In this document: positions 1 to 10,751 of the stretch, one piece after another
Position numbering within the stretch: position 1 is the first letter of the stretch
How the letters are laid out: every line of letters begins with the position of its first letter
Source: a virus
UHGV virus genome: UHGV-1843114
Reading direction: 5' to 3' (one strand)
DNA length: 10,751 nucleotides
Notes under the pieces: generated by a model
What the model saw: the letters and a program-made list of their open reading frames with translations, nothing else
Databases searched by the model: none
Told to the model about the DNA's origin: nothing
Made by a program: the position numbers and the translations under genes

Positions 1-458
1 ACCCGTCACCTAAAATCTACTCAGCGTCGGCAAAGGAGCCATGGGTTCTAGCAACTAACTTACCTGTTGAAATTCGAACACCCAAACAACTTGTTAATAT
101 CTATTCGAAGCGAATGCAGATTGAAGAAACCTTCCGAGACTTGAAAAGTCCTGCCTACGGACTAGGCCTACGCCATAGCCGAACGAGCAGCTCAGAGCGT
201 TTTGATATCATGCTGCTAATCGCCCTGATGCTTCAACTAACATGTTGGCTTGCGGGCGTTCATGCTCAGAAACAAGGTTGGGACAAGCACTTCCAGGCTA
301 ACACAGTCAGAAATCGAAACGTACTCTCAACAGTTCGCTTAGGCATGGAAGTTTTGCGGCATTCTGGCTACACAATAACAAGGGAAGACTCACTCGTGGC
401 TGCAACCCTGCTTACTCAAAATCTATTCACACATGGTTACGTTTTGGGGAAATTATGA
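1..458 (+). CDS. IS10-type DDE transposase, C-terminal ~152 codons (5' end lies outside the window)
   Basis: Reading frame is open from the window start (first full codon at position 3). Translation ...SASAKEPWVLATNLPVEIRTPKQLVNIYSKRMQIEETFRDLKSPAYGLGLRHS...NLFTHGYVLGKL matches the IS10 transposase tail from memory. Stop TGA at 456-458. Confidence 0.9.
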   Translation, partial: PSPKIYSASAKEPWVLATNLPVEIRTPKQLVNIYSKRMQIEETFRDLKSPAYGLGLRHSRTSSSERFDIMLLIALMLQLTCWLAGVHAQKQGWDKHFQANTVRNRNVLSTVRLGMEVLRHSGYTITREDSLVAATLLTQNLFTHGYVLGKL

Positions 459-471
459 GGGGATCTCTCAG
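1..471 (+). mobile_element. IS10-family (IS4 family) insertion sequence, 3' portion; the element continues beyond the window start
   Basis: Transposase C-terminus encoded in 1-458, and the characteristic IS10 terminus GGGGATCTCTCAG ends at 471 (reverse complement CTGAGAGATCCCC). Recognised from memory. The sequence differs at a few positions from the IS10 I remember, so it may be a variant. Confidence 0.9.
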
Positions 472-638
472 CACTTCGCCTCTATCAGGCATGATGCTGA
501 ATTTCTGAATCCCATAGCATCTGGCTGTTCTCCGGTACTGGTTACAGCAACAAAGCGGTCATGAAAGCAAACCTTGAACCCGTTGCGCTTAAGGAACTTG
601 TACGCAATCTGACAGAGTTCGTGGTGTGTTAACGCCAT
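472..638 (-). pseudogene. 5' fragment (55 native codons) of a PD-(D/E)XK-fold gene, possibly MmcB-like, truncated by the IS10 insertion
   Basis: Minus-strand ATG at 636-638 preceded by AAGGAG. It translates to MALTHHELCQIAYKFLKRNGFKVCFHDRFVAVTSTGEQPDAMGFRNSASCLIEAK and then runs straight into the IS10 terminus, which supplies the stop (the frame ends ...AAG TG|C TGA across the 472/471 junction). The PD...EAK spacing fits a PD-(D/E)XK nuclease motif. Too short to appear in the ORF track. Confidence 0.55.
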
Positions 639-639
639 A

Positions 640-1212
640 TCACTCTCCTTTGATGCGAATGTCAGCGACGCGTAATGCGTGTTCTAGGTCAATCAGGTAA
701 AGCCAACTGCCATTTTCTTTAGGTATCATGACATGTCGCTCATCTGCATTTATCGGGTGTCCATATCGAAGGTCGTAGCGAGTCGGTAATTGAACTTCCC
801 GCGCTTCCAGTTCAGCAATACGCTTCTCTGCGGCCTCTGCCCTGCATTGTTCCCGTTGGAACATTTTGTGGGTGCGGTCGAGCGCCTCAAGTCTAGCTGC
901 TGATGTTTTCTCTTCTGCTTCAAGCTCAACGCGCAGCTTCCCAACCGTAAGCGCAATATCCTCGTTCTCCTGGTCGCGGGATTTGATGTATTGCTGGTTT
1001 CTTTCCCGTTCATCCAGTAGTGCCAAAGCAATCTTTGGATTAAAGGCAGCAATAAATTCAGCGTTGTTTTTCAGAACGTGTTGCGCAATGGCCTGACTAC
1101 TTAGTCGGACCTCATAACCACGTGCGCCACGGTGTGGTTTATATGAGTCCCAGTCTCCCCACGTTGCCTTCTCCGCCGCCTCACGCAGTGCCTGATAATT
1201 AATTTCGCTCAC
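640..1212 (-). CDS. Coiled-coil phage protein, Ead/Ea22-like
   Basis: 190-aa ORF. The N-terminus MSEINYQALREAAEKATWGDWD resembles proteins annotated Ead/Ea22-like in enterobacterial prophages (memory). Central region is charged and heptad-like (coiled coil). Its start overlaps the upstream gene's stop (ATGA at 1209-1212). Confidence 0.7.
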   Translation of the reverse strand: MSEINYQALREAAEKATWGDWDSYKPHRGARGYEVRLSSQAIAQHVLKNNAEFIAAFNPKIALALLDERERNQQYIKSRDQENEDIALTVGKLRVELEAEEKTSAARLEALDRTHKMFQREQCRAEAAEKRIAELEAREVQLPTRYDLRYGHPINADERHVMIPKENGSWLYLIDLEHALRVADIRIKGE

Positions 1213-1433
1213 TCTTCATCCTCCAAGTCGGCAACGGCGTCCATCACATCAGAACCGCGAATAACCTCAAAAGCACGGCAGGCCATTTGAAATACCAGTT
1301 GCTCTTGCGGGTGAGGAGACGCCCAATATTTGAAGCCTGGGCGATGCGTGTACCCCATCATTGAATAAAAATCACCAGCAAGCTTAATCGCGGCATCGAC
1401 AAGCTCTCTGTTAGTCATTCTTTTTCCGCTCAC
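1209..1433 (-). CDS. Hypothetical small phage protein (74 aa, acidic C-terminus DLEDEE)
   Basis: ORF with 4-nt start/stop overlaps to both neighbours (1430-1433 and 1209-1212), suggesting translational coupling. No family recognised. Confidence 0.6.
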   Translation of the reverse strand: MSGKRMTNRELVDAAIKLAGDFYSMMGYTHRPGFKYWASPHPQEQLVFQMACRAFEVIRGSDVMDAVADLEDEE

Positions 1434-1960
1434 TGGTTGCCTCCTTTGCGAAGCTCAGCGGCGAAGGCTACTGCGTGATCATGATGTTCAAGCGTGTATG
1501 CACACTCCGCAAACATCTCTACCCCCTGCGCCCGCACTTCAGACAGGCATTTGCGAAACTCGGAAACGTACTGTTCGACGCTCATTCCCCAGCTAAGTGG
1601 ACATTCATTGAATGTTTCGCCTTCGTGCTCTTCATCAGGTAGCTCTTTGGTAAAGAACTCACGTTCAATGGCGTGGAGTGTGTCAGCAAAACGACGTAAG
1701 TTACTCAAACCTGTCGTAATGGAGAATTCAGGAGCATCACATCCGACGCCCATCTGCTGATAAACGGCGGTTTTGAAGGCCTTAAGCCCCGCATTCTCCG
1801 CTGCCAGCGCATTAGCACGCACCAGTTGCACTTCCAGTTGCGTTGCCAAATCGCTGATCAGCTTTGCCACACTGCGCATATCAACGGCACCACATTCTGC
1901 TTTCAGTTCCGAAGCCATCTCATGCCCGGCGGCAACTAACCCTTTGATATTACTTTCCAT
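1430..1960 (-). CDS. Hypothetical phage protein (176 aa)
   Basis: ORF with SD GAGGG about 6 nt upstream of the ATG at 1958-1960. Same strand and coupled to the two downstream genes. Function unknown. Confidence 0.7.
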   Translation of the reverse strand: MESNIKGLVAAGHEMASELKAECGAVDMRSVAKLISDLATQLEVQLVRANALAAENAGLKAFKTAVYQQMGVGCDAPEFSITTGLSNLRRFADTLHAIEREFFTKELPDEEHEGETFNECPLSWGMSVEQYVSEFRKCLSEVRAQGVEMFAECAYTLEHHDHAVAFAAELRKGGNQ

Positions 1961-2021
1961 CTTTACCCTCGCTTATCCACATAACTTATTGATTACATTG
2001 ATAACTAAAAAGATCGTCGAT

Positions 2022-2369
2022 TCAGAACTCTTCGATGTTCCAGCCACCACCTGCTTTCTTTGGCTTAACCGTTACCCCGATGATTCGGAACGGATACTGA
2101 TCTGCGGCGACTTTGGTTTTCACTCTGGCGTCATCGGTCCAGAATCCCCCTTTCACTTCGTGCAGTTCCATCTCGCCGGTGGCGAGCATCACAGCAAAAT
2201 CTGGCGTATAGAACGTGTTGTCAGCTAACCGCAGCTTGATACCCTCAAATCGATACCAGACGATTTCTCCTGCACGTTTACGCAGCTCAAGGTGCTGGCA
2301 ATACGCAGATTCTGTTTTGTTCATCTGGCCTGTTTTGAGTCGACCAAGAGCCTGCATCTGTTTTCTCAT
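2022..2369 (-). CDS. Small PD-(D/E)XK nuclease-fold phage protein (DUF1064-like)
   Basis: 115-aa ORF with a motif ...YTPDFAVMLATGEMELHEVKGG... (D, then E-x-K) typical of PD-(D/E)XK nucleases. Overall resemblance to DUF1064 phage proteins from memory. SD AAGGGG upstream of the ATG at 2367-2369. Confidence 0.75.
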   Translation of the reverse strand: MRKQMQALGRLKTGQMNKTESAYCQHLELRKRAGEIVWYRFEGIKLRLADNTFYTPDFAVMLATGEMELHEVKGGFWTDDARVKTKVAADQYPFRIIGVTVKPKKAGGGWNIEEF

Positions 2370-2371
2370 GA

Positions 2372-2388
2372 TTTACCCCTTGGGTAAT
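2372..2388. promoter_or_regulatory. Operator-like 17-bp inverted repeat tTTACC-ccttg-GGTAAt, overlapping the SD of the DUF1064-like gene
   Basis: Perfectly symmetric half-sites TTACC/GGTAA with a 5-bp spacer. Same motif as the sites in the repressor/cro intergenic region. Confidence 0.45.
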
Positions 2389-2433
2389 TAAAAACCACAT
2401 AAGACACGAAATCAATAGATTTTAGAATATTTT

Positions 2434-2450
2434 ATTACCTCTAAGGTAAT
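2434..2450. promoter_or_regulatory. Operator-like 17-bp inverted repeat ATTACC-tctaa-GGTAAT
   Basis: Perfect 6-bp half-sites. Lies in the AT-rich gap between the P-like gene and the DUF1064-like gene. Confidence 0.45.
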
Positions 2451-2469
2451 TATCGAGACGTAAAAAAAT

Positions 2470-2481
2470 GCGCTATCGCGC
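2470..2481 (-). terminator. Weak candidate intrinsic terminator downstream of the P-like gene
   Basis: On the minus strand, GCGC-gata-GCGC hairpin followed by A plus TTTTTTT, 6 nt after the P-like stop. The stem is only 4 bp, so this is marginal. Confidence 0.3.
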
Positions 2482-2486
2482 TGGTA

Positions 2487-3287
2487 TTACTTGATAAATC
2501 CTGACGCCTTTCCCCGCCTGTATTCCTCCATCAGCCACTGCGCCGGTGTTATTCCCCCAAGGGTGGCGGCGTTAGGCATGCACCCGAAACTTCGCCCTGG
2601 TGGATGGTAAACATCTCTCCCTGTGTCCGGAGGCGTACTCATGGGTTCTGGCTTTGCCTGTATGCTGATCACCGGATCGGGTATCTGCTGTCCGGAAGCC
2701 ACCTTTTTCGCCCAATCATCGAGCAGCCTGCGCGCGTGTTTCTCAACCTCAATCTCGCTAAGCTGGCGCTGATACATTGCACGGCGGGTATCACATACGA
2801 CCCAGTACATAACCGGATGTCGCCACGGGAATCTTTCGGGACCACCAGGATATAAACTTTTTTCCTTGCTGTACCGGTGAAACTCCGCCATCACATCGTC
2901 AATGGTGACGCCAAGAACCATCTTGCTGTCTTTACACCACTTGATGAATTGCCCTGGCGACGGCCAGAACGGAGACTCACTGGCGCGGGCGTGGCGCATA
3001 CCAGCAGAAACCTGTTCACGGGTTCGGATCCCCCCTTCGGCAAACGCAGCAATCCACTGCTGTTTTGCAGCAACTTCCTGCTCTGGCGTCTTCAGGTTGG
3101 TTACCACTGCCGCCGGAAACAGTTGTTTCAGCTGTTTGAAAAGGGCATCAACAAGCCTCTCTGCTGACATGTTCACCACGTTGTCATTGTTGGTGTACTG
3201 ATGCTCATAACCTGACATGCGAGAAAGGGCTTCTCCGTCACGGTTTTGTATCGCGGTAAAAACGTTGTTCACAAGAAATCCTCCCAT
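2487..3287 (-). CDS. Replication protein P-like (DnaB helicase loader)
   Basis: 266-aa ORF. By-eye alignment to lambda P from memory: ...QLFPAAV... / ...ATFPASL..., ...EGGIRTREQVSAGMRHAR... / ...ENGITTMEQVNAGMRVAR..., ...PFWPSPGQFIKWCKD... / ...PFLPSPGQFVAWCRE.... Start is uncertain: the ATG at 3285-3287 overlaps the O-like gene's 3' end; alternative ATGs at 3216-3218 and 3168-3170. Confidence 0.8.
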   Translation of the reverse strand: MGGFLVNNVFTAIQNRDGEALSRMSGYEHQYTNNDNVVNMSAERLVDALFKQLKQLFPAAVVTNLKTPEQEVAAKQQWIAAFAEGGIRTREQVSAGMRHARASESPFWPSPGQFIKWCKDSKMVLGVTIDDVMAEFHRYSKEKSLYPGGPERFPWRHPVMYWVVCDTRRAMYQRQLSEIEVEKHARRLLDDWAKKVASGQQIPDPVISIQAKPEPMSTPPDTGRDVYHPPGRSFGCMPNAATLGGITPAQWLMEEYRRGKASGFIK

Positions 3288-4084
3288 GCTTCAGGGCTGT
3301 TCCAGTGCGGAACGTTGTTATCAGGTAATGTTGATTGCTTCTGTCTGCTAATCTGCAGCCGCCTTGCCAGCTTCTGCTCCCACTGTGCCTGATGGTATGC
3401 CTTACCCTCAGCCATCCAGTAAATTCTGAACTCTGCAAGTTCCTGTGCCGTTGGCAGACTGTCCAGGTAGATCCCCTGCAATGAGCTTTTCCGAAGAAAG
3501 TCATCTGATGGCTGCCATTGTTCATGCATGACAAATTTGCCTAATTGCCCTGGCCCACCAGGAGGAACAAAGTTATTCATCACGGCGTTGTTTGCGCCGG
3601 GGTCATGATGCACAGAATCCCCGTTTTTTGTCCTGCTCTCCCTCTCTTGGTTAAATGACTGGTTATATGACTGGTTCTGGATCCCGTTTTTGGGATCATT
3701 CAACATCCCGTTTTTGGGATCATTCAACATCCCGTTTTTGGGTATATTCCCGTTTTCGGTAACATTACCGTTTTCGGGTTCATTGCCCCCCTCTCGGTTG
3801 CCTTTAATGTTCCCGTTTTTGGTTATATTAAGAGAGAAAACCCGCACTCTTTTTGTCGCTCCCTTTCTCTCCCCGGTATCTGAAATAAGCCCCATTTTCA
3901 TGAGCGATATAAGTCCGGCCTGCACGGTTTTTTTATTCAGGCAAGTGTCTTTAACGAGGCGTTCTATGCTGGGGTAGCAGAGGTTATATTCATCGGCTCT
4001 GTCAGCCATCGAGAGCAGTATGAGCTTTAATGACGAGCTACCTGGATCTGTCTCCCAGGCCCAATCTGTTGCATGTCTGCTCAT
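3269..4084 (-). CDS. Replication initiator (O-like position): N-terminal HTH domain, iteron-encoded Asn/Gly-rich linker, DnaT-like C-terminal region
   Basis: 271-aa ORF, SD GGAG 9 nt upstream of the ATG at 4082-4084. N-terminus MSRHATDWAWETDPGSSSLKLILLSMADRADEYNLCYPSIERLVKDTCLNKKTVQAGLISLMKMGLI matches the HTH pattern of phage replication initiators (memory). Sits immediately upstream of the P-like gene and contains the iteron array. Confidence 0.8.
   Translation of the reverse strand: MSRHATDWAWETDPGSSSLKLILLSMADRADEYNLCYPSIERLVKDTCLNKKTVQAGLISLMKMGLISDTGERKGATKRVRVFSLNITKNGNIKGNREGGNEPENGNVTENGNIPKNGMLNDPKNGMLNDPKNGIQNQSYNQSFNQERESRTKNGDSVHHDPGANNAVMNNFVPPGGPGQLGKFVMHEQWQPSDDFLRKSSLQGIYLDSLPTAQELAEFRIYWMAEGKAYHQAQWEQKLARRLQISRQKQSTLPDNNVPHWNSPEAWEDFL
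3618..3830. repeat. Putative origin of replication: iteron array inside the initiator gene
   Basis: Seven copies of the core tCCCGTTTT(T)GG, starting near 3618, 3681, 3705, 3729, 3748, 3765 and 3810; three are exact 24-bp tandem units ATCCCGTTTTTGGGATCATTCAAC. Also a 10-bp tandem ATGACTGGTT at 3655-3664 and 3667-3676. Same layout as lambda ori inside gene O. Confidence 0.65.
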
Positions 4085-4099
4085 GATTAATCTCCGCTA

Positions 4100-4300
4100 T
4101 CAGCTTGAATGTTGTGGGGAGGAATTAATCATGATCTGCTTAATCTCTGCCCTGATACGACGGTTTGATTCCATGGTGCACTCAACACAGTGTCCGTTGT
4201 AAACCCAGCGTTCACTGTCATGTCCGTGCTTACATGTTTTTCCGGTGTAGTAGCGTTTAAGTCCGCGCTTTGCGGCATCAATACGTGTAATGATTTCCAT
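4100..4300 (-). CDS. Small putative zinc-binding protein (66 aa) at the cII position
   Basis: ATG at 4298-4300 with AGGG about 6 nt upstream. MEIITRIDAAKRGLKRYYTGKTCKHGHDSERWVYNGHCVECTMESNRRIRAEIKQIMINSSPQHSS contains C-x-H-x-H...H-C-x-x-C. The ORF track extends it to a TTG at 4363, which I consider less likely. Confidence 0.55.
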   Translation of the reverse strand: MEIITRIDAAKRGLKRYYTGKTCKHGHDSERWVYNGHCVECTMESNRRIRAEIKQIMINSSPQHSS

Positions 4301-4379
4301 GGTAAGCCCTGTTATTAGTATTGGGATTACGGTCATTTTGTGCTGACACAAAAAAAAGATCAACCAGATTTGGTTTTTT

Positions 4380-4396
4380 ATTACCTTTGAGGTACG
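4380..4396. promoter_or_regulatory. Operator-like site ATTACC-tttga-GGTACg between the terminator and the Zn-ribbon gene
   Basis: Left half-site perfect, right half-site 4 of 6. Same motif family as the repressor/cro intergenic sites. Confidence 0.4.
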
Positions 4397-4409
4397 AATA
4401 GATATGAAA

Positions 4410-4429
4410 AGACCGCCGGATGGCGGTCT
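4410..4429 (-). terminator. Intrinsic terminator downstream of the cro-like gene (tR1-like position)
   Basis: Perfect 8-bp stem AGACCGCC / GGCGGTCT with a 4-nt loop. On the minus strand it is followed by TTTTCATATC. No T-run follows it on the plus strand. Confidence 0.6.
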
Positions 4430-4450
4430 ACAGAGGGTTGTGGCTGGATA

Positions 4451-4681
4451 TCATGAGTAGAAGAAGTATGCCAGTTCTGCTTTTGAGCGCAGCCATTGTC
4501 TTGTTTTACAGGCTTTAAAAAGCCCATTCATCAATACCTTACCTGGCATTTTGCGCTTACCTGTTAAGTGAGTCTGGATATAGTGACTCGTCGTTCCGGC
4601 TTCCTGTGCGAAGGCTTCACGCTCATCCGGAGTAAGTGCAAGCCAGTGCTTTTTGAAATCGAAATGTCCGTTATCGCTCAT
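4451..4681 (-). CDS. Cro-like small HTH DNA-binding protein
   Basis: 76-aa ORF transcribed divergently from the repressor gene, with three operator copies in the shared intergenic region. Putative HTH around ...EAFAQEAGTTSHYIQTHLTGKRKMP.... Family assignment is tentative. Confidence 0.7.
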   Translation of the reverse strand: MSDNGHFDFKKHWLALTPDEREAFAQEAGTTSHYIQTHLTGKRKMPGKVLMNGLFKACKTRQWLRSKAELAYFFYS

Positions 4682-4716
4682 AGCTATTGCCTGATATTTA
4701 TTTCAGATAATAAATA

Positions 4717-4781
4717 TTCACCCATAAGGTAACAAAAATCAAGGATAGTTACCTATGAGGTGCATTTACCTGTTGGGTAAT
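4717..4781. promoter_or_regulatory. OR-like tripartite operator and divergent promoter region between the cro-like and repressor genes
   Basis: Three copies of the 17-bp motif: 4717-4733 tTCACC-cataa-GGTAAc, 4748-4764 gTTACC-tatga-GGTGCa, 4765-4781 tTTACC-tgttg-GGTAAT. A candidate minus-strand -35 TTGATT lies at 4736-4741 (read on the minus strand) with the first site in its spacer. Confidence 0.65.
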
Positions 4782-4835
4782 ATTGCTTTAAATTGAATCA
4801 TCTACTGATTCATATATGAGGCGATTTTCCAGAAA

Positions 4836-5420
4836 ATGAAAAGTATCCAGGACGTCCGCAGGCAAAATCTCAACGACTTGATCGACCGTGAATTCAATGG
4901 TGTTCAGACGCGGATGGCAGAAAAACTTGGAACTCAGGCAAATCTGGTAAACCGCTGGGCTCTTGGCAAGAAGGTTATCGGCGACCAGGTTGCACGAAAA
5001 ATTGAAGCTGCCGCCAATAAACCCCGTAACTGGCTTGATATTGATCGTTCGCTTTCTCAGGAGGGTTTTCAGCCTGTCGGCCCGAGCGATATAGGTCAGC
5101 TGGCGGCTCACAACCTGGAACGCTGGATGAGCGAAAGCCGCGACCTTTCAACACAGGGAAAACTTCACCGCGCATCCGGCGTCGCCCAGGTGACAATCAG
5201 CCGCCTGTTAAACAATGAGGTCAGCGTTTCCATTTCCACTCTGGAGAATGTTGCATCCGCATTCGGGCGTCACGGATATGAACTACTGATTCACCCGCAC
5301 GACCCTGCGACTATCAACTATGACCGCTCACGCTACGCATTGTTACCCGAAACCGAGAAAGCAAAGATCGAAAGTTACATTGAATTTGTCATCAACCAGA
5401 ACGAAAAAAGCAAACAATAA
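4836..5420 (+). CDS. Prophage immunity repressor (CI-like position), two HTH motifs, no LexA/S24-type autocleavage domain
   Basis: 194-aa ORF divergent from the cro-like gene. HTH-like segments QTRMAEKLGTQANLVNRWALGKK and ASGVAQVTISRLLNNEVSVS. No Ala-Gly/Cys-Gly cleavage site with a downstream Ser...Lys dyad was seen. Followed by a strong terminator. Confidence 0.75.
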   Translation: MKSIQDVRRQNLNDLIDREFNGVQTRMAEKLGTQANLVNRWALGKKVIGDQVARKIEAAANKPRNWLDIDRSLSQEGFQPVGPSDIGQLAAHNLERWMSESRDLSTQGKLHRASGVAQVTISRLLNNEVSVSISTLENVASAFGRHGYELLIHPHDPATINYDRSRYALLPETEKAKIESYIEFVINQNEKSKQ

Positions 5421-5440
5421 AACTATAGTTTTCAGTAAGT

Positions 5441-5466
5441 AAGCCGCCTCATGGCGGCTTTTTTAT
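5441..5466 (+). terminator. Rho-independent terminator of the repressor transcript
   Basis: Perfect 8-bp stem AAGCCGCC / GGCGGCTT, loop TCAT, followed by TTTTTTATT. Begins 21 nt after the repressor stop (TAA at 5418-5420). Confidence 0.75.
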
Positions 5467-5476
5467 TGCCAGATAG

Positions 5477-5555
5477 ATTACCTTGCGGGTAATTTTTTTA
5501 ACTCATATCTATTGACACCAAACCAAATAAGCATAATTATTACCTCAACGGTAAC
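5477..5555. promoter_or_regulatory. OL/pL-like region: two operator copies flanking a promoter
   Basis: Sites at 5477-5493 ATTACC-ttgcg-GGTAAT (perfect) and 5539-5555 ATTACC-tcaac-GGTAAc. Consensus -35 TTGACA at 5512-5517, with an AT-rich -10 candidate (AATTAT at 5535-5540, 17-bp spacer) partly overlapping the second site. Confidence 0.55.
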
Positions 5556-5573
5556 AGACCGAGGTAACAAGTT

Positions 5574-5726
5574 ATGCAGTGGAAAATCATCAACGGTTGG
5601 TACTGCGTTACTGCATGCGGATTCATGAGCTGGAAGTTCCGCACCTTACAGGAAGGCATTAAGTGGGCTTTCGTCAGCAAAGAAGCTCGCGATGTAGCCA
5701 ACGATAACGAGATATGGGAGGGCTGA
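5574..5726 (+). CDS. Small hypothetical protein (50 aa), first ORF of the early-left operon
   Basis: ATG at 5574 with SD GAGG about 9 nt upstream; translation MQWKIINGWYCVTACGFMSWKFRTLQEGIKWAFVSKEARDVANDNEIWEG; stop TGA at 5724-5726. Below the ORF-track length cutoff; found by manual translation. Confidence 0.4.
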   Translation: MQWKIINGWYCVTACGFMSWKFRTLQEGIKWAFVSKEARDVANDNEIWEG

Positions 5727-5728
5727 TA

Positions 5729-6028
5729 ATGAACGTTAATCAGCAGAAAAATCTTCAAAAAATCATGCTGGCATTCGACAAGGACTACCGCCTGTCAGAA
5801 CAGCTATATGACCGACAAGTTGAACTGATTGAGAGCATCCGACTTCATCAACTGTCCTCAACTTTCGACGTTGTAACAGGCAAAGGCGTTCGTCAGGAAG
5901 TGCTGGAGGCTGCTAAAGACAGCCCTGAGTTCGAAGAACTGATGGATTCCTACCGGCGCGAGGCAATGGCAATTATCGCCCGCTGGGATCTGGCGGATCG
6001 GATTGATGGGCAGAGGGAAGCGGCATGA
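5729..6028 (+). CDS. Hypothetical protein (99 aa) upstream of the exonuclease
   Basis: ATG at 5729 with SD GGGAGG 7 nt upstream; preferred over the track's 5714 start. Stop overlaps the exonuclease start (ATGATG at 6025-6030). No family recognised. Confidence 0.7.
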   Translation: MNVNQQKNLQKIMLAFDKDYRLSEQLYDRQVELIESIRLHQLSSTFDVVTGKGVRQEVLEAAKDSPEFEELMDSYRREAMAIIARWDLADRIDGQREAA

Positions 6029-6924
6029 TGCAGAACGCTGGAATCATGGATAGAACAAAATACATCGGAGGAAGCGATGTTGCAGGGATTCTTGGAATTA
6101 GCCCATGGCGCACCCCGCTTGAGGTTTATCTGGATAAGGTCCAGCCACGTGTCAAACCAGTAGACCCAAGCAAGCAGAAAGTTTTCACGCGTGGCCAGCG
6201 TATGGAGCCATACGTAATAGACCTGCTTTCTGAGGAAACAGGGATGGAAATCGTTCATCGCGGAAACCGCTATATCCACCGTGATTACGATTTTATTGCA
6301 GCTGAGATCGATGCAGAAGCAGCGTCAGGCGAGAACATTGAGATCAAAACAGTTAGTCCGTTCAAAGCCAAAGAATGGGGAGAAATCCAGACAGATGCAA
6401 TTCCTGTGCATTACACGGCCCAGGCCATGCACGGGTTGATGGTTACAAACAAACAGGTATGCGTTTTCGGTGTGCTTATCGGTGGCGACGACTTCCGAAT
6501 CTATCGGGTTGAGCGTGATGAAGAAACTATCCAGGCGATCTTAGAAAAAGAAATCGCTTTCTGGGACCGAGTGAAAAATCTTAACCCGCCGGAAGCTACC
6601 AGCGTAAGCGATGTATCGCTGATGTTTGAGAAAGATGCAGGGACAAGTATCGAGGCTGACGGAAAGGCACTCGCACTATTCAACGATCTACGAGACATGA
6701 AGTCACGCAGAAAATCACTGGAAGAAGAAATAGCTATATCAGAAGAGAAGCTGAAGATGTACATGCAAGAGCACTCAGTCCTGACCCTGGACGGAAAGCC
6801 GCTCTGCACATGGAAATCTCAGATCAGCAACAGATTCGACCAGAAGCTATTCCAGTCAGTACACCCTGAGTTATTCGAAAAATTCAAAACAACAACGACA
6901 CAACGCGTCTTCAGAATGAAGTAA
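6025..6924 (+). CDS. YqaJ-type viral exonuclease (lambda Exo-like recombination exonuclease)
   Basis: Motifs ...YIGGSDVAGILGISPWRTPLEVY... and ...IEIKTVSPFKAKEWGE...VHYTAQAMHGLMVTNK...FWDRV... match the YqaJ-like PD-(D/E)XK recombinase family (memory). Directly upstream of recT. Start is 6025 or 6028 (or 6046). Confidence 0.85.
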   Translation: MMQNAGIMDRTKYIGGSDVAGILGISPWRTPLEVYLDKVQPRVKPVDPSKQKVFTRGQRMEPYVIDLLSEETGMEIVHRGNRYIHRDYDFIAAEIDAEAASGENIEIKTVSPFKAKEWGEIQTDAIPVHYTAQAMHGLMVTNKQVCVFGVLIGGDDFRIYRVERDEETIQAILEKEIAFWDRVKNLNPPEATSVSDVSLMFEKDAGTSIEADGKALALFNDLRDMKSRRKSLEEEIAISEEKLKMYMQEHSVLTLDGKPLCTWKSQISNRFDQKLFQSVHPELFEKFKTTTTQRVFRMK

Positions 6925-6933
6925 GGAGAAAAA

Positions 6934-7956
6934 ATGTCTATCAATGCACTTAAGGCAGCGGCTACCGGTAACCAAGTTGCACATCATAATGAGAAACCAA
7001 CAACTCTGGCCGGACTTCTGGCAGACCCAAAAATTAAAGCTCAGATGGCTTTGGCACTTCCAAAGCACATGACAGCAGACCGTCTGGCGCGCATAGCAAC
7101 CACAGAGATCCGAAAGGTTCCAAAACTTGCATCATGCGACCAAGCCAGCTTCCTGGGGGCAATTATGCAATGTGCCCAATTGGGTCTTGAACCAGGCGGA
7201 GCTCTTGGACACGCTTACCTGATACCGTTCGACAAACGCCAGAAAGTAAATGGAAGATGGGAAACCGTATCTACAGAAGCACAGCTGATTATCGGCTATC
7301 GCGGAATGATTGACCTTGCCCGCCGCTCTGGGCAGATCCTGAGTATCTCGGCTCGTACCGTACATACAAACGACAAATTCAGCTACTCATACGGCCTGGA
7401 AGAAACGCTCGAGCATTTACCTTGCGAAACAGGTGACCGCGGAGAATTAACGCACGTTTACGCCGTTGCACGACTGAAAGATGGCGGAGTCCAATTTGAA
7501 GTTATGAGCCGGGCAGACATTGAGAAAGTTCGTGCACTGAGCAAAGCCGGTAGCAGTGGCCCATGGGTTGATCACTTCGATGAGATGGCTAAAAAAACAG
7601 TAATTCGCCGACTATTCAAATATCTTCCTGTTTCTATTGAAATGCAGAAGGCTGTTGTTATGGATGAGCGCGCTGAAGCTGGACTTAGCCAAGATAACGC
7701 AGCTGTTATCACTGGTGAATATTCCGTAGTTGACGATGAGCGTCAACACCTGTCGCCAATTTCAGATTCAGAACGAGAAGAAGCTCGAGAATATATCATC
7801 GCGATACTTAATAGCCTGGATCCATCTGCTGAAGATGCAAAAACGATGTTCAAGCGCGCTGAAAATGAGATTAACACCATGGCTGAAAAGCTCGGTGATG
7901 AATATCACCAAAAATTCATGATGACGCTTAACGATATGCGTCCAGAATTCGAGTAA
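6934..7956 (+). CDS. recT: RecT-family single-strand annealing recombinase
   Basis: 340-aa ORF with SD AAGGAG 7 nt upstream. RecT-like segments ...GHAYLIPFDKRQKVNGRWET...LIIGYRGMIDLARRSGQ.... Paired with the YqaJ-type exonuclease. Confidence 0.9.
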   Translation: MSINALKAAATGNQVAHHNEKPTTLAGLLADPKIKAQMALALPKHMTADRLARIATTEIRKVPKLASCDQASFLGAIMQCAQLGLEPGGALGHAYLIPFDKRQKVNGRWETVSTEAQLIIGYRGMIDLARRSGQILSISARTVHTNDKFSYSYGLEETLEHLPCETGDRGELTHVYAVARLKDGGVQFEVMSRADIEKVRALSKAGSSGPWVDHFDEMAKKTVIRRLFKYLPVSIEMQKAVVMDERAEAGLSQDNAAVITGEYSVVDDERQHLSPISDSEREEAREYIIAILNSLDPSAEDAKTMFKRAENEINTMAEKLGDEYHQKFMMTLNDMRPEFE

Positions 7957-8005
7957 CCACCACCGCGGCGCCACACGCGCCGCACTGCAACCAAGAGAGG
8001 TATTT

Positions 8006-8254
8006 ATGAAAGGTGCATTAGGTAAGAAGGAACTCCTGGCGGTGGTGCCACTGTCATGGAGCACTATCGACCGTATGGAGCGCGCAGGTGAATTTCCTAA
8101 ACGCTGGTATATCACTGACAAACGCTGCGCATGGAACCGTGACGAAGTTGAGCGTTGGCTTGATGAACGTCAGGCAGCAAGCCCGGCAGAGTTCCAGGGT
8201 AAAAAGCCTCCTGTTCAGCAACGTGTATATCGTCCTGTGAGCAACGCTGCATGA
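8006..8254 (+). CDS. AlpA-family phage regulatory protein / excisionase-like HTH protein
   Basis: 82-aa ORF with SD AGAGAGG. ...LSWSTIDRMERAGEFPKRWYITDKRCAWNRDEVERWL... matches the AlpA/Xis-type pattern (memory). This family is typically found near P4-type integrases. Confidence 0.8.
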   Translation: MKGALGKKELLAVVPLSWSTIDRMERAGEFPKRWYITDKRCAWNRDEVERWLDERQAASPAEFQGKKPPVQQRVYRPVSNAA

Positions 8255-8363
8255 GTGTGCTGCTAAGGCACTGGAGCAAATGGTCAGGATGGTACTTATT
8301 CCTGGCCTCTGTTTCAGCATGGCTTTATCTGCTGGCATTAATTTTCAGAGAGGGTTGGATTAA

Positions 8364-8663
8364 GTGAGAAAGTTAAGCCGACTTGAAAAATATCACATGA
8401 ACAAGGTTTCAATGCGCAGTCCGTCAAAGATTGTCGCCGTTACTCCTGCGGCGATAGAGATCGAAAAACGCGCGATTGAAAGAGAGAAAAAAGGGCAGTT
8501 CCGCATTGCCGCTCACCTTTGGCTTCAGTGTATGGATGTTGCTTCTGGTGATGTTGAGCGTGCAAGGATCGCGGTTCGCAGGGACCAATGTATCACAAAA
8601 GGTAACGGCCTTCGCCGTGGAGACTATAGCGGTATAGGATGTTGCGGGGTGGTTTATGACTAA
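8364..8663 (+). CDS. Small regulator, ANR-like (AraC negative regulator family) candidate
   Basis: ORF with uncertain start (GTG 8364, ATG 8397 or ATG 8415). ...FRIAAHLWLQCMDVASGDVERARIAVRRDQC... fits the ANR-family pattern as I remember it. Its 3' end overlaps the methyltransferase start by 8 nt. Confidence 0.5.
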   Translation: MRKLSRLEKYHMNKVSMRSPSKIVAVTPAAIEIEKRAIEREKKGQFRIAAHLWLQCMDVASGDVERARIAVRRDQCITKGNGLRRGDYSGIGCCGVVYD

Positions 8664-9306
8664 GAAATACACACTAATCTATGCAGATCCACCCTGGGTA
8701 TACCGGGACAAAGCCGCAGATGGTAATCGCGGTGCCGGTTTTAAATATCCGGTTATGAGTGTGCTGGATATCTGCCGCCTTCCTGTGTGGGATTTGGCCG
8801 ATGAAAACTGTCTGTTGGCCATGTGGTGGGTGCCAACACAACCACTCGAAGCACTAAAAGTTGTTGAAACCTGGGGATTCCGTCTGATGACGATGAAGGG
8901 CTTCACGTGGATAAAATGTGGTAGTCGACAACCAGATAAACTGGTTATGGGTATGGGACACATGACTCGCGCCAATAGTGAAGATTGCCTGTTTGCGGTA
9001 AAGGGAAAACTACCTACGCGCATTAATGCAGGGATCGTTTAGTCATTTACCGCACCGCGGCTTGAGCATTCAAGAAAGCCAGATATCGTTCGTGAAAAAC
9101 TTGTGCAATTATTAGGCGATGTTTCTCGCATTGAACTGTTCGCCCGCCAGACGTCTCATGGCTTCGATGTTTGGGGTAATCAGTGCGAAGACCCGGCAGT
9201 GCAACTACACCCTGGATACGCGTTGGATATTGGCGGATTAACAAATGCATTCAGCAATGCTCCGCTGTCACCAACAGACAACCAGGGGCGGGAGCGTGCT
9301 GCATGA
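8656..9306 (+). pseudogene. MT-A70-family DNA N6-adenine methyltransferase interrupted by a single in-frame TAG at 9040-9042
   Basis: The N-terminal ORF (8656-9042) carries the catalytic motif ADPPW. The same frame continues after the TAG as SFTAPRLEHSRKPDIVREKLVQLLGDVSRIELFARQTSHGFDVWGNQ..., which contains the family's conserved HSRKP and ELFAR...WGN motifs, to a stop at 9304-9306. The track splits it into two ORFs in the same frame. Confidence 0.75.
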
Positions 9307-9497
9307 ACAGGGCATCACCAGCAGATTTAAGAAAATGCCTTGAAACTGCAAACATGCTTGCACACAGCGGGATCAGGTTTGTTCCAATTCCCGCTGTCAC
9401 TGATGCTGAATTTGCAACACTGTCAGCAATATTCGAAAACAAAATTGAATCACTGGCAGCAGAAGCAGAGATGGAAGAAAATCAGCAGAACTATTAA
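9303..9497 (+). CDS. Hypothetical small protein (64 aa)
   Basis: ATG at 9303 overlaps the methyltransferase-frame stop (ATGA). Translation MNRASPADLRKCLETANMLAHSGIRFVPIPAVTDAEFATLSAIFENKIESLAAEAEMEENQQNY. The track's longer 9183 start is less likely. Convergent with the integrase. Confidence 0.55.
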   Translation: MNRASPADLRKCLETANMLAHSGIRFVPIPAVTDAEFATLSAIFENKIESLAAEAEMEENQQNY

Positions 9498-9500
9498 ACG

Positions 9501-10751
9501 TTATTCCCCCGCCATCCACTTCTCAAACTTCGACGGGGAGAACGGAATCAGATCCGTATGCTCCCCGTCAATCCATGAATCAATCATATCGGCCCACTGC
9601 TGCAACATGTAGGCGCGCTGTCTGGCGTATTCCGCTTTGTTATATACGGCGCGCACACCTTTCTGCTCATGTGCCAGAGCCTTTTCAATCCAGTCTGAAG
9701 GATAACCAGCCTCATGCAACAACGTACTGGCTGTACGGCGCATATCATGTACAGTGAAGTCCTGAATATGCTCACCATCTTCATTTATTATTTTCACCGT
9801 TCTGTCGATCAGAGAGTTCAGCGCGGCATTAGATAATGGCTTCCGGAAATTGTAACGACCAGGAACCAGATATTCACTTCCACCAGCGCACATCTGCAAC
9901 CCGACCAATATATCCTGTGCCTGTTTAGGCAGGTAAATAACGTGCGCCCGGCTTCCCTTCATGCGGTCTGGAGGAATTGTCCATGTCCATTTTTTAAAAT
10001 CTATTTCATCCCACGTTGCATTGGTGAATTCGCCCTTACGAACCATAGTGATAAGCACCAGTTTTAAAGCCATTTTCATAGTGCCCATAGCACCAATGGC
10101 ATCCAGCGTGCGGAAGAACAGGCCAATTTCTTCTGGTGTCAGTGTTCGCTCTCGTGGTTTAAATATGGCGATAGACGAAGGTTTAATGTCAGCCGCAGGA
10201 TTAAACAAACCATGACCACGGTCATTGGCGTGACGGTATACGCTACTGATGATCTCCCTGGCCTGCACTGCTGTTGCCCGGCCACCGCGTTCGACAATCC
10301 GGTCACACAAATCACGAACCATCGATGTGGTAATTTCAGCCATCATTTTATTGCCAAGAACCGGAAGTATGTCACGGTCGATCACCGCCTGTTTCATTGC
10401 GCGGGTACTGTCAGCCAGGATGACGTGTTTCATATAACTGTCGGTATGTACCGCAAACGTCTCGGCACCACGAATCTTTTTGATACCGTCACGTTTAGCC
10501 GCAGCCGGTGACTGGCCTGCTTTAAGCAGCTTCTTTGCAGCAATCAGTTCTTCTCGCGCTTCTGCCAGGCTGATACCGTCACGCCCATACTGCCCGATTA
10601 CCAGTGTTTCGCGGCGACCGTTGATACGGTAGTCATAGCGAAACGAGACCGTGCCTGACGTAAGCACAGCTACATACAGCCCGTCACGATCGGAGACCTT
10701 GTACAGTTTGTCCTGCGGCTTGAGGTTTTTTAATTTTGTATCGGTAAGCAC
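9501..10751 (-). CDS. int: Tyrosine site-specific integrase, P4-type; N-terminus at or just beyond the right window edge
   Basis: N-terminal ...LTDTKLKNLKPQDKLYKVSDRDGLYVAVLTSGTVSFRYDYRINGRRETL... is the typical P4-family integrase arm domain. C-terminal catalytic signature HDMRRTASTLL ... ALAHE...VRAVYNKAEY (H-x-x-R and the Tyr nucleophile). The frame is open to the last base of the window. Confidence 0.9.
   Translation of the reverse strand: MLTDTKLKNLKPQDKLYKVSDRDGLYVAVLTSGTVSFRYDYRINGRRETLVIGQYGRDGISLAEAREELIAAKKLLKAGQSPAAAKRDGIKKIRGAETFAVHTDSYMKHVILADSTRAMKQAVIDRDILPVLGNKMMAEITTSMVRDLCDRIVERGGRATAVQAREIISSVYRHANDRGHGLFNPAADIKPSSIAIFKPRERTLTPEEIGLFFRTLDAIGAMGTMKMALKLVLITMVRKGEFTNATWDEIDFKKWTWTIPPDRMKGSRAHVIYLPKQAQDILVGLQMCAGGSEYLVPGRYNFRKPLSNAALNSLIDRTVKIINEDGEHIQDFTVHDMRRTASTLLHEAGYPSDWIEKALAHEQKGVRAVYNKAEYARQRAYMLQQWADMIDSWIDGEHTDLIPFSPSKFEKWMAGE

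Follow-up and report, generated by a model that had tools for sequence, protein, structure and literature searches.

The DNA analysed here, referred to below as the window, is a 10,751-nt stretch of the virus genome UHGV-1843114. It belongs to a lambdoid-type prophage of E. coli with YqaJ/RecT, DnaT-like and P replication genes and with an integrase of the type that adjoins guaA in a relative. The early operon lies on the minus strand and comprises a 76-aa gene (beside a divergent HTH repressor), the DnaT-like gene, P, a DUF1064 gene, two small genes, an Ead/Ea22-like gene and a nuclease-like gene. The last of these, past the replication genes, the DUF1064 gene and the Ead/Ea22-like gene, closes the visible part of the operon, and its reading frame runs into the end of an IS10 element with which the window begins (Table 1). 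In a related prophage whose integrase adjoins guaA, the genes beyond the nuclease-like gene encode DUF551, DUF4752 and ASCH proteins and terminase subunits.

The closest relatives among complete genomes show about 98% identity over 88–94% of positions 472–10751, the homology starting only at about 905–915, inside the Ead/Ea22-like gene. Therefore, the 3' part of the latter and the nuclease-like gene form a separate mosaic module, which is shared at 100% with prophages of the O104:H4 type.

Table 1. Features at the junction of the insertion sequence and the prophage operon (window coordinates)
Feature	Position	Strand	Remarks
IS10/ISVsa5-type insertion sequence (IS4 family), last 471 bases, to the inside end	1..471	+	2 mismatches in 471 against a complete IS
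IS10 transposase C-terminus, 151 codons and stop	3..458	+	Frame ends ...THGYVLGKL*
IS10 inside-end terminal inverted repeat, minus-strand reading CTGAGAGATCCCCTCATAATTTC	449..471	.	Alignment partner: CTGATGAATCCCCTAATGATTTT, outside end of the complete copy
56-aa fusion ORF	468..638	-	Last base of Cys56 and TGA come from the IS terminus; product annotated as WP_122987163.1 in NZ_CP135674.1
Retained 5' fragment of the 171-codon MmcB-like putative PD-(D/E)XK gene	472..638	-	Codons 1–55 and two bases of codon 56
9-bp IS10 target CACTTCGCC (GGCGAAGTG in gene sense, gene nt 159–167)	472..480	.	One copy of the expected duplication; duplicated in NZ_CP135674.1
Ead/Ea22-like gene, upstream in the same operon	640..1212	-	PF13935 (Pfam) matches the gene called in the source contig; annotations
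Shine-Dalgarno sequence AAGGAG, six bases 5' of the ATG	645..650	-	Read from the sequence

The IS10 end and the fusion reading frame

The insertion sequence of the window terminates as ...GGGGATCTCTCAG at position 471, which is the inside end of IS10. Its reverse complement was compared with the first 471 bases of the 1329-bp IS in the plasmid NZ_CP135674.1, and the window sequence is 100% identical to E. coli copies labelled "IS4-like element ISVsa5 family transposase" in RefSeq. The terminal inverted repeats of IS10 are present at the inside end in the window and at the outside end in the plasmid copy (L003). A complete IS10 has 1329 bp and one DDE transposase; the visible 471 bp and 151 codons are 99.6–100% identical to full copies. 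The Pfam model DDE_Tnp_1 gave a weak, partial match below the threshold with the last 114 aa of the transposase fragment. The element resembles IS10 (IS10-Right of Tn10; ISVsa5 family at NCBI) in its termini, CTGAGAGATCCCC at the inside and CTGATGAATCCCC at the outside end, in the length and the 9-bp target duplication of the complete copy found at the same site and in a target fitting the relaxed consensus. It does not differ from IS10 in anything substantial, and the window variant is distinguished from that of the isolate assembly GCA_019366115.1 (L007) at 5 positions among the initial 76 bases of the inside end.

The boundary between the IS and the gene falls exactly on the last IS10 nucleotide. 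With the intact gene continuing as ...EAKCSRADLL... to 171 aa, this position was judged not to be due to chance. The fusion ORF opens with the ATG at 636–638, and its product ends in ...PDAMGFRNSASCLIEAKC. At the junction, the gene reads ...PDAMGFRNSASCLIEAK, after which its TG and the C of IS base 471 make up the codon of Cys56 and IS bases 470–468 give the TGA. The IS terminus contributes CTGA in all, base 471 changing the Cys56 codon from TGT to TGC. The initial annotation had described an IS10 terminus ending at 471 and a minus-strand ORF with an ATG at 636–638 and a good Shine-Dalgarno sequence that runs straight into it and yields 56 aa. These points hold, judging from the terminal sequence, the identity to complete and annotated IS copies, the AAGGAG motif and the position of the stop. 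Its statement that the stop codon is assembled across the junction has to be corrected: the TGA belongs wholly to the IS, and only the Cys56 codon spans the junction.

The stop codon of the Ead/Ea22-like gene (640–642) is located between the Shine-Dalgarno sequence and the ATG, and the ORF begins one base past that stop. Owing to this arrangement, translational coupling of the two genes is probable. A promoter scan of positions 1–1300 found none, and the three terminator-like hits in the same segment were all in the range of shuffled sequence. The mechanical ORF list also contains a 43-aa ORF on the plus strand (433–564), which starts in the IS10 end, crosses the junction into phage DNA and is antisense to the fusion ORF; it comes from that list only, and nothing marks it as a gene.

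The intact gene and its product

In the three complete genomes of E. coli O39:NM F8704-2 (L001), O104:H4 2011C-3493 (L004) and strain 20AR0300 (L005), the 167 nt of the retained fragment run on without a break into an ORF of 171 codons. There are no differences over 167 nt between the window and the O104:H4 copy. Homologs of 160–176 aa were found in Klebsiella, Lelliottia, Cronobacter, Serratia, Morganella, Providencia and other genera. An exhaustive HMMER search returned 2533 cluster representatives, typically of 150–180 aa, that match residues 3–160. By tblastn, the protein was detected in 642 phage records, in 255 of them at a coverage of at least 80%, and Stx1a and Stx2a phages have intact 171-aa copies. 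At least 80% of the gene is present in 961 of the 984 complete E. coli records holding it (about 97%). A mosaic boundary at codon 56 was considered and rejected, as complete genomes nearly always carry the gene end to end.

Truncation of the gene by the IS, as proposed in the initial annotation, is borne out by these data: the reading frame has been shortened from 171 to 56 codons, and the homologs are not naturally about 56 aa long. The gene product had also been called decapitated. The truncation implied by this word is real and the wording is loose, for the N-terminal third is kept and the C-terminal 115 residues are lost.

Sequence comparison confirmed the 171-aa product as a single-domain putative PD-(D/E)XK protein from an unnamed family of phage proteins, to which the MmcB-like (DUF1052) proteins are distant sisters. 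In an alignment of 47 diverse members, D40, D60, G78, R81, W99 and E137 are invariant and E37, P39, E53, K55, S57, D64, K67, R70 and R146 nearly so; the resulting pattern is P-D ... E-x-K, followed by S-R-x-D-F-x-x-D-x-x-K. The alpha-beta-beta-beta-alpha-beta core fold of the PD-(D/E)XK proteins was recognised, as was the D...(D/E)-x-K signature on strands 2 and 3, with D40 invariant and E53 and K55 present in at least 90% of the 47 members. The family profile matched the PDB entry 3DNX (SPO1766) with an E value of 3e-4, that for Hjc being about 0.4. Individual members gave weak Pfam matches to Hjc (17 of 47) and to MmcB-like proteins (8 of 47, best E value 2.9e-4), and also to the AHJR-like and UPF0102 families. 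The alignment motif, the core fold and the profile match agree with the earlier assignment of the gene to the PD-(D/E)XK fold. The D...EAK motif that had been noticed in the retained peptide corresponds to D40...E53-x-K55 and does lie in the stub.

The closest structural similarity is that to 3DNX, the solved member of the MmcB-like family. The gathering threshold of Pfam PF06319 is not reached, and the intact E. coli protein is without a Pfam hit. With Pfam and NCBIfam, no model matched the intact protein at threshold; PHROGs gave matches only to families with no assigned function, and a literature search found no paper on this protein. Unlike the MmcB-like/DUF1052 family (PF06319; 3DNX, SPO1766; Caulobacter MmcB), the nuclease-like family scores below the Pfam threshold and has a longer C-terminal part with the conserved E137 and R146. 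It is carried by phages and prophages (Enterobacterales, Vibrio, Ackermannviridae), whereas MmcB is a chromosomal SOS gene of alpha-proteobacteria. A role in tolerance to DNA cross-linking agents is known only for Caulobacter MmcB (PMC9578287). Similarity to the archaeal Holliday junction resolvase Hjc and to the AHJR-like and UPF0102/YraN proteins is far weaker than that to 3DNX, and nothing points to junction resolution by the phage protein. A large unnamed phage family, with about 2500 sequence clusters, can now be described as putative PD-(D/E)XK proteins nearest to the MmcB-like repair nucleases.

According to the alignment and the secondary structure of the model, the stub keeps helix 1 and strands 1–3 with E37, D40, E53 and K55. 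Helix 2 (S57, D60, D64, K67 and R70), the fourth core strand and the C-terminal half are lost, that is, 115 of the 171 residues. Since these elements are missing, the stub should be inactive.

The nine-base target and the origin of the junction

The nine bases next to the IS (472–480) are CACTTCGCC, as originally read, and the duplication predicted for them was confirmed indirectly through an independent insertion at the same site. The plasmid NZ_CP135674.1 of E. coli TUM9803 carries, at this very position but in the opposite orientation, a complete 1329-bp IS10 flanked on either side by CACTTCGCC, and in-silico removal of the IS together with one copy of this repeat restores the 171-aa ORF. 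As the plasmid demonstrates, IS10 does insert cleanly here.

Further cases were found through a look-up by the exact 56-aa product, a method able to catch insertions at this site alone. In GCA_019366115.1, the inside end adjoins the gene as in the window, within another prophage context and with the IS variant mentioned above. In GCA_050525085.1 (L008) and in a gut metagenome (L010), the outside end adjoins the gene fragment, as in NZ_CP135674.1. The two orientations are not derivable from one event, and therefore IS10 has inserted at this site at least twice; the differences between the IS variants suggest that there were probably three or more insertions. The window junction in the same orientation was absent from 5,426 complete E. 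coli genomes, the PLSDB plasmids and the INPHARED phages when searched for exactly. The opposite-orientation NZ_CP135674.1 was the sole case in these collections, and the event is rare in finished genomes (one record). Two pattern scans of one-genome-per-species contigs gave neither junction. The single match to a 24-base junction pattern in a metagenome scan (JGI Ga0185320_11165464, positions 2613–2636; L014) was rejected as chance, its flanks being neither IS10 nor this gene; short junction patterns need such flank checks.

The target GGCGAAGTG agrees with the classical consensus NGCTNAGCN at 4 of 6 positions and fully matches, on both strands, the relaxed consensus NRCNNNGYN (PMC4574204). 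There are 7 NRCNNNGYN sites in the nuclease-like gene and 149 in the window; thus, the core consensus alone does not explain the reuse of the site. IS10 has been reported to reuse single non-canonical sites (PMC4574204). The hot spot in the cat promoter of pSU8 (PMC4574204) is similar to the present site in that independent insertions occurred at one exact nucleotide and in that the 9-bp target departs from NGCTNAGCN and fits the relaxed consensus. Unlike those at pSU8, the events described here are natural, involve more than one strain and prophage as well as both orientations, and have no known selection behind them. As identical 9 bp were used in both orientations in other strains, the site would be a preferred IS10 target. 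The reuse of the same nine bases in different strains adds a natural example of site preference.

Another element was found close to this position in GCA_019647595.1 (L015, positions 1501–1874; about 472–476 of the window). It follows ...GAGGCGAAG, two bases from the IS10 cut, and matching genomes label it an IS3-family transposase. The result is a 55-aa product stopped by the IS's own TGA.

Taken together, the junction of the window very probably arose when IS10 transposed, as a simple insertion, into an accessory, non-essential gene of an E. coli prophage of the lambdoid type. The element would have cut GGCGAAGTG at gene nt 159–167 and come to lie with its inside end beside the 5' fragment. 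From the phage start codon, nothing but the 56-aa stub can be made, because the CTGA of the IS terminus completes Cys56 and supplies the TGA. Simple insertion implies a second junction, at which ...ACGAGAACACTTCGCC would meet CTGATGAATCCCC..., followed by codons 57–171. The IS would part the downstream genes (DUF551, DUF4752, ASCH and terminase in the relative) from the early promoter. Judging from the published biology of IS10, their transcription would then need read-through of the IS or its outward-facing promoters; with the element oriented as in the window, its outside end would point towards what remains downstream. The event is of an already-known kind, an ordinary IS10 knock-out of a dispensable prophage accessory gene. 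Such disruptions are routine and carry little weight for biology at large.

IS10 and Tn10 are able to promote adjacent deletions and inversions, and the other flank of the element is beyond the start of the contig. The IS might accordingly mark an IS-mediated rearrangement, as the initial annotation suggested for the distal part of the prophage; the 3' remainder of the gene and the distal genes of the prophage would then be lost or displaced. This course is unlikely, given that the sole instance with both flanks (NZ_CP135674.1) is a clean insertion and that the 10.3 kb of phage DNA in the window contain nothing out of order relative to related prophages (88–94% covered, about 98% identity).

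It is likewise unlikely that the recurrent hits reflect selection for nuclease inactivation or prophage crippling beyond the target preference of IS10. The same gene is also broken by other junctions, after G99 in the homolog P0100 and by the IS3-family element of L015. About 97% of the copies in complete genomes are, however, intact, and the relaxed IS10 consensus is matched at the site. Since the gene would be inactivated by an insertion anywhere in it, the use of one set of 9 bp in both orientations speaks for target choice; moreover, the search method could find insertions at this site alone. The occurrence of IS10 in both orientations and of an IS3-family element two bases away might also be read as a natural hot spot for mobile elements at gene nt 159–167, with repeated knock-out of the nuclease, or of the operon that follows it, perhaps being favoured in lysogens. 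This is a doubtful extension of the data; if it were true, the gene would carry a cost or possess an anti-host or anti-phage activity worth study.

Simple transposition also accounts for the junction far better than a chimera produced in assembly where a metagenomic contig ends. The contig from which the window comes (ENA ERZ1303749 NODE_1576, 15,472 nt, SPAdes metagenome) does begin at window base 1, inside the IS, a multicopy repeat. The chimera is nevertheless very improbable: the break coincides exactly with the final nucleotide of the IS10 inverted repeat, the same junction recurs in the independent isolate assemblies GCA_019366115.1 and GCA_050525085.1, and the finished plasmid NZ_CP135674.1 shows both junctions with the target duplication.

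Short entries for the gene in databases

The idea that 56 aa is the natural full length of a small phage gene, to which the IS is merely adjacent, could draw on phrog_16308 of PHROG (a 58-position family matching residues 1–55), on the 56-aa RefSeq entry WP_122987163.1 and on many database entries of 55–58 aa, but it has been refuted by intact 171-aa homologs: the ORFs of L001, L004 and L005 are uninterrupted, homologs of 150–180 aa exist in many genera and phages, the full-length protein is predicted by modelling as one confident domain, and the 55–58-aa entries, on inspection of their DNA, are contig-end partials of intact sequence or IS-truncated copies.

RefSeq/PGAP recognises no more than the initial 179 bases of the intact gene in the three genomes examined and calls them a "frameshifted" hypothetical pseudogene. 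The calls are at 2989–3167 in L001 and at 5989–6167 in both L004 and L005, and they are homologous to window positions 460–638. The ORF of these genomes is uninterrupted for 171 codons despite the call; the same annotation is found in L002. This is probably a spreading annotation artefact, in which an intact gene is called a pseudogene, the stub receives an accession (WP_122987163.1) and PHROG 16308 becomes a family of stubs. The RefSeq entries are worth correcting.

Draft contigs end near gene nt 165–173 far more often than elsewhere, and most of these ends lie in intact sequence. The contigs ending at 55, 56 and 57 aa numbered 39, 44 and 20, respectively, with at most 10 for other lengths (among 15 members listed from a cluster of 90). 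The short draft entries concerned are P0272 (55 aa), P0269, P0270 and P0283 (56 aa) and P0273 (57 aa), from loci L009, L011–L013 and L016–L034. The pile-up of contig ends likely arises where assemblies fork, either between copies of the gene or between those with the IS and intact ones.

Some homologs are broken or fused at other points (P0100, P0045, P0088, P0105, P0074 and P0104), that is, after G99-G100, L103 or P116, or with the N-terminus replaced; P0045 comprises 61 member sequences. The tail of P0100 after G99, GNDSNLLIVFYVQIMPDDFVMQLHRF, resembles what is presumably read-through of an IS1 end.

Follow-up and report, generated by a model that had tools for sequence, protein, structure and literature searches.

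A dispersed 17-bp operator family predicted to gate the early transcription units of an epsilon15/phiV10-type prophage

The stretch of DNA analyzed here (10,751 nucleotides of the UHGV virus genome UHGV-1843114, referred to as the window) contains eight copies of the 17-bp palindrome ATTACC-N5-GGTAAT, which are probably operators for the prophage's own repressor, Rep; we infer that Rep binds to them. The best overall explanation, which we regard as likely, is that early transcription is divided into units insulated by terminators and gated by Rep, with two further promoters that we have named P_R2 and P_R3.

A preliminary description had placed three copies between the repressor and cro-like genes (OR), two flanking the early-left promoter (OL) and three at "ectopic" positions. 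A scan of the window verified all eight sites at their coordinates, and the placement of the OR and OL copies was confirmed as well. Sites 2434-2450 and 5477-5493 match the motif perfectly, 2372-2388, 4765-4781 and 5539-5555 have one mismatch, 4380-4396 two and 4717-4733 three, and 4748-4764 (GTTACCTATGAGGTGCA) is the weakest of the eight with four. When up to three mismatches were allowed, 10 matches were present in the window compared to 3.55 expected, and none of 200 shuffles reached 10. A symmetrised weight matrix trained on the five OR and OL sites only, leaving out the three "ectopic" ones, gave scores of 19.0 bits for 2372-2388, 21.1 for 2434-2450 and 15.3 for 4380-4396, the next-best score elsewhere in the window being 11.1 bits. 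In 1000 windows simulated with a first-order Markov model, hits of ≥ 15 bits occurred at a mean of 0.016 per window. The comparison with host DNA that had been proposed also favored the family: the top matrix score in 50 kb of E. coli DNA was 11.5 bits, against 15.3-21.1 bits at the "ectopic" sites, and 100 kb of the E. coli chromosome contained no site with one mismatch or less and five with exactly two. The motif is non-random and phage-specific.

Over 3.8 kb the window is 97-98% identical to phiV10, phiv142-3, and PAS61, and its gene order (int, recT, exo, rep, cro-like, gp40-like, DnaT-like, P, DUF1064) is that of sequenced Uetakevirus genomes. Judged by sequence, it represents the early region of an epsilon15/phiV10-type (Uetakevirus) prophage, which looks defective and truncated. 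All relatives examined share the motif, including a Serratia prophage and a divergent E. coli prophage; phiV10 has 15 copies (1.3 expected), Tyrion 16 (1.0 expected) and SPC32H 18 (1.0 expected), and epsilon15 has 13 matrix hits, every one intergenic. In every relative examined the motif surrounds the repressor gene (OR, OL) and recurs at the same gaps, with terS, head, tail-fibre/ant, lysis, int, OL, OR, replication, and resolvase represented; the spacings of paired sites across these genomes are 17/18, 30/31, 62, and 75/76 bp. The three "ectopic" sites are hence not exceptions, as had been supposed, since the motif occurs at almost every promoter-bearing gap of related genomes. These positions suggest a genome-wide dispersed set with many operators over all transcription units.

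The closest precedent is epsilon15, which has the same 17-bp motif at the same genome positions, with corresponding OL sites. Its RefSeq record (NC_004775) annotates seven sites as protein_bind (repressor / lysogeny), which are predictions, and one of them (35906-35922, "protein_bind: repressor") is the orthologue of 2434-2450 in the window. Missing from the record are the three OR sites, the proximal partner (35968-35984) and the sites downstream of cro; epsilon15 itself differs in having three OL sites (62 + 76 bp), a RuvC-type resolvase gene after the cassette and no P gene. The three "ectopic" copies thus fit the scheme predicted earlier for epsilon15, with a single repressor in control of nearly all promoters, and the novelty of the finding is low, since it was largely predicted in public annotation. 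What changes is the frame: an epsilon15-type prophage with a repressor predicted to gate each unit, including the replication operon, and not a lambda-like switch with odd extras. Prophages of the phiV10/epsilon15 type are common in pathogenic E. coli and Salmonella, and in their genomes the motif should reliably mark promoters and the starts of genes.

The features of the OR and OL regions are as follows (operators are unstranded).
4717-4733: OR site nearest cro, within the spacer and -10 region of the predicted PR
4748-4764: central and weakest OR site, adjoining 4765-4781 without a gap and spaced 31 bp from 4717-4733
4765-4781: OR site nearest the repressor gene, overlapping the likely -35 region of the repressor promoter
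5441-5460, plus strand: intrinsic terminator after the repressor gene, 8-bp stem, -16.6 kcal/mol, z = -4.25
5477-5493: distal OL operator, centred at about -62, a perfect match conserved in four phages
5512-5540, plus strand: early-left promoter, TTGACA, 17-bp spacer, AATTAT, 10/12 consensus positions
5539-5555: proximal OL operator, centred on +1, 62 bp from the distal OL operator

The predicted PR reads on the minus strand (-35 region TTGATT, 4742-4737; -10 region AATATT, 4718-4713), and TTGATTTTT is invariant in four phages. The OR arrangement of 17 + 30/31 bp is repeated in epsilon15, Tyrion, SPC32H, and the Serratia prophage. At the early-left promoter, CTATTGAC is invariant. A spacing of 62 bp between operators was found both at OL and in the gap between the P and DUF1064 genes in the window, phiV10, epsilon15, Tyrion, SPC32H, and L090. 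The half-sites and the -35 and -10 hexamers are invariant across four phages and N5 and the flanks vary, a footprint-like pattern. The P/DUF1064 gap has a cassette of exactly the same geometry as OL, which cannot do without a promoter, and a terminator precedes each cassette.

For the P/DUF1064 gap, the following features were obtained.
2372-2388: proximal operator of P_R3, centred on the predicted +1, with the SD of the DUF1064 gene inside and its ATG (2369) adjoining
2387-2415, minus strand: P_R3, predicted sigma-70-type promoter, from reading the sequence
2434-2450: distal operator of P_R3, centred at about -62, 62 bp centre-to-centre from 2372-2388
2462-2481, minus strand: weak intrinsic terminator after the P-like gene, GCGC-GAUA-GCGC followed by U7

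The overlap of 2372-2388 with the SD and start of the minus-strand DUF1064 gene agrees with what had been described. P_R3 would consist of a -35 region (TTGATT, 2415-2410) and a -10 region (TTTAAT, 2392-2387) separated by a 17-bp spacer; TATTGA and TTT.AATTACC are invariant in four phages, and the -35 context ATCTATTGA is shared with the OL promoter. A consensus promoter scan did not flag P_R3, for which reason it is put forward as a predicted promoter only. In the proximal operator, ATTACC..GGTAAATCATG is invariant in phiV10, epsilon15, and Tyrion, and in the distal one the core half-sites TTACC/GGTAA are unchanged in 77 phiV10-like loci and the centre has many alleles. The terminator (-8.4 kcal/mol, z = -2.55) is annotated in phiV10 and kept in four phages, but it is weak, so that read-through may matter as much as re-initiation.

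The gap before the replication operon contains four features.
4320-4336: degenerate proximal operator of P_R2 at +1, on weak evidence; minus strand ATGACCGTAATCCCAAT
4335-4363, minus strand: P_R2, predicted promoter of the Zn-ribbon, DnaT-like, and P operon, from conservation in four phages
4380-4396: distal operator of P_R2, centred at about -60, 13 bp downstream of the cro terminator stem
4410-4429, minus strand: strong intrinsic terminator after the cro-like gene, 8-bp stem

As originally described, 4380-4396 lies between this terminator (-15 kcal/mol, z = -5.2, annotated in phiV10) and the Zn-ribbon gene. The idea that the repressor directly controls genes beyond the OR and OL promoters is supported by the sequence comparisons, but the label "replication-distal" does not fit 4380-4396, which precedes the replication operon itself (Zn-ribbon, DnaT-like, P). 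In this operator ACC..GGTAAT is invariant in four phages, as are GGTTGATCTTTTTT and AAAAT in P_R2 (-35 region TTGATC, 4363-4358; 17-bp spacer; -10 region CAAAAT, 4340-4335). P_R2 scored below the threshold of the consensus scan and is therefore also a predicted promoter; that scan revealed no enrichment of promoter-like hits in the region (5 found, 5.1 expected). At 4320-4336 the left half-site alone is recognizable; by sequence and alignment, epsilon15 has a perfect ATTACC there, and phiV10-type phages have only half of the operator. Occupancy of -60 by repressor is not by itself enough to block RNA polymerase.

Two regulatory genes flank OR.
4836-5420, plus strand: Rep (repressor), 194 aa, assigned by Pfam and PDB homology
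4451-4681, minus strand: Cro-like protein, 76 aa, PHROG 35

Rep begins with an HTH DNA-binding domain, followed by an HTH-like domain in the middle and an oligomerization region at the C terminus. Its residues 1-190 of 194 align with SPC32H Rep (PDB 5D50, 5d50_A; E = 3.5e-42, phmmer against PDB), which makes it a full-length homologue of that tetrameric protein, across its DNA-binding, middle dimerization and C-terminal tetramerization domains. It is 43% identical to the epsilon15 and SPC32H repressors with NLVNRW (36-41) invariant, and the repressors sharing the motif are only 43-54% identical. According to papers that cite the work on the SPC32H Rep-Ant switch (PDB 5D50, 5D4Z; Kim and Ryu, 2013, J Virol; Kim et al., 2016, PNAS), Rep reportedly binds palindromic sites as a tetramer, with the paired DNA-binding domains coming from different dimers, and is inactivated by an antirepressor. 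By sequence, SPC32H carries the motif at the same places, including the 62-bp pair before the DUF1064 gene, and tetramerization, operator binding and Ant sensitivity are predicted for the Rep of the window. Ant is not encoded within the window; its homologue in phiV10, phiV10p24, shares 88% identity with SPC32H Ant, and a LexA box adjoins ant in epsilon15.

The likeness to lambda consists in three operators that separate divergently oriented repressor and cro-like genes, early-left operators and a terminator after cro. The prophage differs in its two OL sites at about -62 and +1, in extra operators at downstream promoters and in its repressor, for which Pfam gives only HTH families and no Peptidase_S24 (LexA-type cleavage) domain, so that the region, being phiV10/epsilon15-like, cannot be called a lambdoid immunity region as had been done. 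To our knowledge, lambda has no operators beyond OR and OL. No N or nut was recognizable in the prophage, the first PL genes had no Pfam or PHROG function, and there was no Rfam match.

In the mechanism that we propose, the early-right region would not be one long operon read by antitermination but a series of units split by intrinsic terminators, each restarting from its own Rep-gated sigma-70 promoter. The restart cassette would be built as at OL, with a terminator, an A/T tract, a distal operator at about -60, the -35 and -10 regions and a proximal operator on +1. P_R2, with 4380-4396 and the degenerate half-site at +1, would be the promoter of the Zn-ribbon, DnaT-like initiator, and P genes, and P_R3, with 2434-2450 and 2372-2388, that of the DUF1064 resolvase and nin-like genes. 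In the lysogen, one Rep tetramer with its two pairs of DNA-binding domains could bridge the distal and proximal operators and occlude the promoter, as 62 bp correspond to about 5.9 turns and would place both operators on the same helix face. Upon SOS induction, LexA-controlled Ant would dismantle the Rep tetramers and all units would fire together. Separate gating of each unit by Rep would explain how epsilon15-type phages could dispense with antitermination, and operators at -60 and +1, 62 bp apart, offer a testable geometry for the unusual "trans" tetramer binding proposed for SPC32H Rep.

A parallel to such looping, which is a proposal for the phage Rep, is provided by Rco of plasmid pLS20, a TetDloop tetramer that loops DNA between operators 75 bp apart (PMC9986798). 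Rco represses via two operators tens of bp apart, is relieved by an antirepressor and reportedly shares with SPC32H Rep an architecture of N-terminal HTH and C-terminal tetramerization domains (PMC9986798). Spacings of 75-76 bp like that of Rco occur at OL of epsilon15 and of the Serratia prophage, but Rco operators are arrays of direct 8-bp repeats and those of the phage 17-bp palindromes.

The sites could alternatively act as roadblocks, with Rep bound behind the terminators halting polymerases that read through from PR in the lysogen, and not as promoter operators. This would suit the location of 4380-4396 and 2434-2450 at 13-20 bp downstream of terminators, the one before 2434-2450 being weak, and the lack of a good proximal operator at P_R2. 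We nevertheless consider it improbable, since conserved -35 and -10 hexamers lie between the operator pair, the same cassette follows the repressor's own terminator at OL, where it must contain a promoter, and copies of the motif are also found in gaps between divergent late genes, with no read-through to block. Repressors with dispersed operators are known from P1 (C1), mycobacteriophage L5 (gp71 stoperators) and N15 (CB at repA), and the prophage resembles them in having one repressor, many scattered sites and directly controlled replication genes. P1 and L5 sites are asymmetric, however, and those of L5 are oriented roadblocks inside operons, whereas the sites of the prophage are palindromes bracketing promoters in phased pairs; the repressor proteins are unrelated. 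Stoperator-type silencing as in L5 was rejected on account of this symmetry and of the bracketed -35 and -10 regions.

Equally improbable in our estimate is that the Cro-like protein or another phage regulator is the main user of the "ectopic" sites and damps or times lytic early transcription. The 76-aa protein was assigned to PHROG 35 (E = 5.6e-13), which is annotated as "transcriptional repressor," and gave no Pfam hit; lambda Cro and CI share operators. A second palindrome (AACCATATATGGTT-like) moreover co-occurs with the operators, and for this reason more than one regulator probably acts at the operator-bearing promoters. Nothing ties the Cro-like protein to ATTACC-N5-GGTAAT, however, the presence of the motif in late, lysis, and integrase gaps is as expected of a silencer acting globally in the lysogen, and use by Cro would be compatible with Rep binding to the same sites.

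The conserved cassettes might chiefly be recombination linkers at module boundaries, with "ectopic" palindromes devoid of a regulatory role. The P_R3 cassette is indeed followed by different genes, with the switch falling precisely at the ATG (phiV10 and SPC32H have DUF1064 here, epsilon15 and Tyrion a RuvC-type resolvase), and the intergenic module is highly mosaic in the population. This explanation leaves the invariant half-sites with variable N5, the fixed 62-bp phasing and the identity with the OR/OL motif unaccounted for, and we regard it as very improbable. Chance matches, for which only the low-complexity, AT-rich context of the intergenic DNA speaks, are refuted by the statistics and by orthologous conservation.

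If Rep-gated, insulated units are extended from the window to the genus, Uetakevirus as a whole might possess one tetrameric repressor, at least 12 insulated promoters, no antitermination, 62-bp clamps, a frozen operator code and operator hot spots, a generalization that is tentative and rather doubtful in its entirety. The repressor would then silence the entire genome, with one tetramer clamping the operators at -60 and +1 of such a promoter. The code would be frozen because the operators are scattered over the whole genome. If this were true, cross-immunity across the genus would be predicted, with the same motif in Escherichia, Salmonella, Enterobacter, and Serratia phages.

Few spots of the window are as polymorphic as the centre of operator 2434-2450. 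The centre and upstream flank of some distal operators, which Rep would not contact, may be hot spots of local mutation or conversion, with a diversity about 10-fold above that of synonymous sites.

The preliminary description reported eight copies of a 17-bp inverted repeat, ATTACC-N5-GGTAAT, and all of them were confirmed. The sites and the genes that frame them are as follows.

Operators and neighboring genes in the window
2022-2369: DUF1064 gene
2372-2388 and 2434-2450: operator pair between the P-like and DUF1064 genes
4380-4396: single operator beyond the cro terminator
4451-4681, minus strand: 76-aa Cro-like protein
4717-4781: OR, three operators between the rep and cro-like genes
4836-5420, plus strand: 194-aa repressor, Rep
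5477-5555: OL, two operators flanking the early-left promoter

Seven of the eight sites have at most 3 mismatches to the motif, and the middle OR site (4748-4764, GTTACCTATGAGGTGCA) has 4. To escape circularity, a symmetrised weight matrix was trained on the five OR/OL sites only. It scored the untrained sites 2372-2388, 2434-2450 and 4380-4396 with 19.0, 21.1 and 15.3 bits, respectively, the next-best score within the window being 11.1 bits. In 1000 first-order Markov simulated windows, matches of at least 15 bits occurred with a mean of 0.016 per window. Motif density in host DNA, on which the preliminary description had made the operator family depend, proved to be far lower: 100 kb of the E. 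coli chromosome contained no site with at most 1 mismatch and five with exactly 2, and the top matrix score in 50 kb of E. coli DNA was 11.5 bits.

The window shares its gene order and, over 3.8 kb, 97-98% nucleotide identity with Escherichia phage phiV10 and related epsilon15-like podoviruses of the genus Uetakevirus. Besides its N-terminal HTH, Rep carries a second domain of the HTH_3 type, and no LexA-like S24 peptidase domain was found in its 194 residues. It aligns over its full length with Rep of Salmonella phage SPC32H (PDB 5D50, E = 3.5e-42). According to papers citing the SPC32H structural work, that protein consists of N-terminal DNA-binding, middle dimerisation and C-terminal tetramerisation domains, binds palindromic sites as a tetramer in which the paired DNA-binding domains are drawn from different dimers, and is inactivated by the small antirepressor Ant, for which SOS control is reported. 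An Ant with 88% identity to that of SPC32H is encoded by phiV10, and epsilon15 carries a perfect LexA box (TACTGTATAAACATACAGTA; 19839-19858 of its sequence, L003) beside the start codon of ant, with a Rep operator about 40 bp away, which fits the reported SOS control. The lambdoid immunity region assumed in the preliminary description was thus not borne out: given a Rep without S24 domain, its full-length homology to SPC32H Rep, Ant in phiV10 and the LexA box in epsilon15, the switch is, by sequence homology, most probably of the SPC32H Rep/Ant type and not of the lambda CI/RecA type, and the system belongs to the Uetakevirus Rep/Ant family. The Tyrion counterpart of the LexA box beside ant lies at about 21720-21745 (L004).

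Three of the eight sites had been regarded as ectopic. This view did not hold, since the same gaps carry the motif in every relative examined.

Sites with at most 2 mismatches to the operator motif in related phages
phiV10: 15 (1.3 expected by chance)
Tyrion: 16 (1.0 expected by chance)
SPC32H: 18 (1.0 expected by chance)

Recurring operator positions
Just upstream of terS: pair, 18 bp apart
Upstream of head genes: single
ant/tail-fibre gap: single
O-antigen-modification/lysis gap: single
Upstream of int: single
OL: pair 62 bp apart, with a third site in epsilon15 and SPC32H
OR: three sites, spacings 17 and 30/31 bp
3' of the cro terminator: single
3' of the replication genes: pair 62 bp apart

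In epsilon15, a window-trained matrix gave 13 matches of at least 12 bits, all 13 in short intergenic gaps. Seven such sites already bear a 'protein_bind: repressor / lysogeny' feature in the RefSeq record; one of them, 35906-35922, is orthologous to 2434-2450. The same motif was found in the same places in a Serratia prophage and a divergent E. coli prophage, whose Reps are 54% and 59% identical to that of the window. The terS pair falls within 41-125 in phiV10 (L002), 11-47 in epsilon15 and 66-102 in Tyrion, and in the latter two its second operator directly adjoins the ATG. For phiV10, the annotated terS start (position 41) was probably set too far upstream, because it would put both operators within the gene.

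All three supposedly ectopic sites sit in cassettes that repeat the layout of OL.

Cassettes in order of transcription
OL: rep stop; strong terminator 5441-5460; distal operator 5477-5493; T tract; promoter with -35 CTATTGACA (5512-5517), 17-bp spacer and AATTAT (5535-5540); proximal operator 5539-5555
P/DUF1064 gap, minus strand: P stop; weak terminator 2462-2481 (-8.4 kcal/mol); distal operator 2450-2434; A tract; predicted promoter P_R3 with -35 CTATTGATT (2415-2410), 17-bp spacer and TTTAAT (2392-2387); proximal operator 2388-2372
Post-cro, minus strand: strong terminator 4429-4410; operator 4396-4380; A6; predicted promoter P_R2 with -35 TTGATC (4363-4358), 17-bp spacer and CAAAAT (4340-4335)

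The centres of the proximal operators at OL (5539-5555) and in the P/DUF1064 gap (2388-2372) coincide with the expected +1. The latter operator includes the Shine-Dalgarno sequence, as the DUF1064 ATG (2369) follows immediately 3' of it. At both loci the operators are spaced 62 bp centre-to-centre, and so they are in phiV10, epsilon15, Tyrion, SPC32H, the divergent E. coli prophage and an ST95-32 prophage. Alignments of four phages showed invariant half-sites and -35/-10 hexamers and variable N5, promoter spacers and flanks. A consensus promoter scan called neither P_R2 nor P_R3 and revealed no enrichment of promoter-like matches in the region; its own proposal, TCGATA-16-TAAAAT spanning the distal operator, was rejected because the -35 is unconserved in relatives. 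A search of the window against Rfam gave no family matches.

Directly behind the P_R3 cassette comes a gene that encodes DUF1064 in the window, phiV10 and SPC32H, and a RuvC-type resolvase in epsilon15 (35987-36451) and Tyrion (37345-37809). PHROGs classes DUF1064 under Holliday-junction resolvase, and the swap junction falls exactly at the ATG after GGTAAATC. Judged from these alignments, the regulatory cassette is conserved and the gene next to it has been replaced by a non-orthologous one.

If P_R2 and P_R3 are genuine promoters and Rep binds these palindromes, the early-right arm would consist of three terminator-insulated units, namely cro, the replication genes and the resolvase/nin-like genes. 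Rep would silence each unit directly, instead of indirectly via PR and antitermination, and Ant would free all of them simultaneously. A single Rep tetramer might hold the -60 and +1 operators at once, which would lie on the same helix face because 62 bp corresponds to about 5.9 helical turns, and the A/T tracts beside each distal operator could aid DNA bending. Weak points of this model are the negative promoter scan and the proximal operator of P_R2: at +1 there is only a degenerate copy, ATGACC-GTAAT-CCCAAT (4336-4320), whose left half matches ATTACC perfectly in epsilon15. In that phage the proximal operator for the promoter behind cro is apparently split (33785-33816), its half-sites ATTACC and GGTAAT both being perfect but separated by 18 bp rather than 5; AAAGA recurs at a distance of 13 bp, suggestive of a small duplication.

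Action of the Cro-like protein (PHROG 35) at these sites would be compatible with Rep binding. The main rival explanation, in which the post-terminator sites act as roadblocks, is disfavoured, as the sites are symmetric, conserved promoter hexamers lie between the operator pairs, and OL has the same cassette. Silencing by Rep at dispersed operators would resemble the systems of P1 (C1), L5 (gp71) and N15 (CB at repA), which likewise use dispersed operators, and also Rco of pLS20, a looping TetDloop repressor. Dispersed repressor sites of the Uetakevirus Rep/Ant family are already annotated for epsilon15. In the literature and records consulted, we found no statement of the terminator/operator/promoter/operator cassette, the invariant 62-bp phasing, the ribosome-binding sites embedded in operators, the cro-downstream operator or the constant motif across Reps of 43-54% identity. 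A literature text search for the operator motif returned primer sequences only, and the ZX5 paper leaves the operators undescribed.

In a covariation test, relatives with a different operator were sought, and all five keep the same motif. Their Reps share 43% (epsilon15 and SPC32H), 54% (Serratia), 59% (divergent E. coli prophage) and 78% (Tyrion) identity with that of the window, and their hosts include E. coli, Salmonella, Enterobacter and Serratia; all 80 IMG/VR loci retrieved with the Rep alignment were 99-100% identical in Rep. Residues 36-41 form a near-invariant NL(V/I)(N/S)RW stretch in Reps of 43-59% identity (window, 4836-5420; epsilon15, 32690-33286; Serratia prophage L089, 10001-10597; E. 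coli prophage L090, 10001-10588), and the Serratia Rep has an insertion adjoining this NLVNRW/NLISRW stretch. Operator specificity looks frozen across the group, perhaps as a consequence of operators being dispersed genome-wide, and such freezing predicts cross-immunity.

In 76-82 phiV10-like loci with Reps of 99-100% identity, the TTACC/GGTAA core half-sites of operator 2434-2450 did not vary. Its central 3 bp (2441-2443) were multi-allelic (pi 0.56-0.59), with 37 haplotypes in 77 loci, and the terminator-to-distal-operator stretches 2451-2461 and 5471-5476 were likewise highly variable. At the most polymorphic spots (2440-2444, 2451-2461, 5471-5476) pi was 0.5-0.65, compared to a baseline of 0.021 (7142 positions) and 0.045 (557 four-fold sites). 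The top two 5-nt windows for diversity in the whole window were 5471-5475 and 2440-2444; the listing of polymorphic spots also takes in 2378-2382 and 5484-5488. Locus pairs differing by 0.23% over 680 bp of flanks differed by 9.5% in the N5 of 2434-2450. Flanks of 340 and 600 bp were used for this comparison, an ungapped 1200-bp version being invalid owing to indels and mosaicism. Two flank positions 4 bp apart showed all four allele combinations, and loci with identical 150-bp flanks carried up to five N5 alleles, which indicated recurrent change at N5 and flank. A hypervariable centre as a general operator property was rejected, since it is absent at 4380-4396, OR and the OL proximal site, and the operator centre was not hypervariable in the epsilon15-like population.

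A AACCATATATGGTT-like 14-bp palindrome was enriched genome-wide in Tyrion (9 copies vs 1.4 expected), phiV10 (8 vs 1.5) and epsilon15 (6 vs 1.3), and could be where a second regulator binds. Most copies share a gap with Rep operators, at the replication, resolvase, OL, head, tail-fibre and lysis positions; OR yielded none. The window has one clear copy (4362-4375) and weaker ones at 2393-2406 and 5518-5531, which did not reach significance in the window alone; other copies are at 26452-26465 in Tyrion and 24736-24749 in phiV10. The motif CATATGTGGTT at up to 2 mismatches was not enriched, only its 14-bp palindrome version.

The prophage itself looks defective from its sequence. Positions 1-472 belong to one end of an IS10/ISVsa5 element of the IS4 family, whose terminal inverted repeat (GGGGAAATTATGAGGGGATCTCTCAG) spans 447-472. 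The element is inserted in the right arm and truncates ORF 468-638 (minus strand). The MT-A70 adenine methyltransferase gene (8656-9306) is a pseudogene, as read from an in-frame amber codon (TAG) at 9040-9042, a codon that is CAG in an intact prophage copy. Within the DnaT-like initiator gene, 3681-3830 holds four to six direct repeats of 24 nt (ATCCCGTTTTTGGGATCATTCAAC) that resemble iterons and probably indicate the origin of replication, by analogy with lambda O. In the window (6025-7956), as in epsilon15, exonuclease (YqaJ) and RecT have a gene each, and the phiV10 record shows one fused RecET protein.

Follow-up and report, generated by a model that had tools for sequence, protein, structure and literature searches.

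The tandem repeats analyzed here are most likely the iterons of the theta-replication origin of a phiV10-like (Uetakevirus) E. coli prophage and would place that origin inside the linker-coding part of the prophage's own initiator gene, in the style of lambda ori and O. Binding by the initiator, firing of the origin, the position of the unwinding site, and a role in replicon specificity are what we infer from the repeats and their surroundings. An origin within the initiator gene is the expected arrangement; for the HTH_36 initiator family, it is unannotated and, as far as we found in the literature searched, undescribed. That search returned no experimental report of binding or origin activity for members of the HTH_36 initiator family and nothing relevant on the iteron sequence or on iterons in HTH_36, phiV10, or epsilon15 initiators, a weak absence given the thin coverage of subscription journals. 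The window, that is, the whole stretch of 10,751 nucleotides (10.7 kb) analyzed, contains the following relevant features.

3269-4084, minus strand: replication initiator gene, 271 aa (open reading frame and translation)
2487-3287, minus strand: lambda-P-family helicase loader gene (Pfam Phage_lambda_P, E = 1.5e-56; PHROG 109 "P-like helicase loader," E = 3.7e-92)
3810-3825, minus strand: upstream outlying putative iteron, TAACCAAAAACGGGAA on the gene strand, encoding TKNG and separated from the core array by 45 bp
3681-3780, minus strand: core array of putative iterons, five contiguous 16-bp imperfect palindromes (motif search, Tandem Repeats Finder, relatives)
3646-3680, minus strand: second conserved element, tandem 12-mers of RGAAYCNNNCA just downstream (in the gene direction) of the last core iteron
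3618-3645, minus strand: purine-rich tract, AGAGAGGGAGAGCAGGACAAAAAACGGGGA on the gene strand, which includes a weak seventh motif copy (sequence)

The initiator gene and the repeats within it

The initiator consists of an HTH_36 winged-helix N-terminal domain (residues 1-86), a linker (residues 87-155), and a DnaT-type C-terminal domain (residues 180-265). Pfam searches detected HTH_36 (E = 1.8e-10, residues 18-67) and DnaT (E = 1.1e-15, residues 184-252), the whole protein matched PHROG 1032 "replication initiation protein" (E = 1.4e-108), and the C-terminal domain matched the PDB DnaT chains 9zbt, 6aep, and 4ou6 with E-values of about 1e-20 (7e-21 for 9zbt) as well as 2ru8. Directly downstream, the loader gene overlaps the initiator stop codon, as expected of a helicase-loader partner, and the surrounding gene layout is that of a lambdoid repressor/cro region and early-right operon. 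On the strength of the PHROG 1032, HTH_36, and DnaT matches and of the P-family loader beside it, the initiator identity that an earlier note, made from the sequence alone, had assigned to this open reading frame holds. Residues 1-86 are the candidate origin-binding domain, so that the N-terminal domain would be the part that contacts the repeats, and the P-like loader is the presumed partner that delivers host DnaB to the origin complex. The best 120 protein homologs listed were exclusively near-identical E. coli variants of 279-311 aa, and a single-sequence AlphaFold model of the initiator was uninformative (mean pLDDT 37.5).

The C-terminal domain is homologous to the ssDNA-binding C-terminal domain of E. 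coli DnaT. DnaT itself lacks both an origin and a sequence-specific HTH domain and works with PriA, PriB, and DnaC at stalled forks. Membership of the initiator in the full-length DnaT (primosomal protein I) family was rejected: the match is limited to residues 180-265, which align with DnaT residues 85-170, and the first 86 residues are HTH_36. Public records in which the phage gene is named "primosomal protein I" or "DnaT" cover only the C-terminal third.

The candidate origin DNA encodes the linker, with positions 3681-3825 corresponding to residues 87-135, and the array lies between the segments encoding the N-terminal and C-terminal domains, the placement that defines an origin of the ori-in-O type. 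Seven copies of CCCGTTTT(T/C)GG, all on one strand, were found within 3620-3822, in agreement with the seven copies inside the initiator gene claimed earlier. A search of both strands of the 10.7-kb window with CCCGTTTTTGG, allowing up to two mismatches, returned nine sites: seven on the plus strand (3620, 3683, 3707, 3731, 3749, 3767, and 3812) and two on the minus strand, with two mismatches each (8462 and 10354). Because the chance expectation is 3.5 sites for the whole window and both strands, seven co-oriented copies in 203 bp form a clear cluster. In the gene orientation, the copies take the form of 16-bp imperfect palindromes, ATCCC-AAAAAC-GGGAT, with complementary 5-bp arms. The core palindromes (3765-3780, 3747-3762, 3729-3744, 3705-3720, and 3681-3696) read, in the same order, AACCCGAAAACGGTAA, TTACCGAAAACGGGAA, TACCCAAAAACGGGAT, and then ATCCCAAAAACGGGAT twice. 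The seven copies are spaced by 45, 18, 18, 24, 24, and 63 nt (core units are 18, 18, 24, and 24 bp apart from center to center), and all share one reading frame. The array thus comprises five contiguous imperfect inverted repeats and one or two outliers, exceeding the four expected at minimum. The outlier at 3810-3825 is kept in most close relatives, some of which carry a mutation to TKKG. The distal copy at 3618-3633 (CCCCGTTTTTTG) is the weakest; it is mutated in most of the close relatives and fits the motif in about 20 of 77.

Tandem Repeats Finder reported only three arrays in the 10.7-kb window, all within the repeat region of the initiator gene: a 24-bp unit repeated 2.6 times at 100% identity (3681-3742), an 18-bp unit repeated 3.1 times at 78% (3730-3784), and a 12-bp unit repeated 2.4 times at 94% (3648-3676). 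These data correct two details of the earlier description. The three exact 24-bp units reported are two complete units followed by a partial third, of which the initial 14 nt are present, and what had been taken for an abutting 10-bp tandem is ATGACTGGTT present twice with a period of 12 bp and a 2-nt spacer. The peptides given for the region, NGNIPKNGMLNDPKNGMLNDPKNG and NQSYNQSFNQ, agree with the translation of the open reading frame. No DnaA box was found in the array, in the gene, or in the adjoining DNA; the number of boxes in the window is at the chance level, and the nearest one is at 1973.

Selection on the repeats among related initiators

Given that all copies are in one frame, the window alone cannot separate repeats maintained at the protein level from those maintained at the DNA level, and the case for the latter therefore rests on relatives. 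Among close relatives (77 near-identical contigs plus E. coli prophages, with the gene 792-870 bp long), a comparison that the earlier note had proposed, the number of copies per gene varies from four to nine, never falling below four, and the flanks are conserved; the most common layout in the 77 contigs is the five-copy block with the upstream copy. We further compiled a family sample of 48 non-redundant representatives, with N-terminal domains less than 90% identical and 41-87% identical to the window protein. In these 48 genes, the motif C-N-R-AAA-W-Y-GG, a pattern that like the others used here was in part designed post hoc, occurs at 6.97 per kb in the linker-coding segment compared to 0.11-0.12 per kb in the rest of the open reading frame and the flanks (about 60-fold), almost exclusively on the coding strand.

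The simplest rival explanation is that only the protein matters, that is, an Asn/Gly/Pro-rich disordered linker varies by replication slippage and the underlying DNA is in itself without function. Such a linker would account for the in-frame position of every copy in the window and in its close relatives, for changes in copy number by whole units of six or eight codons, and for the reappearance of the peptide xKNG in distant homologs. Against it, the same nucleotide motif is distributed over the three frames (79, 20, and 6 copies), with at least two frames used in 17 of the 28 motif-bearing genes, and encodes PKNG, xQKRx, or PKTx depending on the frame, often in one gene. Mixed frames are exemplified by family member L015, with spacings of 17, 17, 23, and 24, and by GF-2, which reads ACC CAA AAA CGG GAT; in an Acinetobacter subgroup, the motif takes the form GTxCC-AACAAC-GGxAC and occupies frames 0, 1, and 2.

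Codon usage points in the same direction: four-fold and two-fold degenerate sites of the repeats are essentially invariant across the 48 diverged genes. In copies defined by the peptide [PTS][KE]NG, Pro is encoded by CCC in 49 of 49 cases compared to 14% in the rest of the same genes (p = 1e-35; p-values in these comparisons are inflated because copies within one gene are non-independent, having arisen by recent duplication). The corresponding values are 14/14 vs 29% for Thr ACC, 47/47 vs 67% for Lys AAA, 21/21 vs 62% for Glu GAA, and 65/68 vs 55% for Asn AAC; in the window alone, CCC is used for 4 of 4 Pro in the repeats and for 7 of 68 elsewhere. The palindromic arms covary as well. At the outer three positions of the arms, 159 of 315 cells are complementary, compared to 110 +/- 7.8 under the null (maximum of 139 in 5000 shuffles), and per-locus consensus sequences give 46 of 84 compared to 30.1 +/- 3.4, with 46 reached in 0 of 5000 shuffles; the outer arms remain complementary while changing between lineages. 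The strand specificity of the motif and its absence outside the linker segment also speak against a purely proteinaceous repeat, as do the in-frame iteron deletions of lambda, which are reported to be cis-acting ori defects (PMC6022878). We consider the protein-only reading highly improbable.

Taken as sequence comparisons, these observations demonstrate that the motif is under selection at the DNA rather than the protein level. The earlier note had named as counterevidence relatives that conserve the linker and lose the nucleotide repeat; the opposite was found, the motif being kept even where the peptide differs. The most plausible view of the Asn/Gly-rich peptide repeat is that it results secondarily from DNA sites that fall in one frame in this lineage.

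DNA-level selection could also act on nucleic acid structure, with the palindromes forming mRNA hairpins or, for antisense transcripts, terminator-like hairpins between iterons, or the palindromes could be sites for another factor or a host protein. A 5-bp stem is possible in each unit, and on the plus strand, GGGAT can pair with ATCCC of the next unit ahead of T5, which in a simple scan gives terminator-like structures at 3691-3710 and 3715-3734. Selection for structure, however, predicts conserved arms and a variable loop, the reverse of what is seen: the central AAAAAC, the would-be loop, is the most conserved part, and the arms are imperfect. The hairpins between units are not conserved because family members differ in unit spacing (17-45 nt), a search of the 10.7-kb window against Rfam gave no match, and in every host the motif is paired with the same particular DNA-binding domain. 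This explanation is therefore very unlikely.

The association with the DNA-binding domain extends through a large initiator family. HTH_36 is present in 53 of 53 members, and the motif is confined to the region just 3' of the DNA-binding domain throughout. The C-terminal domains vary (DnaT in six members, Phg_2220_C in two, DnaA_N in one, and a lambda-O type in GF-2), and the P-like gene is next downstream in only 9 of 48. On the evidence of these domain matches and gene neighborhoods, the motif demonstrably travels with the N-terminal domain, whatever C-terminal domain or partner gene is attached.

The second element and the candidate site of unwinding

The second conserved element reads CAGAACCAGTCA-TA-TAACCAGTCA-TT-TAACCAAG on the gene strand. 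Across the family, RGAAYCNNNCA occurs at 4.08 per kb in linker regions compared to 0.18 per kb elsewhere and, in 49 of the 53 loci, lies downstream of the last iteron. Its doublets are 12 or 13 nt apart, and the frame therefore shifts between them; synonymous sites within it are fixed (Gln CAG 23/23, Arg CGG 13/13, Ser TCA 18/18, and Pro CCA 18/18). The element at 3646-3680 is a candidate for an unwinding or loading element.

In many relatives, the RGAAYCNNNCA repeat is followed by an A-rich tract, and the purine-rich tract at 3618-3645 takes the position that the A-rich tract has in these relatives, in lambda, and in P22. Scans of AT content and duplex stability found no pronounced AT-rich unwinding element beside the iterons in the window. 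The 12-mer stretch has 57-62% AT and a duplex-stability z of +1.4, with the purine-rich, not A-rich, tract next to it; DNA far less stable than the 12-mer stretch lies in the intergenic regions 2414-2453 and 4693-4817. The least stable 40 bp of the initiator gene, at 3801-3840 (z = +2.3), contain the upstream outlying copy.

This distribution of stability bears on another possibility, namely, that the sites are bound by the initiator but have a main role other than firing, with the true origin elsewhere, for example, in AT-rich intergenic DNA. The sites might then serve autoregulation of, or a roadblock to, the early-right transcript, handcuffing for copy-number control, or exclusion of related phages; plasmid iterons are established to function in control as well as initiation. 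The lack of a strong AT-rich element beside the array fits such a role, as do the AT-rich stretches at 2414-2453 and 1973-2012, the latter with a perfect DnaA box. In lambda, plasmid-borne iterons inhibit replication in trans (PMC3349717). Conversely, the order of elements is that of lambda and P22 (the array 3' of the DNA-binding domain, then the second element, then, in most relatives, the A-rich tract), the 10.7-kb window contains no further repeat array, and the AT-rich intergenic stretches match annotated phiV10 terminators or operators. On balance, we regard an origin elsewhere as unlikely, although less so than the protein-only and structural explanations.

Relation to known origins and significance

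The closest parallel to the proposed origin is lambda, where O binds its iterons, a set of imperfect inverted repeats (PMC7466680; PMC3349717). The lambda iterons are annotated inside O and read ATCCCTCAAAACGAGGGA. In lambda and, as proposed, in the window, the origin is part of the initiator gene, within the stretch encoding the linker that immediately follows the N-terminal origin-binding domain; four or more iterons, each an imperfect palindrome of the pattern ATCCC...AAAAC...GGGAT, are followed by a second region and then by the segment for the C-terminal partner-binding domain; a P-family loader is the next gene; and the unit is part of a pR-type early operon. The differences are that the N-terminal domain is HTH_36 rather than Phage_rep_O and the C-terminal domain DnaT-like rather than of the lambda-O type, that the iteron is 16 bp with a 6-bp center compared to 18-19 bp with an 8-9-bp center, that the copies are in one frame whereas those of lambda are in mixed frames, and that the 38-bp highly AT-rich tract is absent, its place being taken by GAACCAGTCA 12-mer repeats together with a purine-rich tract. 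Of the earlier proposal of a lambda-like arrangement with a different iteron, the ori-in-O layout stands, but the iteron is hardly different, ATCCC-N6-GGGAT compared to ATCCC-N8/9-GGGAT in lambda, with the same AAAAC core.

In P22, too, a rep_origin is annotated inside the initiator gene (gene 18), and its repeats are directly followed by GAATCAGTCA, which fits the second element of the family, and then by an A-rich tract. The P22 iterons, however, are of the TCGGTAAAAC type, and P22 pairs its initiator with a DnaB-type helicase, the product of gene 12, instead of a P-type loader. Although gp18 and the window protein are both 271 aa long, Pfam argues against a common family: lambda O and gp18 match Phage_rep_O (PF04492), and the initiator does not. 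With HTH_36 in place of Phage_rep_O, the system would therefore work like lambda ori/O while standing outside the O protein family. Comparison by hhalign of the wHTH part of the N-terminal domain with the equivalent end of the lambda O/P22 gp18 N-terminal domain gave a weak match from shallow profiles (E = 6.7e-5, probability 64%, 44 columns).

Theta plasmids (pSC101 RepA, R6K pi, RK2 TrfA, and P1 RepA) likewise combine direct arrays of initiator sites beside a 13-mer-type melting region with a winged-helix initiator. Plasmid iterons have dual roles in initiation and control; they are usually intergenic, 17-22 bp long, and non-palindromic, serve as binding sites for Rep monomers that have two WH domains, and are usually accompanied by DnaA boxes. 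The sites described here, in contrast, are palindromic and intragenic, with no DnaA box near the array. A plasmid-type Rep_3 origin was rejected on these grounds and because the initiator has no Rep_3 match and a single HTH_36 domain in Pfam. Plasmid Rep proteins are reported to be able to bind a single strand of the DUE specifically (PMC4081077).

By analogy with lambda, dimers of the HTH_36 winged-helix domain would bind each ATCCC-AAAAAC-GGGAT 16-mer, and five or six filled sites would build an O-some-like nucleoprotein complex. This complex could destabilize the adjacent downstream GAACCAGTCA 12-mer repeats and the purine-rich tract, after which the DnaT-like C-terminal domain would recruit the lambda-P-type loader with host DnaB.

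The gene pair also has exactly the two-gene architecture of DopC/DopE of Cellvibrionales and Oceanospirillales, in which a protein with an HTH_36 N-terminal domain and a DnaT C-terminal motif is immediately followed by a lambda-P-family protein. DopC and DopE are resident chromosomal genes thought to descend, by domestication, from a lambdoid phage; Brezellec et al. (2017, PMC5509034) report that dopC has no iteron-like sequences and that replication does not start there. The window pair differs in being phage-borne, with its putative iterons intact. More speculatively, the phage initiators with an HTH_36 domain, which form at least 3,592 clusters in Proteobacteria at 50% identity, may share an undescribed bipartite in-gene origin. 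Its CC-N6-GG palindromes would act as iterons and determine replicon specificity through their arms, and a universally conserved RGAAYCNNNCA 12/13-mer would serve as the melting or loading site, possibly read as ssDNA by the initiator (e.g., by a DnaT-like C-terminal domain) or by a host factor, and the window pair would represent the iteron-bearing ancestor type of DopC/DopE. We advance this generalization only tentatively; the P22 origin contains RGAAYCNNNCA once.

Prophages of the phiV10/epsilon15 type are found in 424 of 5,426 complete E. coli genomes (about 8%), and the repeats would place their replication origin. By extension, origins would be placed in many phages of Acinetobacter, Vibrio, Edwardsiella, and other hosts, the records of which contain no origin and in which the gene is labeled "primosomal protein" or "DnaT." A rule for predicting the origin and its incompatibility or specificity group would follow: an HTH_36 domain, then CC-N6-GG palindromes, then RGAAYC repeats. 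The understanding of how such origins work is unchanged. The linker would be a natural example of dual coding, in which predicted DNA-binding sites dictate a peptide repeat, and the pair of an HTH_36 plus DnaT_C protein and a P-like protein as a phage module bears on the origin of DopC/DopE and perhaps on that of dnaT-dnaC as well. If the bipartite reading is true, RGAAYCNNNCA would rank with the 13-mers of oriC or the DnaA-trios as a conserved origin motif, and a new one.

Initiator gene and its neighborhood

The repeats lie within an ORF (3269-4084, minus strand, 816 bp) that shares 99.9% identity with Orf40 of Escherichia phage phiv142-3 and 97.7% with gp43 of phiV10, both of the genus Uetakevirus; among 5,426 complete genomes of E. 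coli, 424 contain an equivalent gene. The whole protein is a replication initiation protein in PHROGs (E = 1e-108). The phiV10 and phiv142-3 records contain no origin or repeat annotation in this gene, and no published description of these iterons was found, with much of the older phage literature lying outside the search. The protein and the adjacent gene are organized as follows:

Residues 18-67, N-terminal: HTH_36 winged-helix domain
Between the two domains: Asn/Gly-rich stretch, noticed in the earlier note
Residues 180-265: DnaT-like C-terminal domain; its homolog in E. coli DnaT is the C-domain that binds ssDNA
2487-3287, minus strand: lambda-P-family helicase loader gene, next after the initiator gene

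The DnaT domain was detected with Pfam (E = 1e-15), and PDB entries 9zbt, 6aep, and 4ou6 match the same residues (E ~1e-20). The layout is that of a lambdoid early-right operon: upstream of the initiator gene are a cro-like gene, a small ORF, and a repressor transcribed divergently. The small ORF (4100-4363; phrog_1081, unknown function) occupies the cII position and is separated from the cro-like gene by a strong terminator-like hairpin (4410-4429, minus strand; 8 pairs including 6 GC pairs, followed by a run of T) that corresponds to an annotated terminator in phiV10. A single PHROG profile, phrog_15931 (482 positions), matches both proteins of the pair, at positions 200-268 (initiator C-terminus) and 354-452 (P-like protein); thus, there are phage proteins with fused DnaT-like and P-like domains, a hint that the two proteins are physical partners.

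Iteron array

Seven copies of CCCGTTTT(T/C)GG (up to 2 mismatches), all in the same orientation, were found at 3620-3822 inside the ORF, in agreement with the earlier note; elsewhere in the 10.7-kb window, there are only two sites, each with 2 mismatches. TRF detected three tandem arrays in the entire window, all inside the iteron region:

24 bp, 2.6 copies, 100%
18 bp, 3.1 copies
12 bp, 2.4 copies

Two of the three 24-bp units previously described as exact are so, the third extending for just 14 nt, and the ATGACTGGTT pair, taken for a 10-bp tandem, is present with a period of 12 bp. On the gene strand, the unit is a 16-mer (e.g., ATCCC-AAAAAC-GGGAT) with complementary 5-bp arms. Because the seventh, distal copy (3618-3633) is mutated in relatives, and the first sometimes too, the core of the array is 3681-3780. 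A consensus scan flagged two intrinsic-terminator-like hairpins inside the array (plus strand, 3691-3710 and 3715-3734), each formed by the GGGAT arm of a 24-bp unit and the ATCCC of the unit after it, with TTTTT following; these antisense hairpins are probably a by-product of how the iterons read.

All the window iterons are in one frame, encoding [PT][KE]NG, so that a DNA role and a protein role cannot be told apart from the window alone, and three sets of relatives were therefore collected: (i) 80 diverse N-domain homologs (41-87% identity) from one-genome-per-species contigs of Enterobacterales, Vibrio, Pseudoalteromonas, Acinetobacter, Marinomonas, Desulfovibrio, and Sphingomonadales; (ii) four annotated phages (GF-2, Vibrio H20, AP22, and PPompW); and (iii) 80 near-identical viral contigs. 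Family tests were run on 48 representatives after reduction.

In these representatives, the motif C-N-R-AAA-W-Y-GG is almost confined to the coding strand and reaches 6.97/kb in the linker-coding segment, compared with 0.11-0.12/kb both in the remaining parts of the ORFs and in 110 kb of flanks. All three reading frames are used (79, 20, and 6 copies), yielding the peptides PKNG, [ST]QKR[DN], or PKT[EG], and 17 of the 28 genes that have the motif use more than one frame, the spacings being, for example, 17, 17, 23, and 24. The 20 representatives without the exact motif come mostly from one Acinetobacter subgroup, where GTxCC-AACAAC-GGxAC 16-mers likewise occur in frames 0, 1, and 2. When copies were defined by the peptide alone ([PTS][KE]NG), their synonymous sites proved fixed or nearly so.

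Codon usage in peptide-defined repeats and in the remainder of the same genes
Pro CCC: repeats 49/49; elsewhere 14% (p = 1e-35)
Thr ACC: repeats 14/14; elsewhere 29%
Lys AAA: repeats 47/47; elsewhere 67%
Glu GAA: repeats 21/21; elsewhere 62%
Asn AAC: repeats 65/68; elsewhere 55%

The window gene, taken by itself, also follows this pattern (CCC 4/4 within the repeats versus 7/68 elsewhere). The outer arm positions vary by lineage (ATC/GAT, GTA/TAC, CCC/GGG, CAC/GTG) and remain complementary above chance (159 of 315 cells versus 110 +/- 7.8; with per-locus consensus, the observed value was reached in 0 of 5,000 shuffles). Concentration, frames, fixed synonymous sites, and covarying arms are signatures that point to a duplex DNA site, presumably bound by a symmetric dimer; the same argument applies to the lambda iterons. 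The possibility that the repeats are purely a protein linker is effectively excluded by the motif occurring in three frames, with synonymous sites fixed and arms covarying: the earlier note would have abandoned its origin if relatives kept the linker and lost the nucleotide repeat, and the reverse was found, the nucleotide motif being kept across frames and peptides. An RNA or DNA structure as the role of the repeats is very improbable.

Second element and candidate melting region

In 49 of 53 genes, the final iteron is directly followed by the motif RGAAYCNNNCA in one to three copies (4.08/kb versus 0.18/kb elsewhere), usually as doublets spaced by 12 or 13 nt, so that the frame shifts between copies. 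Synonymous sites are fixed, as in the iterons: Gln is CAG in 23/23 cases (versus 41%), Arg CGG in 13/13 (versus 13%), Ser TCA in 18/18, and Pro CCA in 18/18. The window element, CAGAACCAGTCATATAACCAGTCATTTAACCAAG (3646-3680), encodes the NQSYNQSFNQ peptide of the earlier note. The repeat array is a real feature, and the initiator gene contains, at the DNA level, both this initiator-linked array of palindromic sites and a second conserved element.

By position, the second element is the analog of the lambda AT-rich unwinding region and a candidate melting site. Many relatives have an A-rich tract past it, where the window has a purine-rich tract (3618-3645). In the window, the stretch with the second element shows no more than modest instability (z = +1.4), and the 40-mer of lowest stability within the initiator gene is 3801-3840 (z = +2.3). 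With 82% AT, 2414-2453 is the least stable 40-mer of the window overall; it lies a short way past the 3' end of the P-like gene and contains a TTACCTCTAAGGTAA hairpin, and a rho-independent terminator is annotated at the homologous place in phiV10. A perfect DnaA box, TTATCCACA (1973-1981), starts a 78% AT stretch (1973-2012) between two minus-strand ORFs and may mean nothing because DnaA-box-like sites are no more frequent in the window than expected by chance.

Modularity and likeness to known origins

Iteron number was compared among relatives, as the earlier note proposed. The array comprises 4-9 copies across 77 near-identical contigs, most commonly in the arrangement of the window (spacings 45, 18, 18, 24, 24); in E. 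coli prophages, copy number ranges from 1 to 5 for the 18-bp unit and from 2 to 4 for the 24-bp unit, with conserved flanks. Arrays of more than nine copies probably exist because close relatives, among the matches listed, differ mainly in length (263-311 aa), the longest being an E. coli protein, P0001 (311 aa, 40 residues more than the window protein). At 50% identity, the initiator family forms at least 3,592 clusters. Among the best 130 full-length representatives, 109 contain at least three motifs of the PKNG-like or QKR kind. HTH_36 is present in 53 of 53 members scanned, whereas the C-terminal Pfam domains differ (DnaT in 6, Phg_2220_C in 2, DnaA_N in 1; the remaining members had no Pfam match in this part). 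A P-like gene directly follows the initiator in only 9 of 48 representatives; in AP22, the downstream partner is a DnaB-type helicase. The N-domain and the array thus move as one unit while the C-termini differ, which fits the classical view of lambda O as a two-domain protein whose N-part is specific to the origin and whose C-part is specific to the partner. Gene O of Edwardsiella phage GF-2 (locus L002, 1501-2343) encodes a chimeric initiator: its HTH_36 domain is 59% identical to that of the window, its iterons are three copies of ATCCCAAAATTGGGAT and a single ACCCAAAAACGGGAT that is out of frame, and its C-terminus is clearly of the lambda-O type, with the recombination joint directly behind the origin.

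The lambda iterons, annotated inside O at 39034-39118, read ATCCCTCAAAACGAGGGA and similar. The earlier note considered the window iteron different from these; the arms and the AAAAC core are in fact identical, and only the center is 2-3 bp shorter in the window. The window initiator, unlike those of lambda and P22, is outside the Phage_rep_O family, and the wHTH regions are connected by a weak profile link only. In the annotated P22 origin, GAATCAGTCA takes the position of the second element, followed by an A-rich tract. There (rep_origin in gene 18; locus L174, 1841-1985), GAATCAGTCA comes straight after P22's own, different iterons, and is followed in turn by repeats of ACAAAAGACAATA and by the palindrome CCCCCTAAAGGGGG; several HTH_36 relatives (L057, L081, and L087) have a palindrome like the latter, encoding PP(K/Q)GG, 3' of the array.

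The lambda scheme of O-some formation, melting, and P-DnaB recruitment is in part established knowledge. O dimers bind imperfect inverted repeats to form the O-some, DNA melts beside the last iteron, and P-DnaB is recruited via the O C-domain (PMC7466680, PMC3349717, PMC5509034). By analogy, the window locus would function as ori/O does in lambda and ori/gene 18 in P22: the HTH_36 domain would bind the 16-mers, the resulting complex would open neighboring DNA, and the DnaT-like domain would dock the P-like loader with DnaB, perhaps also touching single strands. That the initiator sites serve a control role only is unlikely. The lambda ori-in-O reading of the earlier note thus appears correct, and the array is quite probably a new, unannotated case of a well-known origin type. 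What is added is family-wide evidence for DNA-level selection, together with a second element that is likewise conserved.

The bacterial DopC/DopE pair, proposed to have been domesticated from a lambdoid phage, has an architecture identical to that of the window gene pair (HTH_36 and DnaT_C, then a P-like protein), and dopC was reported to contain no iterons (Brezellec et al., PMC5509034). As the window shows, the phage-borne version of the DopC/DopE-type module has iterons.

What the first reader, a model, noticed from the sequence alone, without database searches (positions are those of the whole stretch)
4100..4300. Cys/His-rich small protein in place of cII between the tR1-like terminator and the initiator gene
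At the position where lambdoid phages encode CII, this phage has a 66-aa protein with a C-x-H-x-H...H-C-x-x-C arrangement, suggesting a zinc ribbon. It does not resemble the helix-turn-helix CII that I know. It could be a different lysis/lysogeny regulator or a replication accessory factor.
Basis: partly seen in the sequence, partly recalled or inferred. Interest (0 to 1): 0.45.

Follow-up and report, generated by a model that had tools for sequence, protein, structure and literature searches.

The report
Small zinc-finger protein before phage initiator
The 66-residue Cys/His protein is a real, conserved early gene of phiV10/epsilon15-like prophages: a nuclease-free copy of a widespread, uncatalogued zinc module that phage HNH nucleases carry at their front end, sitting where related phages encode CII, with no tested function.

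Summary
Window 4300..4100 (minus strand) encodes a 66-aa protein. It lies between a terminator after the cro-like gene and a DnaT/HTH_36 replication initiator followed by a lambda-P-like gene.

The window is a phiV10/epsilon15-like (Uetakevirus) E. coli prophage. The ORF is PhiV10p42 (98.5% identical), which every source calls "hypothetical".

It is not CII. It has no Pfam, NCBIfam, PADLOC or PDB match and is a full-length member of PHROG 1081 (unknown function).

A profile search finds 13,579 related cluster representatives. Four residues are invariant (C23, H27, C38, C41; C-x3-H-x10-C-x2-C). About half the relatives carry one to five copies of the module ahead of an HNH/endonuclease VII domain.

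The AlphaFold model (pLDDT 88) is beta-beta-alpha, which fits a treble-clef-like finger better than a zinc ribbon.

The gene is under purifying selection. It keeps its place directly upstream of replication initiators in Enterobacterales and Pseudomonas prophages, often with overlapping stop and start codons. Edwardsiella phage Edno5, which has a homologous initiator, carries a true CII in that slot.

The function is inferred, not shown. Most likely it is a small zinc-dependent DNA-binding accessory or regulator of the replication cassette. A CII-like role is not excluded. Interest is modest.

The parts
4100..4300 (-). CDS of the 66-aa CHCC zinc-module protein (PhiV10p42 / epsilon15 gp40 orthologue; PHROG 1081). 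Proposed metal ligands are C23, H27, C38 and C41.
   Evidence: Translation. PHROG 1081 E=1.8e-42. 98.5% identical to PhiV10p42. Invariant ligands in 378 modules. AF2 model pLDDT 87.9. pN well below pS.
4307..4310 (-). Weak Shine-Dalgarno-like AGGG, 6 nt upstream of the ATG.
   Evidence: Read directly from the minus-strand sequence. Inferred.
4335..4363 (-). Promoter-like element TTGATC (4363-4358) - 17 nt - CAAAAT (4340-4335), downstream of the terminator and upstream of the zinc-protein gene.
   Evidence: It scores only 8 of 12 to consensus, so the scan did not report it. TTGAT and AAAAT are invariant blocks in an alignment of six diverged phages. The Providencia homologue has TGtATAAT at this place. 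The function is inferred.
4381..4394 (.). Operator-like site TTACCTTTGAGGTA (ACC-N5-GGT core) between the terminator and the promoter-like element. It has the same core as the three sites in the repressor/cro intergenic region.
   Evidence: Motif scan: 5 of the 11 ACC-N5/6-GGT sites in the window fall in 4363-4780. An identical ACCTTTGAGGT lies in the repressor/cro intergenic region of Providencia locus L101. Inferred.
4410..4429 (-). Intrinsic-terminator-like hairpin AGACCGCC-ATCC-GGCGGTCT followed by TTTCATATCT, after the cro-like gene ('tR1-like').
   Evidence: Scan. Annotated as a putative rho-independent terminator at the same place in phiV10. The stem is conserved in diverged phages.
4451..4681 (-). 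76-aa cro-like first gene of the operon, divergent from the repressor gene.
   Evidence: PHROG 35 'transcriptional repressor' 5.6e-13. 76% identical in SPC32H. No Pfam or PDB match.
4836..5420 (+). 194-aa prophage repressor with two HTH regions and no peptidase domain.
   Evidence: HTH_3 and YdaS-like hits. phiV10p40 is annotated as a repressor with two HTH motifs. The orthologous ZX5 ORF21 behaved as a repressor when overexpressed (PMC9782041).
3269..4084 (-). Replication initiator (N-terminal HTH_36, C-terminal DnaT domain). Its ATG lies 15 nt after the zinc-protein stop codon and is preceded by GGAG.
   Evidence: Pfam DnaT 1.1e-15 and HTH_36 1.8e-10. PHROG 1032 'replication initiation protein' 1.4e-108. 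Sequence.
3681..3830 (.). Iteron array (ATCCCGTTTTTGGG-type, 6-7 copies) inside the initiator gene: the presumed origin.
   Evidence: Direct-repeat families D1 and D2. The origin assignment is by analogy with lambda ori inside O (established knowledge). Inferred.
2487..3287 (-). Lambda-P-like helicase loader gene, the last gene of the replication cassette.
   Evidence: Pfam Phage_lambda_P 1.5e-56.

Best explanation
The gene encodes a small metal-binding nucleic-acid-binding protein, very probably zinc-binding. It has one copy of a ~42-residue module (short helix, beta-hairpin carrying C23-x3-H27, then C38-x2-C41 capping a helix) and a ~20-residue basic/amphipathic C-terminal helix.

The same module forms the only recognisable non-catalytic part of thousands of phage and prophage HNH/endonuclease VII proteins, in one to five copies. 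It is therefore most simply read as their DNA-targeting unit. The window protein is a nuclease-free derivative.

In epsilon15/phiV10-like phages, and in at least one other kind of Pseudomonas prophage, it is the first gene of the replication cassette (zinc protein, initiator, helicase loader). That cassette lies behind the terminator that follows cro. It probably has its own weak, operator-flanked promoter, and the gene is often translationally coupled to the initiator.

I propose that it binds phage DNA and acts as an accessory or regulator of the replication cassette, for example at or near the origin or at the cassette's own promoter. I do not think it is a CII homologue.

Shown: the gene is real and conserved; its family membership; the invariant ligands; its synteny; the absence of an HTH or CII signature.
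Inferred: zinc binding, DNA binding, the promoter, and the replication-linked role.
For: Identity:
- PHROG 1081 over the full length, E=1.8e-42.
- 13,579 related representatives; many of the best 150 have 2-5 matched stretches.
- C23, H27, C38 and C41 are present in 99-100% of 378 modules.
- 85 of 147 top relatives, and 34 of 73 motif-sampled ORFs from one genome per species, have an HNH-type tail. No other Pfam DNA-binding domain is present in them.
- Phage examples of the fusion: FoX3 gp02, Yong-M3-232, PAB2, SE1, Vibrio phages.
- AF2 model with pLDDT 87.9: helix 6-11, strands 16-18 and 30-32, helix 39-60.
- BFVD fold matches are to phage homologues, including endonuclease VII, HNH and a GIY-YIG intron endonuclease.

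A real gene:
- pN 0.11-0.28 against pS 0.64-0.83 among the closer orthologues.

Link to the replication cassette:
- The order repressor / cro-like / terminator / zinc protein / initiator is conserved in BUCT554, SPC32H, Phi05_2388B, three metagenomic or assembly loci, Providencia and Pseudomonas lundensis.
- Stop and start codons overlap or abut in L006, L090, L092, L094, L114 and L159.
- Compared with Phi05_2388B, 97% identity ends at 4358, just upstream of the zinc gene, and resumes inside P. The zinc gene therefore travels with the initiator block.
- In Pseudomonas locus L159 the zinc gene overlaps the start of an initiator that shows no significant pairwise similarity to the window's (PHROG 12556), followed by a DnaC/IstB loader. 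The P22-Cro-like gene there is 1.2 kb upstream with other ORFs in between.
- Promoter-like and operator-like elements lie between the terminator and the gene.
Against: - No experiment on this protein or any homologue was found.
- No solved structure resembles it, so DNA binding rests on domain-architecture logic alone.
- Homologous initiators work without it. Edno5 has CII in the slot and PPompW has a YdaT-like protein.
- Across seven loci its sequence identity tracks neither the initiator's N-terminal domain nor the repressor/cro pair. That argues against an allele-specific partnership with either.
- Adjacency to the initiator could reflect only operon position.
- Other short nuclease-free homologues sit in unrelated contexts (L166, L167, L175, L183).
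- The promoter-like element is weak (8 of 12 to consensus).
Confidence: 0.45

Rival explanations
1. It is a non-HTH functional analogue of CII: a zinc-finger transcription factor, made early after infection, that switches on repressor and/or integrase expression and so biases the phage towards lysogeny.
For: - It sits exactly in the slot where Edno5, with a homologous initiator, encodes a true CII. PPompW encodes a YdaT-like protein there.
- No other CII-like gene is seen in the window.
- It is small and basic, and probably binds DNA.
Against: - There is no homology to CII.
- The window and Phi05_2388B have 99-100% identical repressor and cro genes, yet their zinc proteins are only 50-60% identical. 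That is unexpected if the targets lay in the immunity region.
- In L159 it is separated from cro and abuts the initiator.
- The family is otherwise tied to nucleases, not regulators.
- The ZX5 study accounts for the switch with repressor, antirepressor and integrase, and did not test this ORF.
Confidence: 0.15
2. It is a remnant of a homing-type HNH endonuclease: the targeting module was left behind after loss of the nuclease domain. It is either neutral or acts as a decoy that occupies the recognition sites of related nucleases and so protects the phage genome.
For: - About half the family carries an HNH tail.
- Fused homologues sit at typical free-standing endonuclease positions: between terminase genes, within structural genes, and in deazaguanine-modification clusters.
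- The gene behaves as an independent mosaic unit.
Against: - It shows strong purifying selection and keeps a fixed length and position across Enterobacterales and Pseudomonas, with synonymous sites saturated.
- There is no trace of a decayed HNH region downstream; the initiator starts 15 nt after the stop codon.
- No HNH gene is annotated in phiV10.
Confidence: 0.15
3. It is a small zinc-finger protein that works through protein contacts rather than DNA. It could be a late-gene activator in the manner of P2 Ogr (RNA polymerase contact), or a modulator of a host replication or defence protein.
For: - No late-gene regulator is annotated in phiV10.
- Its size and metal site recall Ogr/Delta or Com-type phage zinc proteins (my own knowledge, not tested).
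- The long exposed C-terminal helix in the model could be an interaction surface.
Against: - There is no Pfam match to Ogr_Delta, zf-dskA_traR or any other family, and no PADLOC match.
- The conserved basic positions (R6, K15/R16, R31, R/K at 43-50) and the use of arrays in nucleases point to nucleic-acid binding.
Confidence: 0.1

Closest known systems
N-terminal Cys/His module of phage HNH / endonuclease VII proteins (unnamed; e.g. Xanthomonas phage FoX3 gp02, Synechococcus phage Yong-M3-232 HNH endonuclease, Pseudomonas phage PAB2 'endonuclease VII'; PHROG 1035)
   Same: Homologous in sequence. It has the same (I/V)I(S/T)R-EA-G-(R)YFTG-PC-x2-GH-x3-R-x6-C-x2-C signature and the same four invariant ligands.
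   Different: The window protein stops ~25 residues after the module. It has no helical linker repeats and no HNH catalytic domain.
PHROG 1081 (PhiV10p42, epsilon15 gp40, SPC32H_043 and relatives)
   Same: Full-length member (E=1.8e-42). It has the same size, the same position between the cro-like gene and the initiator, and 39-100% identity to the members compared.
   Different: Nothing substantive. The family has no assigned function.
Lambda CII / P22 C1 (Pfam Phage_CII, PF05269)
   Same: The same genomic slot (after cro and a terminator, before the initiator). This was shown directly in Edno5, which has a homologous initiator.
   Different: No sequence or predicted fold similarity: an HTH tetramer-forming activator versus a Cys/His beta-beta-alpha module. 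Functional equivalence is untested.
[quoted passage not shown]
   Same: The same architectural logic: small modules, single or in tandem, attached to HNH or GIY-YIG nuclease domains and presumed to give target binding (PMC5714182).
   Different: Not homologous to any of them. There are no NUMOD, AP2 or HTH Pfam hits in 147 relatives, and the ligand pattern differs.
Small phage zinc-finger regulators (P2 Ogr / P4 Delta, Mu Com)
   Same: Comparable size, four-ligand metal site, phage regulatory setting (my own knowledge).
   Different: No Pfam match. The ligand spacing differs (C-x3-H-x10-C-x2-C). A resemblance recalled from memory only.

Membership tests
Phage CII (PF05269) | Sequence match to the Phage_CII profile / helix-turn-helix core | tested here: not met
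   No Pfam hit at E<=0.1 apart from a spurious YneP hit at 0.096. The same scan does detect CII in Edno5_0054 at 1.1e-21. The AF2 model has no HTH.
Phage CII (PF05269) | Position between cro/tR1 and the replication initiator | tested here: met
   Window layout. Edno5 has CII in the same slot ahead of a homologous initiator.
Phage CII (PF05269) | Activates establishment promoters for repressor and integrase | not testable with these tools
   Needs genetics or transcription assays.
PHROG 1081 | Full-length match to the family profile | tested here: met
   E=1.8e-42, residues 1-66 against profile positions 1-66 of 67.
CHCC module of HNH-endonuclease N-termini (unnamed) | Invariant C-x3-H-x10-C-x2-C together with A9, G13, G20, G26 and R31 | tested here: met
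   All are present in the window protein. Their frequencies in 378 modules are 99-100% for the four ligands and 85-95% for the other five.
CHCC module of HNH-endonuclease N-termini (unnamed) | Binds zinc and DNA | not testable with these tools
   Inferred from ligand invariance and domain architecture only.
HNH / endonuclease VII nucleases (PF01844, PF02945) | His-Me finger catalytic domain | tested here: not met
   No HNH or Endonuclease_7 hit in the 66-aa protein. The protein ends 25 residues after the module. A weak PHROG 1035 hit covers only the module region.
Zinc ribbon | Two zinc knuckles, each on a beta-hairpin, within a three-stranded sheet | tested here: inconclusive
   The AF2 secondary structure places C38-x2-C41 at the N-terminus of helix 39-60 and C23/H27 in the loop between strands 16-18 and 30-32. 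That fits a treble-clef-like arrangement. The coordinates could not be inspected, and no PDB fold match was found.
Ogr/Delta and DksA/TraR-type phage zinc fingers | Pfam profile match | tested here: not met
   No hit.
Known anti-phage defence proteins (PADLOC) | Profile match | tested here: not met
   No hit.

The most novel reading that the evidence does not exclude
A DNA-targeting zinc module that originated in homing HNH endonucleases has been domesticated by temperate phages as a stand-alone regulator. It replaces the HTH protein CII in the cro-to-initiator slot and controls either the lysogeny decision or the firing of the phage origin. This would be a new class of phage developmental regulator, built on a fold with no solved structure.
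Probability: 0.15. Interest if true: 0.6.

Novelty: new member of a known kind. Interest (0 to 1): 0.33.

Why it matters
The gene is carried by about one in ten complete E. coli genomes, and by phages used as O157 and Salmonella tools (phiV10, SPN1S). No function is assigned to it anywhere.

Linking it to a very large, uncatalogued zinc-module family gives the gene a testable biochemical activity, namely zinc-dependent DNA binding. That family has at least 13,579 clusters at 50% identity, no Pfam or NCBIfam model and no solved structure. The link also flags a domain that annotation resources lack.

If the protein controls replication or lysogeny, it would fill a gap in the poorly understood early circuit of epsilon15-like phages.

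Tried and rejected
Searches that found nothing for the 66-aa protein:
- Pfam, NCBIfam and PADLOC scans.
- PDB sequence searches with two profiles, no hit even at E<=10.
- Foldseek against the PDB: nothing below E=5.
- The AFDB50 library was not available.
- Rfam on the whole window.

Literature:
- Full-text searches for the motif strings and for epsilon15/phiV10 regulation found nothing on this ORF.
- The ZX5 Uetakevirus paper tested only the repressor, antirepressor and integrase.
- The His-Me finger classification paper does not describe this module.

Scans that were uninformative or failed:
- The first viral-contig scan returned only near-identical E. coli prophages, so it gave no diverse synteny.
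- The genome scan with the diverse alignment A5 failed for lack of a conserved 7-mer and was repeated with A6.

Ideas rejected:
- A separate HNH partner gene in the same phage: none is annotated in phiV10.
- Co-variation of the zinc protein with the initiator's N-terminal domain or with the repressor/cro pair: no correlation in 21 pairwise comparisons.
- The longer 76-87-aa start used by some gene callers: the upstream codons are not conserved and carry stop codons in other phages.

Full report
**What is there.**
The six-frame ORF list and a direct translation show a 66-codon ORF on the minus strand. It runs from the ATG at 4300 to the TGA at 4102-4100 and encodes MEIITRIDAAKRGLKRYYTGKTCKHGHDSERWVYNGHCVECTMESNRRIRAEIKQIMINSSPQHSS.

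The surrounding layout on the minus strand is as follows:
- A 194-aa two-HTH repressor lies on the plus strand (4836-5420) and is transcribed divergently from a 76-aa cro-like gene (4681-4451).
- A terminator-like hairpin lies at 4429-4410.
- The 66-aa gene follows.
- An initiator with an HTH_36 N-terminus and a DnaT C-terminus follows (4084-3269; PHROG 1032, 1.4e-108).
- A lambda-P-like gene (3287-2487) and a DUF1064 gene come next.

**Where the window comes from.**
The region is 99.7% identical to prophages in E. coli CE10, IHE3034 and others. It is present in 541 of 5426 complete E. coli genomes. It is collinear with phage phiV10, genus Uetakevirus (epsilon15-like). The ORF is PhiV10p42 (98.5% identical), annotated as "hypothetical, similar to epsilon15p40". 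phiV10 also annotates the terminator at the same place. Every public source calls the exact sequence hypothetical or uncharacterised.

**It is a real gene.**
It matches PHROG 1081 (unknown function) end to end at E=1.8e-42. Orthologues 39-81% identical occur in:
- Enterobacter phage BUCT554 and Salmonella phage SPC32H;
- the unverified phage record Phi05_2388B;
- Klebsiella, Pantoea, Citrobacter and Providencia prophages;
- a Pseudomonas lundensis prophage.

Among six of these, non-synonymous differences per site are 0.11-0.28 (up to 0.47 for pairs involving SPC32H). Synonymous sites are near saturation at 0.64-0.83. Where dN/dS can be computed it is 0.05-0.24, or 0.43 against SPC32H. The longer 76-87-aa start that some gene callers use is not supported, because the upstream codons are not conserved.

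**What family it belongs to.**
Pfam, NCBIfam and PADLOC have no model for it. A profile of 22 orthologues was searched against 1.84 billion cluster representatives. It found 13,579 proteins at E<=1e-3 and 1,630 at E<=1e-10. Many of the best 150 have two to five matched stretches.

I re-extracted 378 module copies from 147 of these proteins. C23, H27, C38 and C41 are present in 99-100% of copies. G26, R31 and A9 are present in 93-95%. H25 is present in only 28%, and H37 is not conserved.

Architectures across the family:
- Of the 147 proteins, 85 end in an HNH-type domain. Pfam recognises HNH, HNH_5 or Endonuclease_7 in a subset, and no other DNA-binding domain is present.
- A less biased sample gives a similar split. 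A motif scan of one genome per species returned 80 loci, mostly Pseudomonadota. Of 73 complete ORFs, 34 have the HNH tail and 39 do not, and 70 have a single module.
- In sequenced phages the fused forms are annotated "endonuclease VII" or "HNH endonuclease". They sit where free-standing nucleases usually sit: between the terminase subunits in Xanthomonas phage FoX3, among structural genes in Vibrio phage 138 and Klebsiella phage JD001, and inside the deazaguanine-modification clusters of Salmonella phage SE1 and Pseudomonas phage PAB2.

**Predicted structure.**
AlphaFold2 with the orthologue alignment gives a confident model (mean pLDDT 87.9). It has helix 6-11, strand 16-18, strand 30-32 and a long helix 39-60. 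C23 and H27 lie in the loop between the strands. C38 and C41 lie at the N-terminal cap of the helix. That is a beta-beta-alpha, treble-clef-like arrangement rather than a classical zinc ribbon. I could not inspect the coordinates.

**Is it "in place of cII"?**
Positionally, yes. Edwardsiella phage Edno5 has an initiator whose N-terminal half is 50% identical to the window's. Its gene order is CI, Cro, a true Phage_CII protein (PF05269, 1.1e-21), initiator, P. PPompW phages have a YdaT-like protein in that slot. The window protein has no similarity to either.

**Which module does it travel with?**
Several observations tie it to the replication cassette:
- Against Phi05_2388B, 97% DNA identity runs from 6028 through the repressor, the cro-like gene and the terminator down to 4358. 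It is then lost across the zinc gene, the initiator and the first third of P, and resumes at 3017.
- The stop codon overlaps or abuts the initiator start in L006, L090, L092, L094, L114 and L159. In the window the gap is 15 nt.
- In Pseudomonas locus L159 the P22-Cro-like gene is 1.2 kb upstream with other ORFs in between. A PHROG-1081-type zinc gene there still overlaps the start of an initiator with no significant pairwise similarity to the window's (PHROG 12556, 4.6e-49), which is followed by a DnaC/IstB loader.

Other observations weaken the link:
- Across seven loci the zinc protein's identity correlates with neither the repressor/cro pair nor the initiator's N-terminal domain.
- Homologous initiators exist without it.
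- Other short nuclease-free homologues lie in unrelated contexts.

**Expression signals (inferred).**
Between the terminator and the ATG, six diverged phages keep the element TTGAT(C/A)-N16-17-(C/A/G)AAAAT. In the window this is 4363-4358 and 4340-4335. The Providencia homologue has an extended -10, TGtATAAT, at this place.

Just upstream, at 4381-4394, is an ACC-N5-GGT site of the same type as the three in the repressor/cro intergenic region. The cassette may therefore have its own repressor-controlled promoter in addition to read-through of the terminator.

**Most likely mechanism.**
The module is the only non-catalytic unit in thousands of HNH nucleases. It is used singly or in arrays, and it has conserved basic positions. 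The simplest reading is a zinc-dependent DNA-binding finger.

The window protein is a nuclease-free copy made together with the initiator. I therefore favour a DNA-binding accessory or regulatory role in the replication cassette (confidence about 0.45 for the whole statement). The rivals are a CII-like lysogeny regulator (0.15), a domesticated or neutral nuclease remnant or decoy (0.15), and a protein-contact regulator such as a late activator (0.1). None of these can be settled computationally.

**Literature.**
No paper in the library mentions the motif or this ORF. The only functional study of a Uetakevirus early region tested the repressor, antirepressor and integrase only (PMC9782041). A systematic His-Me finger classification lists NUMOD, HTH and AP2 modules but not this one (PMC5714182).

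**Verdict.**
The gene has long been annotated as hypothetical, so it is not a new object. The new points are its assignment to a very large, uncatalogued CHCC zinc-module family tied to HNH nucleases, and its consistent place at the head of replication cassettes. Interest is modest (0.33). It would rise if the protein proved to be a regulator of lysogeny or origin firing.

Noticed in passing
window 3681-3830: An array of 6-7 iteron-like direct repeats (ATCCCGTTTTTGGG-type, spaced 18-45 nt) lies inside the initiator gene and encodes its N/G/P-rich linker. It is presumably the phage origin, as in lambda O.
   Followed up: partly
window 4718-4782 and 4381-4394: Three ACC-N5-GGT (TTACC...GGTAA) operator-like sites lie in the repressor/cro intergenic region. 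A fourth lies between the terminator and the zinc gene. An identical ACCTTTGAGGT occurs in the repressor/cro intergenic region of Providencia prophage L101 (3578-3588).
   Followed up: partly
window 4358 (versus L094 2945): The recombination breakpoint with phage Phi05_2388B falls exactly at the end of the TTGATC -35-like hexamer. Identity resumes at 3017 inside the P-like gene. The exchanged block is therefore the zinc gene, the initiator and the N-terminal third of P.
   Followed up: yes
window 9040: The MT-A70 adenine methyltransferase gene (8656-9306) carries a C-to-T change relative to E. coli CE10 that turns Gln129 into a TAG stop. The gene is therefore probably inactive in this prophage.
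   Followed up: yes
window 1-497: This is the end of an IS4-family ISVsa5 (IS10-type) element with the 3' part of its transposase gene. Similarity to the CE10 prophage only begins at window position 1779. The IS end suggests the prophage right arm may be interrupted here; I did not map the junction.
   Followed up: partly
window 6029-7952: The recombination module here is a separate YqaJ-type exonuclease plus RecT. phiV10 has an unrelated 'recET fusion' at the same place, with no DNA similarity across this stretch. This is a module swap within otherwise 97-98% identical flanks.
   Followed up: partly
window 4836-5420: The prophage repressor has two HTH regions (residues ~21-61 and ~106-147) and no S24 peptidase domain. 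This fits induction through an antirepressor, as reported for vB_EcoP_ZX5, rather than RecA-mediated autocleavage.
   Followed up: no
window 4552-4565 and 4761-4774: A 14-nt repeat (TGCGCTTACCTGTT / TGCATTTACCTGTT) has one copy inside the cro-like coding sequence and one in the operator region. It may be an extra repressor half-site.
   Followed up: no
L009 2501-2989 (Salmonella phage SE1) and L005 2986-3429 (Pseudomonas phage PAB2): An HNH nuclease carrying the same zinc module is embedded in the 7-deazaguanine DNA-modification cluster, between the GTP cyclohydrolase gene and the DpdA-like transglycosylase gene, in two unrelated phages.
   Followed up: no
L093 3297-4536: In one Enterobacterales prophage an ANT antirepressor gene is inserted between the cro-like gene and the zinc gene, with overlapping stop and start. 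An extra 114-aa ORF separates the zinc gene from the initiator. L107 and L108 also have about 1 kb inserted between the zinc gene and the initiator.
   Followed up: no

Follow-up and report, generated by a model that had tools for sequence, protein, structure and literature searches.

The window, that is the whole stretch of 10,751 nucleotides analysed here (UHGV virus genome UHGV-1843114), was compared with Escherichia phage phiV10 (DQ126339). The two were 97-99% identical over positions 4100-6028 and shared the same gene order, and the window can be assigned to a defective Uetakevirus prophage of the phiV10/epsilon15 type, of which it covers the immunity and early region. The early control region itself has already been sequenced and the finding is in that respect largely ordinary: the phiV10 record already annotates the same terminators 3' of the cro-like and repressor genes, together with the same open reading frames. 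Separate YqaJ and RecT genes of the epsilon15 type are present in the window, whereas phiV10 carries a RecET fusion, and the window differs from both phiV10 and epsilon15 in that its right arm contains an IS10-like insertion and its methylase gene carries a nonsense codon. Two samples of relatives were used. A scan of viral contigs gave 80 loci in which the cro-like protein is identical, and these served for mosaic and synteny counts and not for divergence. The diverged relatives were obtained in a separate genome scan and represent nine genera.

As the earlier note had proposed, the layout is lambda-like. The repressor gene is divergent from a cro-like gene that is followed by a terminator, the promoter PL lies past the repressor terminator and precedes recombination genes, and the replication genes are of the lambda-P/DnaT type. 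The repressor (4836..5420, plus strand) contains two helix-turn-helix domains, identified as Pfam HTH_3 and a YdaS-type HTH, and it matched PDB entry 5D50 'Repressor', the Rep protein of Salmonella phage SPC32H, over its full length with E = 3.5e-42. Overexpression of the orthologous repressor of phage ZX5 shut down the lytic genes (PMC9782041). SPC32H Rep is described, in the summary given in PMC9638917, as a tetramer on palindromic sites in which the DNA-binding pairs come from different dimers, and this mode of binding fits the 62-bp spacing of the operator pairs at PL and at P3, a promoter module after the P gene. The repressor homologue is common to the window and the SPC32H Rep/Ant switch (PDB 5D50, 5D4Z), whereas the antirepressor gene is absent from the window.

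A search of the window for the palindrome TTACC-N5-GGTAA resulted in 12 matches where 2.8 were expected, a number reached by none of 200 shuffled sequences. All five exact matches were intergenic. Clusters of this operator recur in 12 relatives, and the record of Salmonella phage epsilon15 (AY150271) labels the motif as a site bound by the repressor, marking ATTACC-N5-GGTAAT both at PL and ahead of the post-replication genes. A Rep homologue and TTACC-N5-GGTAA operators at the early promoters are thus found together, as in a system of the epsilon15/SPC32H type, and the operators of the window are predicted to be occupied by the repressor. Three operators (4718-4732, 4749-4763 and 4766-4780) lie in the region between the repressor and cro-like genes (4707..4780), where the candidate for promoter PR is TTGTTA-17-TATTAT at 4735..4707. 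This three-operator arrangement was seen in all relatives checked.

The repressor transcript would end at tRep (5441..5460, plus strand), a strong intrinsic terminator with a fold of -21 kcal/mol (z = -5.8), which is annotated in phiV10. It is followed by the PL module at 5478..5554 on the same strand, which consists of an operator (5478-5492), 19 nt, the -35 hexamer TTGACA (5512-5517), 17 nt, the -10 hexamer AATTAT (5535-5540) and a second operator (5540-5554). The earlier note had placed an early-left promoter here, in good agreement with the top sigma-70 match of the window, TTGACA-17-AATTAT at 5512-5540. A 62-bp operator pair is also found at the position of PL in the relatives, with equivalent sites marked in the epsilon15 record. 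The genes downstream of PL are tightly packed or overlapping, and a pattern scan of the plus strand from 5460 to 10517 found no terminator-like site.

The P3 module (2373..2481, minus strand) begins with a weak hairpin followed by seven T residues (2481..2470), here called tP, and contains operators at 2449..2435 and 2387..2373. Two promoter candidates were found, TCGATA-16-TAAAAT at 2456..2429 and TTGATT-17-TTTAAT at 2415..2387. The stem of tP has 4 bp and its z of -1.4 is insignificant alone; in phiV10 a terminator is annotated after the P gene at what appears, judged by position without alignment, to be the matching place. One of the two P3 operators is marked in the epsilon15 record. Of the 12 relatives checked, 10 showed the 62-bp pair, and the remaining two loci may stop short of P3.

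The cro-like gene (4451..4681, minus strand) is the first gene after PR and encodes 76 amino acids. It is present in the list of open reading frames and in the phiV10 annotation, and corresponds to phiV10p41 and epsilon15 gp39. Its product matched PHROG 35 'transcriptional repressor' with E = 6e-13, and orthologues from nine genera were 57-84% identical. The name Cro is assigned by analogy of position only. 3' of the gene, the pattern scan identified the hairpin tCro at 4429..4410 on the minus strand, AGACCGCC-AUCC-GGCGGUCU, then UUUUCAUAUCU. The stem has 8 bp, six of them GC pairs, and the tail is UUUUCAUAU, a short U-tract in which four U residues precede the first C. A fold of -15 kcal/mol was obtained (z = -4.5; 0 of 200 shuffles folded as well), a d'Aubenton-Carafa-type score was positive at about 25-33, and the hairpin is annotated as a putative rho-independent terminator in the near-identical phiV10 record. 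The earlier identification of an intrinsic terminator at this position is therefore upheld by fold, shuffles, score and annotation, and tCro is probably an intrinsic terminator of what these features predict to be moderate efficiency.

The hairpin was present in 13 of 13 relatives checked and substitutions in the stem keep the pairing. The tail ranges from UUUUUUAUU to UCCUGCCU. Tails in the E. coli, Enterobacter, Erwinia, Buttiauxella and Scandinavium relatives are U-rich with terminator-like scores. The U-tract is degenerate, UCCUUCCU or UCCUGCCU, in epsilon15 and in the Citrobacter and Klebsiella relatives, whose hairpins score as non-terminators; the promoter described below is still kept there.

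That candidate promoter, designated P2, and its operator sit between tCro and the first gene of the replication unit, and are annotated in neither the phiV10 nor the epsilon15 record. The operator-like palindrome GTACC-N5-GGTAA (4395..4381) lies 14 bp downstream of tCro and differs from TTACC-N5-GGTAA by one mismatch. The putative promoter on the minus strand (4363..4335) has the -35 hexamer TTGATC (4363..4358), a 17-nt spacer and the -10 hexamer CAAAAT (4340..4335). Its geometry is that of PL and P3, namely an operator, 17-19 nt, the -35 hexamer, 17 nt and a -10 hexamer abutting a second operator, which at P2 overlaps the -10 hexamer and is degenerate. The sigma-70 candidates of the window, 107,160 in all, were ranked by sigma-70 weights; PL came first, PR third and P2 fifth, while the two P3 candidates came 10th and 18th. 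P2 agrees with the consensus at 8 of 12 positions and the first T of the -10 hexamer is absent, so that the promoter could be weak or activator-dependent.

The P2 block was highly conserved and was found in 90 of 95 loci. Majority-base frequencies among ten non-redundant relatives were 0.98 for the -35 hexamer, 0.97 for the -10 hexamer and 0.64 for the spacer, and the spacing of the hexamers is constant at 16-17 nt despite the change in spacer sequence. Across the relatives from nine genera the GGTAA half-site and both hexamers are conserved at 0.97-1.00, whereas the central N5 of the operator drifts (0.52). The full form NNACC-N5-GGTAA was present in 10 of the 13 loci checked, with the GGTAA half invariant. 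The P2 operator carries one or two mismatches, and only the half-site is found in the Erwinia, Buttiauxella and Scandinavium relatives. In phages of the ZX5 type a mosaic breakpoint begins right after TTGATC and the P2 block survives. Such conservation points to a sigma-70 promoter of the replication unit, the activity of which we infer from sequence.

Other explanations of the block were considered and rejected. An RNA hairpin or a plus-strand terminator was not supported, as the AACCA/TGGTT palindrome is not kept as a foldable stem in the relatives and the local fold, with a z of -0.85, is not significant. Dam control via the GATC in the -35 hexamer was discarded since several variants carry GATA, and GATC is thus dispensable. 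Nor does tCro with P2 form a strict 'promoter-coupled terminator' as defined in a 2026 preprint, where termination and start sites are at most 35 bp apart, the gap here being about 75 nt.

Three genes follow P2 on the minus strand. The first (4100..4300) encodes a 66-aa Cys/His-rich protein that corresponds to phiV10p42 and epsilon15 gp40; its PHROG 1081 alignment begins at residue 22 of the mechanically called 87-aa frame. The next gene (4084..3269) is DnaT/O-like, and the one after it (3287..2487) is lambda-P-like.

Elements of known antitermination systems were looked for throughout the early region, and the results agree with the earlier observation that an N-type protein and boxA/boxB nut elements are lacking. 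The first two genes after PL encode proteins of 50 and 99 amino acids, in which the maximum number of arginines among any 11 consecutive residues of the N-terminal region was one and two, respectively, compared to five in lambda N. Among all open reading frames of the window, arginine-rich starts occurred only in spurious out-of-frame ones and in no genuine gene. Profile searches of both small proteins against Pfam and NCBIfam at E <= 0.1, which had been suggested as a check, identified no known N family. A scan of the window for boxA gave four matches against six expected by chance, none of them in an early leader, and no 5-bp stem with a GNRNA pentaloop, as in boxB, was found in any early transcript. 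An Rfam search (E <= 10) returned nothing relevant. Elements of the Q or put type were also sought in the window: no open reading frame that was scanned matched a Q family, and 120-nt stretches taken from the PR, P2 and PL starts gave z values of +0.5, -0.2 and -0.6 against shuffles, a test of structure only. These stretches begin at or just downstream of the predicted starts and comprise the leader and the beginning of the first gene, the PR and PL leaders being short, with about 20-27 nt up to the start codons. An AlpA-family protein (8006-8254) matched PF05930, PDB 8c3t 'AlpA family phage regulatory protein' (E = 2e-11) and PHROG 66 'excisionase and transcriptional regulator'. A role as excisionase is more likely than one as antiterminator because the gene is located about 1.2 kb from that of the integrase, in the portion of the left arm concerned with integration and excision.

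Compared to lambda, the window is without an N homologue, an arginine-rich motif and boxA/boxB, a candidate promoter under repressor control follows the post-cro terminator, and PL has no internal intrinsic terminator. The lambda terminator tR1 is Rho-dependent; the post-cro terminator of the window is intrinsic by contrast. We favour, with some reservation, a chain of short, separately repressed units, each with its own operator-flanked promoter, in which no processive antiterminator would be required. Each early unit would begin at a separate sigma-70 promoter, with TTACC-N5-GGTAA operators for the two-HTH repressor on either side, and would end at a hairpin terminator. Transcription from PR would cover the cro-like gene as far as tCro, transcription from P2 would cover the 66-aa, O-like and P-like genes as far as tP, and P3 would serve the DUF1064 gene and the genes beyond. 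On the opposite strand the repressor gene would be transcribed up to tRep, and PL would read, with no internal intrinsic terminator, through the 50-aa, 99-aa, exonuclease and RecT genes and the rest, stopping just short of the convergent integrase gene. Removal of the repressor would cause all these promoters to fire, and the replication genes would be expressed from P2 together with whatever passes the moderately efficient tCro.

The earlier note had taken the terminator after the cro-like gene to imply regulated read-through into the replication genes. This is not supported, as an operator and a conserved candidate promoter intervene and it is the promoter sequence, not the U-tract, that is conserved. 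With an operator and a candidate promoter directly after tCro, the replication genes probably need no antiterminator in the style of lambda N. Likewise, an N-like protein would find no intrinsic terminator to overcome in the PL operon. A lambda-like gene order need not mean lambda-like antitermination, and the value of the analysis lies mainly in this correction: the sequence argues for a simpler arrangement, with a separate repressor-controlled promoter for each of the early units.

A leaky attenuator alone could also account for expression of the replication genes, with P2 inactive or negligible, constitutive partial read-through of tCro from PR, a short U-tract setting the ratio of cro to replication transcripts, and no factor involved. 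The short U-tract UUUUCAUAU and the moderate terminator score fit this explanation, as do the mere eight consensus positions of P2, and in epsilon15 and Klebsiella, where tCro scores as a non-terminator, read-through must be the rule. However, the near-invariant TTGAT(C) and AAAAT at a spacing of 16-17 nt in nine genera, the adjacent operator and the geometry that P2 shares with PL and P3 would all be left unexplained, and we consider an attenuator alone to be rather unlikely.

The hairpin could instead act mainly as an RNA 3' end, or as a stability or processing element of the cro-like message. Conservation of the stem rather than the U-tract would follow from such a role, and the stem is indeed kept with its pairing in all 13 relatives while the tail varies; recT, too, is followed by a GC hairpin of this kind (7965-7983), which lacks a U-tract. 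The U-rich, terminator-scoring tails of the E. coli, Enterobacter, Erwinia, Buttiauxella and Scandinavium relatives speak against this as the main function, which we regard as improbable. A role of this kind is compatible with the chain of separately repressed units and not exclusive of it.

We also assign a very small probability to a new protein antiterminator without an arginine-rich motif, which would be the 50-aa, the 99-aa or the cro-like protein and would modify RNA polymerase to pass tCro and tP. The 50-aa protein is a conserved first PL product, in the position of N, and both small proteins match PHROG families of unknown function. Against this, neither an arginine-rich motif nor a nut or put-like element was found in the scans, PL has no intrinsic terminator to overcome, and every terminator of the right arm is followed by its own promoter/operator module. 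Furthermore, both small proteins are retained in relatives whose hairpin has lost the U-tract, and the 99-aa gene tracks the exonuclease and not the promoter. Taken more broadly, a new early-transcription factor, either an antiterminator of this kind at tCro/tP or an activator of P2, is very unlikely; the candidates would be the 50-aa and 99-aa proteins and the cro-like protein, the last at the conserved palindrome abutting the P2 -35 hexamer. RNA antitermination just downstream of the early promoters, as by the put elements of HK022, is extremely improbable, since its sole support is the absence of a protein candidate and the PR, P2 and PL stretches fold no better than shuffled sequences, the PR and PL leaders are short and Rfam gave no match.

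The earlier note had placed both small open reading frames directly after the early-left promoter, and both are real and conserved, with assignments to PHROG 898 and 856 and counterparts in phiV10 and epsilon15. Its view that the two occupy the N position holds for the 50-aa protein as first PL product but not for the 99-aa protein, which belongs with the exonuclease. The 50-aa gene (5574..5726, plus strand) corresponds to phiV10p39 and epsilon15 gp37 and matched PHROG 898 with E = 2e-38; PHROG 898 and PHROG 856 are both families of unknown function. The 25 N-terminal residues are nearly invariant in the family and the C-terminus is variable. Pfam and NCBIfam searches (E <= 0.1) gave no match, and the structure model (pLDDT 54) was unusable. 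A by-eye resemblance to lambda CIII (MQ[YW]xI..GW, RxLx[DE]GxK) was rejected on an hhalign probability of 0.5% and on the failure of all 19 members to match PF02061 at E <= 10; the lambda CIII and Gam query sequences had been validated against PF02061 and PF06064, respectively. We regard the protein as an early product of PL and not as an N analogue.

The 99-aa gene (5729..6028, plus strand; the mechanical frame starts at 5714) corresponds to phiV10p38 and epsilon15 gp36 and matched PHROG 856 with E = 8e-55. Its stop codon overlaps the start of the exonuclease gene (ATGA, 6025-6028), an overlap kept in 85 of 92 related loci and across three exonuclease types, and in relatives the 50-aa gene can be separated from the 99-aa gene by insertions of about 1 kb. 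The kept overlap and the insertions upstream place the gene in the recombination module, tied to the exonuclease and not to PL. It is the first, translationally coupled gene of this module and not an N analogue, and the synteny fits the alternative that the earlier note had itself offered, in which the protein goes with the exonuclease.

The 99-aa protein is acidic (pI 4.9) and its model contains two long helices at a low-confidence pLDDT of 65. The family is small, with 32 representatives among 1.84 billion proteins in an exhaustive HMM search that gave no link to any named family. Searches of the PDB by sequence and Foldseek, of BFVD by Foldseek, and of Pfam and NCBIfam (E <= 0.1) gave no match. 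In position only, the protein resembles lambda Gam as a small acidic helical protein directly upstream of the recombination genes of the PL operon; homology to Gam (PF06064) was rejected on an hhalign probability of 12% over 33 columns (AFDxD...E.I..HQ) and negative Pfam, PDB and Foldseek searches. The presence of the protein independent of the exonuclease type is what a factor directed against a nuclease of the host would show. By analogy, it may tentatively be viewed as an inhibitor of the host nuclease RecBCD or as a general accessory accompanying three unrelated exonuclease families, a possible but doubtful assignment. Two leads result from the analysis, both modest and neither opening a long-standing question: the unannotated and highly conserved candidate promoter and operator before the Uetakevirus replication genes, and the 99-aa protein, which, coupled to whichever exonuclease is present, could reasonably be proposed to act against RecBCD or as an accessory in recombination.

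The recombination genes downstream are a YqaJ-type exonuclease (6025-6924, plus strand; Pfam YqaJ, E = 3e-23) and a RecT annealing protein (6934-7956, plus strand; Pfam RecT, E = 3e-57). After recT, at 7965-7983, lies the GC hairpin without a U-tract, which is similar to the stem of tCro.

Between 4100 and 6028 the sequence shared 97-99% identity with Escherichia phage phiV10 and with a group of close relatives, epsilon15-like podophages of the genus Uetakevirus. It is of a standard kind, the immunity region of a temperate phage, with promoters under repressor control and terminators of the intrinsic type, and its elements are already present in the public annotation of phiV10 and epsilon15. 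On the minus strand the cro-like gene (4681..4451) is followed by a hairpin (tCro, 4429..4410), the gene for a 66-aa protein (4300..4100), an O-like gene (4084..3269), a P-like gene (3287..2487), and a DUF1064 gene (2369..2022) with further genes beyond. The phiV10 record lists p41 at the cro position and, downstream of it, a "putative rho-independent terminator", then the 66-aa p42 and DnaT-like and lambda-P-like replication genes, downstream of which comes another annotated terminator, as well as a two-HTH repressor, p40, with a terminator of its own. On the plus strand, the repressor gene (4836-5420) and its terminator (tRep, 5441-5460) precede the early promoter PL (5512-5540), the genes for a 50-aa protein (5574-5726) and a 99-aa protein (5729-6028), YqaJ exonuclease (6025-6924) and RecT (6934-7956) genes, and then AlpA-like, PerC-like and methylase genes; the integrase gene, on the minus strand, is convergent with these. 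The two small ORFs are hypothetical proteins p39 and p38 of phiV10 (epsilon15 gp37 and gp36). The finding is ordinary overall, with two minor leads; the promoter/operator in front of the replication genes may so far be unannotated, as may the tight link between the 99-aa gene and an exonuclease of whatever type. The 66-aa protein, the first product of the replication unit, carries a CxHxH...CxxC zinc-finger-like motif, matches PHROG 1081 (unknown function), weakly resembles an endonuclease VII family and has a diverged homologue at the same position in ZX5-type phages.

The repressor was a full-length homologue of the SPC32H repressor Rep (solved structure 5D50, E = 3.5e-42). Twelve copies of the operator motif TTACC-N5-GGTAA were found with up to 2 mismatches, against 2.8 expected, and 200 shuffled sequences always gave fewer than 12. 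Each of the five exact copies is intergenic, at 5478 and 5540 flanking PL, at 4766 in the operator region (OR) beside the early promoter PR, and at 2373 and 2435 between the P-like and DUF1064 genes. A single mismatch separates from the motif the copies at 4718, in OR, and at 4381-4395, 14 bp downstream of tCro. The epsilon15 GenBank record labels the same motif (ATTACC-N5-GGTAAT) as repressor binding sites. In every relative compared, OR held three sites, whose starts are 17 and 30-31 bp apart. In the two pairs, one at PL and one at the promoter after the replication genes, the sites are 62 bp apart, as in three phage loci (L003-L005) and six of the eight genome loci L087-L094; two Klebsiella loci have 63 bp at PL. 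Rep is reported to be tetrameric on palindromic sites (PMC9638917), which fits the exact 62-bp spacing in the window and relatives. The TTACC/GGTAA half-sites are common to all these phages, in about nine genera, which may thus be homoimmune to some extent.

A further promoter candidate, P2 (4363..4335, minus strand), lies 5' of the replication genes. Beyond the hairpin come the operator GTACCTCAAAGGTAA, 17 nt, TTGATC, 17 nt, CAAAAT and a degenerate operator, followed by a Shine-Dalgarno sequence and the 66-aa gene's start codon, ATG. At PL and in the region after the P-like gene (P3) the layout is the same, namely an operator, 19 nt, TTGACA or TTGATT, 17 nt, and AATTAT or TTTAAT, the -10 overlapping the second operator by one base. 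Among 107,160 window positions, a sigma-70 score whose position weights follow published consensus frequencies ranked PL first, PR third, P2 fifth and two P3 candidates 10th and 18th. P2 fits the consensus at 8 of 12 positions; its operator is imperfect and the partner site degenerate. Orthologous intergenic regions were taken from phage records and one genome per species, covering E. coli, Enterobacter, Salmonella, Klebsiella, Citrobacter, Erwinia, Kluyvera, Buttiauxella, Pseudocitrobacter and Scandinavium. Majority-base frequency in ten non-redundant sequences was 1.00 for the GGTAA half-site, 0.98 for the -35 and 0.97 for the -10 hexamer, compared to 0.64 for the spacer, 0.61 for the leader and 0.52 for the central N5 of the operator. 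Spacer length was constant at 16-17 nt, and the block was found in 90 of 95 loci. ZX5-type phages diverge right after TTGATC, yet CAAAAT follows 16 nt further on. A short palindrome adjoining the P2 -35 (4362-4375; AACCAAATCTGGTT in the window, CCATATATGG or CCAAATACGG in relatives L003-L005 and L089-L094) may be bound by a regulator; the window contains no second copy. In Klebsiella and Enterobacter relatives it is preceded by TTATCCAAA or TTATCCATA, a sequence similar to a DnaA box.

The hairpin reported in the earlier note proved real, with 8 bp, six of them GC pairs, -15 kcal/mol, z = -4.5 and a short U-tract (UUUUCAUAUCU); a classical hairpin/U-tract discriminant was positive. The GC hairpin was kept in 13 of 13 relatives, with stem changes preserving pairing (e.g. 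GCCGCC/GGCGGC versus GCCACC/GGUGGC), whereas the tail varied, being UUUUUUAUU in Buttiauxella, UUUUCAUAU in the E. coli type, and UCCUUCCU and UCCUGCCU in epsilon15, Citrobacter and Klebsiella, whose versions score as non-terminators. Judged from these alignments, the terminator is less conserved than the adjoining promoter. Regulated read-through into the replication genes, which had been proposed, would be expected to leave the terminator at least as conserved as the promoter, and the reverse was seen.

It seems fairly probable from the sequence that the early region consists of a series of transcription units, each repressed on its own and insulated by terminators: PR-cro-tCro, P2-replication genes-tP (the hairpin after the P-like gene, weak at z = -1.4), P3 with its downstream genes, and repressor-tRep followed by PL and the left arm. 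Derepression would fire all early promoters, and the replication genes would be transcribed from P2 and by read-through of a moderately efficient tCro. In the close relative ZX5, repressor overexpression silences lytic genes; that paper mentions four predicted promoters, and antitermination is absent from its text (PMC9782041). That tCro is purely a leaky attenuator agrees with its variable tails and is unlikely given the conserved P2. A main role in RNA stability, which would suit a stem kept where the tail is lost, is less likely still, the window copy having a U-tract and a positive discriminant. A GC hairpin directly 3' of recT (7965-7983, plus strand; GCGGCGC-CACAC-GCGCCGC, -17.3 kcal/mol, z = -3.1, no U-tract) is similar to the cro hairpins that lack a U-tract in epsilon15 and Klebsiella relatives, and may serve RNA stability or processing.

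A novel protein antiterminator is very improbable. Both small ORFs are genuine conserved genes (PHROG 898 and 856), with homologues in Escherichia, Salmonella, Citrobacter, Klebsiella, Enterobacter, Kluyvera and other genera, and profile searches of Pfam and NCBIfam assigned neither to a known family; as described earlier, both lack an arginine-rich N-terminus, and no boxA or boxB-type hairpin was found. No terminator-like site was present on the plus strand from 5460 to 10517, and the genes downstream of PL are closely packed or overlap, so that Rho would find little untranslated RNA there; nothing at PL therefore requires an N-like function. A put-like RNA is scarcely credible, as no Rfam element was found and the stretches from the predicted PR, P2 and PL starts fold no better than shuffled sequence. 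The earlier description was thus correct, its interpretation only partly supported. The last early-right gene of phiV10, phiV10p55 (L001:1-339, minus strand, outside the window; PHROG 536 "transcriptional regulator"), is basic at its N-terminus (MAKSAAERKAAQRARQ...) and Cys-rich at its C-terminus, and is by position the obvious candidate for a late-gene regulator.

Placement of both ORFs at the N position did not hold for the 99-aa gene. In 85 of 92 loci its stop codon overlaps the start codon of the exonuclease (ATGA; 6025-6028 in the window), the exonuclease being RecE/DUF3799-type in 40, YqaJ-type in 24 and a phiV10 RecET fusion in 21. Several relatives have an insertion of about 1 kb, which includes a 319-aa gene, separating the 50-aa gene from the 99-aa gene. 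By this synteny the 99-aa gene is the leading gene of the recombination module. Among relatives L001-L097 a mosaic junction falls exactly at the overlap, with epsilon15-type YqaJ plus RecT in the window, the RecET fusion in phiV10 and the RecE/DUF3799 type in ZX5/Tyrion, which makes a partner-specific accessory less likely than an exonuclease-independent factor. By analogy, a Gam-style host-nuclease inhibitor would fit; as a Gam homologue the protein was rejected (hhalign probability only 12%). The protein is acidic (pI 4.9), with two long helices predicted at low confidence (pLDDT 65) and no match in PDB or BFVD, and its family is tiny (32 representatives among 1.84 billion proteins). In the 50-aa protein, the N-terminal 25 residues are nearly invariant and the tail variable; a by-eye resemblance to lambda CIII failed profile tests.

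Positions 1-471 are the right-hand end of an ISVsa5/IS10-like element of the IS4 family (transposase C-terminus 114-458; terminal ...GGGGATCTCTCAG ending at 471). The element adjoins the early-right arm and thereby interrupts the prophage, and the counterpart of the phiV10p55 region lies beyond the insertion. The junction was in no complete E. coli genome of the collection examined. The MT-A70-type adenine methylase gene (8656-9306, plus strand) has an in-frame TAG at 9040-9042 where phiV10p33 has CAG (codon 129); read from the sequence, this copy is a pseudogene and a second sign of prophage decay.

Follow-up and report, generated by a model that had tools for sequence, protein, structure and literature searches.

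A putative SPC32H-type immunity repressor without a recognizable self-cleavage domain in a phiV10/epsilon15-type prophage of Escherichia coli

How is a prophage induced if its immunity repressor carries no recognizable domain for self-cleavage? The question is raised by a 194-residue reading frame (rep, product Rep) in the virus genome UHGV-1843114, whose whole analyzed stretch of 10,751 nucleotides is called the window here. A preliminary description, made from the letters of the DNA, had assigned to this protein two HTH-like segments and no S24 peptidase domain, and had suggested that induction would require a separate antirepressor, as in the Gifsy phages, with no candidate evident in the window. 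It proposed profile searches of the protein and a search for LexA-controlled antirepressor genes elsewhere. The window holds the early/immunity half of a temperate podophage of the phiV10/epsilon15 type (Uetakevirus) in an E. coli-like chromosome, and its features run as follows from the integrase to the opposite end:

9501–10751, minus strand: integrase
8656–9042, plus strand: MT-A70 methylase
8364–8663, plus strand: PerC-like activator
8006–8254, plus strand: AlpA/Xis-like gene
6934–7956, plus strand: RecT
6025–6924, plus strand: YqaJ/RecE-like exonuclease
5574–6028, plus strand: two small genes
4836–5420, plus strand: rep, 194 codons for the putative immunity repressor of the SPC32H-Rep family
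4451–4681, minus strand: cro-like gene of 76 codons, divergent from rep (PHROG 35 'transcriptional repressor', E 5.6e-13)
between the cro-like gene and the DnaT/O-like gene: a small gene
3269–4084, minus strand: DnaT/O-like replication gene
2487–3287, minus strand: lambda-P-like replication gene
beyond the lambda-P-like gene, last in the gene order: accessory genes
1–471: end of an IS10-type element (ISVsa5 family) with the terminal repeat CTGAGAGATCCCCTCATAATTTCCCC, cutting a small phage gene at 471/472

The cro-like gene is, by position, the homologue of phiV10 p41 and epsilon15 gp39, and complete relatives of the prophage are integrated between yfgI and guaA. Another contig with the same gene order (L010) likewise ends inside IS10. 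The IS10 junction of the window is met again, in both orientations, in prophages of unrelated background. A scan of the window against Rfam gave nothing at gathering thresholds.

Two stretches of Rep are matched by the Pfam family HTH_3, the better one at residues 106–147 (E 1.2e-09), where HTH_26 and HTH_31 also fall, and a weaker HTH of the Cro/YdaS type is matched at residues 21–61. PHROG repressor families cover residues 1–75 and 87–152. Peptidase_S24 gave no match in Pfam or NCBIfam at E≤1, and in the same type of search lambda CI, used as a positive control, was matched to Peptidase_S24 at E 6.8e-29. The proposed profile search thus found HTH families and no S24, and both structural claims of the preliminary description are borne out. 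No Ala-Gly or Cys-Gly dipeptide occurs among the 194 residues of Rep. The features that define the LexA/lambda-CI class, an S24 domain with its Ser/Lys dyad and an Ala-Gly or Cys-Gly site in the linker, are therefore both lacking. A single-sequence AlphaFold2 model of Rep was of low quality (mean pLDDT 44.9, pTM 0.22).

A repressor of the LexA/CI or ImmR type would be inactivated by RecA-stimulated self-cleavage or by an ImmA-like metalloprotease, and the place of rep does recall lambda cI: it is divergent from a cro-like gene and shares its strand with the recombination operon. Rep resembles lambda CI and LexA in its role, in its placement with respect to cro and the leftward operon, and in the presence of multiple operators over divergent promoters; it differs from them in the domain and cleavage site just described, and RecA-stimulated autocleavage would not be expected. 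The profile searches, with their working control, and the missing dipeptides led to the rejection of the autocleavage reading, and gene context to that of a partner protease: no ImmA-like (COG2856) metalloprotease lies beside rep, whose neighbors are the cro-like gene and small genes without assigned function, and no peptidase family is among the Pfam families recorded for the genes of contig L010, which has the identical gene set. Moreover, all 194 residues are covered by homology to a crystallized repressor whose chain (5D50_A) is likewise without an S24 signal. A protease-inactivated Rep is thus extremely improbable.

This crystallized protein defines the family to which Rep appears to belong. 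In a phmmer search of PDB sequences, residues 1–190 of Rep align with residues 2–197 of 5D50_A, annotated 'Repressor' (E 3.5e-42, 43% identity), and the C-terminal fragment 5D4Z_A is matched at E 3.6e-20; the alignment with the crystallized homologue begins at residue 1 of Rep, whose N-terminus reads MKSIQDVRR. By GenBank KC911856, the repressor chains of 5D50 and 5D4Z are Rep of Salmonella phage SPC32H, in which the genes are named rep and ant. Identity to SPC32H Rep is 54% in the DNA-binding domain (DBD), 33% in the middle domain and 52% in the C-terminal residues 158–190. In the family alignment, 33 of 70 DBD columns are invariant across four host genera, including NLVNRW, as are 13 of the 33 columns at residues 158–190 (I160, Y162, D163, Y167, L170, P171, E174, K175, K177, I178, F184, Q188 and N189). 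Work on SPC32H Rep and Ant was published by Kim and Ryu in 2013 (J Virol) and by Kim et al. in 2016 (PNAS), and the abstract of the former is said to describe SPC32H Ant as structurally distinct from earlier antirepressors. SPC32H Rep is described as an N-terminal DBD, a middle dimerization domain (MDD) and a C-terminal CAD, the last of which mediates tetramer formation and Ant binding (PMC9986798). By alignment, the corresponding parts of the window protein are predicted to be:

4836–5045, plus strand: N-terminal DNA-binding HTH domain, residues 1–70 (approximate boundary), from the YdaS/Cro-type HTH and PHROG matches; role from PMC9986798
5100–5306, plus strand: middle HTH_3-like domain, residues 89–157 (approximate boundary), corresponding to the SPC32H Rep MDD, from HTH_3 and the alignment to 5D4Z_A; role from PMC9986798
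5307–5417, plus strand: C-terminal segment, residues 158–194 (approximate boundary), corresponding to the SPC32H Rep CAD; role from PMC9986798

The second HTH-like segment noted earlier is real, and its reading is refined: by the description of SPC32H Rep, it would be a dimerization module and not a second DNA-reading head (PMC9986798).

The gene is also present in other E. coli phages. Rep shares 99.5% identity with phiV10 p40 ('putative transcriptional repressor') and 100% with its counterparts in phage HEMP4 and three complete E. coli genomes; with proteins 99.5–100% identical, phiV10 p40, ZX5 ORF21 and the HEMP4 gene are this very gene in phages of the same kind. The immunity region (4300–5800) is 97–98% identical to phiV10, ZX5, PAS61 and other E. 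coli phages and is present in 562 of 5,426 complete E. coli genomes. The current GenBank record of epsilon15 already carries 'HHpred: 5d50_A Repressor' on its repressor gene. Over-expression of the ZX5 repressor, which the study describes as identical in sequence to phiV10 ORF40, left no free phage and brought the transcripts of holin and endolysin down by over 99.9% (PMC9782041). Repressor function of the E. coli protein has been tested by this over-expression in ZX5; the direct experiments on non-cleavage and on Ant concern the Salmonella orthologue, which is 43% identical.

One record, BP9, labels its Rep homologue 'plasmid maintenance system antidote protein VapI', and the NCBIfam models for HigA- and HipB-type antitoxins match Rep weakly, far under their cut-offs. 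Rep might on these grounds be taken for an antitoxin-type HTH protein (HigA/VapI-like) and not a phage repressor, but no toxin partner gene adjoins rep, the gene stands in the immunity position amid operator clusters, and its homologue is an experimentally defined repressor in epsilon15, SPC32H and ZX5. Such an identity is hardly credible, and the toxin–antitoxin reading was discarded on gene context.

The assignment of Rep as an immunity repressor is joined by a set of predicted operators. The palindrome TTACC-N5-GGTAA occurs seven times in the window against 0.2 expected, a count reached in none of 200 shuffles, and all seven are intergenic. The elements read around rep and the early genes are the following (no strand is given for the palindromes):

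4718–4780: putative operator cluster between rep and the divergent cro-like gene, motif TTACC-N5-GGTAA
4718–4732: palindrome with one mismatch (motif scan)
4749–4763: palindrome with two mismatches, read by eye, outside the seven scan matches
4766–4780: perfect palindrome (motif scan)
4735–4707, minus strand: PR-like promoter, overlapping the 4718–4732 palindrome
5478–5554, plus strand: PL-like early-left control region, in which palindromes 5478–5492 and 5540–5554 flank a promoter
5512–5540, plus strand: strong promoter-like site TTGACA-17-AATTAT, reading into the recombination operon
2373–2387 and 2435–2449: palindrome pair, 62 bp apart, upstream of a DUF1064 gene
4381–4395: single palindrome (motif scan)
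5441–5468, plus strand: intrinsic terminator after rep, with an 8-bp stem (six G-C pairs) followed by a T run

The layout is shared with the family. The start-to-start spacings of the palindromes at 4718, 4749 and 4766 are 31 and 17 nt, against 30 and 17 in SPC32H, and the distance from the last palindrome to the rep ATG is 70 nt against 69 nt. Sites equivalent to those at 2373, 2435 and 4381 are found in phiV10 at 35070, 35132 and 33112, and phiV10 has an annotated terminator at the place equivalent to 5441–5468. In SPC32H, epsilon15 and a Klebsiella phage, too, rep stands between copies of the TTACC-N5-GGTAA core, and three epsilon15 sites annotated 'protein_bind: repressor, lysogeny' coincide exactly with motif matches. 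We infer that Rep binds 15–17 bp palindromes of the form (A)TTACC-N5-GGTAA(T). By sequence, architecture, operators and synteny together, the window protein is assigned to the SPC32H Rep family. Its likeness to the SPC32H system (PDB 5D50, 5D4Z) extends over full-length homology, the three-part architecture, the lack of S24, the genome position, the operator core with its layout round rep and, in relatives, an Ant 88% identical behind a LexA box. The differences are the 43% identity of Rep, two strong operators per side in the window and three in SPC32H, the E. coli host, and an extra gene for a Bro-N–Ant fusion in the E. coli relatives.

If Rep is not cleaved, what would remove it from these sites? 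The preliminary description saw no antirepressor in the window, and none was found: tblastn with the Ant of the family returned no Ant-like coding sequence in the window at E≤10, the window holds no exact LexA box (CTGT-N8-ACAG), and its 6 one-mismatch boxes, with 3.8 expected, do not exceed chance. The search for a LexA-box-controlled antirepressor that it had proposed, run in close relatives, led to an 85-residue Ant behind a near-consensus box. This is phiV10 p24, an 85-residue 'hypothetical protein' similar to epsilon15 gp19, which adjoins the tail-fiber gene; its match to 5D50_E, 'Anti-repressor protein', has an E of 2.9e-46 and an identity of 88%. Directly upstream of it stands TACTGTGTATTTATACAGTT, a near-consensus LexA box with 17 of 20 consensus matches. 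The prophages ST95-32 (Rep 99% identical) and FDAARGOS_1303 (rep gene 100%) carry the same Ant (WP_001188252.1), and in ST95-32 the ant gene lies about 27.8 kb from rep and is preceded by TACTGTATAAATATACAGTT. Because ant stands about 28 kb from rep in these relatives, by the tail-fiber gene, its absence from the window is expected.

The arrangement upstream of ant is conserved. In an alignment of upstream regions, the LexA box is kept in E. coli, Salmonella, Enterobacter and Klebsiella phages; a simple promoter scan called no sigma-70-like promoter upstream of ant. All lineages also keep a Rep palindrome, at roughly 40 bp upstream of this box. Across the aligned ant upstream region, SPC32N and SPC32H differ by a single C-to-A change, inside the ACAG half-site. 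The constitutive synthesis of Ant in SPC32N is reportedly put down, in the abstract of Kim and Ryu from 2013, to a mutation in the LexA site, with which the C-to-A change agrees.

The two genes also travel together. Among 50,697 phage records searched with tblastn (Rep at E≤1e-8, Ant at E≤1e-5), Rep was found in 36 and Ant in 35; every record with Ant also holds Rep (35/35), and Rep without Ant occurs only in the atypical 138-kb record BP9. Of 5,426 complete E. coli genomes, 537 hold rep, at 549 places of which 3 are on plasmids, and 529 hold ant, at 546 places, again with 3 on plasmids.

The slight excess of rep over ant in these genomes fits a reading in which the repressor of the window is orphaned, IS10 marking a prophage that was truncated or rearranged and is left without ant and the late genes, so that Rep would provide permanent immunity or superinfection exclusion blind to SOS. 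The IS10-type end does truncate a phage gene, the IS10–phage junction is present in 0 of 5,426 complete E. coli genomes, and an exact-junction scan of the GTDB representatives gave no match. However, a simple IS insertion would spare the rest of the prophage beyond the 1.3-kb element, the genes between int and IS10 are all intact reading frames, the break of a contig at an IS arises from assembly and tells nothing of a deletion, and the presence of the same IS10 junction in other prophage backgrounds suggests a hot spot of insertion and not the end of a deletion. An orphaned repressor therefore seems quite unlikely.

The preferred reading is that Rep is not cleaved during the SOS response and that a small LexA-controlled Ant, encoded outside the window, inactivates it; from the comparative evidence this is judged highly probable. 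Inactivation of the E. coli Rep by Ant would follow from four things: homology, synteny, co-occurrence of Rep and Ant, and the conserved LexA box. In the lysogen, Rep would sit on the palindromes overlapping the divergent PR-like and PL-like promoters, and on those at further phage promoters, and would keep the early operons shut. Upon DNA damage, host LexA would be inactivated and ant derepressed; its 85-residue product would then bind the C-terminal part of Rep, split the tetramer into dimers and take Rep off the DNA. These steps are modeled on SPC32H. According to one source, LexA self-cleavage precedes the synthesis of Ant, which inhibits the repressor through protein–protein interaction and not by cleavage (PMC7380047), and another describes Rep on DNA as a tetramer that is broken when one Ant tetramer binds two Rep dimers (PMC9638917). 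The E. coli pair, whose identity to the Salmonella proteins is 43% for Rep and 88% for Ant, presumably behaves as the SPC32H pair does; the identity of only 33–52% in the Rep domains that contact Ant counts against this reading, as does the lack of a sigma-70-like call upstream of ant. Given the mechanism of the SPC32H family and the LexA-boxed Ant in relatives whose Rep is 99–100% identical, the earlier suggestion that induction proceeds through a separate antirepressor and not through self-cleavage is supported.

The analogy with the Gifsy phages, on which that suggestion had leaned, holds in part. The LexA-controlled antirepressors of the Gifsy phages are said to have been described by Lemire et al. 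in 2011. In logic the two agree, pairing a repressor that is not cleaved with an SOS-controlled antirepressor far from the immunity region, as PMC7380047 has it for Gifsy. No sequence relation to the Gifsy repressors (GfoR, GftR, GfhR) was detected: none of the 35–36 phage records with Rep or Ant is Gifsy-named, as judged by tblastn at E≤1e-8 for Rep and E≤1e-5 for Ant. By the searches run here, Gifsy is probably a functional analogue and not a member of the same family, and the SPC32H family is the closer match. Another parallel is coliphage 186, with an S24-less repressor (CI) and a LexA-repressed antirepressor (Tum), according to the same source, which loosely terms the Salmonella antirepressors 'homologous to Tum' (PMC7380047).

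A second gene of the E. coli relatives, also outside the window, complicates the identity of the inducer. A Bro-N protein of a relative E. coli prophage ends in about 75 residues (150–226) with homology to the Ant chain of 5D50 (E 1e-13); their identity to the small Ant is 42%. In Rfam, the leader of its gene is matched by C4 (77.7 bits), isrK (76.7 bits) and c4-a1b1. Before this leader, a promoter-like site abuts a perfect Rep palindrome, and no LexA box is found at the Bro-N gene of this prophage. The leader recalls immI of P1 and P7, where C4 antisense RNA controls ant; the likeness concerns this second gene and not the repressor. In ZX5, over-expression of the Bro-N protein ORF4 lowered prophage titers about 1000-fold, and ZX5 lysogens spontaneously release 10^7 PFU/mL (PMC9782041).

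On this evidence the main antirepressor of E. coli phiV10-type phages might be the Bro-N protein, under a Rep operator and a C4-type antisense RNA as in P1 immI, with the LexA wiring partial or absent, and Bro-N–Ant may be the more important inducer in E. coli relatives. However, the small ant and its LexA box are kept in every lineage, including the Salmonella phages, whose records hold one Ant-like place each. In phiV10 a frameshift splits the Ant-like part of the Bro-N gene, which is therefore dispensable at least in that phage. The two routes, moreover, are not mutually exclusive. That Bro-N is the main antirepressor is accordingly considered unlikely, and the small LexA-controlled Ant is retained as the probable inducer. 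A scheme that joins both routes is put forward tentatively, as a possibility with the balance still against it: antirepression in E. coli phiV10-type prophages would be two-tiered, with the LexA-gated Ant starting induction, Bro-N–Ant acting as a feed-forward latch and Rep co-repressing ant. The parts of this circuit lie outside the window, and they are not connected in the phiV10 and ZX5 literature examined.

The 'anti-repressor' tested in the ZX5 study is the Bro-N protein and not the small Ant, and SPC32H is uncited there (PMC9782041); this suggests that the study tested a paralogous Bro-N–Ant fusion rather than the conserved LexA-controlled Ant. The preliminary description read the repressor correctly, and what it read is already known, since published phages carry the identical protein and the mechanism of the family was published, with crystal structures, in 2013–2016; with Rep identical or near-identical in HEMP4, phiV10 and ZX5, the discovery value is little. 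The significance lies in annotation: about 10% of complete E. coli genomes (537/5,426) hold rep under the label 'helix-turn-helix domain-containing protein' and nothing further, and ant is labeled 'hypothetical protein'. Transfer of the Rep/Ant annotation would sharpen the prediction of SOS-inducible prophages integrated at guaA.

The 194-aa immunity repressor Rep appears to act on the motif TTACC-N5-GGTAA, and palindromes of this operator type also lie away from the immunity region. In the window, these sites are:

2373-2387 and 2435-2449: two paired operator-type palindromes at a 62-bp spacing, upstream of the DUF1064 gene
4381-4395: single operator-type palindrome after the terminator of the cro-like gene

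The genome of phiV10 carries 14 such palindromes, and every one of them (14 of 14) is intergenic. Together, these sites suggest that Rep regulates further transcription units besides those of the two early promoters. One more site precedes ant, the gene encoding the 85-aa antirepressor, which lies outside the window. In the E. coli ST95-32 prophage (L002), this site is:

L002 8937-8951: Rep-operator palindrome upstream of ant, ATTACC-N5-GGTAAT

An alignment of the regions 5' of ant from eight phages and prophages (A1) shows that this palindrome is kept ~40 bp upstream of the ant LexA box in phages of E. coli, Salmonella, Enterobacter and Klebsiella, and the epsilon15 annotation marks it as a repressor site. 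At this site, Rep may act as a co-repressor of ant, the gene for its own antirepressor, or of the divergent tail-fibre gene.

The phiV10-type phages of E. coli also encode a Bro-N protein ("anti-immunity") whose C-terminal domain is homologous to the small Ant (E = 1e-13 against PDB 5D50_E; 42% identity to the Ant of the same phage):

L002 10671-11366: Bro-N-Ant protein gene
L002 10358-10623: its upstream control region, with promoter-like site, Rep palindrome and RNA leader
phiV10 19551-20230: Bro-N-Ant region, in which a frameshift between p23 and p22 divides the Ant-like part

This domain is probably the reason why the Bro-N ORF4 of E. coli phage ZX5 behaves as an anti-repressor when over-expressed (PMC9782041). 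In the ST95-32 control region, a perfect Rep palindrome directly adjoins the promoter-like site (TTGAAA-18-TATTAT), and the leader 3' of both matches the Rfam families C4 antisense RNA (77.7 bits), isrK (76.7 bits) and c4-a1b1; no LexA box is present in L002 10358-10623. This arrangement is a P1 immI-like control module.

The left end of the window is an insertion junction:

1-471: IS10-type end (ISVsa5 family)
468-638: small phage gene truncated by the IS10-type end

The contigs with this junction all break at it. The truncated gene is suggested to be an IS10 insertion hot spot because the junction recurs at exactly the same nucleotide in other, unrelated prophage contexts (L011 and L012), in one with the IS reversed.

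In ~10% of complete E. coli genomes, RefSeq labels ant a "hypothetical protein" (e.g., L002 9028-9285) and rep only a "helix-turn-helix domain-containing protein" (e.g., L002 36835-37419); the phage BP9 record names rep "plasmid maintenance system antidote protein VapI." Ant is conserved far above its target: E. coli, Salmonella and Enterobacter sequences share 82-98% identity and the Klebsiella sequence 62% with the others (alignment A3), whereas E. coli Rep shares 42-44% with the Salmonella and Klebsiella proteins (alignment A2). The operator core and NLVNRW, the putative recognition-helix motif of Rep, are invariant. Cross-induction between phiV10-type and related Salmonella, Enterobacter and Klebsiella phages seems possible, as perhaps does cross-immunity.

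Follow-up and report, generated by a model that had tools for sequence, protein, structure and literature searches.

The MT-A70 methyltransferase gene of a guaA-side prophage of the phiV10/epsilon15 type, carried by gut-type E. coli, has very probably undergone a genuine and recent nonsense mutation, in which a CAG codon was converted to TAG. The locus is a pseudogene of the MT-A70 family, properly annotated as one pseudogene instead of a 128-aa gene accompanied by a spurious antisense ORF, and the amber allele is confined to one small lineage, which is known from a few metagenome assemblies. The nonsense knockout of a prophage gene is an ordinary kind of event.

Results

The window, i.e. the whole 10,751-nt stretch of DNA that was analysed, contained the methyltransferase gene on the plus strand. 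The gene was found in one frame of 216 codons, running from the ATG at 8656 to the TGA at 9304-9306, and the TAG at 9040-9042 was its sole interruption, as the initial annotation had claimed. The locus is thereby divided into a truncated ORF (8656..9042, plus strand, codons 1-128 and the premature TAG) and an in-frame untranslated 3' remnant (9043..9306, plus strand, codons 130-216 and the TGA). The catalytic motif IV, DPPW (residues 11-14, 8686..8697, plus strand), whose role has been described previously (PMC7544214, PMC10810198), was located in the truncated ORF. Its D, P and W residues were invariant in 85 of 85 homologs, a set taken from 80 genomes, each representing a species, and from 5 further intact loci. 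The 3' remnant held, on the same strand, the motifs HSRKP (residues 138-142, 9067-9081), ELFAR (residues 160-164, 9133-9147) and WGN (residues 173-175, 9172-9180). The earlier description of the stop as lying between the catalytic motif and these C-terminal motifs was thus correct, codon 129 being placed after residues 11-14 and before residues 138-175.

The profile search that had been suggested as a check was run on the whole frame with the TAG read as X. It returned a full-length MT-A70 domain (Pfam PF05063, positions 1-172 of 172, 79.4 bits, E = 4e-22), with a score well over the curated cut-off of 23.9 bits. When the halves were scored separately, the N-terminal piece reached 51.3 bits (profile positions 1-110) and the C-terminal piece 25.0 bits (profile positions 129-172). 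The DPPW at residues 11-14 conforms to the (D/N/S)PP(Y/F/W) pattern of motif IV by which the MT-A70 family is recognized; an uninterrupted ORF for the whole domain is no longer present, as the TAG at codon 129 removes 88 residues. This TAG was the only amber stop among the 22 genes on the contig, which is not significant, because TAG is rare as a stop codon in E. coli.

The origin of the stop was established by comparison with intact alleles. The studied gene was 99.7% identical to intact genes annotated as 'MT-A70 family methyltransferase' in E. coli prophages, so the match to the family is not a matter of chance; its identity to phage phiV10 gene 33 was 98.3%. The nearest intact allele (WP_000163459.1), from the guaA prophage of E. 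coli Ecol_AZ162, differed at only 2 of 651 nt, namely G>A at 8869 and C>T at 9040, compared with 11 of 651 nt for phiV10 gp33 (YP_512288.1, annotated as 'DNA methyltransferase'). The latter change is a single transition that turned CAG (Gln129) into TAG, and the former (8869..8869, plus strand) replaced Ala72 with Thr at a site with at least 90% conservation. In both AZ162 and phiV10 gp33, codon 129 is CAG (Gln), codon 72 specifies Ala and the encoded protein has the full length of 216 aa. Among the five relatives compared, all with CAG at codon 129, the changes at 8869 and 9040 were the only ones private to the window. The two are G:C to A:T transitions, both alter the protein, and the repaired protein with T72 and Q129 was absent from approximately 15 billion recorded proteins. 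The sense codon which the initial annotation had proposed to look for at 9040-9042 in intact orthologs is therefore CAG, and its statement that conservation downstream of the stop was fully retained agrees with the 0 differences found 3' of the TAG with respect to the nearest intact allele.

The distribution of the two alleles was determined with a 71-nt query centred on codon 129, used in the TAG version and in a version with the C restored. No identical match to the TAG version was found among approximately 530 (527 matching) complete-genome records of E. coli or among 17 phage records. For the CAG version, 269 E. coli records showed 100% identity, so the stop is a derived state, private to its lineage. 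Of the three explanations offered by the initial annotation (a very recent nonsense mutation, a sequencing error or expression by amber suppression), the first was upheld by the single C>T change, its restriction to one lineage and the distance of 2 of 651 nt from the nearest intact allele, and the second failed for the reasons given in the Discussion.

The residue lost at the stop is highly conserved. Position 129 was occupied by Gln in 81 of the 85 homologs and by Ser in the remaining 4, and in an alignment of 33 relatives, which reached down to 59% identity, Gln129 did not vary. A further seven residues encoded after the stop (S139, K141, P142, E160, F162, W173 and G174) were invariant in 85 of 85 homologs. 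The MT-A70 enzymes belong to class beta, in which motif IV comes first, followed by the target-recognition region and, last, by the cofactor-binding motif I region (PMC7544214). With DPPW at the beginning and the SAM-binding part at the end, the 128-aa product would thus be devoid of its cofactor-binding part. The fold was assessed on a model of the intact ortholog P0032 (AlphaFold, pLDDT 70.8, pTM 0.72) and not on a model of the TAG allele itself. In this model, strands 130-134, 158-161 and 171-173 and helix 143-153 followed the position of the stop. A Foldseek comparison of the same model with METTL3 (E = 2.4e-14, TM 0.65-0.69, approximately 205-210 columns) covered the whole length, and the intact ortholog is accordingly predicted to adopt the METTL3-like Rossmann fold with a C-terminal cofactor-binding half. 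METTL3 and ciliate MTA1 share the MT-A70 fold, class beta and motif IV DPPW with the family of the window enzyme, and their PDB chains were also matched by sequence (E = 2e-13 to 1e-5, approximately 20% identity). The two are partner-dependent; they differ in being multi-domain proteins with partners on the eukaryotic side, METTL14 or MTA9.

Translation of the amber allele would stop after residue 128. The resulting product would keep DPPW and would lose three core beta strands, a helix and the seven invariant residues from what is predicted to be a single-domain fold. Such a polypeptide would probably be incapable of binding the cofactor or of folding properly. Judged by the sequence and the ortholog model, the amber allele should be a null allele with an inactive product.

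The 10,751 nt of the window coincide exactly with the beginning of a metagenome contig of 15,472 nt (ENA ERZ1303749, NODE_1576, coverage 43x). The prophage at guaA to which they belong is phiV10/epsilon15-like, and the window covers its early-left arm. On the plus strand, the genes were arranged in the order repressor-like HTH, two small ORFs, YqaJ, RecT, AlpA-like, PerC-like, methyltransferase and DUF1382. The AlpA-like excisionase/regulator gene (8006..8254, plus strand, PF05930) lies upstream of the methyltransferase in the same operon. The gene for the PerC-family small protein (8412..8663, plus strand; phrog_868; PF06069, 30.5 bits, cut-off 22.6) has an alternative GTG start at 8364 and, at its stop, shares 8 nt with the start of the methyltransferase gene. 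The TGA of the methyltransferase in turn overlaps the ATG of the DUF1382 gene (9303..9497, plus strand; PF07131, 105 bits) in the sequence ATGA, so that DUF1382 would normally be translationally coupled to the methyltransferase; DUF1382 also has a GGGAG of its own 8 nt upstream. The prophage ends with a tyrosine integrase gene on the minus strand (9501..10751), past which the contig continues into guaA, guaB and xseA, its chromosomal flank being 100% identical to several E. coli genomes. The AZ162 prophage, which likewise adjoins guaA, shares the operon of AlpA-like, PerC-like, MT-A70 and DUF1382 genes as well as the divergent integrase, and the operon order around phiV10 gp33 is also that of the window. 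All other window genes were of the same length as in intact relatives, which leaves the methyltransferase as the only visible casualty.

The release of ribosomes 260 nt ahead of the overlapping DUF1382 start might reduce DUF1382 expression, and a polar effect on this gene is possible, if speculative. The segment 9043-9302 contained 66 C and 68 G, with no obvious C-rich, G-poor tract of the kind associated with Rho-type polarity. A scan of 7900-9700 for sigma-70 and terminator consensus sequences gave nothing above shuffles, and the terminator that lies upstream of gp6 in phage phiPA8 was absent from the window.

The function of the intact enzyme was considered in the light of its closest characterised homolog, the MT-A70/DPPW protein gp5 of the Stx2a phage phiPA8, named M.EcoPA8orf6770P (Gong, Chakraborty & Koudelka 2023, PMC10810198). 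This protein has weak, non-specific activity without its partner; together with PNB-2, which is encoded by the gene directly upstream, it assembles into a 1:1 complex with a preference for 16S rRNA/30S over DNA (PMC10810198). It raises spontaneous prophage induction, a DPPW-to-APPA mutant does not complement, and in phage phiPA2 both spontaneous induction and virulence are lowered by an IS629 insertion in the corresponding gene (PMC10810198). The DPPW primer and the reverse primers of that study mapped onto phage PA28, whose gp05 shared 83% identity with the window protein across residues 1-187, which makes the window enzyme a close relative of that catalytic subunit. The systems also resemble each other in the location near the integrase end, in the presence of DUF1382 as the next gene (the two DUF1382 proteins are 51% identical) and in a small overlapping gene in front of the methyltransferase. 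They differ in the host phage, which is a Stx lambdoid phage (Sepvirinae) in the case of phiPA8 and a phiV10-like Uetakevirus in the case of the window. The phiPA2 insertion is a natural loss-of-function precedent with a measured phenotype, although it was caused by an IS element and not by a nonsense codon as in the window.

PNB-2, recognized as a 143-aa protein when the published primer and terminator were mapped onto Ss-VASD and P13771, was not encoded directly upstream of the window methyltransferase, where the PerC-like gene was found in its place. The PerC-like protein had no BLASTP similarity to PNB-2 and an hhalign probability of 0.7%; remote homology between the two was rejected on these grounds, a weak hint being limited to their N-terminal wHTH-like parts. 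The C-terminal tails of the enzymes also diverged past residue 187 (PGYALDIGGLTNAFSNAPLSPTDNQGRERAA in the window protein versus VPGIVKFLEKTNERKNDVDKGITS in the Stx-phage enzyme). The C-terminal approximately 27 residues of M.EcoPA8orf6770P have been proposed as necessary for PNB-2 binding (PMC10810198), and a counterpart of this segment was not present in the window enzyme, as the alignment stops at residue 187. The analogy with phiPA8 is weaker because of this different tail and the lack of PNB-2.

A second prophage-borne enzyme highly similar to M.EcoPA8orf6770P is M.EcoGV of E. coli O104:H4, which, as the work of Fang et al. 2012 is summarized in PMC10810198, is weakly expressed in the lysogen and leads to GATC methylation in DNA when overproduced. 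M.EcoGI and M.EcoGII, both of which are 349-aa DPPY enzymes, and the plasmid-borne M.EcoGIX were rejected as identities of the window enzyme.

The initial annotation had started from the premise that MT-A70 methylases of phages usually protect phage DNA from restriction, and had expected the loss of the gene to matter for host range. Neither view fits well with the phiPA8 comparison. As the closest characterised homolog (83%) is a partner-dependent 16S rRNA methyltransferase that raises induction, anti-restriction does not appear to be the best supported reading of the window enzyme. An enzyme with 83% identity raises induction and its IS629 knockout lowers it; by analogy, the likeliest phenotype of the loss would therefore be a quieter, more stable lysogen, rather than a changed restriction host range.

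Discussion

The comparison of alleles identified the amber codon as the product of a single recent transition. Other disrupted alleles of the same gene were also encountered, including alleles frameshifted after residue 113 (on 65 contigs), residue 138 or residue 154, a deletion of approximately 360 nt that fused codon 161 to sequence past DUF1382, and N-terminal replacements. Intact alleles were dominant, with 2,905 members in the full-length cluster, the commonest alleles on 576 to 1,000 or more contigs, and an intact methyltransferase in 79 of 80 species representatives. Loss of the methyltransferase is thus recurrent yet uncommon, which is compatible with a gene that is dispensable to the lysogen.

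A possible, although rather unlikely, refinement of the main explanation is that the stop was selected, as an adaptive knockout that would lessen spontaneous induction or toxicity and make the lysogen stabler. The several independent disruptions in E. coli prophages, with one frameshift allele on as many as 65 contigs, would agree with selection, as would the decreased spontaneous induction of the phiPA2 IS629 knockout (PMC10810198) and the fact that neither of the private substitutions in the lineage was silent. However, intact alleles far outnumber disrupted ones, the amber allele itself is rare (4-5 contigs), two substitutions provide no statistical power, and the neutral decay of prophage genes happens anyway.

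The amber suppression proposed as an option by the initial annotation would make expression conditional, with some full-length enzyme produced in a host whose amber suppressor tRNA is supE-like, inserting Gln, or of another type. The ancestral codon was CAG, so a Gln-inserting suppressor would give back exactly the wild-type protein, in which Gln129 is invariant or nearly so, and the 3' part of the gene has sustained no further damage. The undamaged 3' part is, however, equally well explained by recency, because only two private changes have accumulated in total. Moreover, TAG was present at this site in none of the E. coli and phage records searched, and a codon unshared with relatives is not a conserved regulatory feature. 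The base directly 3' of the TAG is T, which reportedly makes a poor context for suppression, and wild E. coli seldom carries suppressor alleles. A literature search on amber suppressors of natural origin yielded nothing usable. No tRNA gene was detected by ARAGORN in the window, the rest of the prophage being outside the contig. The classical supE-suppressible phage ambers are of the same mutational type (CAG to TAG), and a Gln-inserting suppressor likewise restores the wild-type protein in them, but they are conditional lethals selected in the laboratory on suppressor hosts, whereas the window gene is non-essential and nothing points to a suppressor host. Suppression consequently appears very improbable, and a recent loss of function remains our preferred reading.

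It is just as hard to credit that the fragments of the interrupted gene are functional, either with the 128-aa piece acting in a dominant-negative or regulatory manner through binding of a partner or nucleic acid, or with a split enzyme restored by re-initiation. The N-terminal piece does keep DPPW and four predicted core strands, and class beta enzymes work as dimers (PMC7544214). The first in-frame start 3' of the TAG is the GTG at 9103 (Val150), which is not preceded by a Shine-Dalgarno sequence, so a complementing C-terminal fragment is not expected; its product would in any case be devoid of residues 129-149, including the invariant S139, K141 and P142, and re-initiation to give a split enzyme was rejected on this basis. 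The ortholog model also argues against autonomous pieces, as the N- and C-terminal strands are predicted to be interleaved in the sheet of a single-domain fold.

The authenticity of the allele was supported by its presence in other assemblies. The exact 128-aa product was on record in 4-5 metagenome contigs. They included a Logan contig of ERR1190736, identical to the window over 7.3 kb, and a haplotype from ERZ27272418 that is distinguished by two SNPs, at 733 and 754, and by a difference of one unit in a perfect 24-nt tandem repeat within the DnaT-like gene; the ERZ1303749 and ERR1190736 contigs possibly come from one sample, and independence is mainly provided by the ERZ27272418 haplotype. 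As different assemblers and a distinct haplotype gave the same product, a sequencing error is very unlikely. An artefact concealing a true CAG, which the initial annotation had allowed for and which a short-read metagenome assembly as source might suggest, can be set aside as exceedingly improbable, given the 43x coverage of the contig, the location of 9040 outside any homopolymer and the recovery of the 128-aa product through three routes of assembly (NODE_, k119_ and Logan), among them the one that gave the distinct haplotype.

The gene immediately upstream also deserves comment. Directly upstream of the homologs, a PerC-like ORF was found more often than any other neighbour, in 13 of the surveyed loci. 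In E. coli, the start of the methyltransferase gene was abutted or overlapped by such an ORF, and the arrangement recurred in seven further loci at the species level, with enzymes only 43-69% identical; in four of these seven, a wHTH-like domain preceded the PerC-like module in a fusion. Natural ORFs in which PerC and the methyltransferase are fused also occur, though rarely. A covariation between the type of tail and the upstream partner was considered and not supported, as the locus L055, with a PerC-like partner, and the loci L062 and L066, with PNB-2-like partners, have similar tails. A literature search for PerC together with MT-A70 yielded no usable report. The idea that PerC-family small proteins are partner or specificity subunits of prophage MT-A70 methyltransferases, in a role like that of PNB-2, is a tentative one, and we consider it improbable.

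By itself, the amber allele is one more prophage pseudogene of a well-known methyltransferase gene. The analysis corrects the default view of the window methyltransferase as an anti-restriction device. The allele is also of minor value as a natural point-mutant null of a family whose only characterised close relative controls induction by rRNA methylation, and with one T-to-C reversion an isogenic pair could be obtained, suited both to the control of induction in phiV10-type prophages and to the question of the PerC-like partner. If the proposed partnership were true, the amber allele would be a natural knockout, possibly a selected one, of a regulator of lysogen stability that consists of two subunits and modifies RNA/DNA. 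The virulence regulators of the PerC/Pch family would then be linked, unexpectedly, to an enzyme.

Upstream gene and fusion proteins

Across Enterobacterales, the gene most commonly found directly upstream of MT-A70 genes of this methyltransferase family was a PerC-family ORF, which in most cases overlapped the start of the methyltransferase gene. Such an ORF was located at 8412-8663 in the window and was also present in the comparison loci L027, L028, L031, L033, L055, L065 and L077 (upstream of position ~2500), as well as in L011 and L012. In L027, L031, L065 and L077, the encoded protein had approximately 150 aa, with a wHTH-like domain at its N-terminus and the PerC-like module as its C-terminal half. 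In Stx phages, the slot filled by the PerC-family ORF in the window is occupied by PNB-2, the proven partner subunit of the homologous methyltransferase M.EcoPA8orf6770P. The PerC-like protein and the methyltransferase were also found joined in two natural ORFs, P0033 (297 aa) and P0031 (263 aa), corresponding to window positions 8651-8659. The fusions were consistent with the loss of one T from the GGTTTATGA overlap and were rare, with 2-3 member sequences each.

Damaged alleles and variable neighbouring sequences

Another recorded allele, P0042 (225 aa, 9 contigs), carried a deletion of approximately 360 nt joining window position ~9140 to ~9508, which removed the 3' end of the methyltransferase gene together with the entire DUF1382 gene. 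Past the deletion, its frame continued into sequence antisense to the end of the integrase gene. In E. coli ST95-32 (L006), a Ser/Thr protein phosphatase gene (9896-10555) was located where the window has DUF1382 (9303-9497); this exchange 3' of the methyltransferase is a mosaic swap in some otherwise very similar prophages. Among the 80 species-representative loci, a single one, from Paenibacillus apiarius (L064, 2333-2533), had a methyltransferase frame open for only 66 codons and without a DPPW match, so the gene there may represent a further disrupted copy.

The metagenome annotation placed a 67-aa antisense ORF (9047-9250, minus strand) in the part of the methyltransferase gene that is no longer translated because of the premature stop. 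It had no Pfam match, and the intact relatives examined had no annotated gene at this place; the ORF most likely arose as an artefact of gene calling.

Within the DnaT-like gene on the minus strand (3269-4084), a 24-nt unit was repeated perfectly in tandem, with 2.6 copies (3681-3742). In L004, the other amber-bearing haplotype, the repeat was one unit shorter (263 aa versus 271 aa in the window). The DnaT-like protein of E. coli Z1323CEC0011 had 279 aa, its gene being 24 nt longer, a length that would fit one added unit. The repeat is an in-frame copy-number polymorphism of a replication protein.

Independent loss of the methyltransferase and its neighbour

The intact methyltransferase allele closest to that of the window is carried by E. 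coli Ecol_AZ162 (L001), and in this strain the PerC-like gene (5758-6008) was annotated as frameshifted. Therefore, either member of the pair can be lost without the other. In phage PA28 (L007), the site of the 143-aa PNB-2 was occupied by a 62-aa ORF (gp06, 2416-2604) that had only the last 10 residues (LYIDEFENAL) in common with PNB-2; thus, some Stx phages with a full-length methyltransferase may lack a functional partner.
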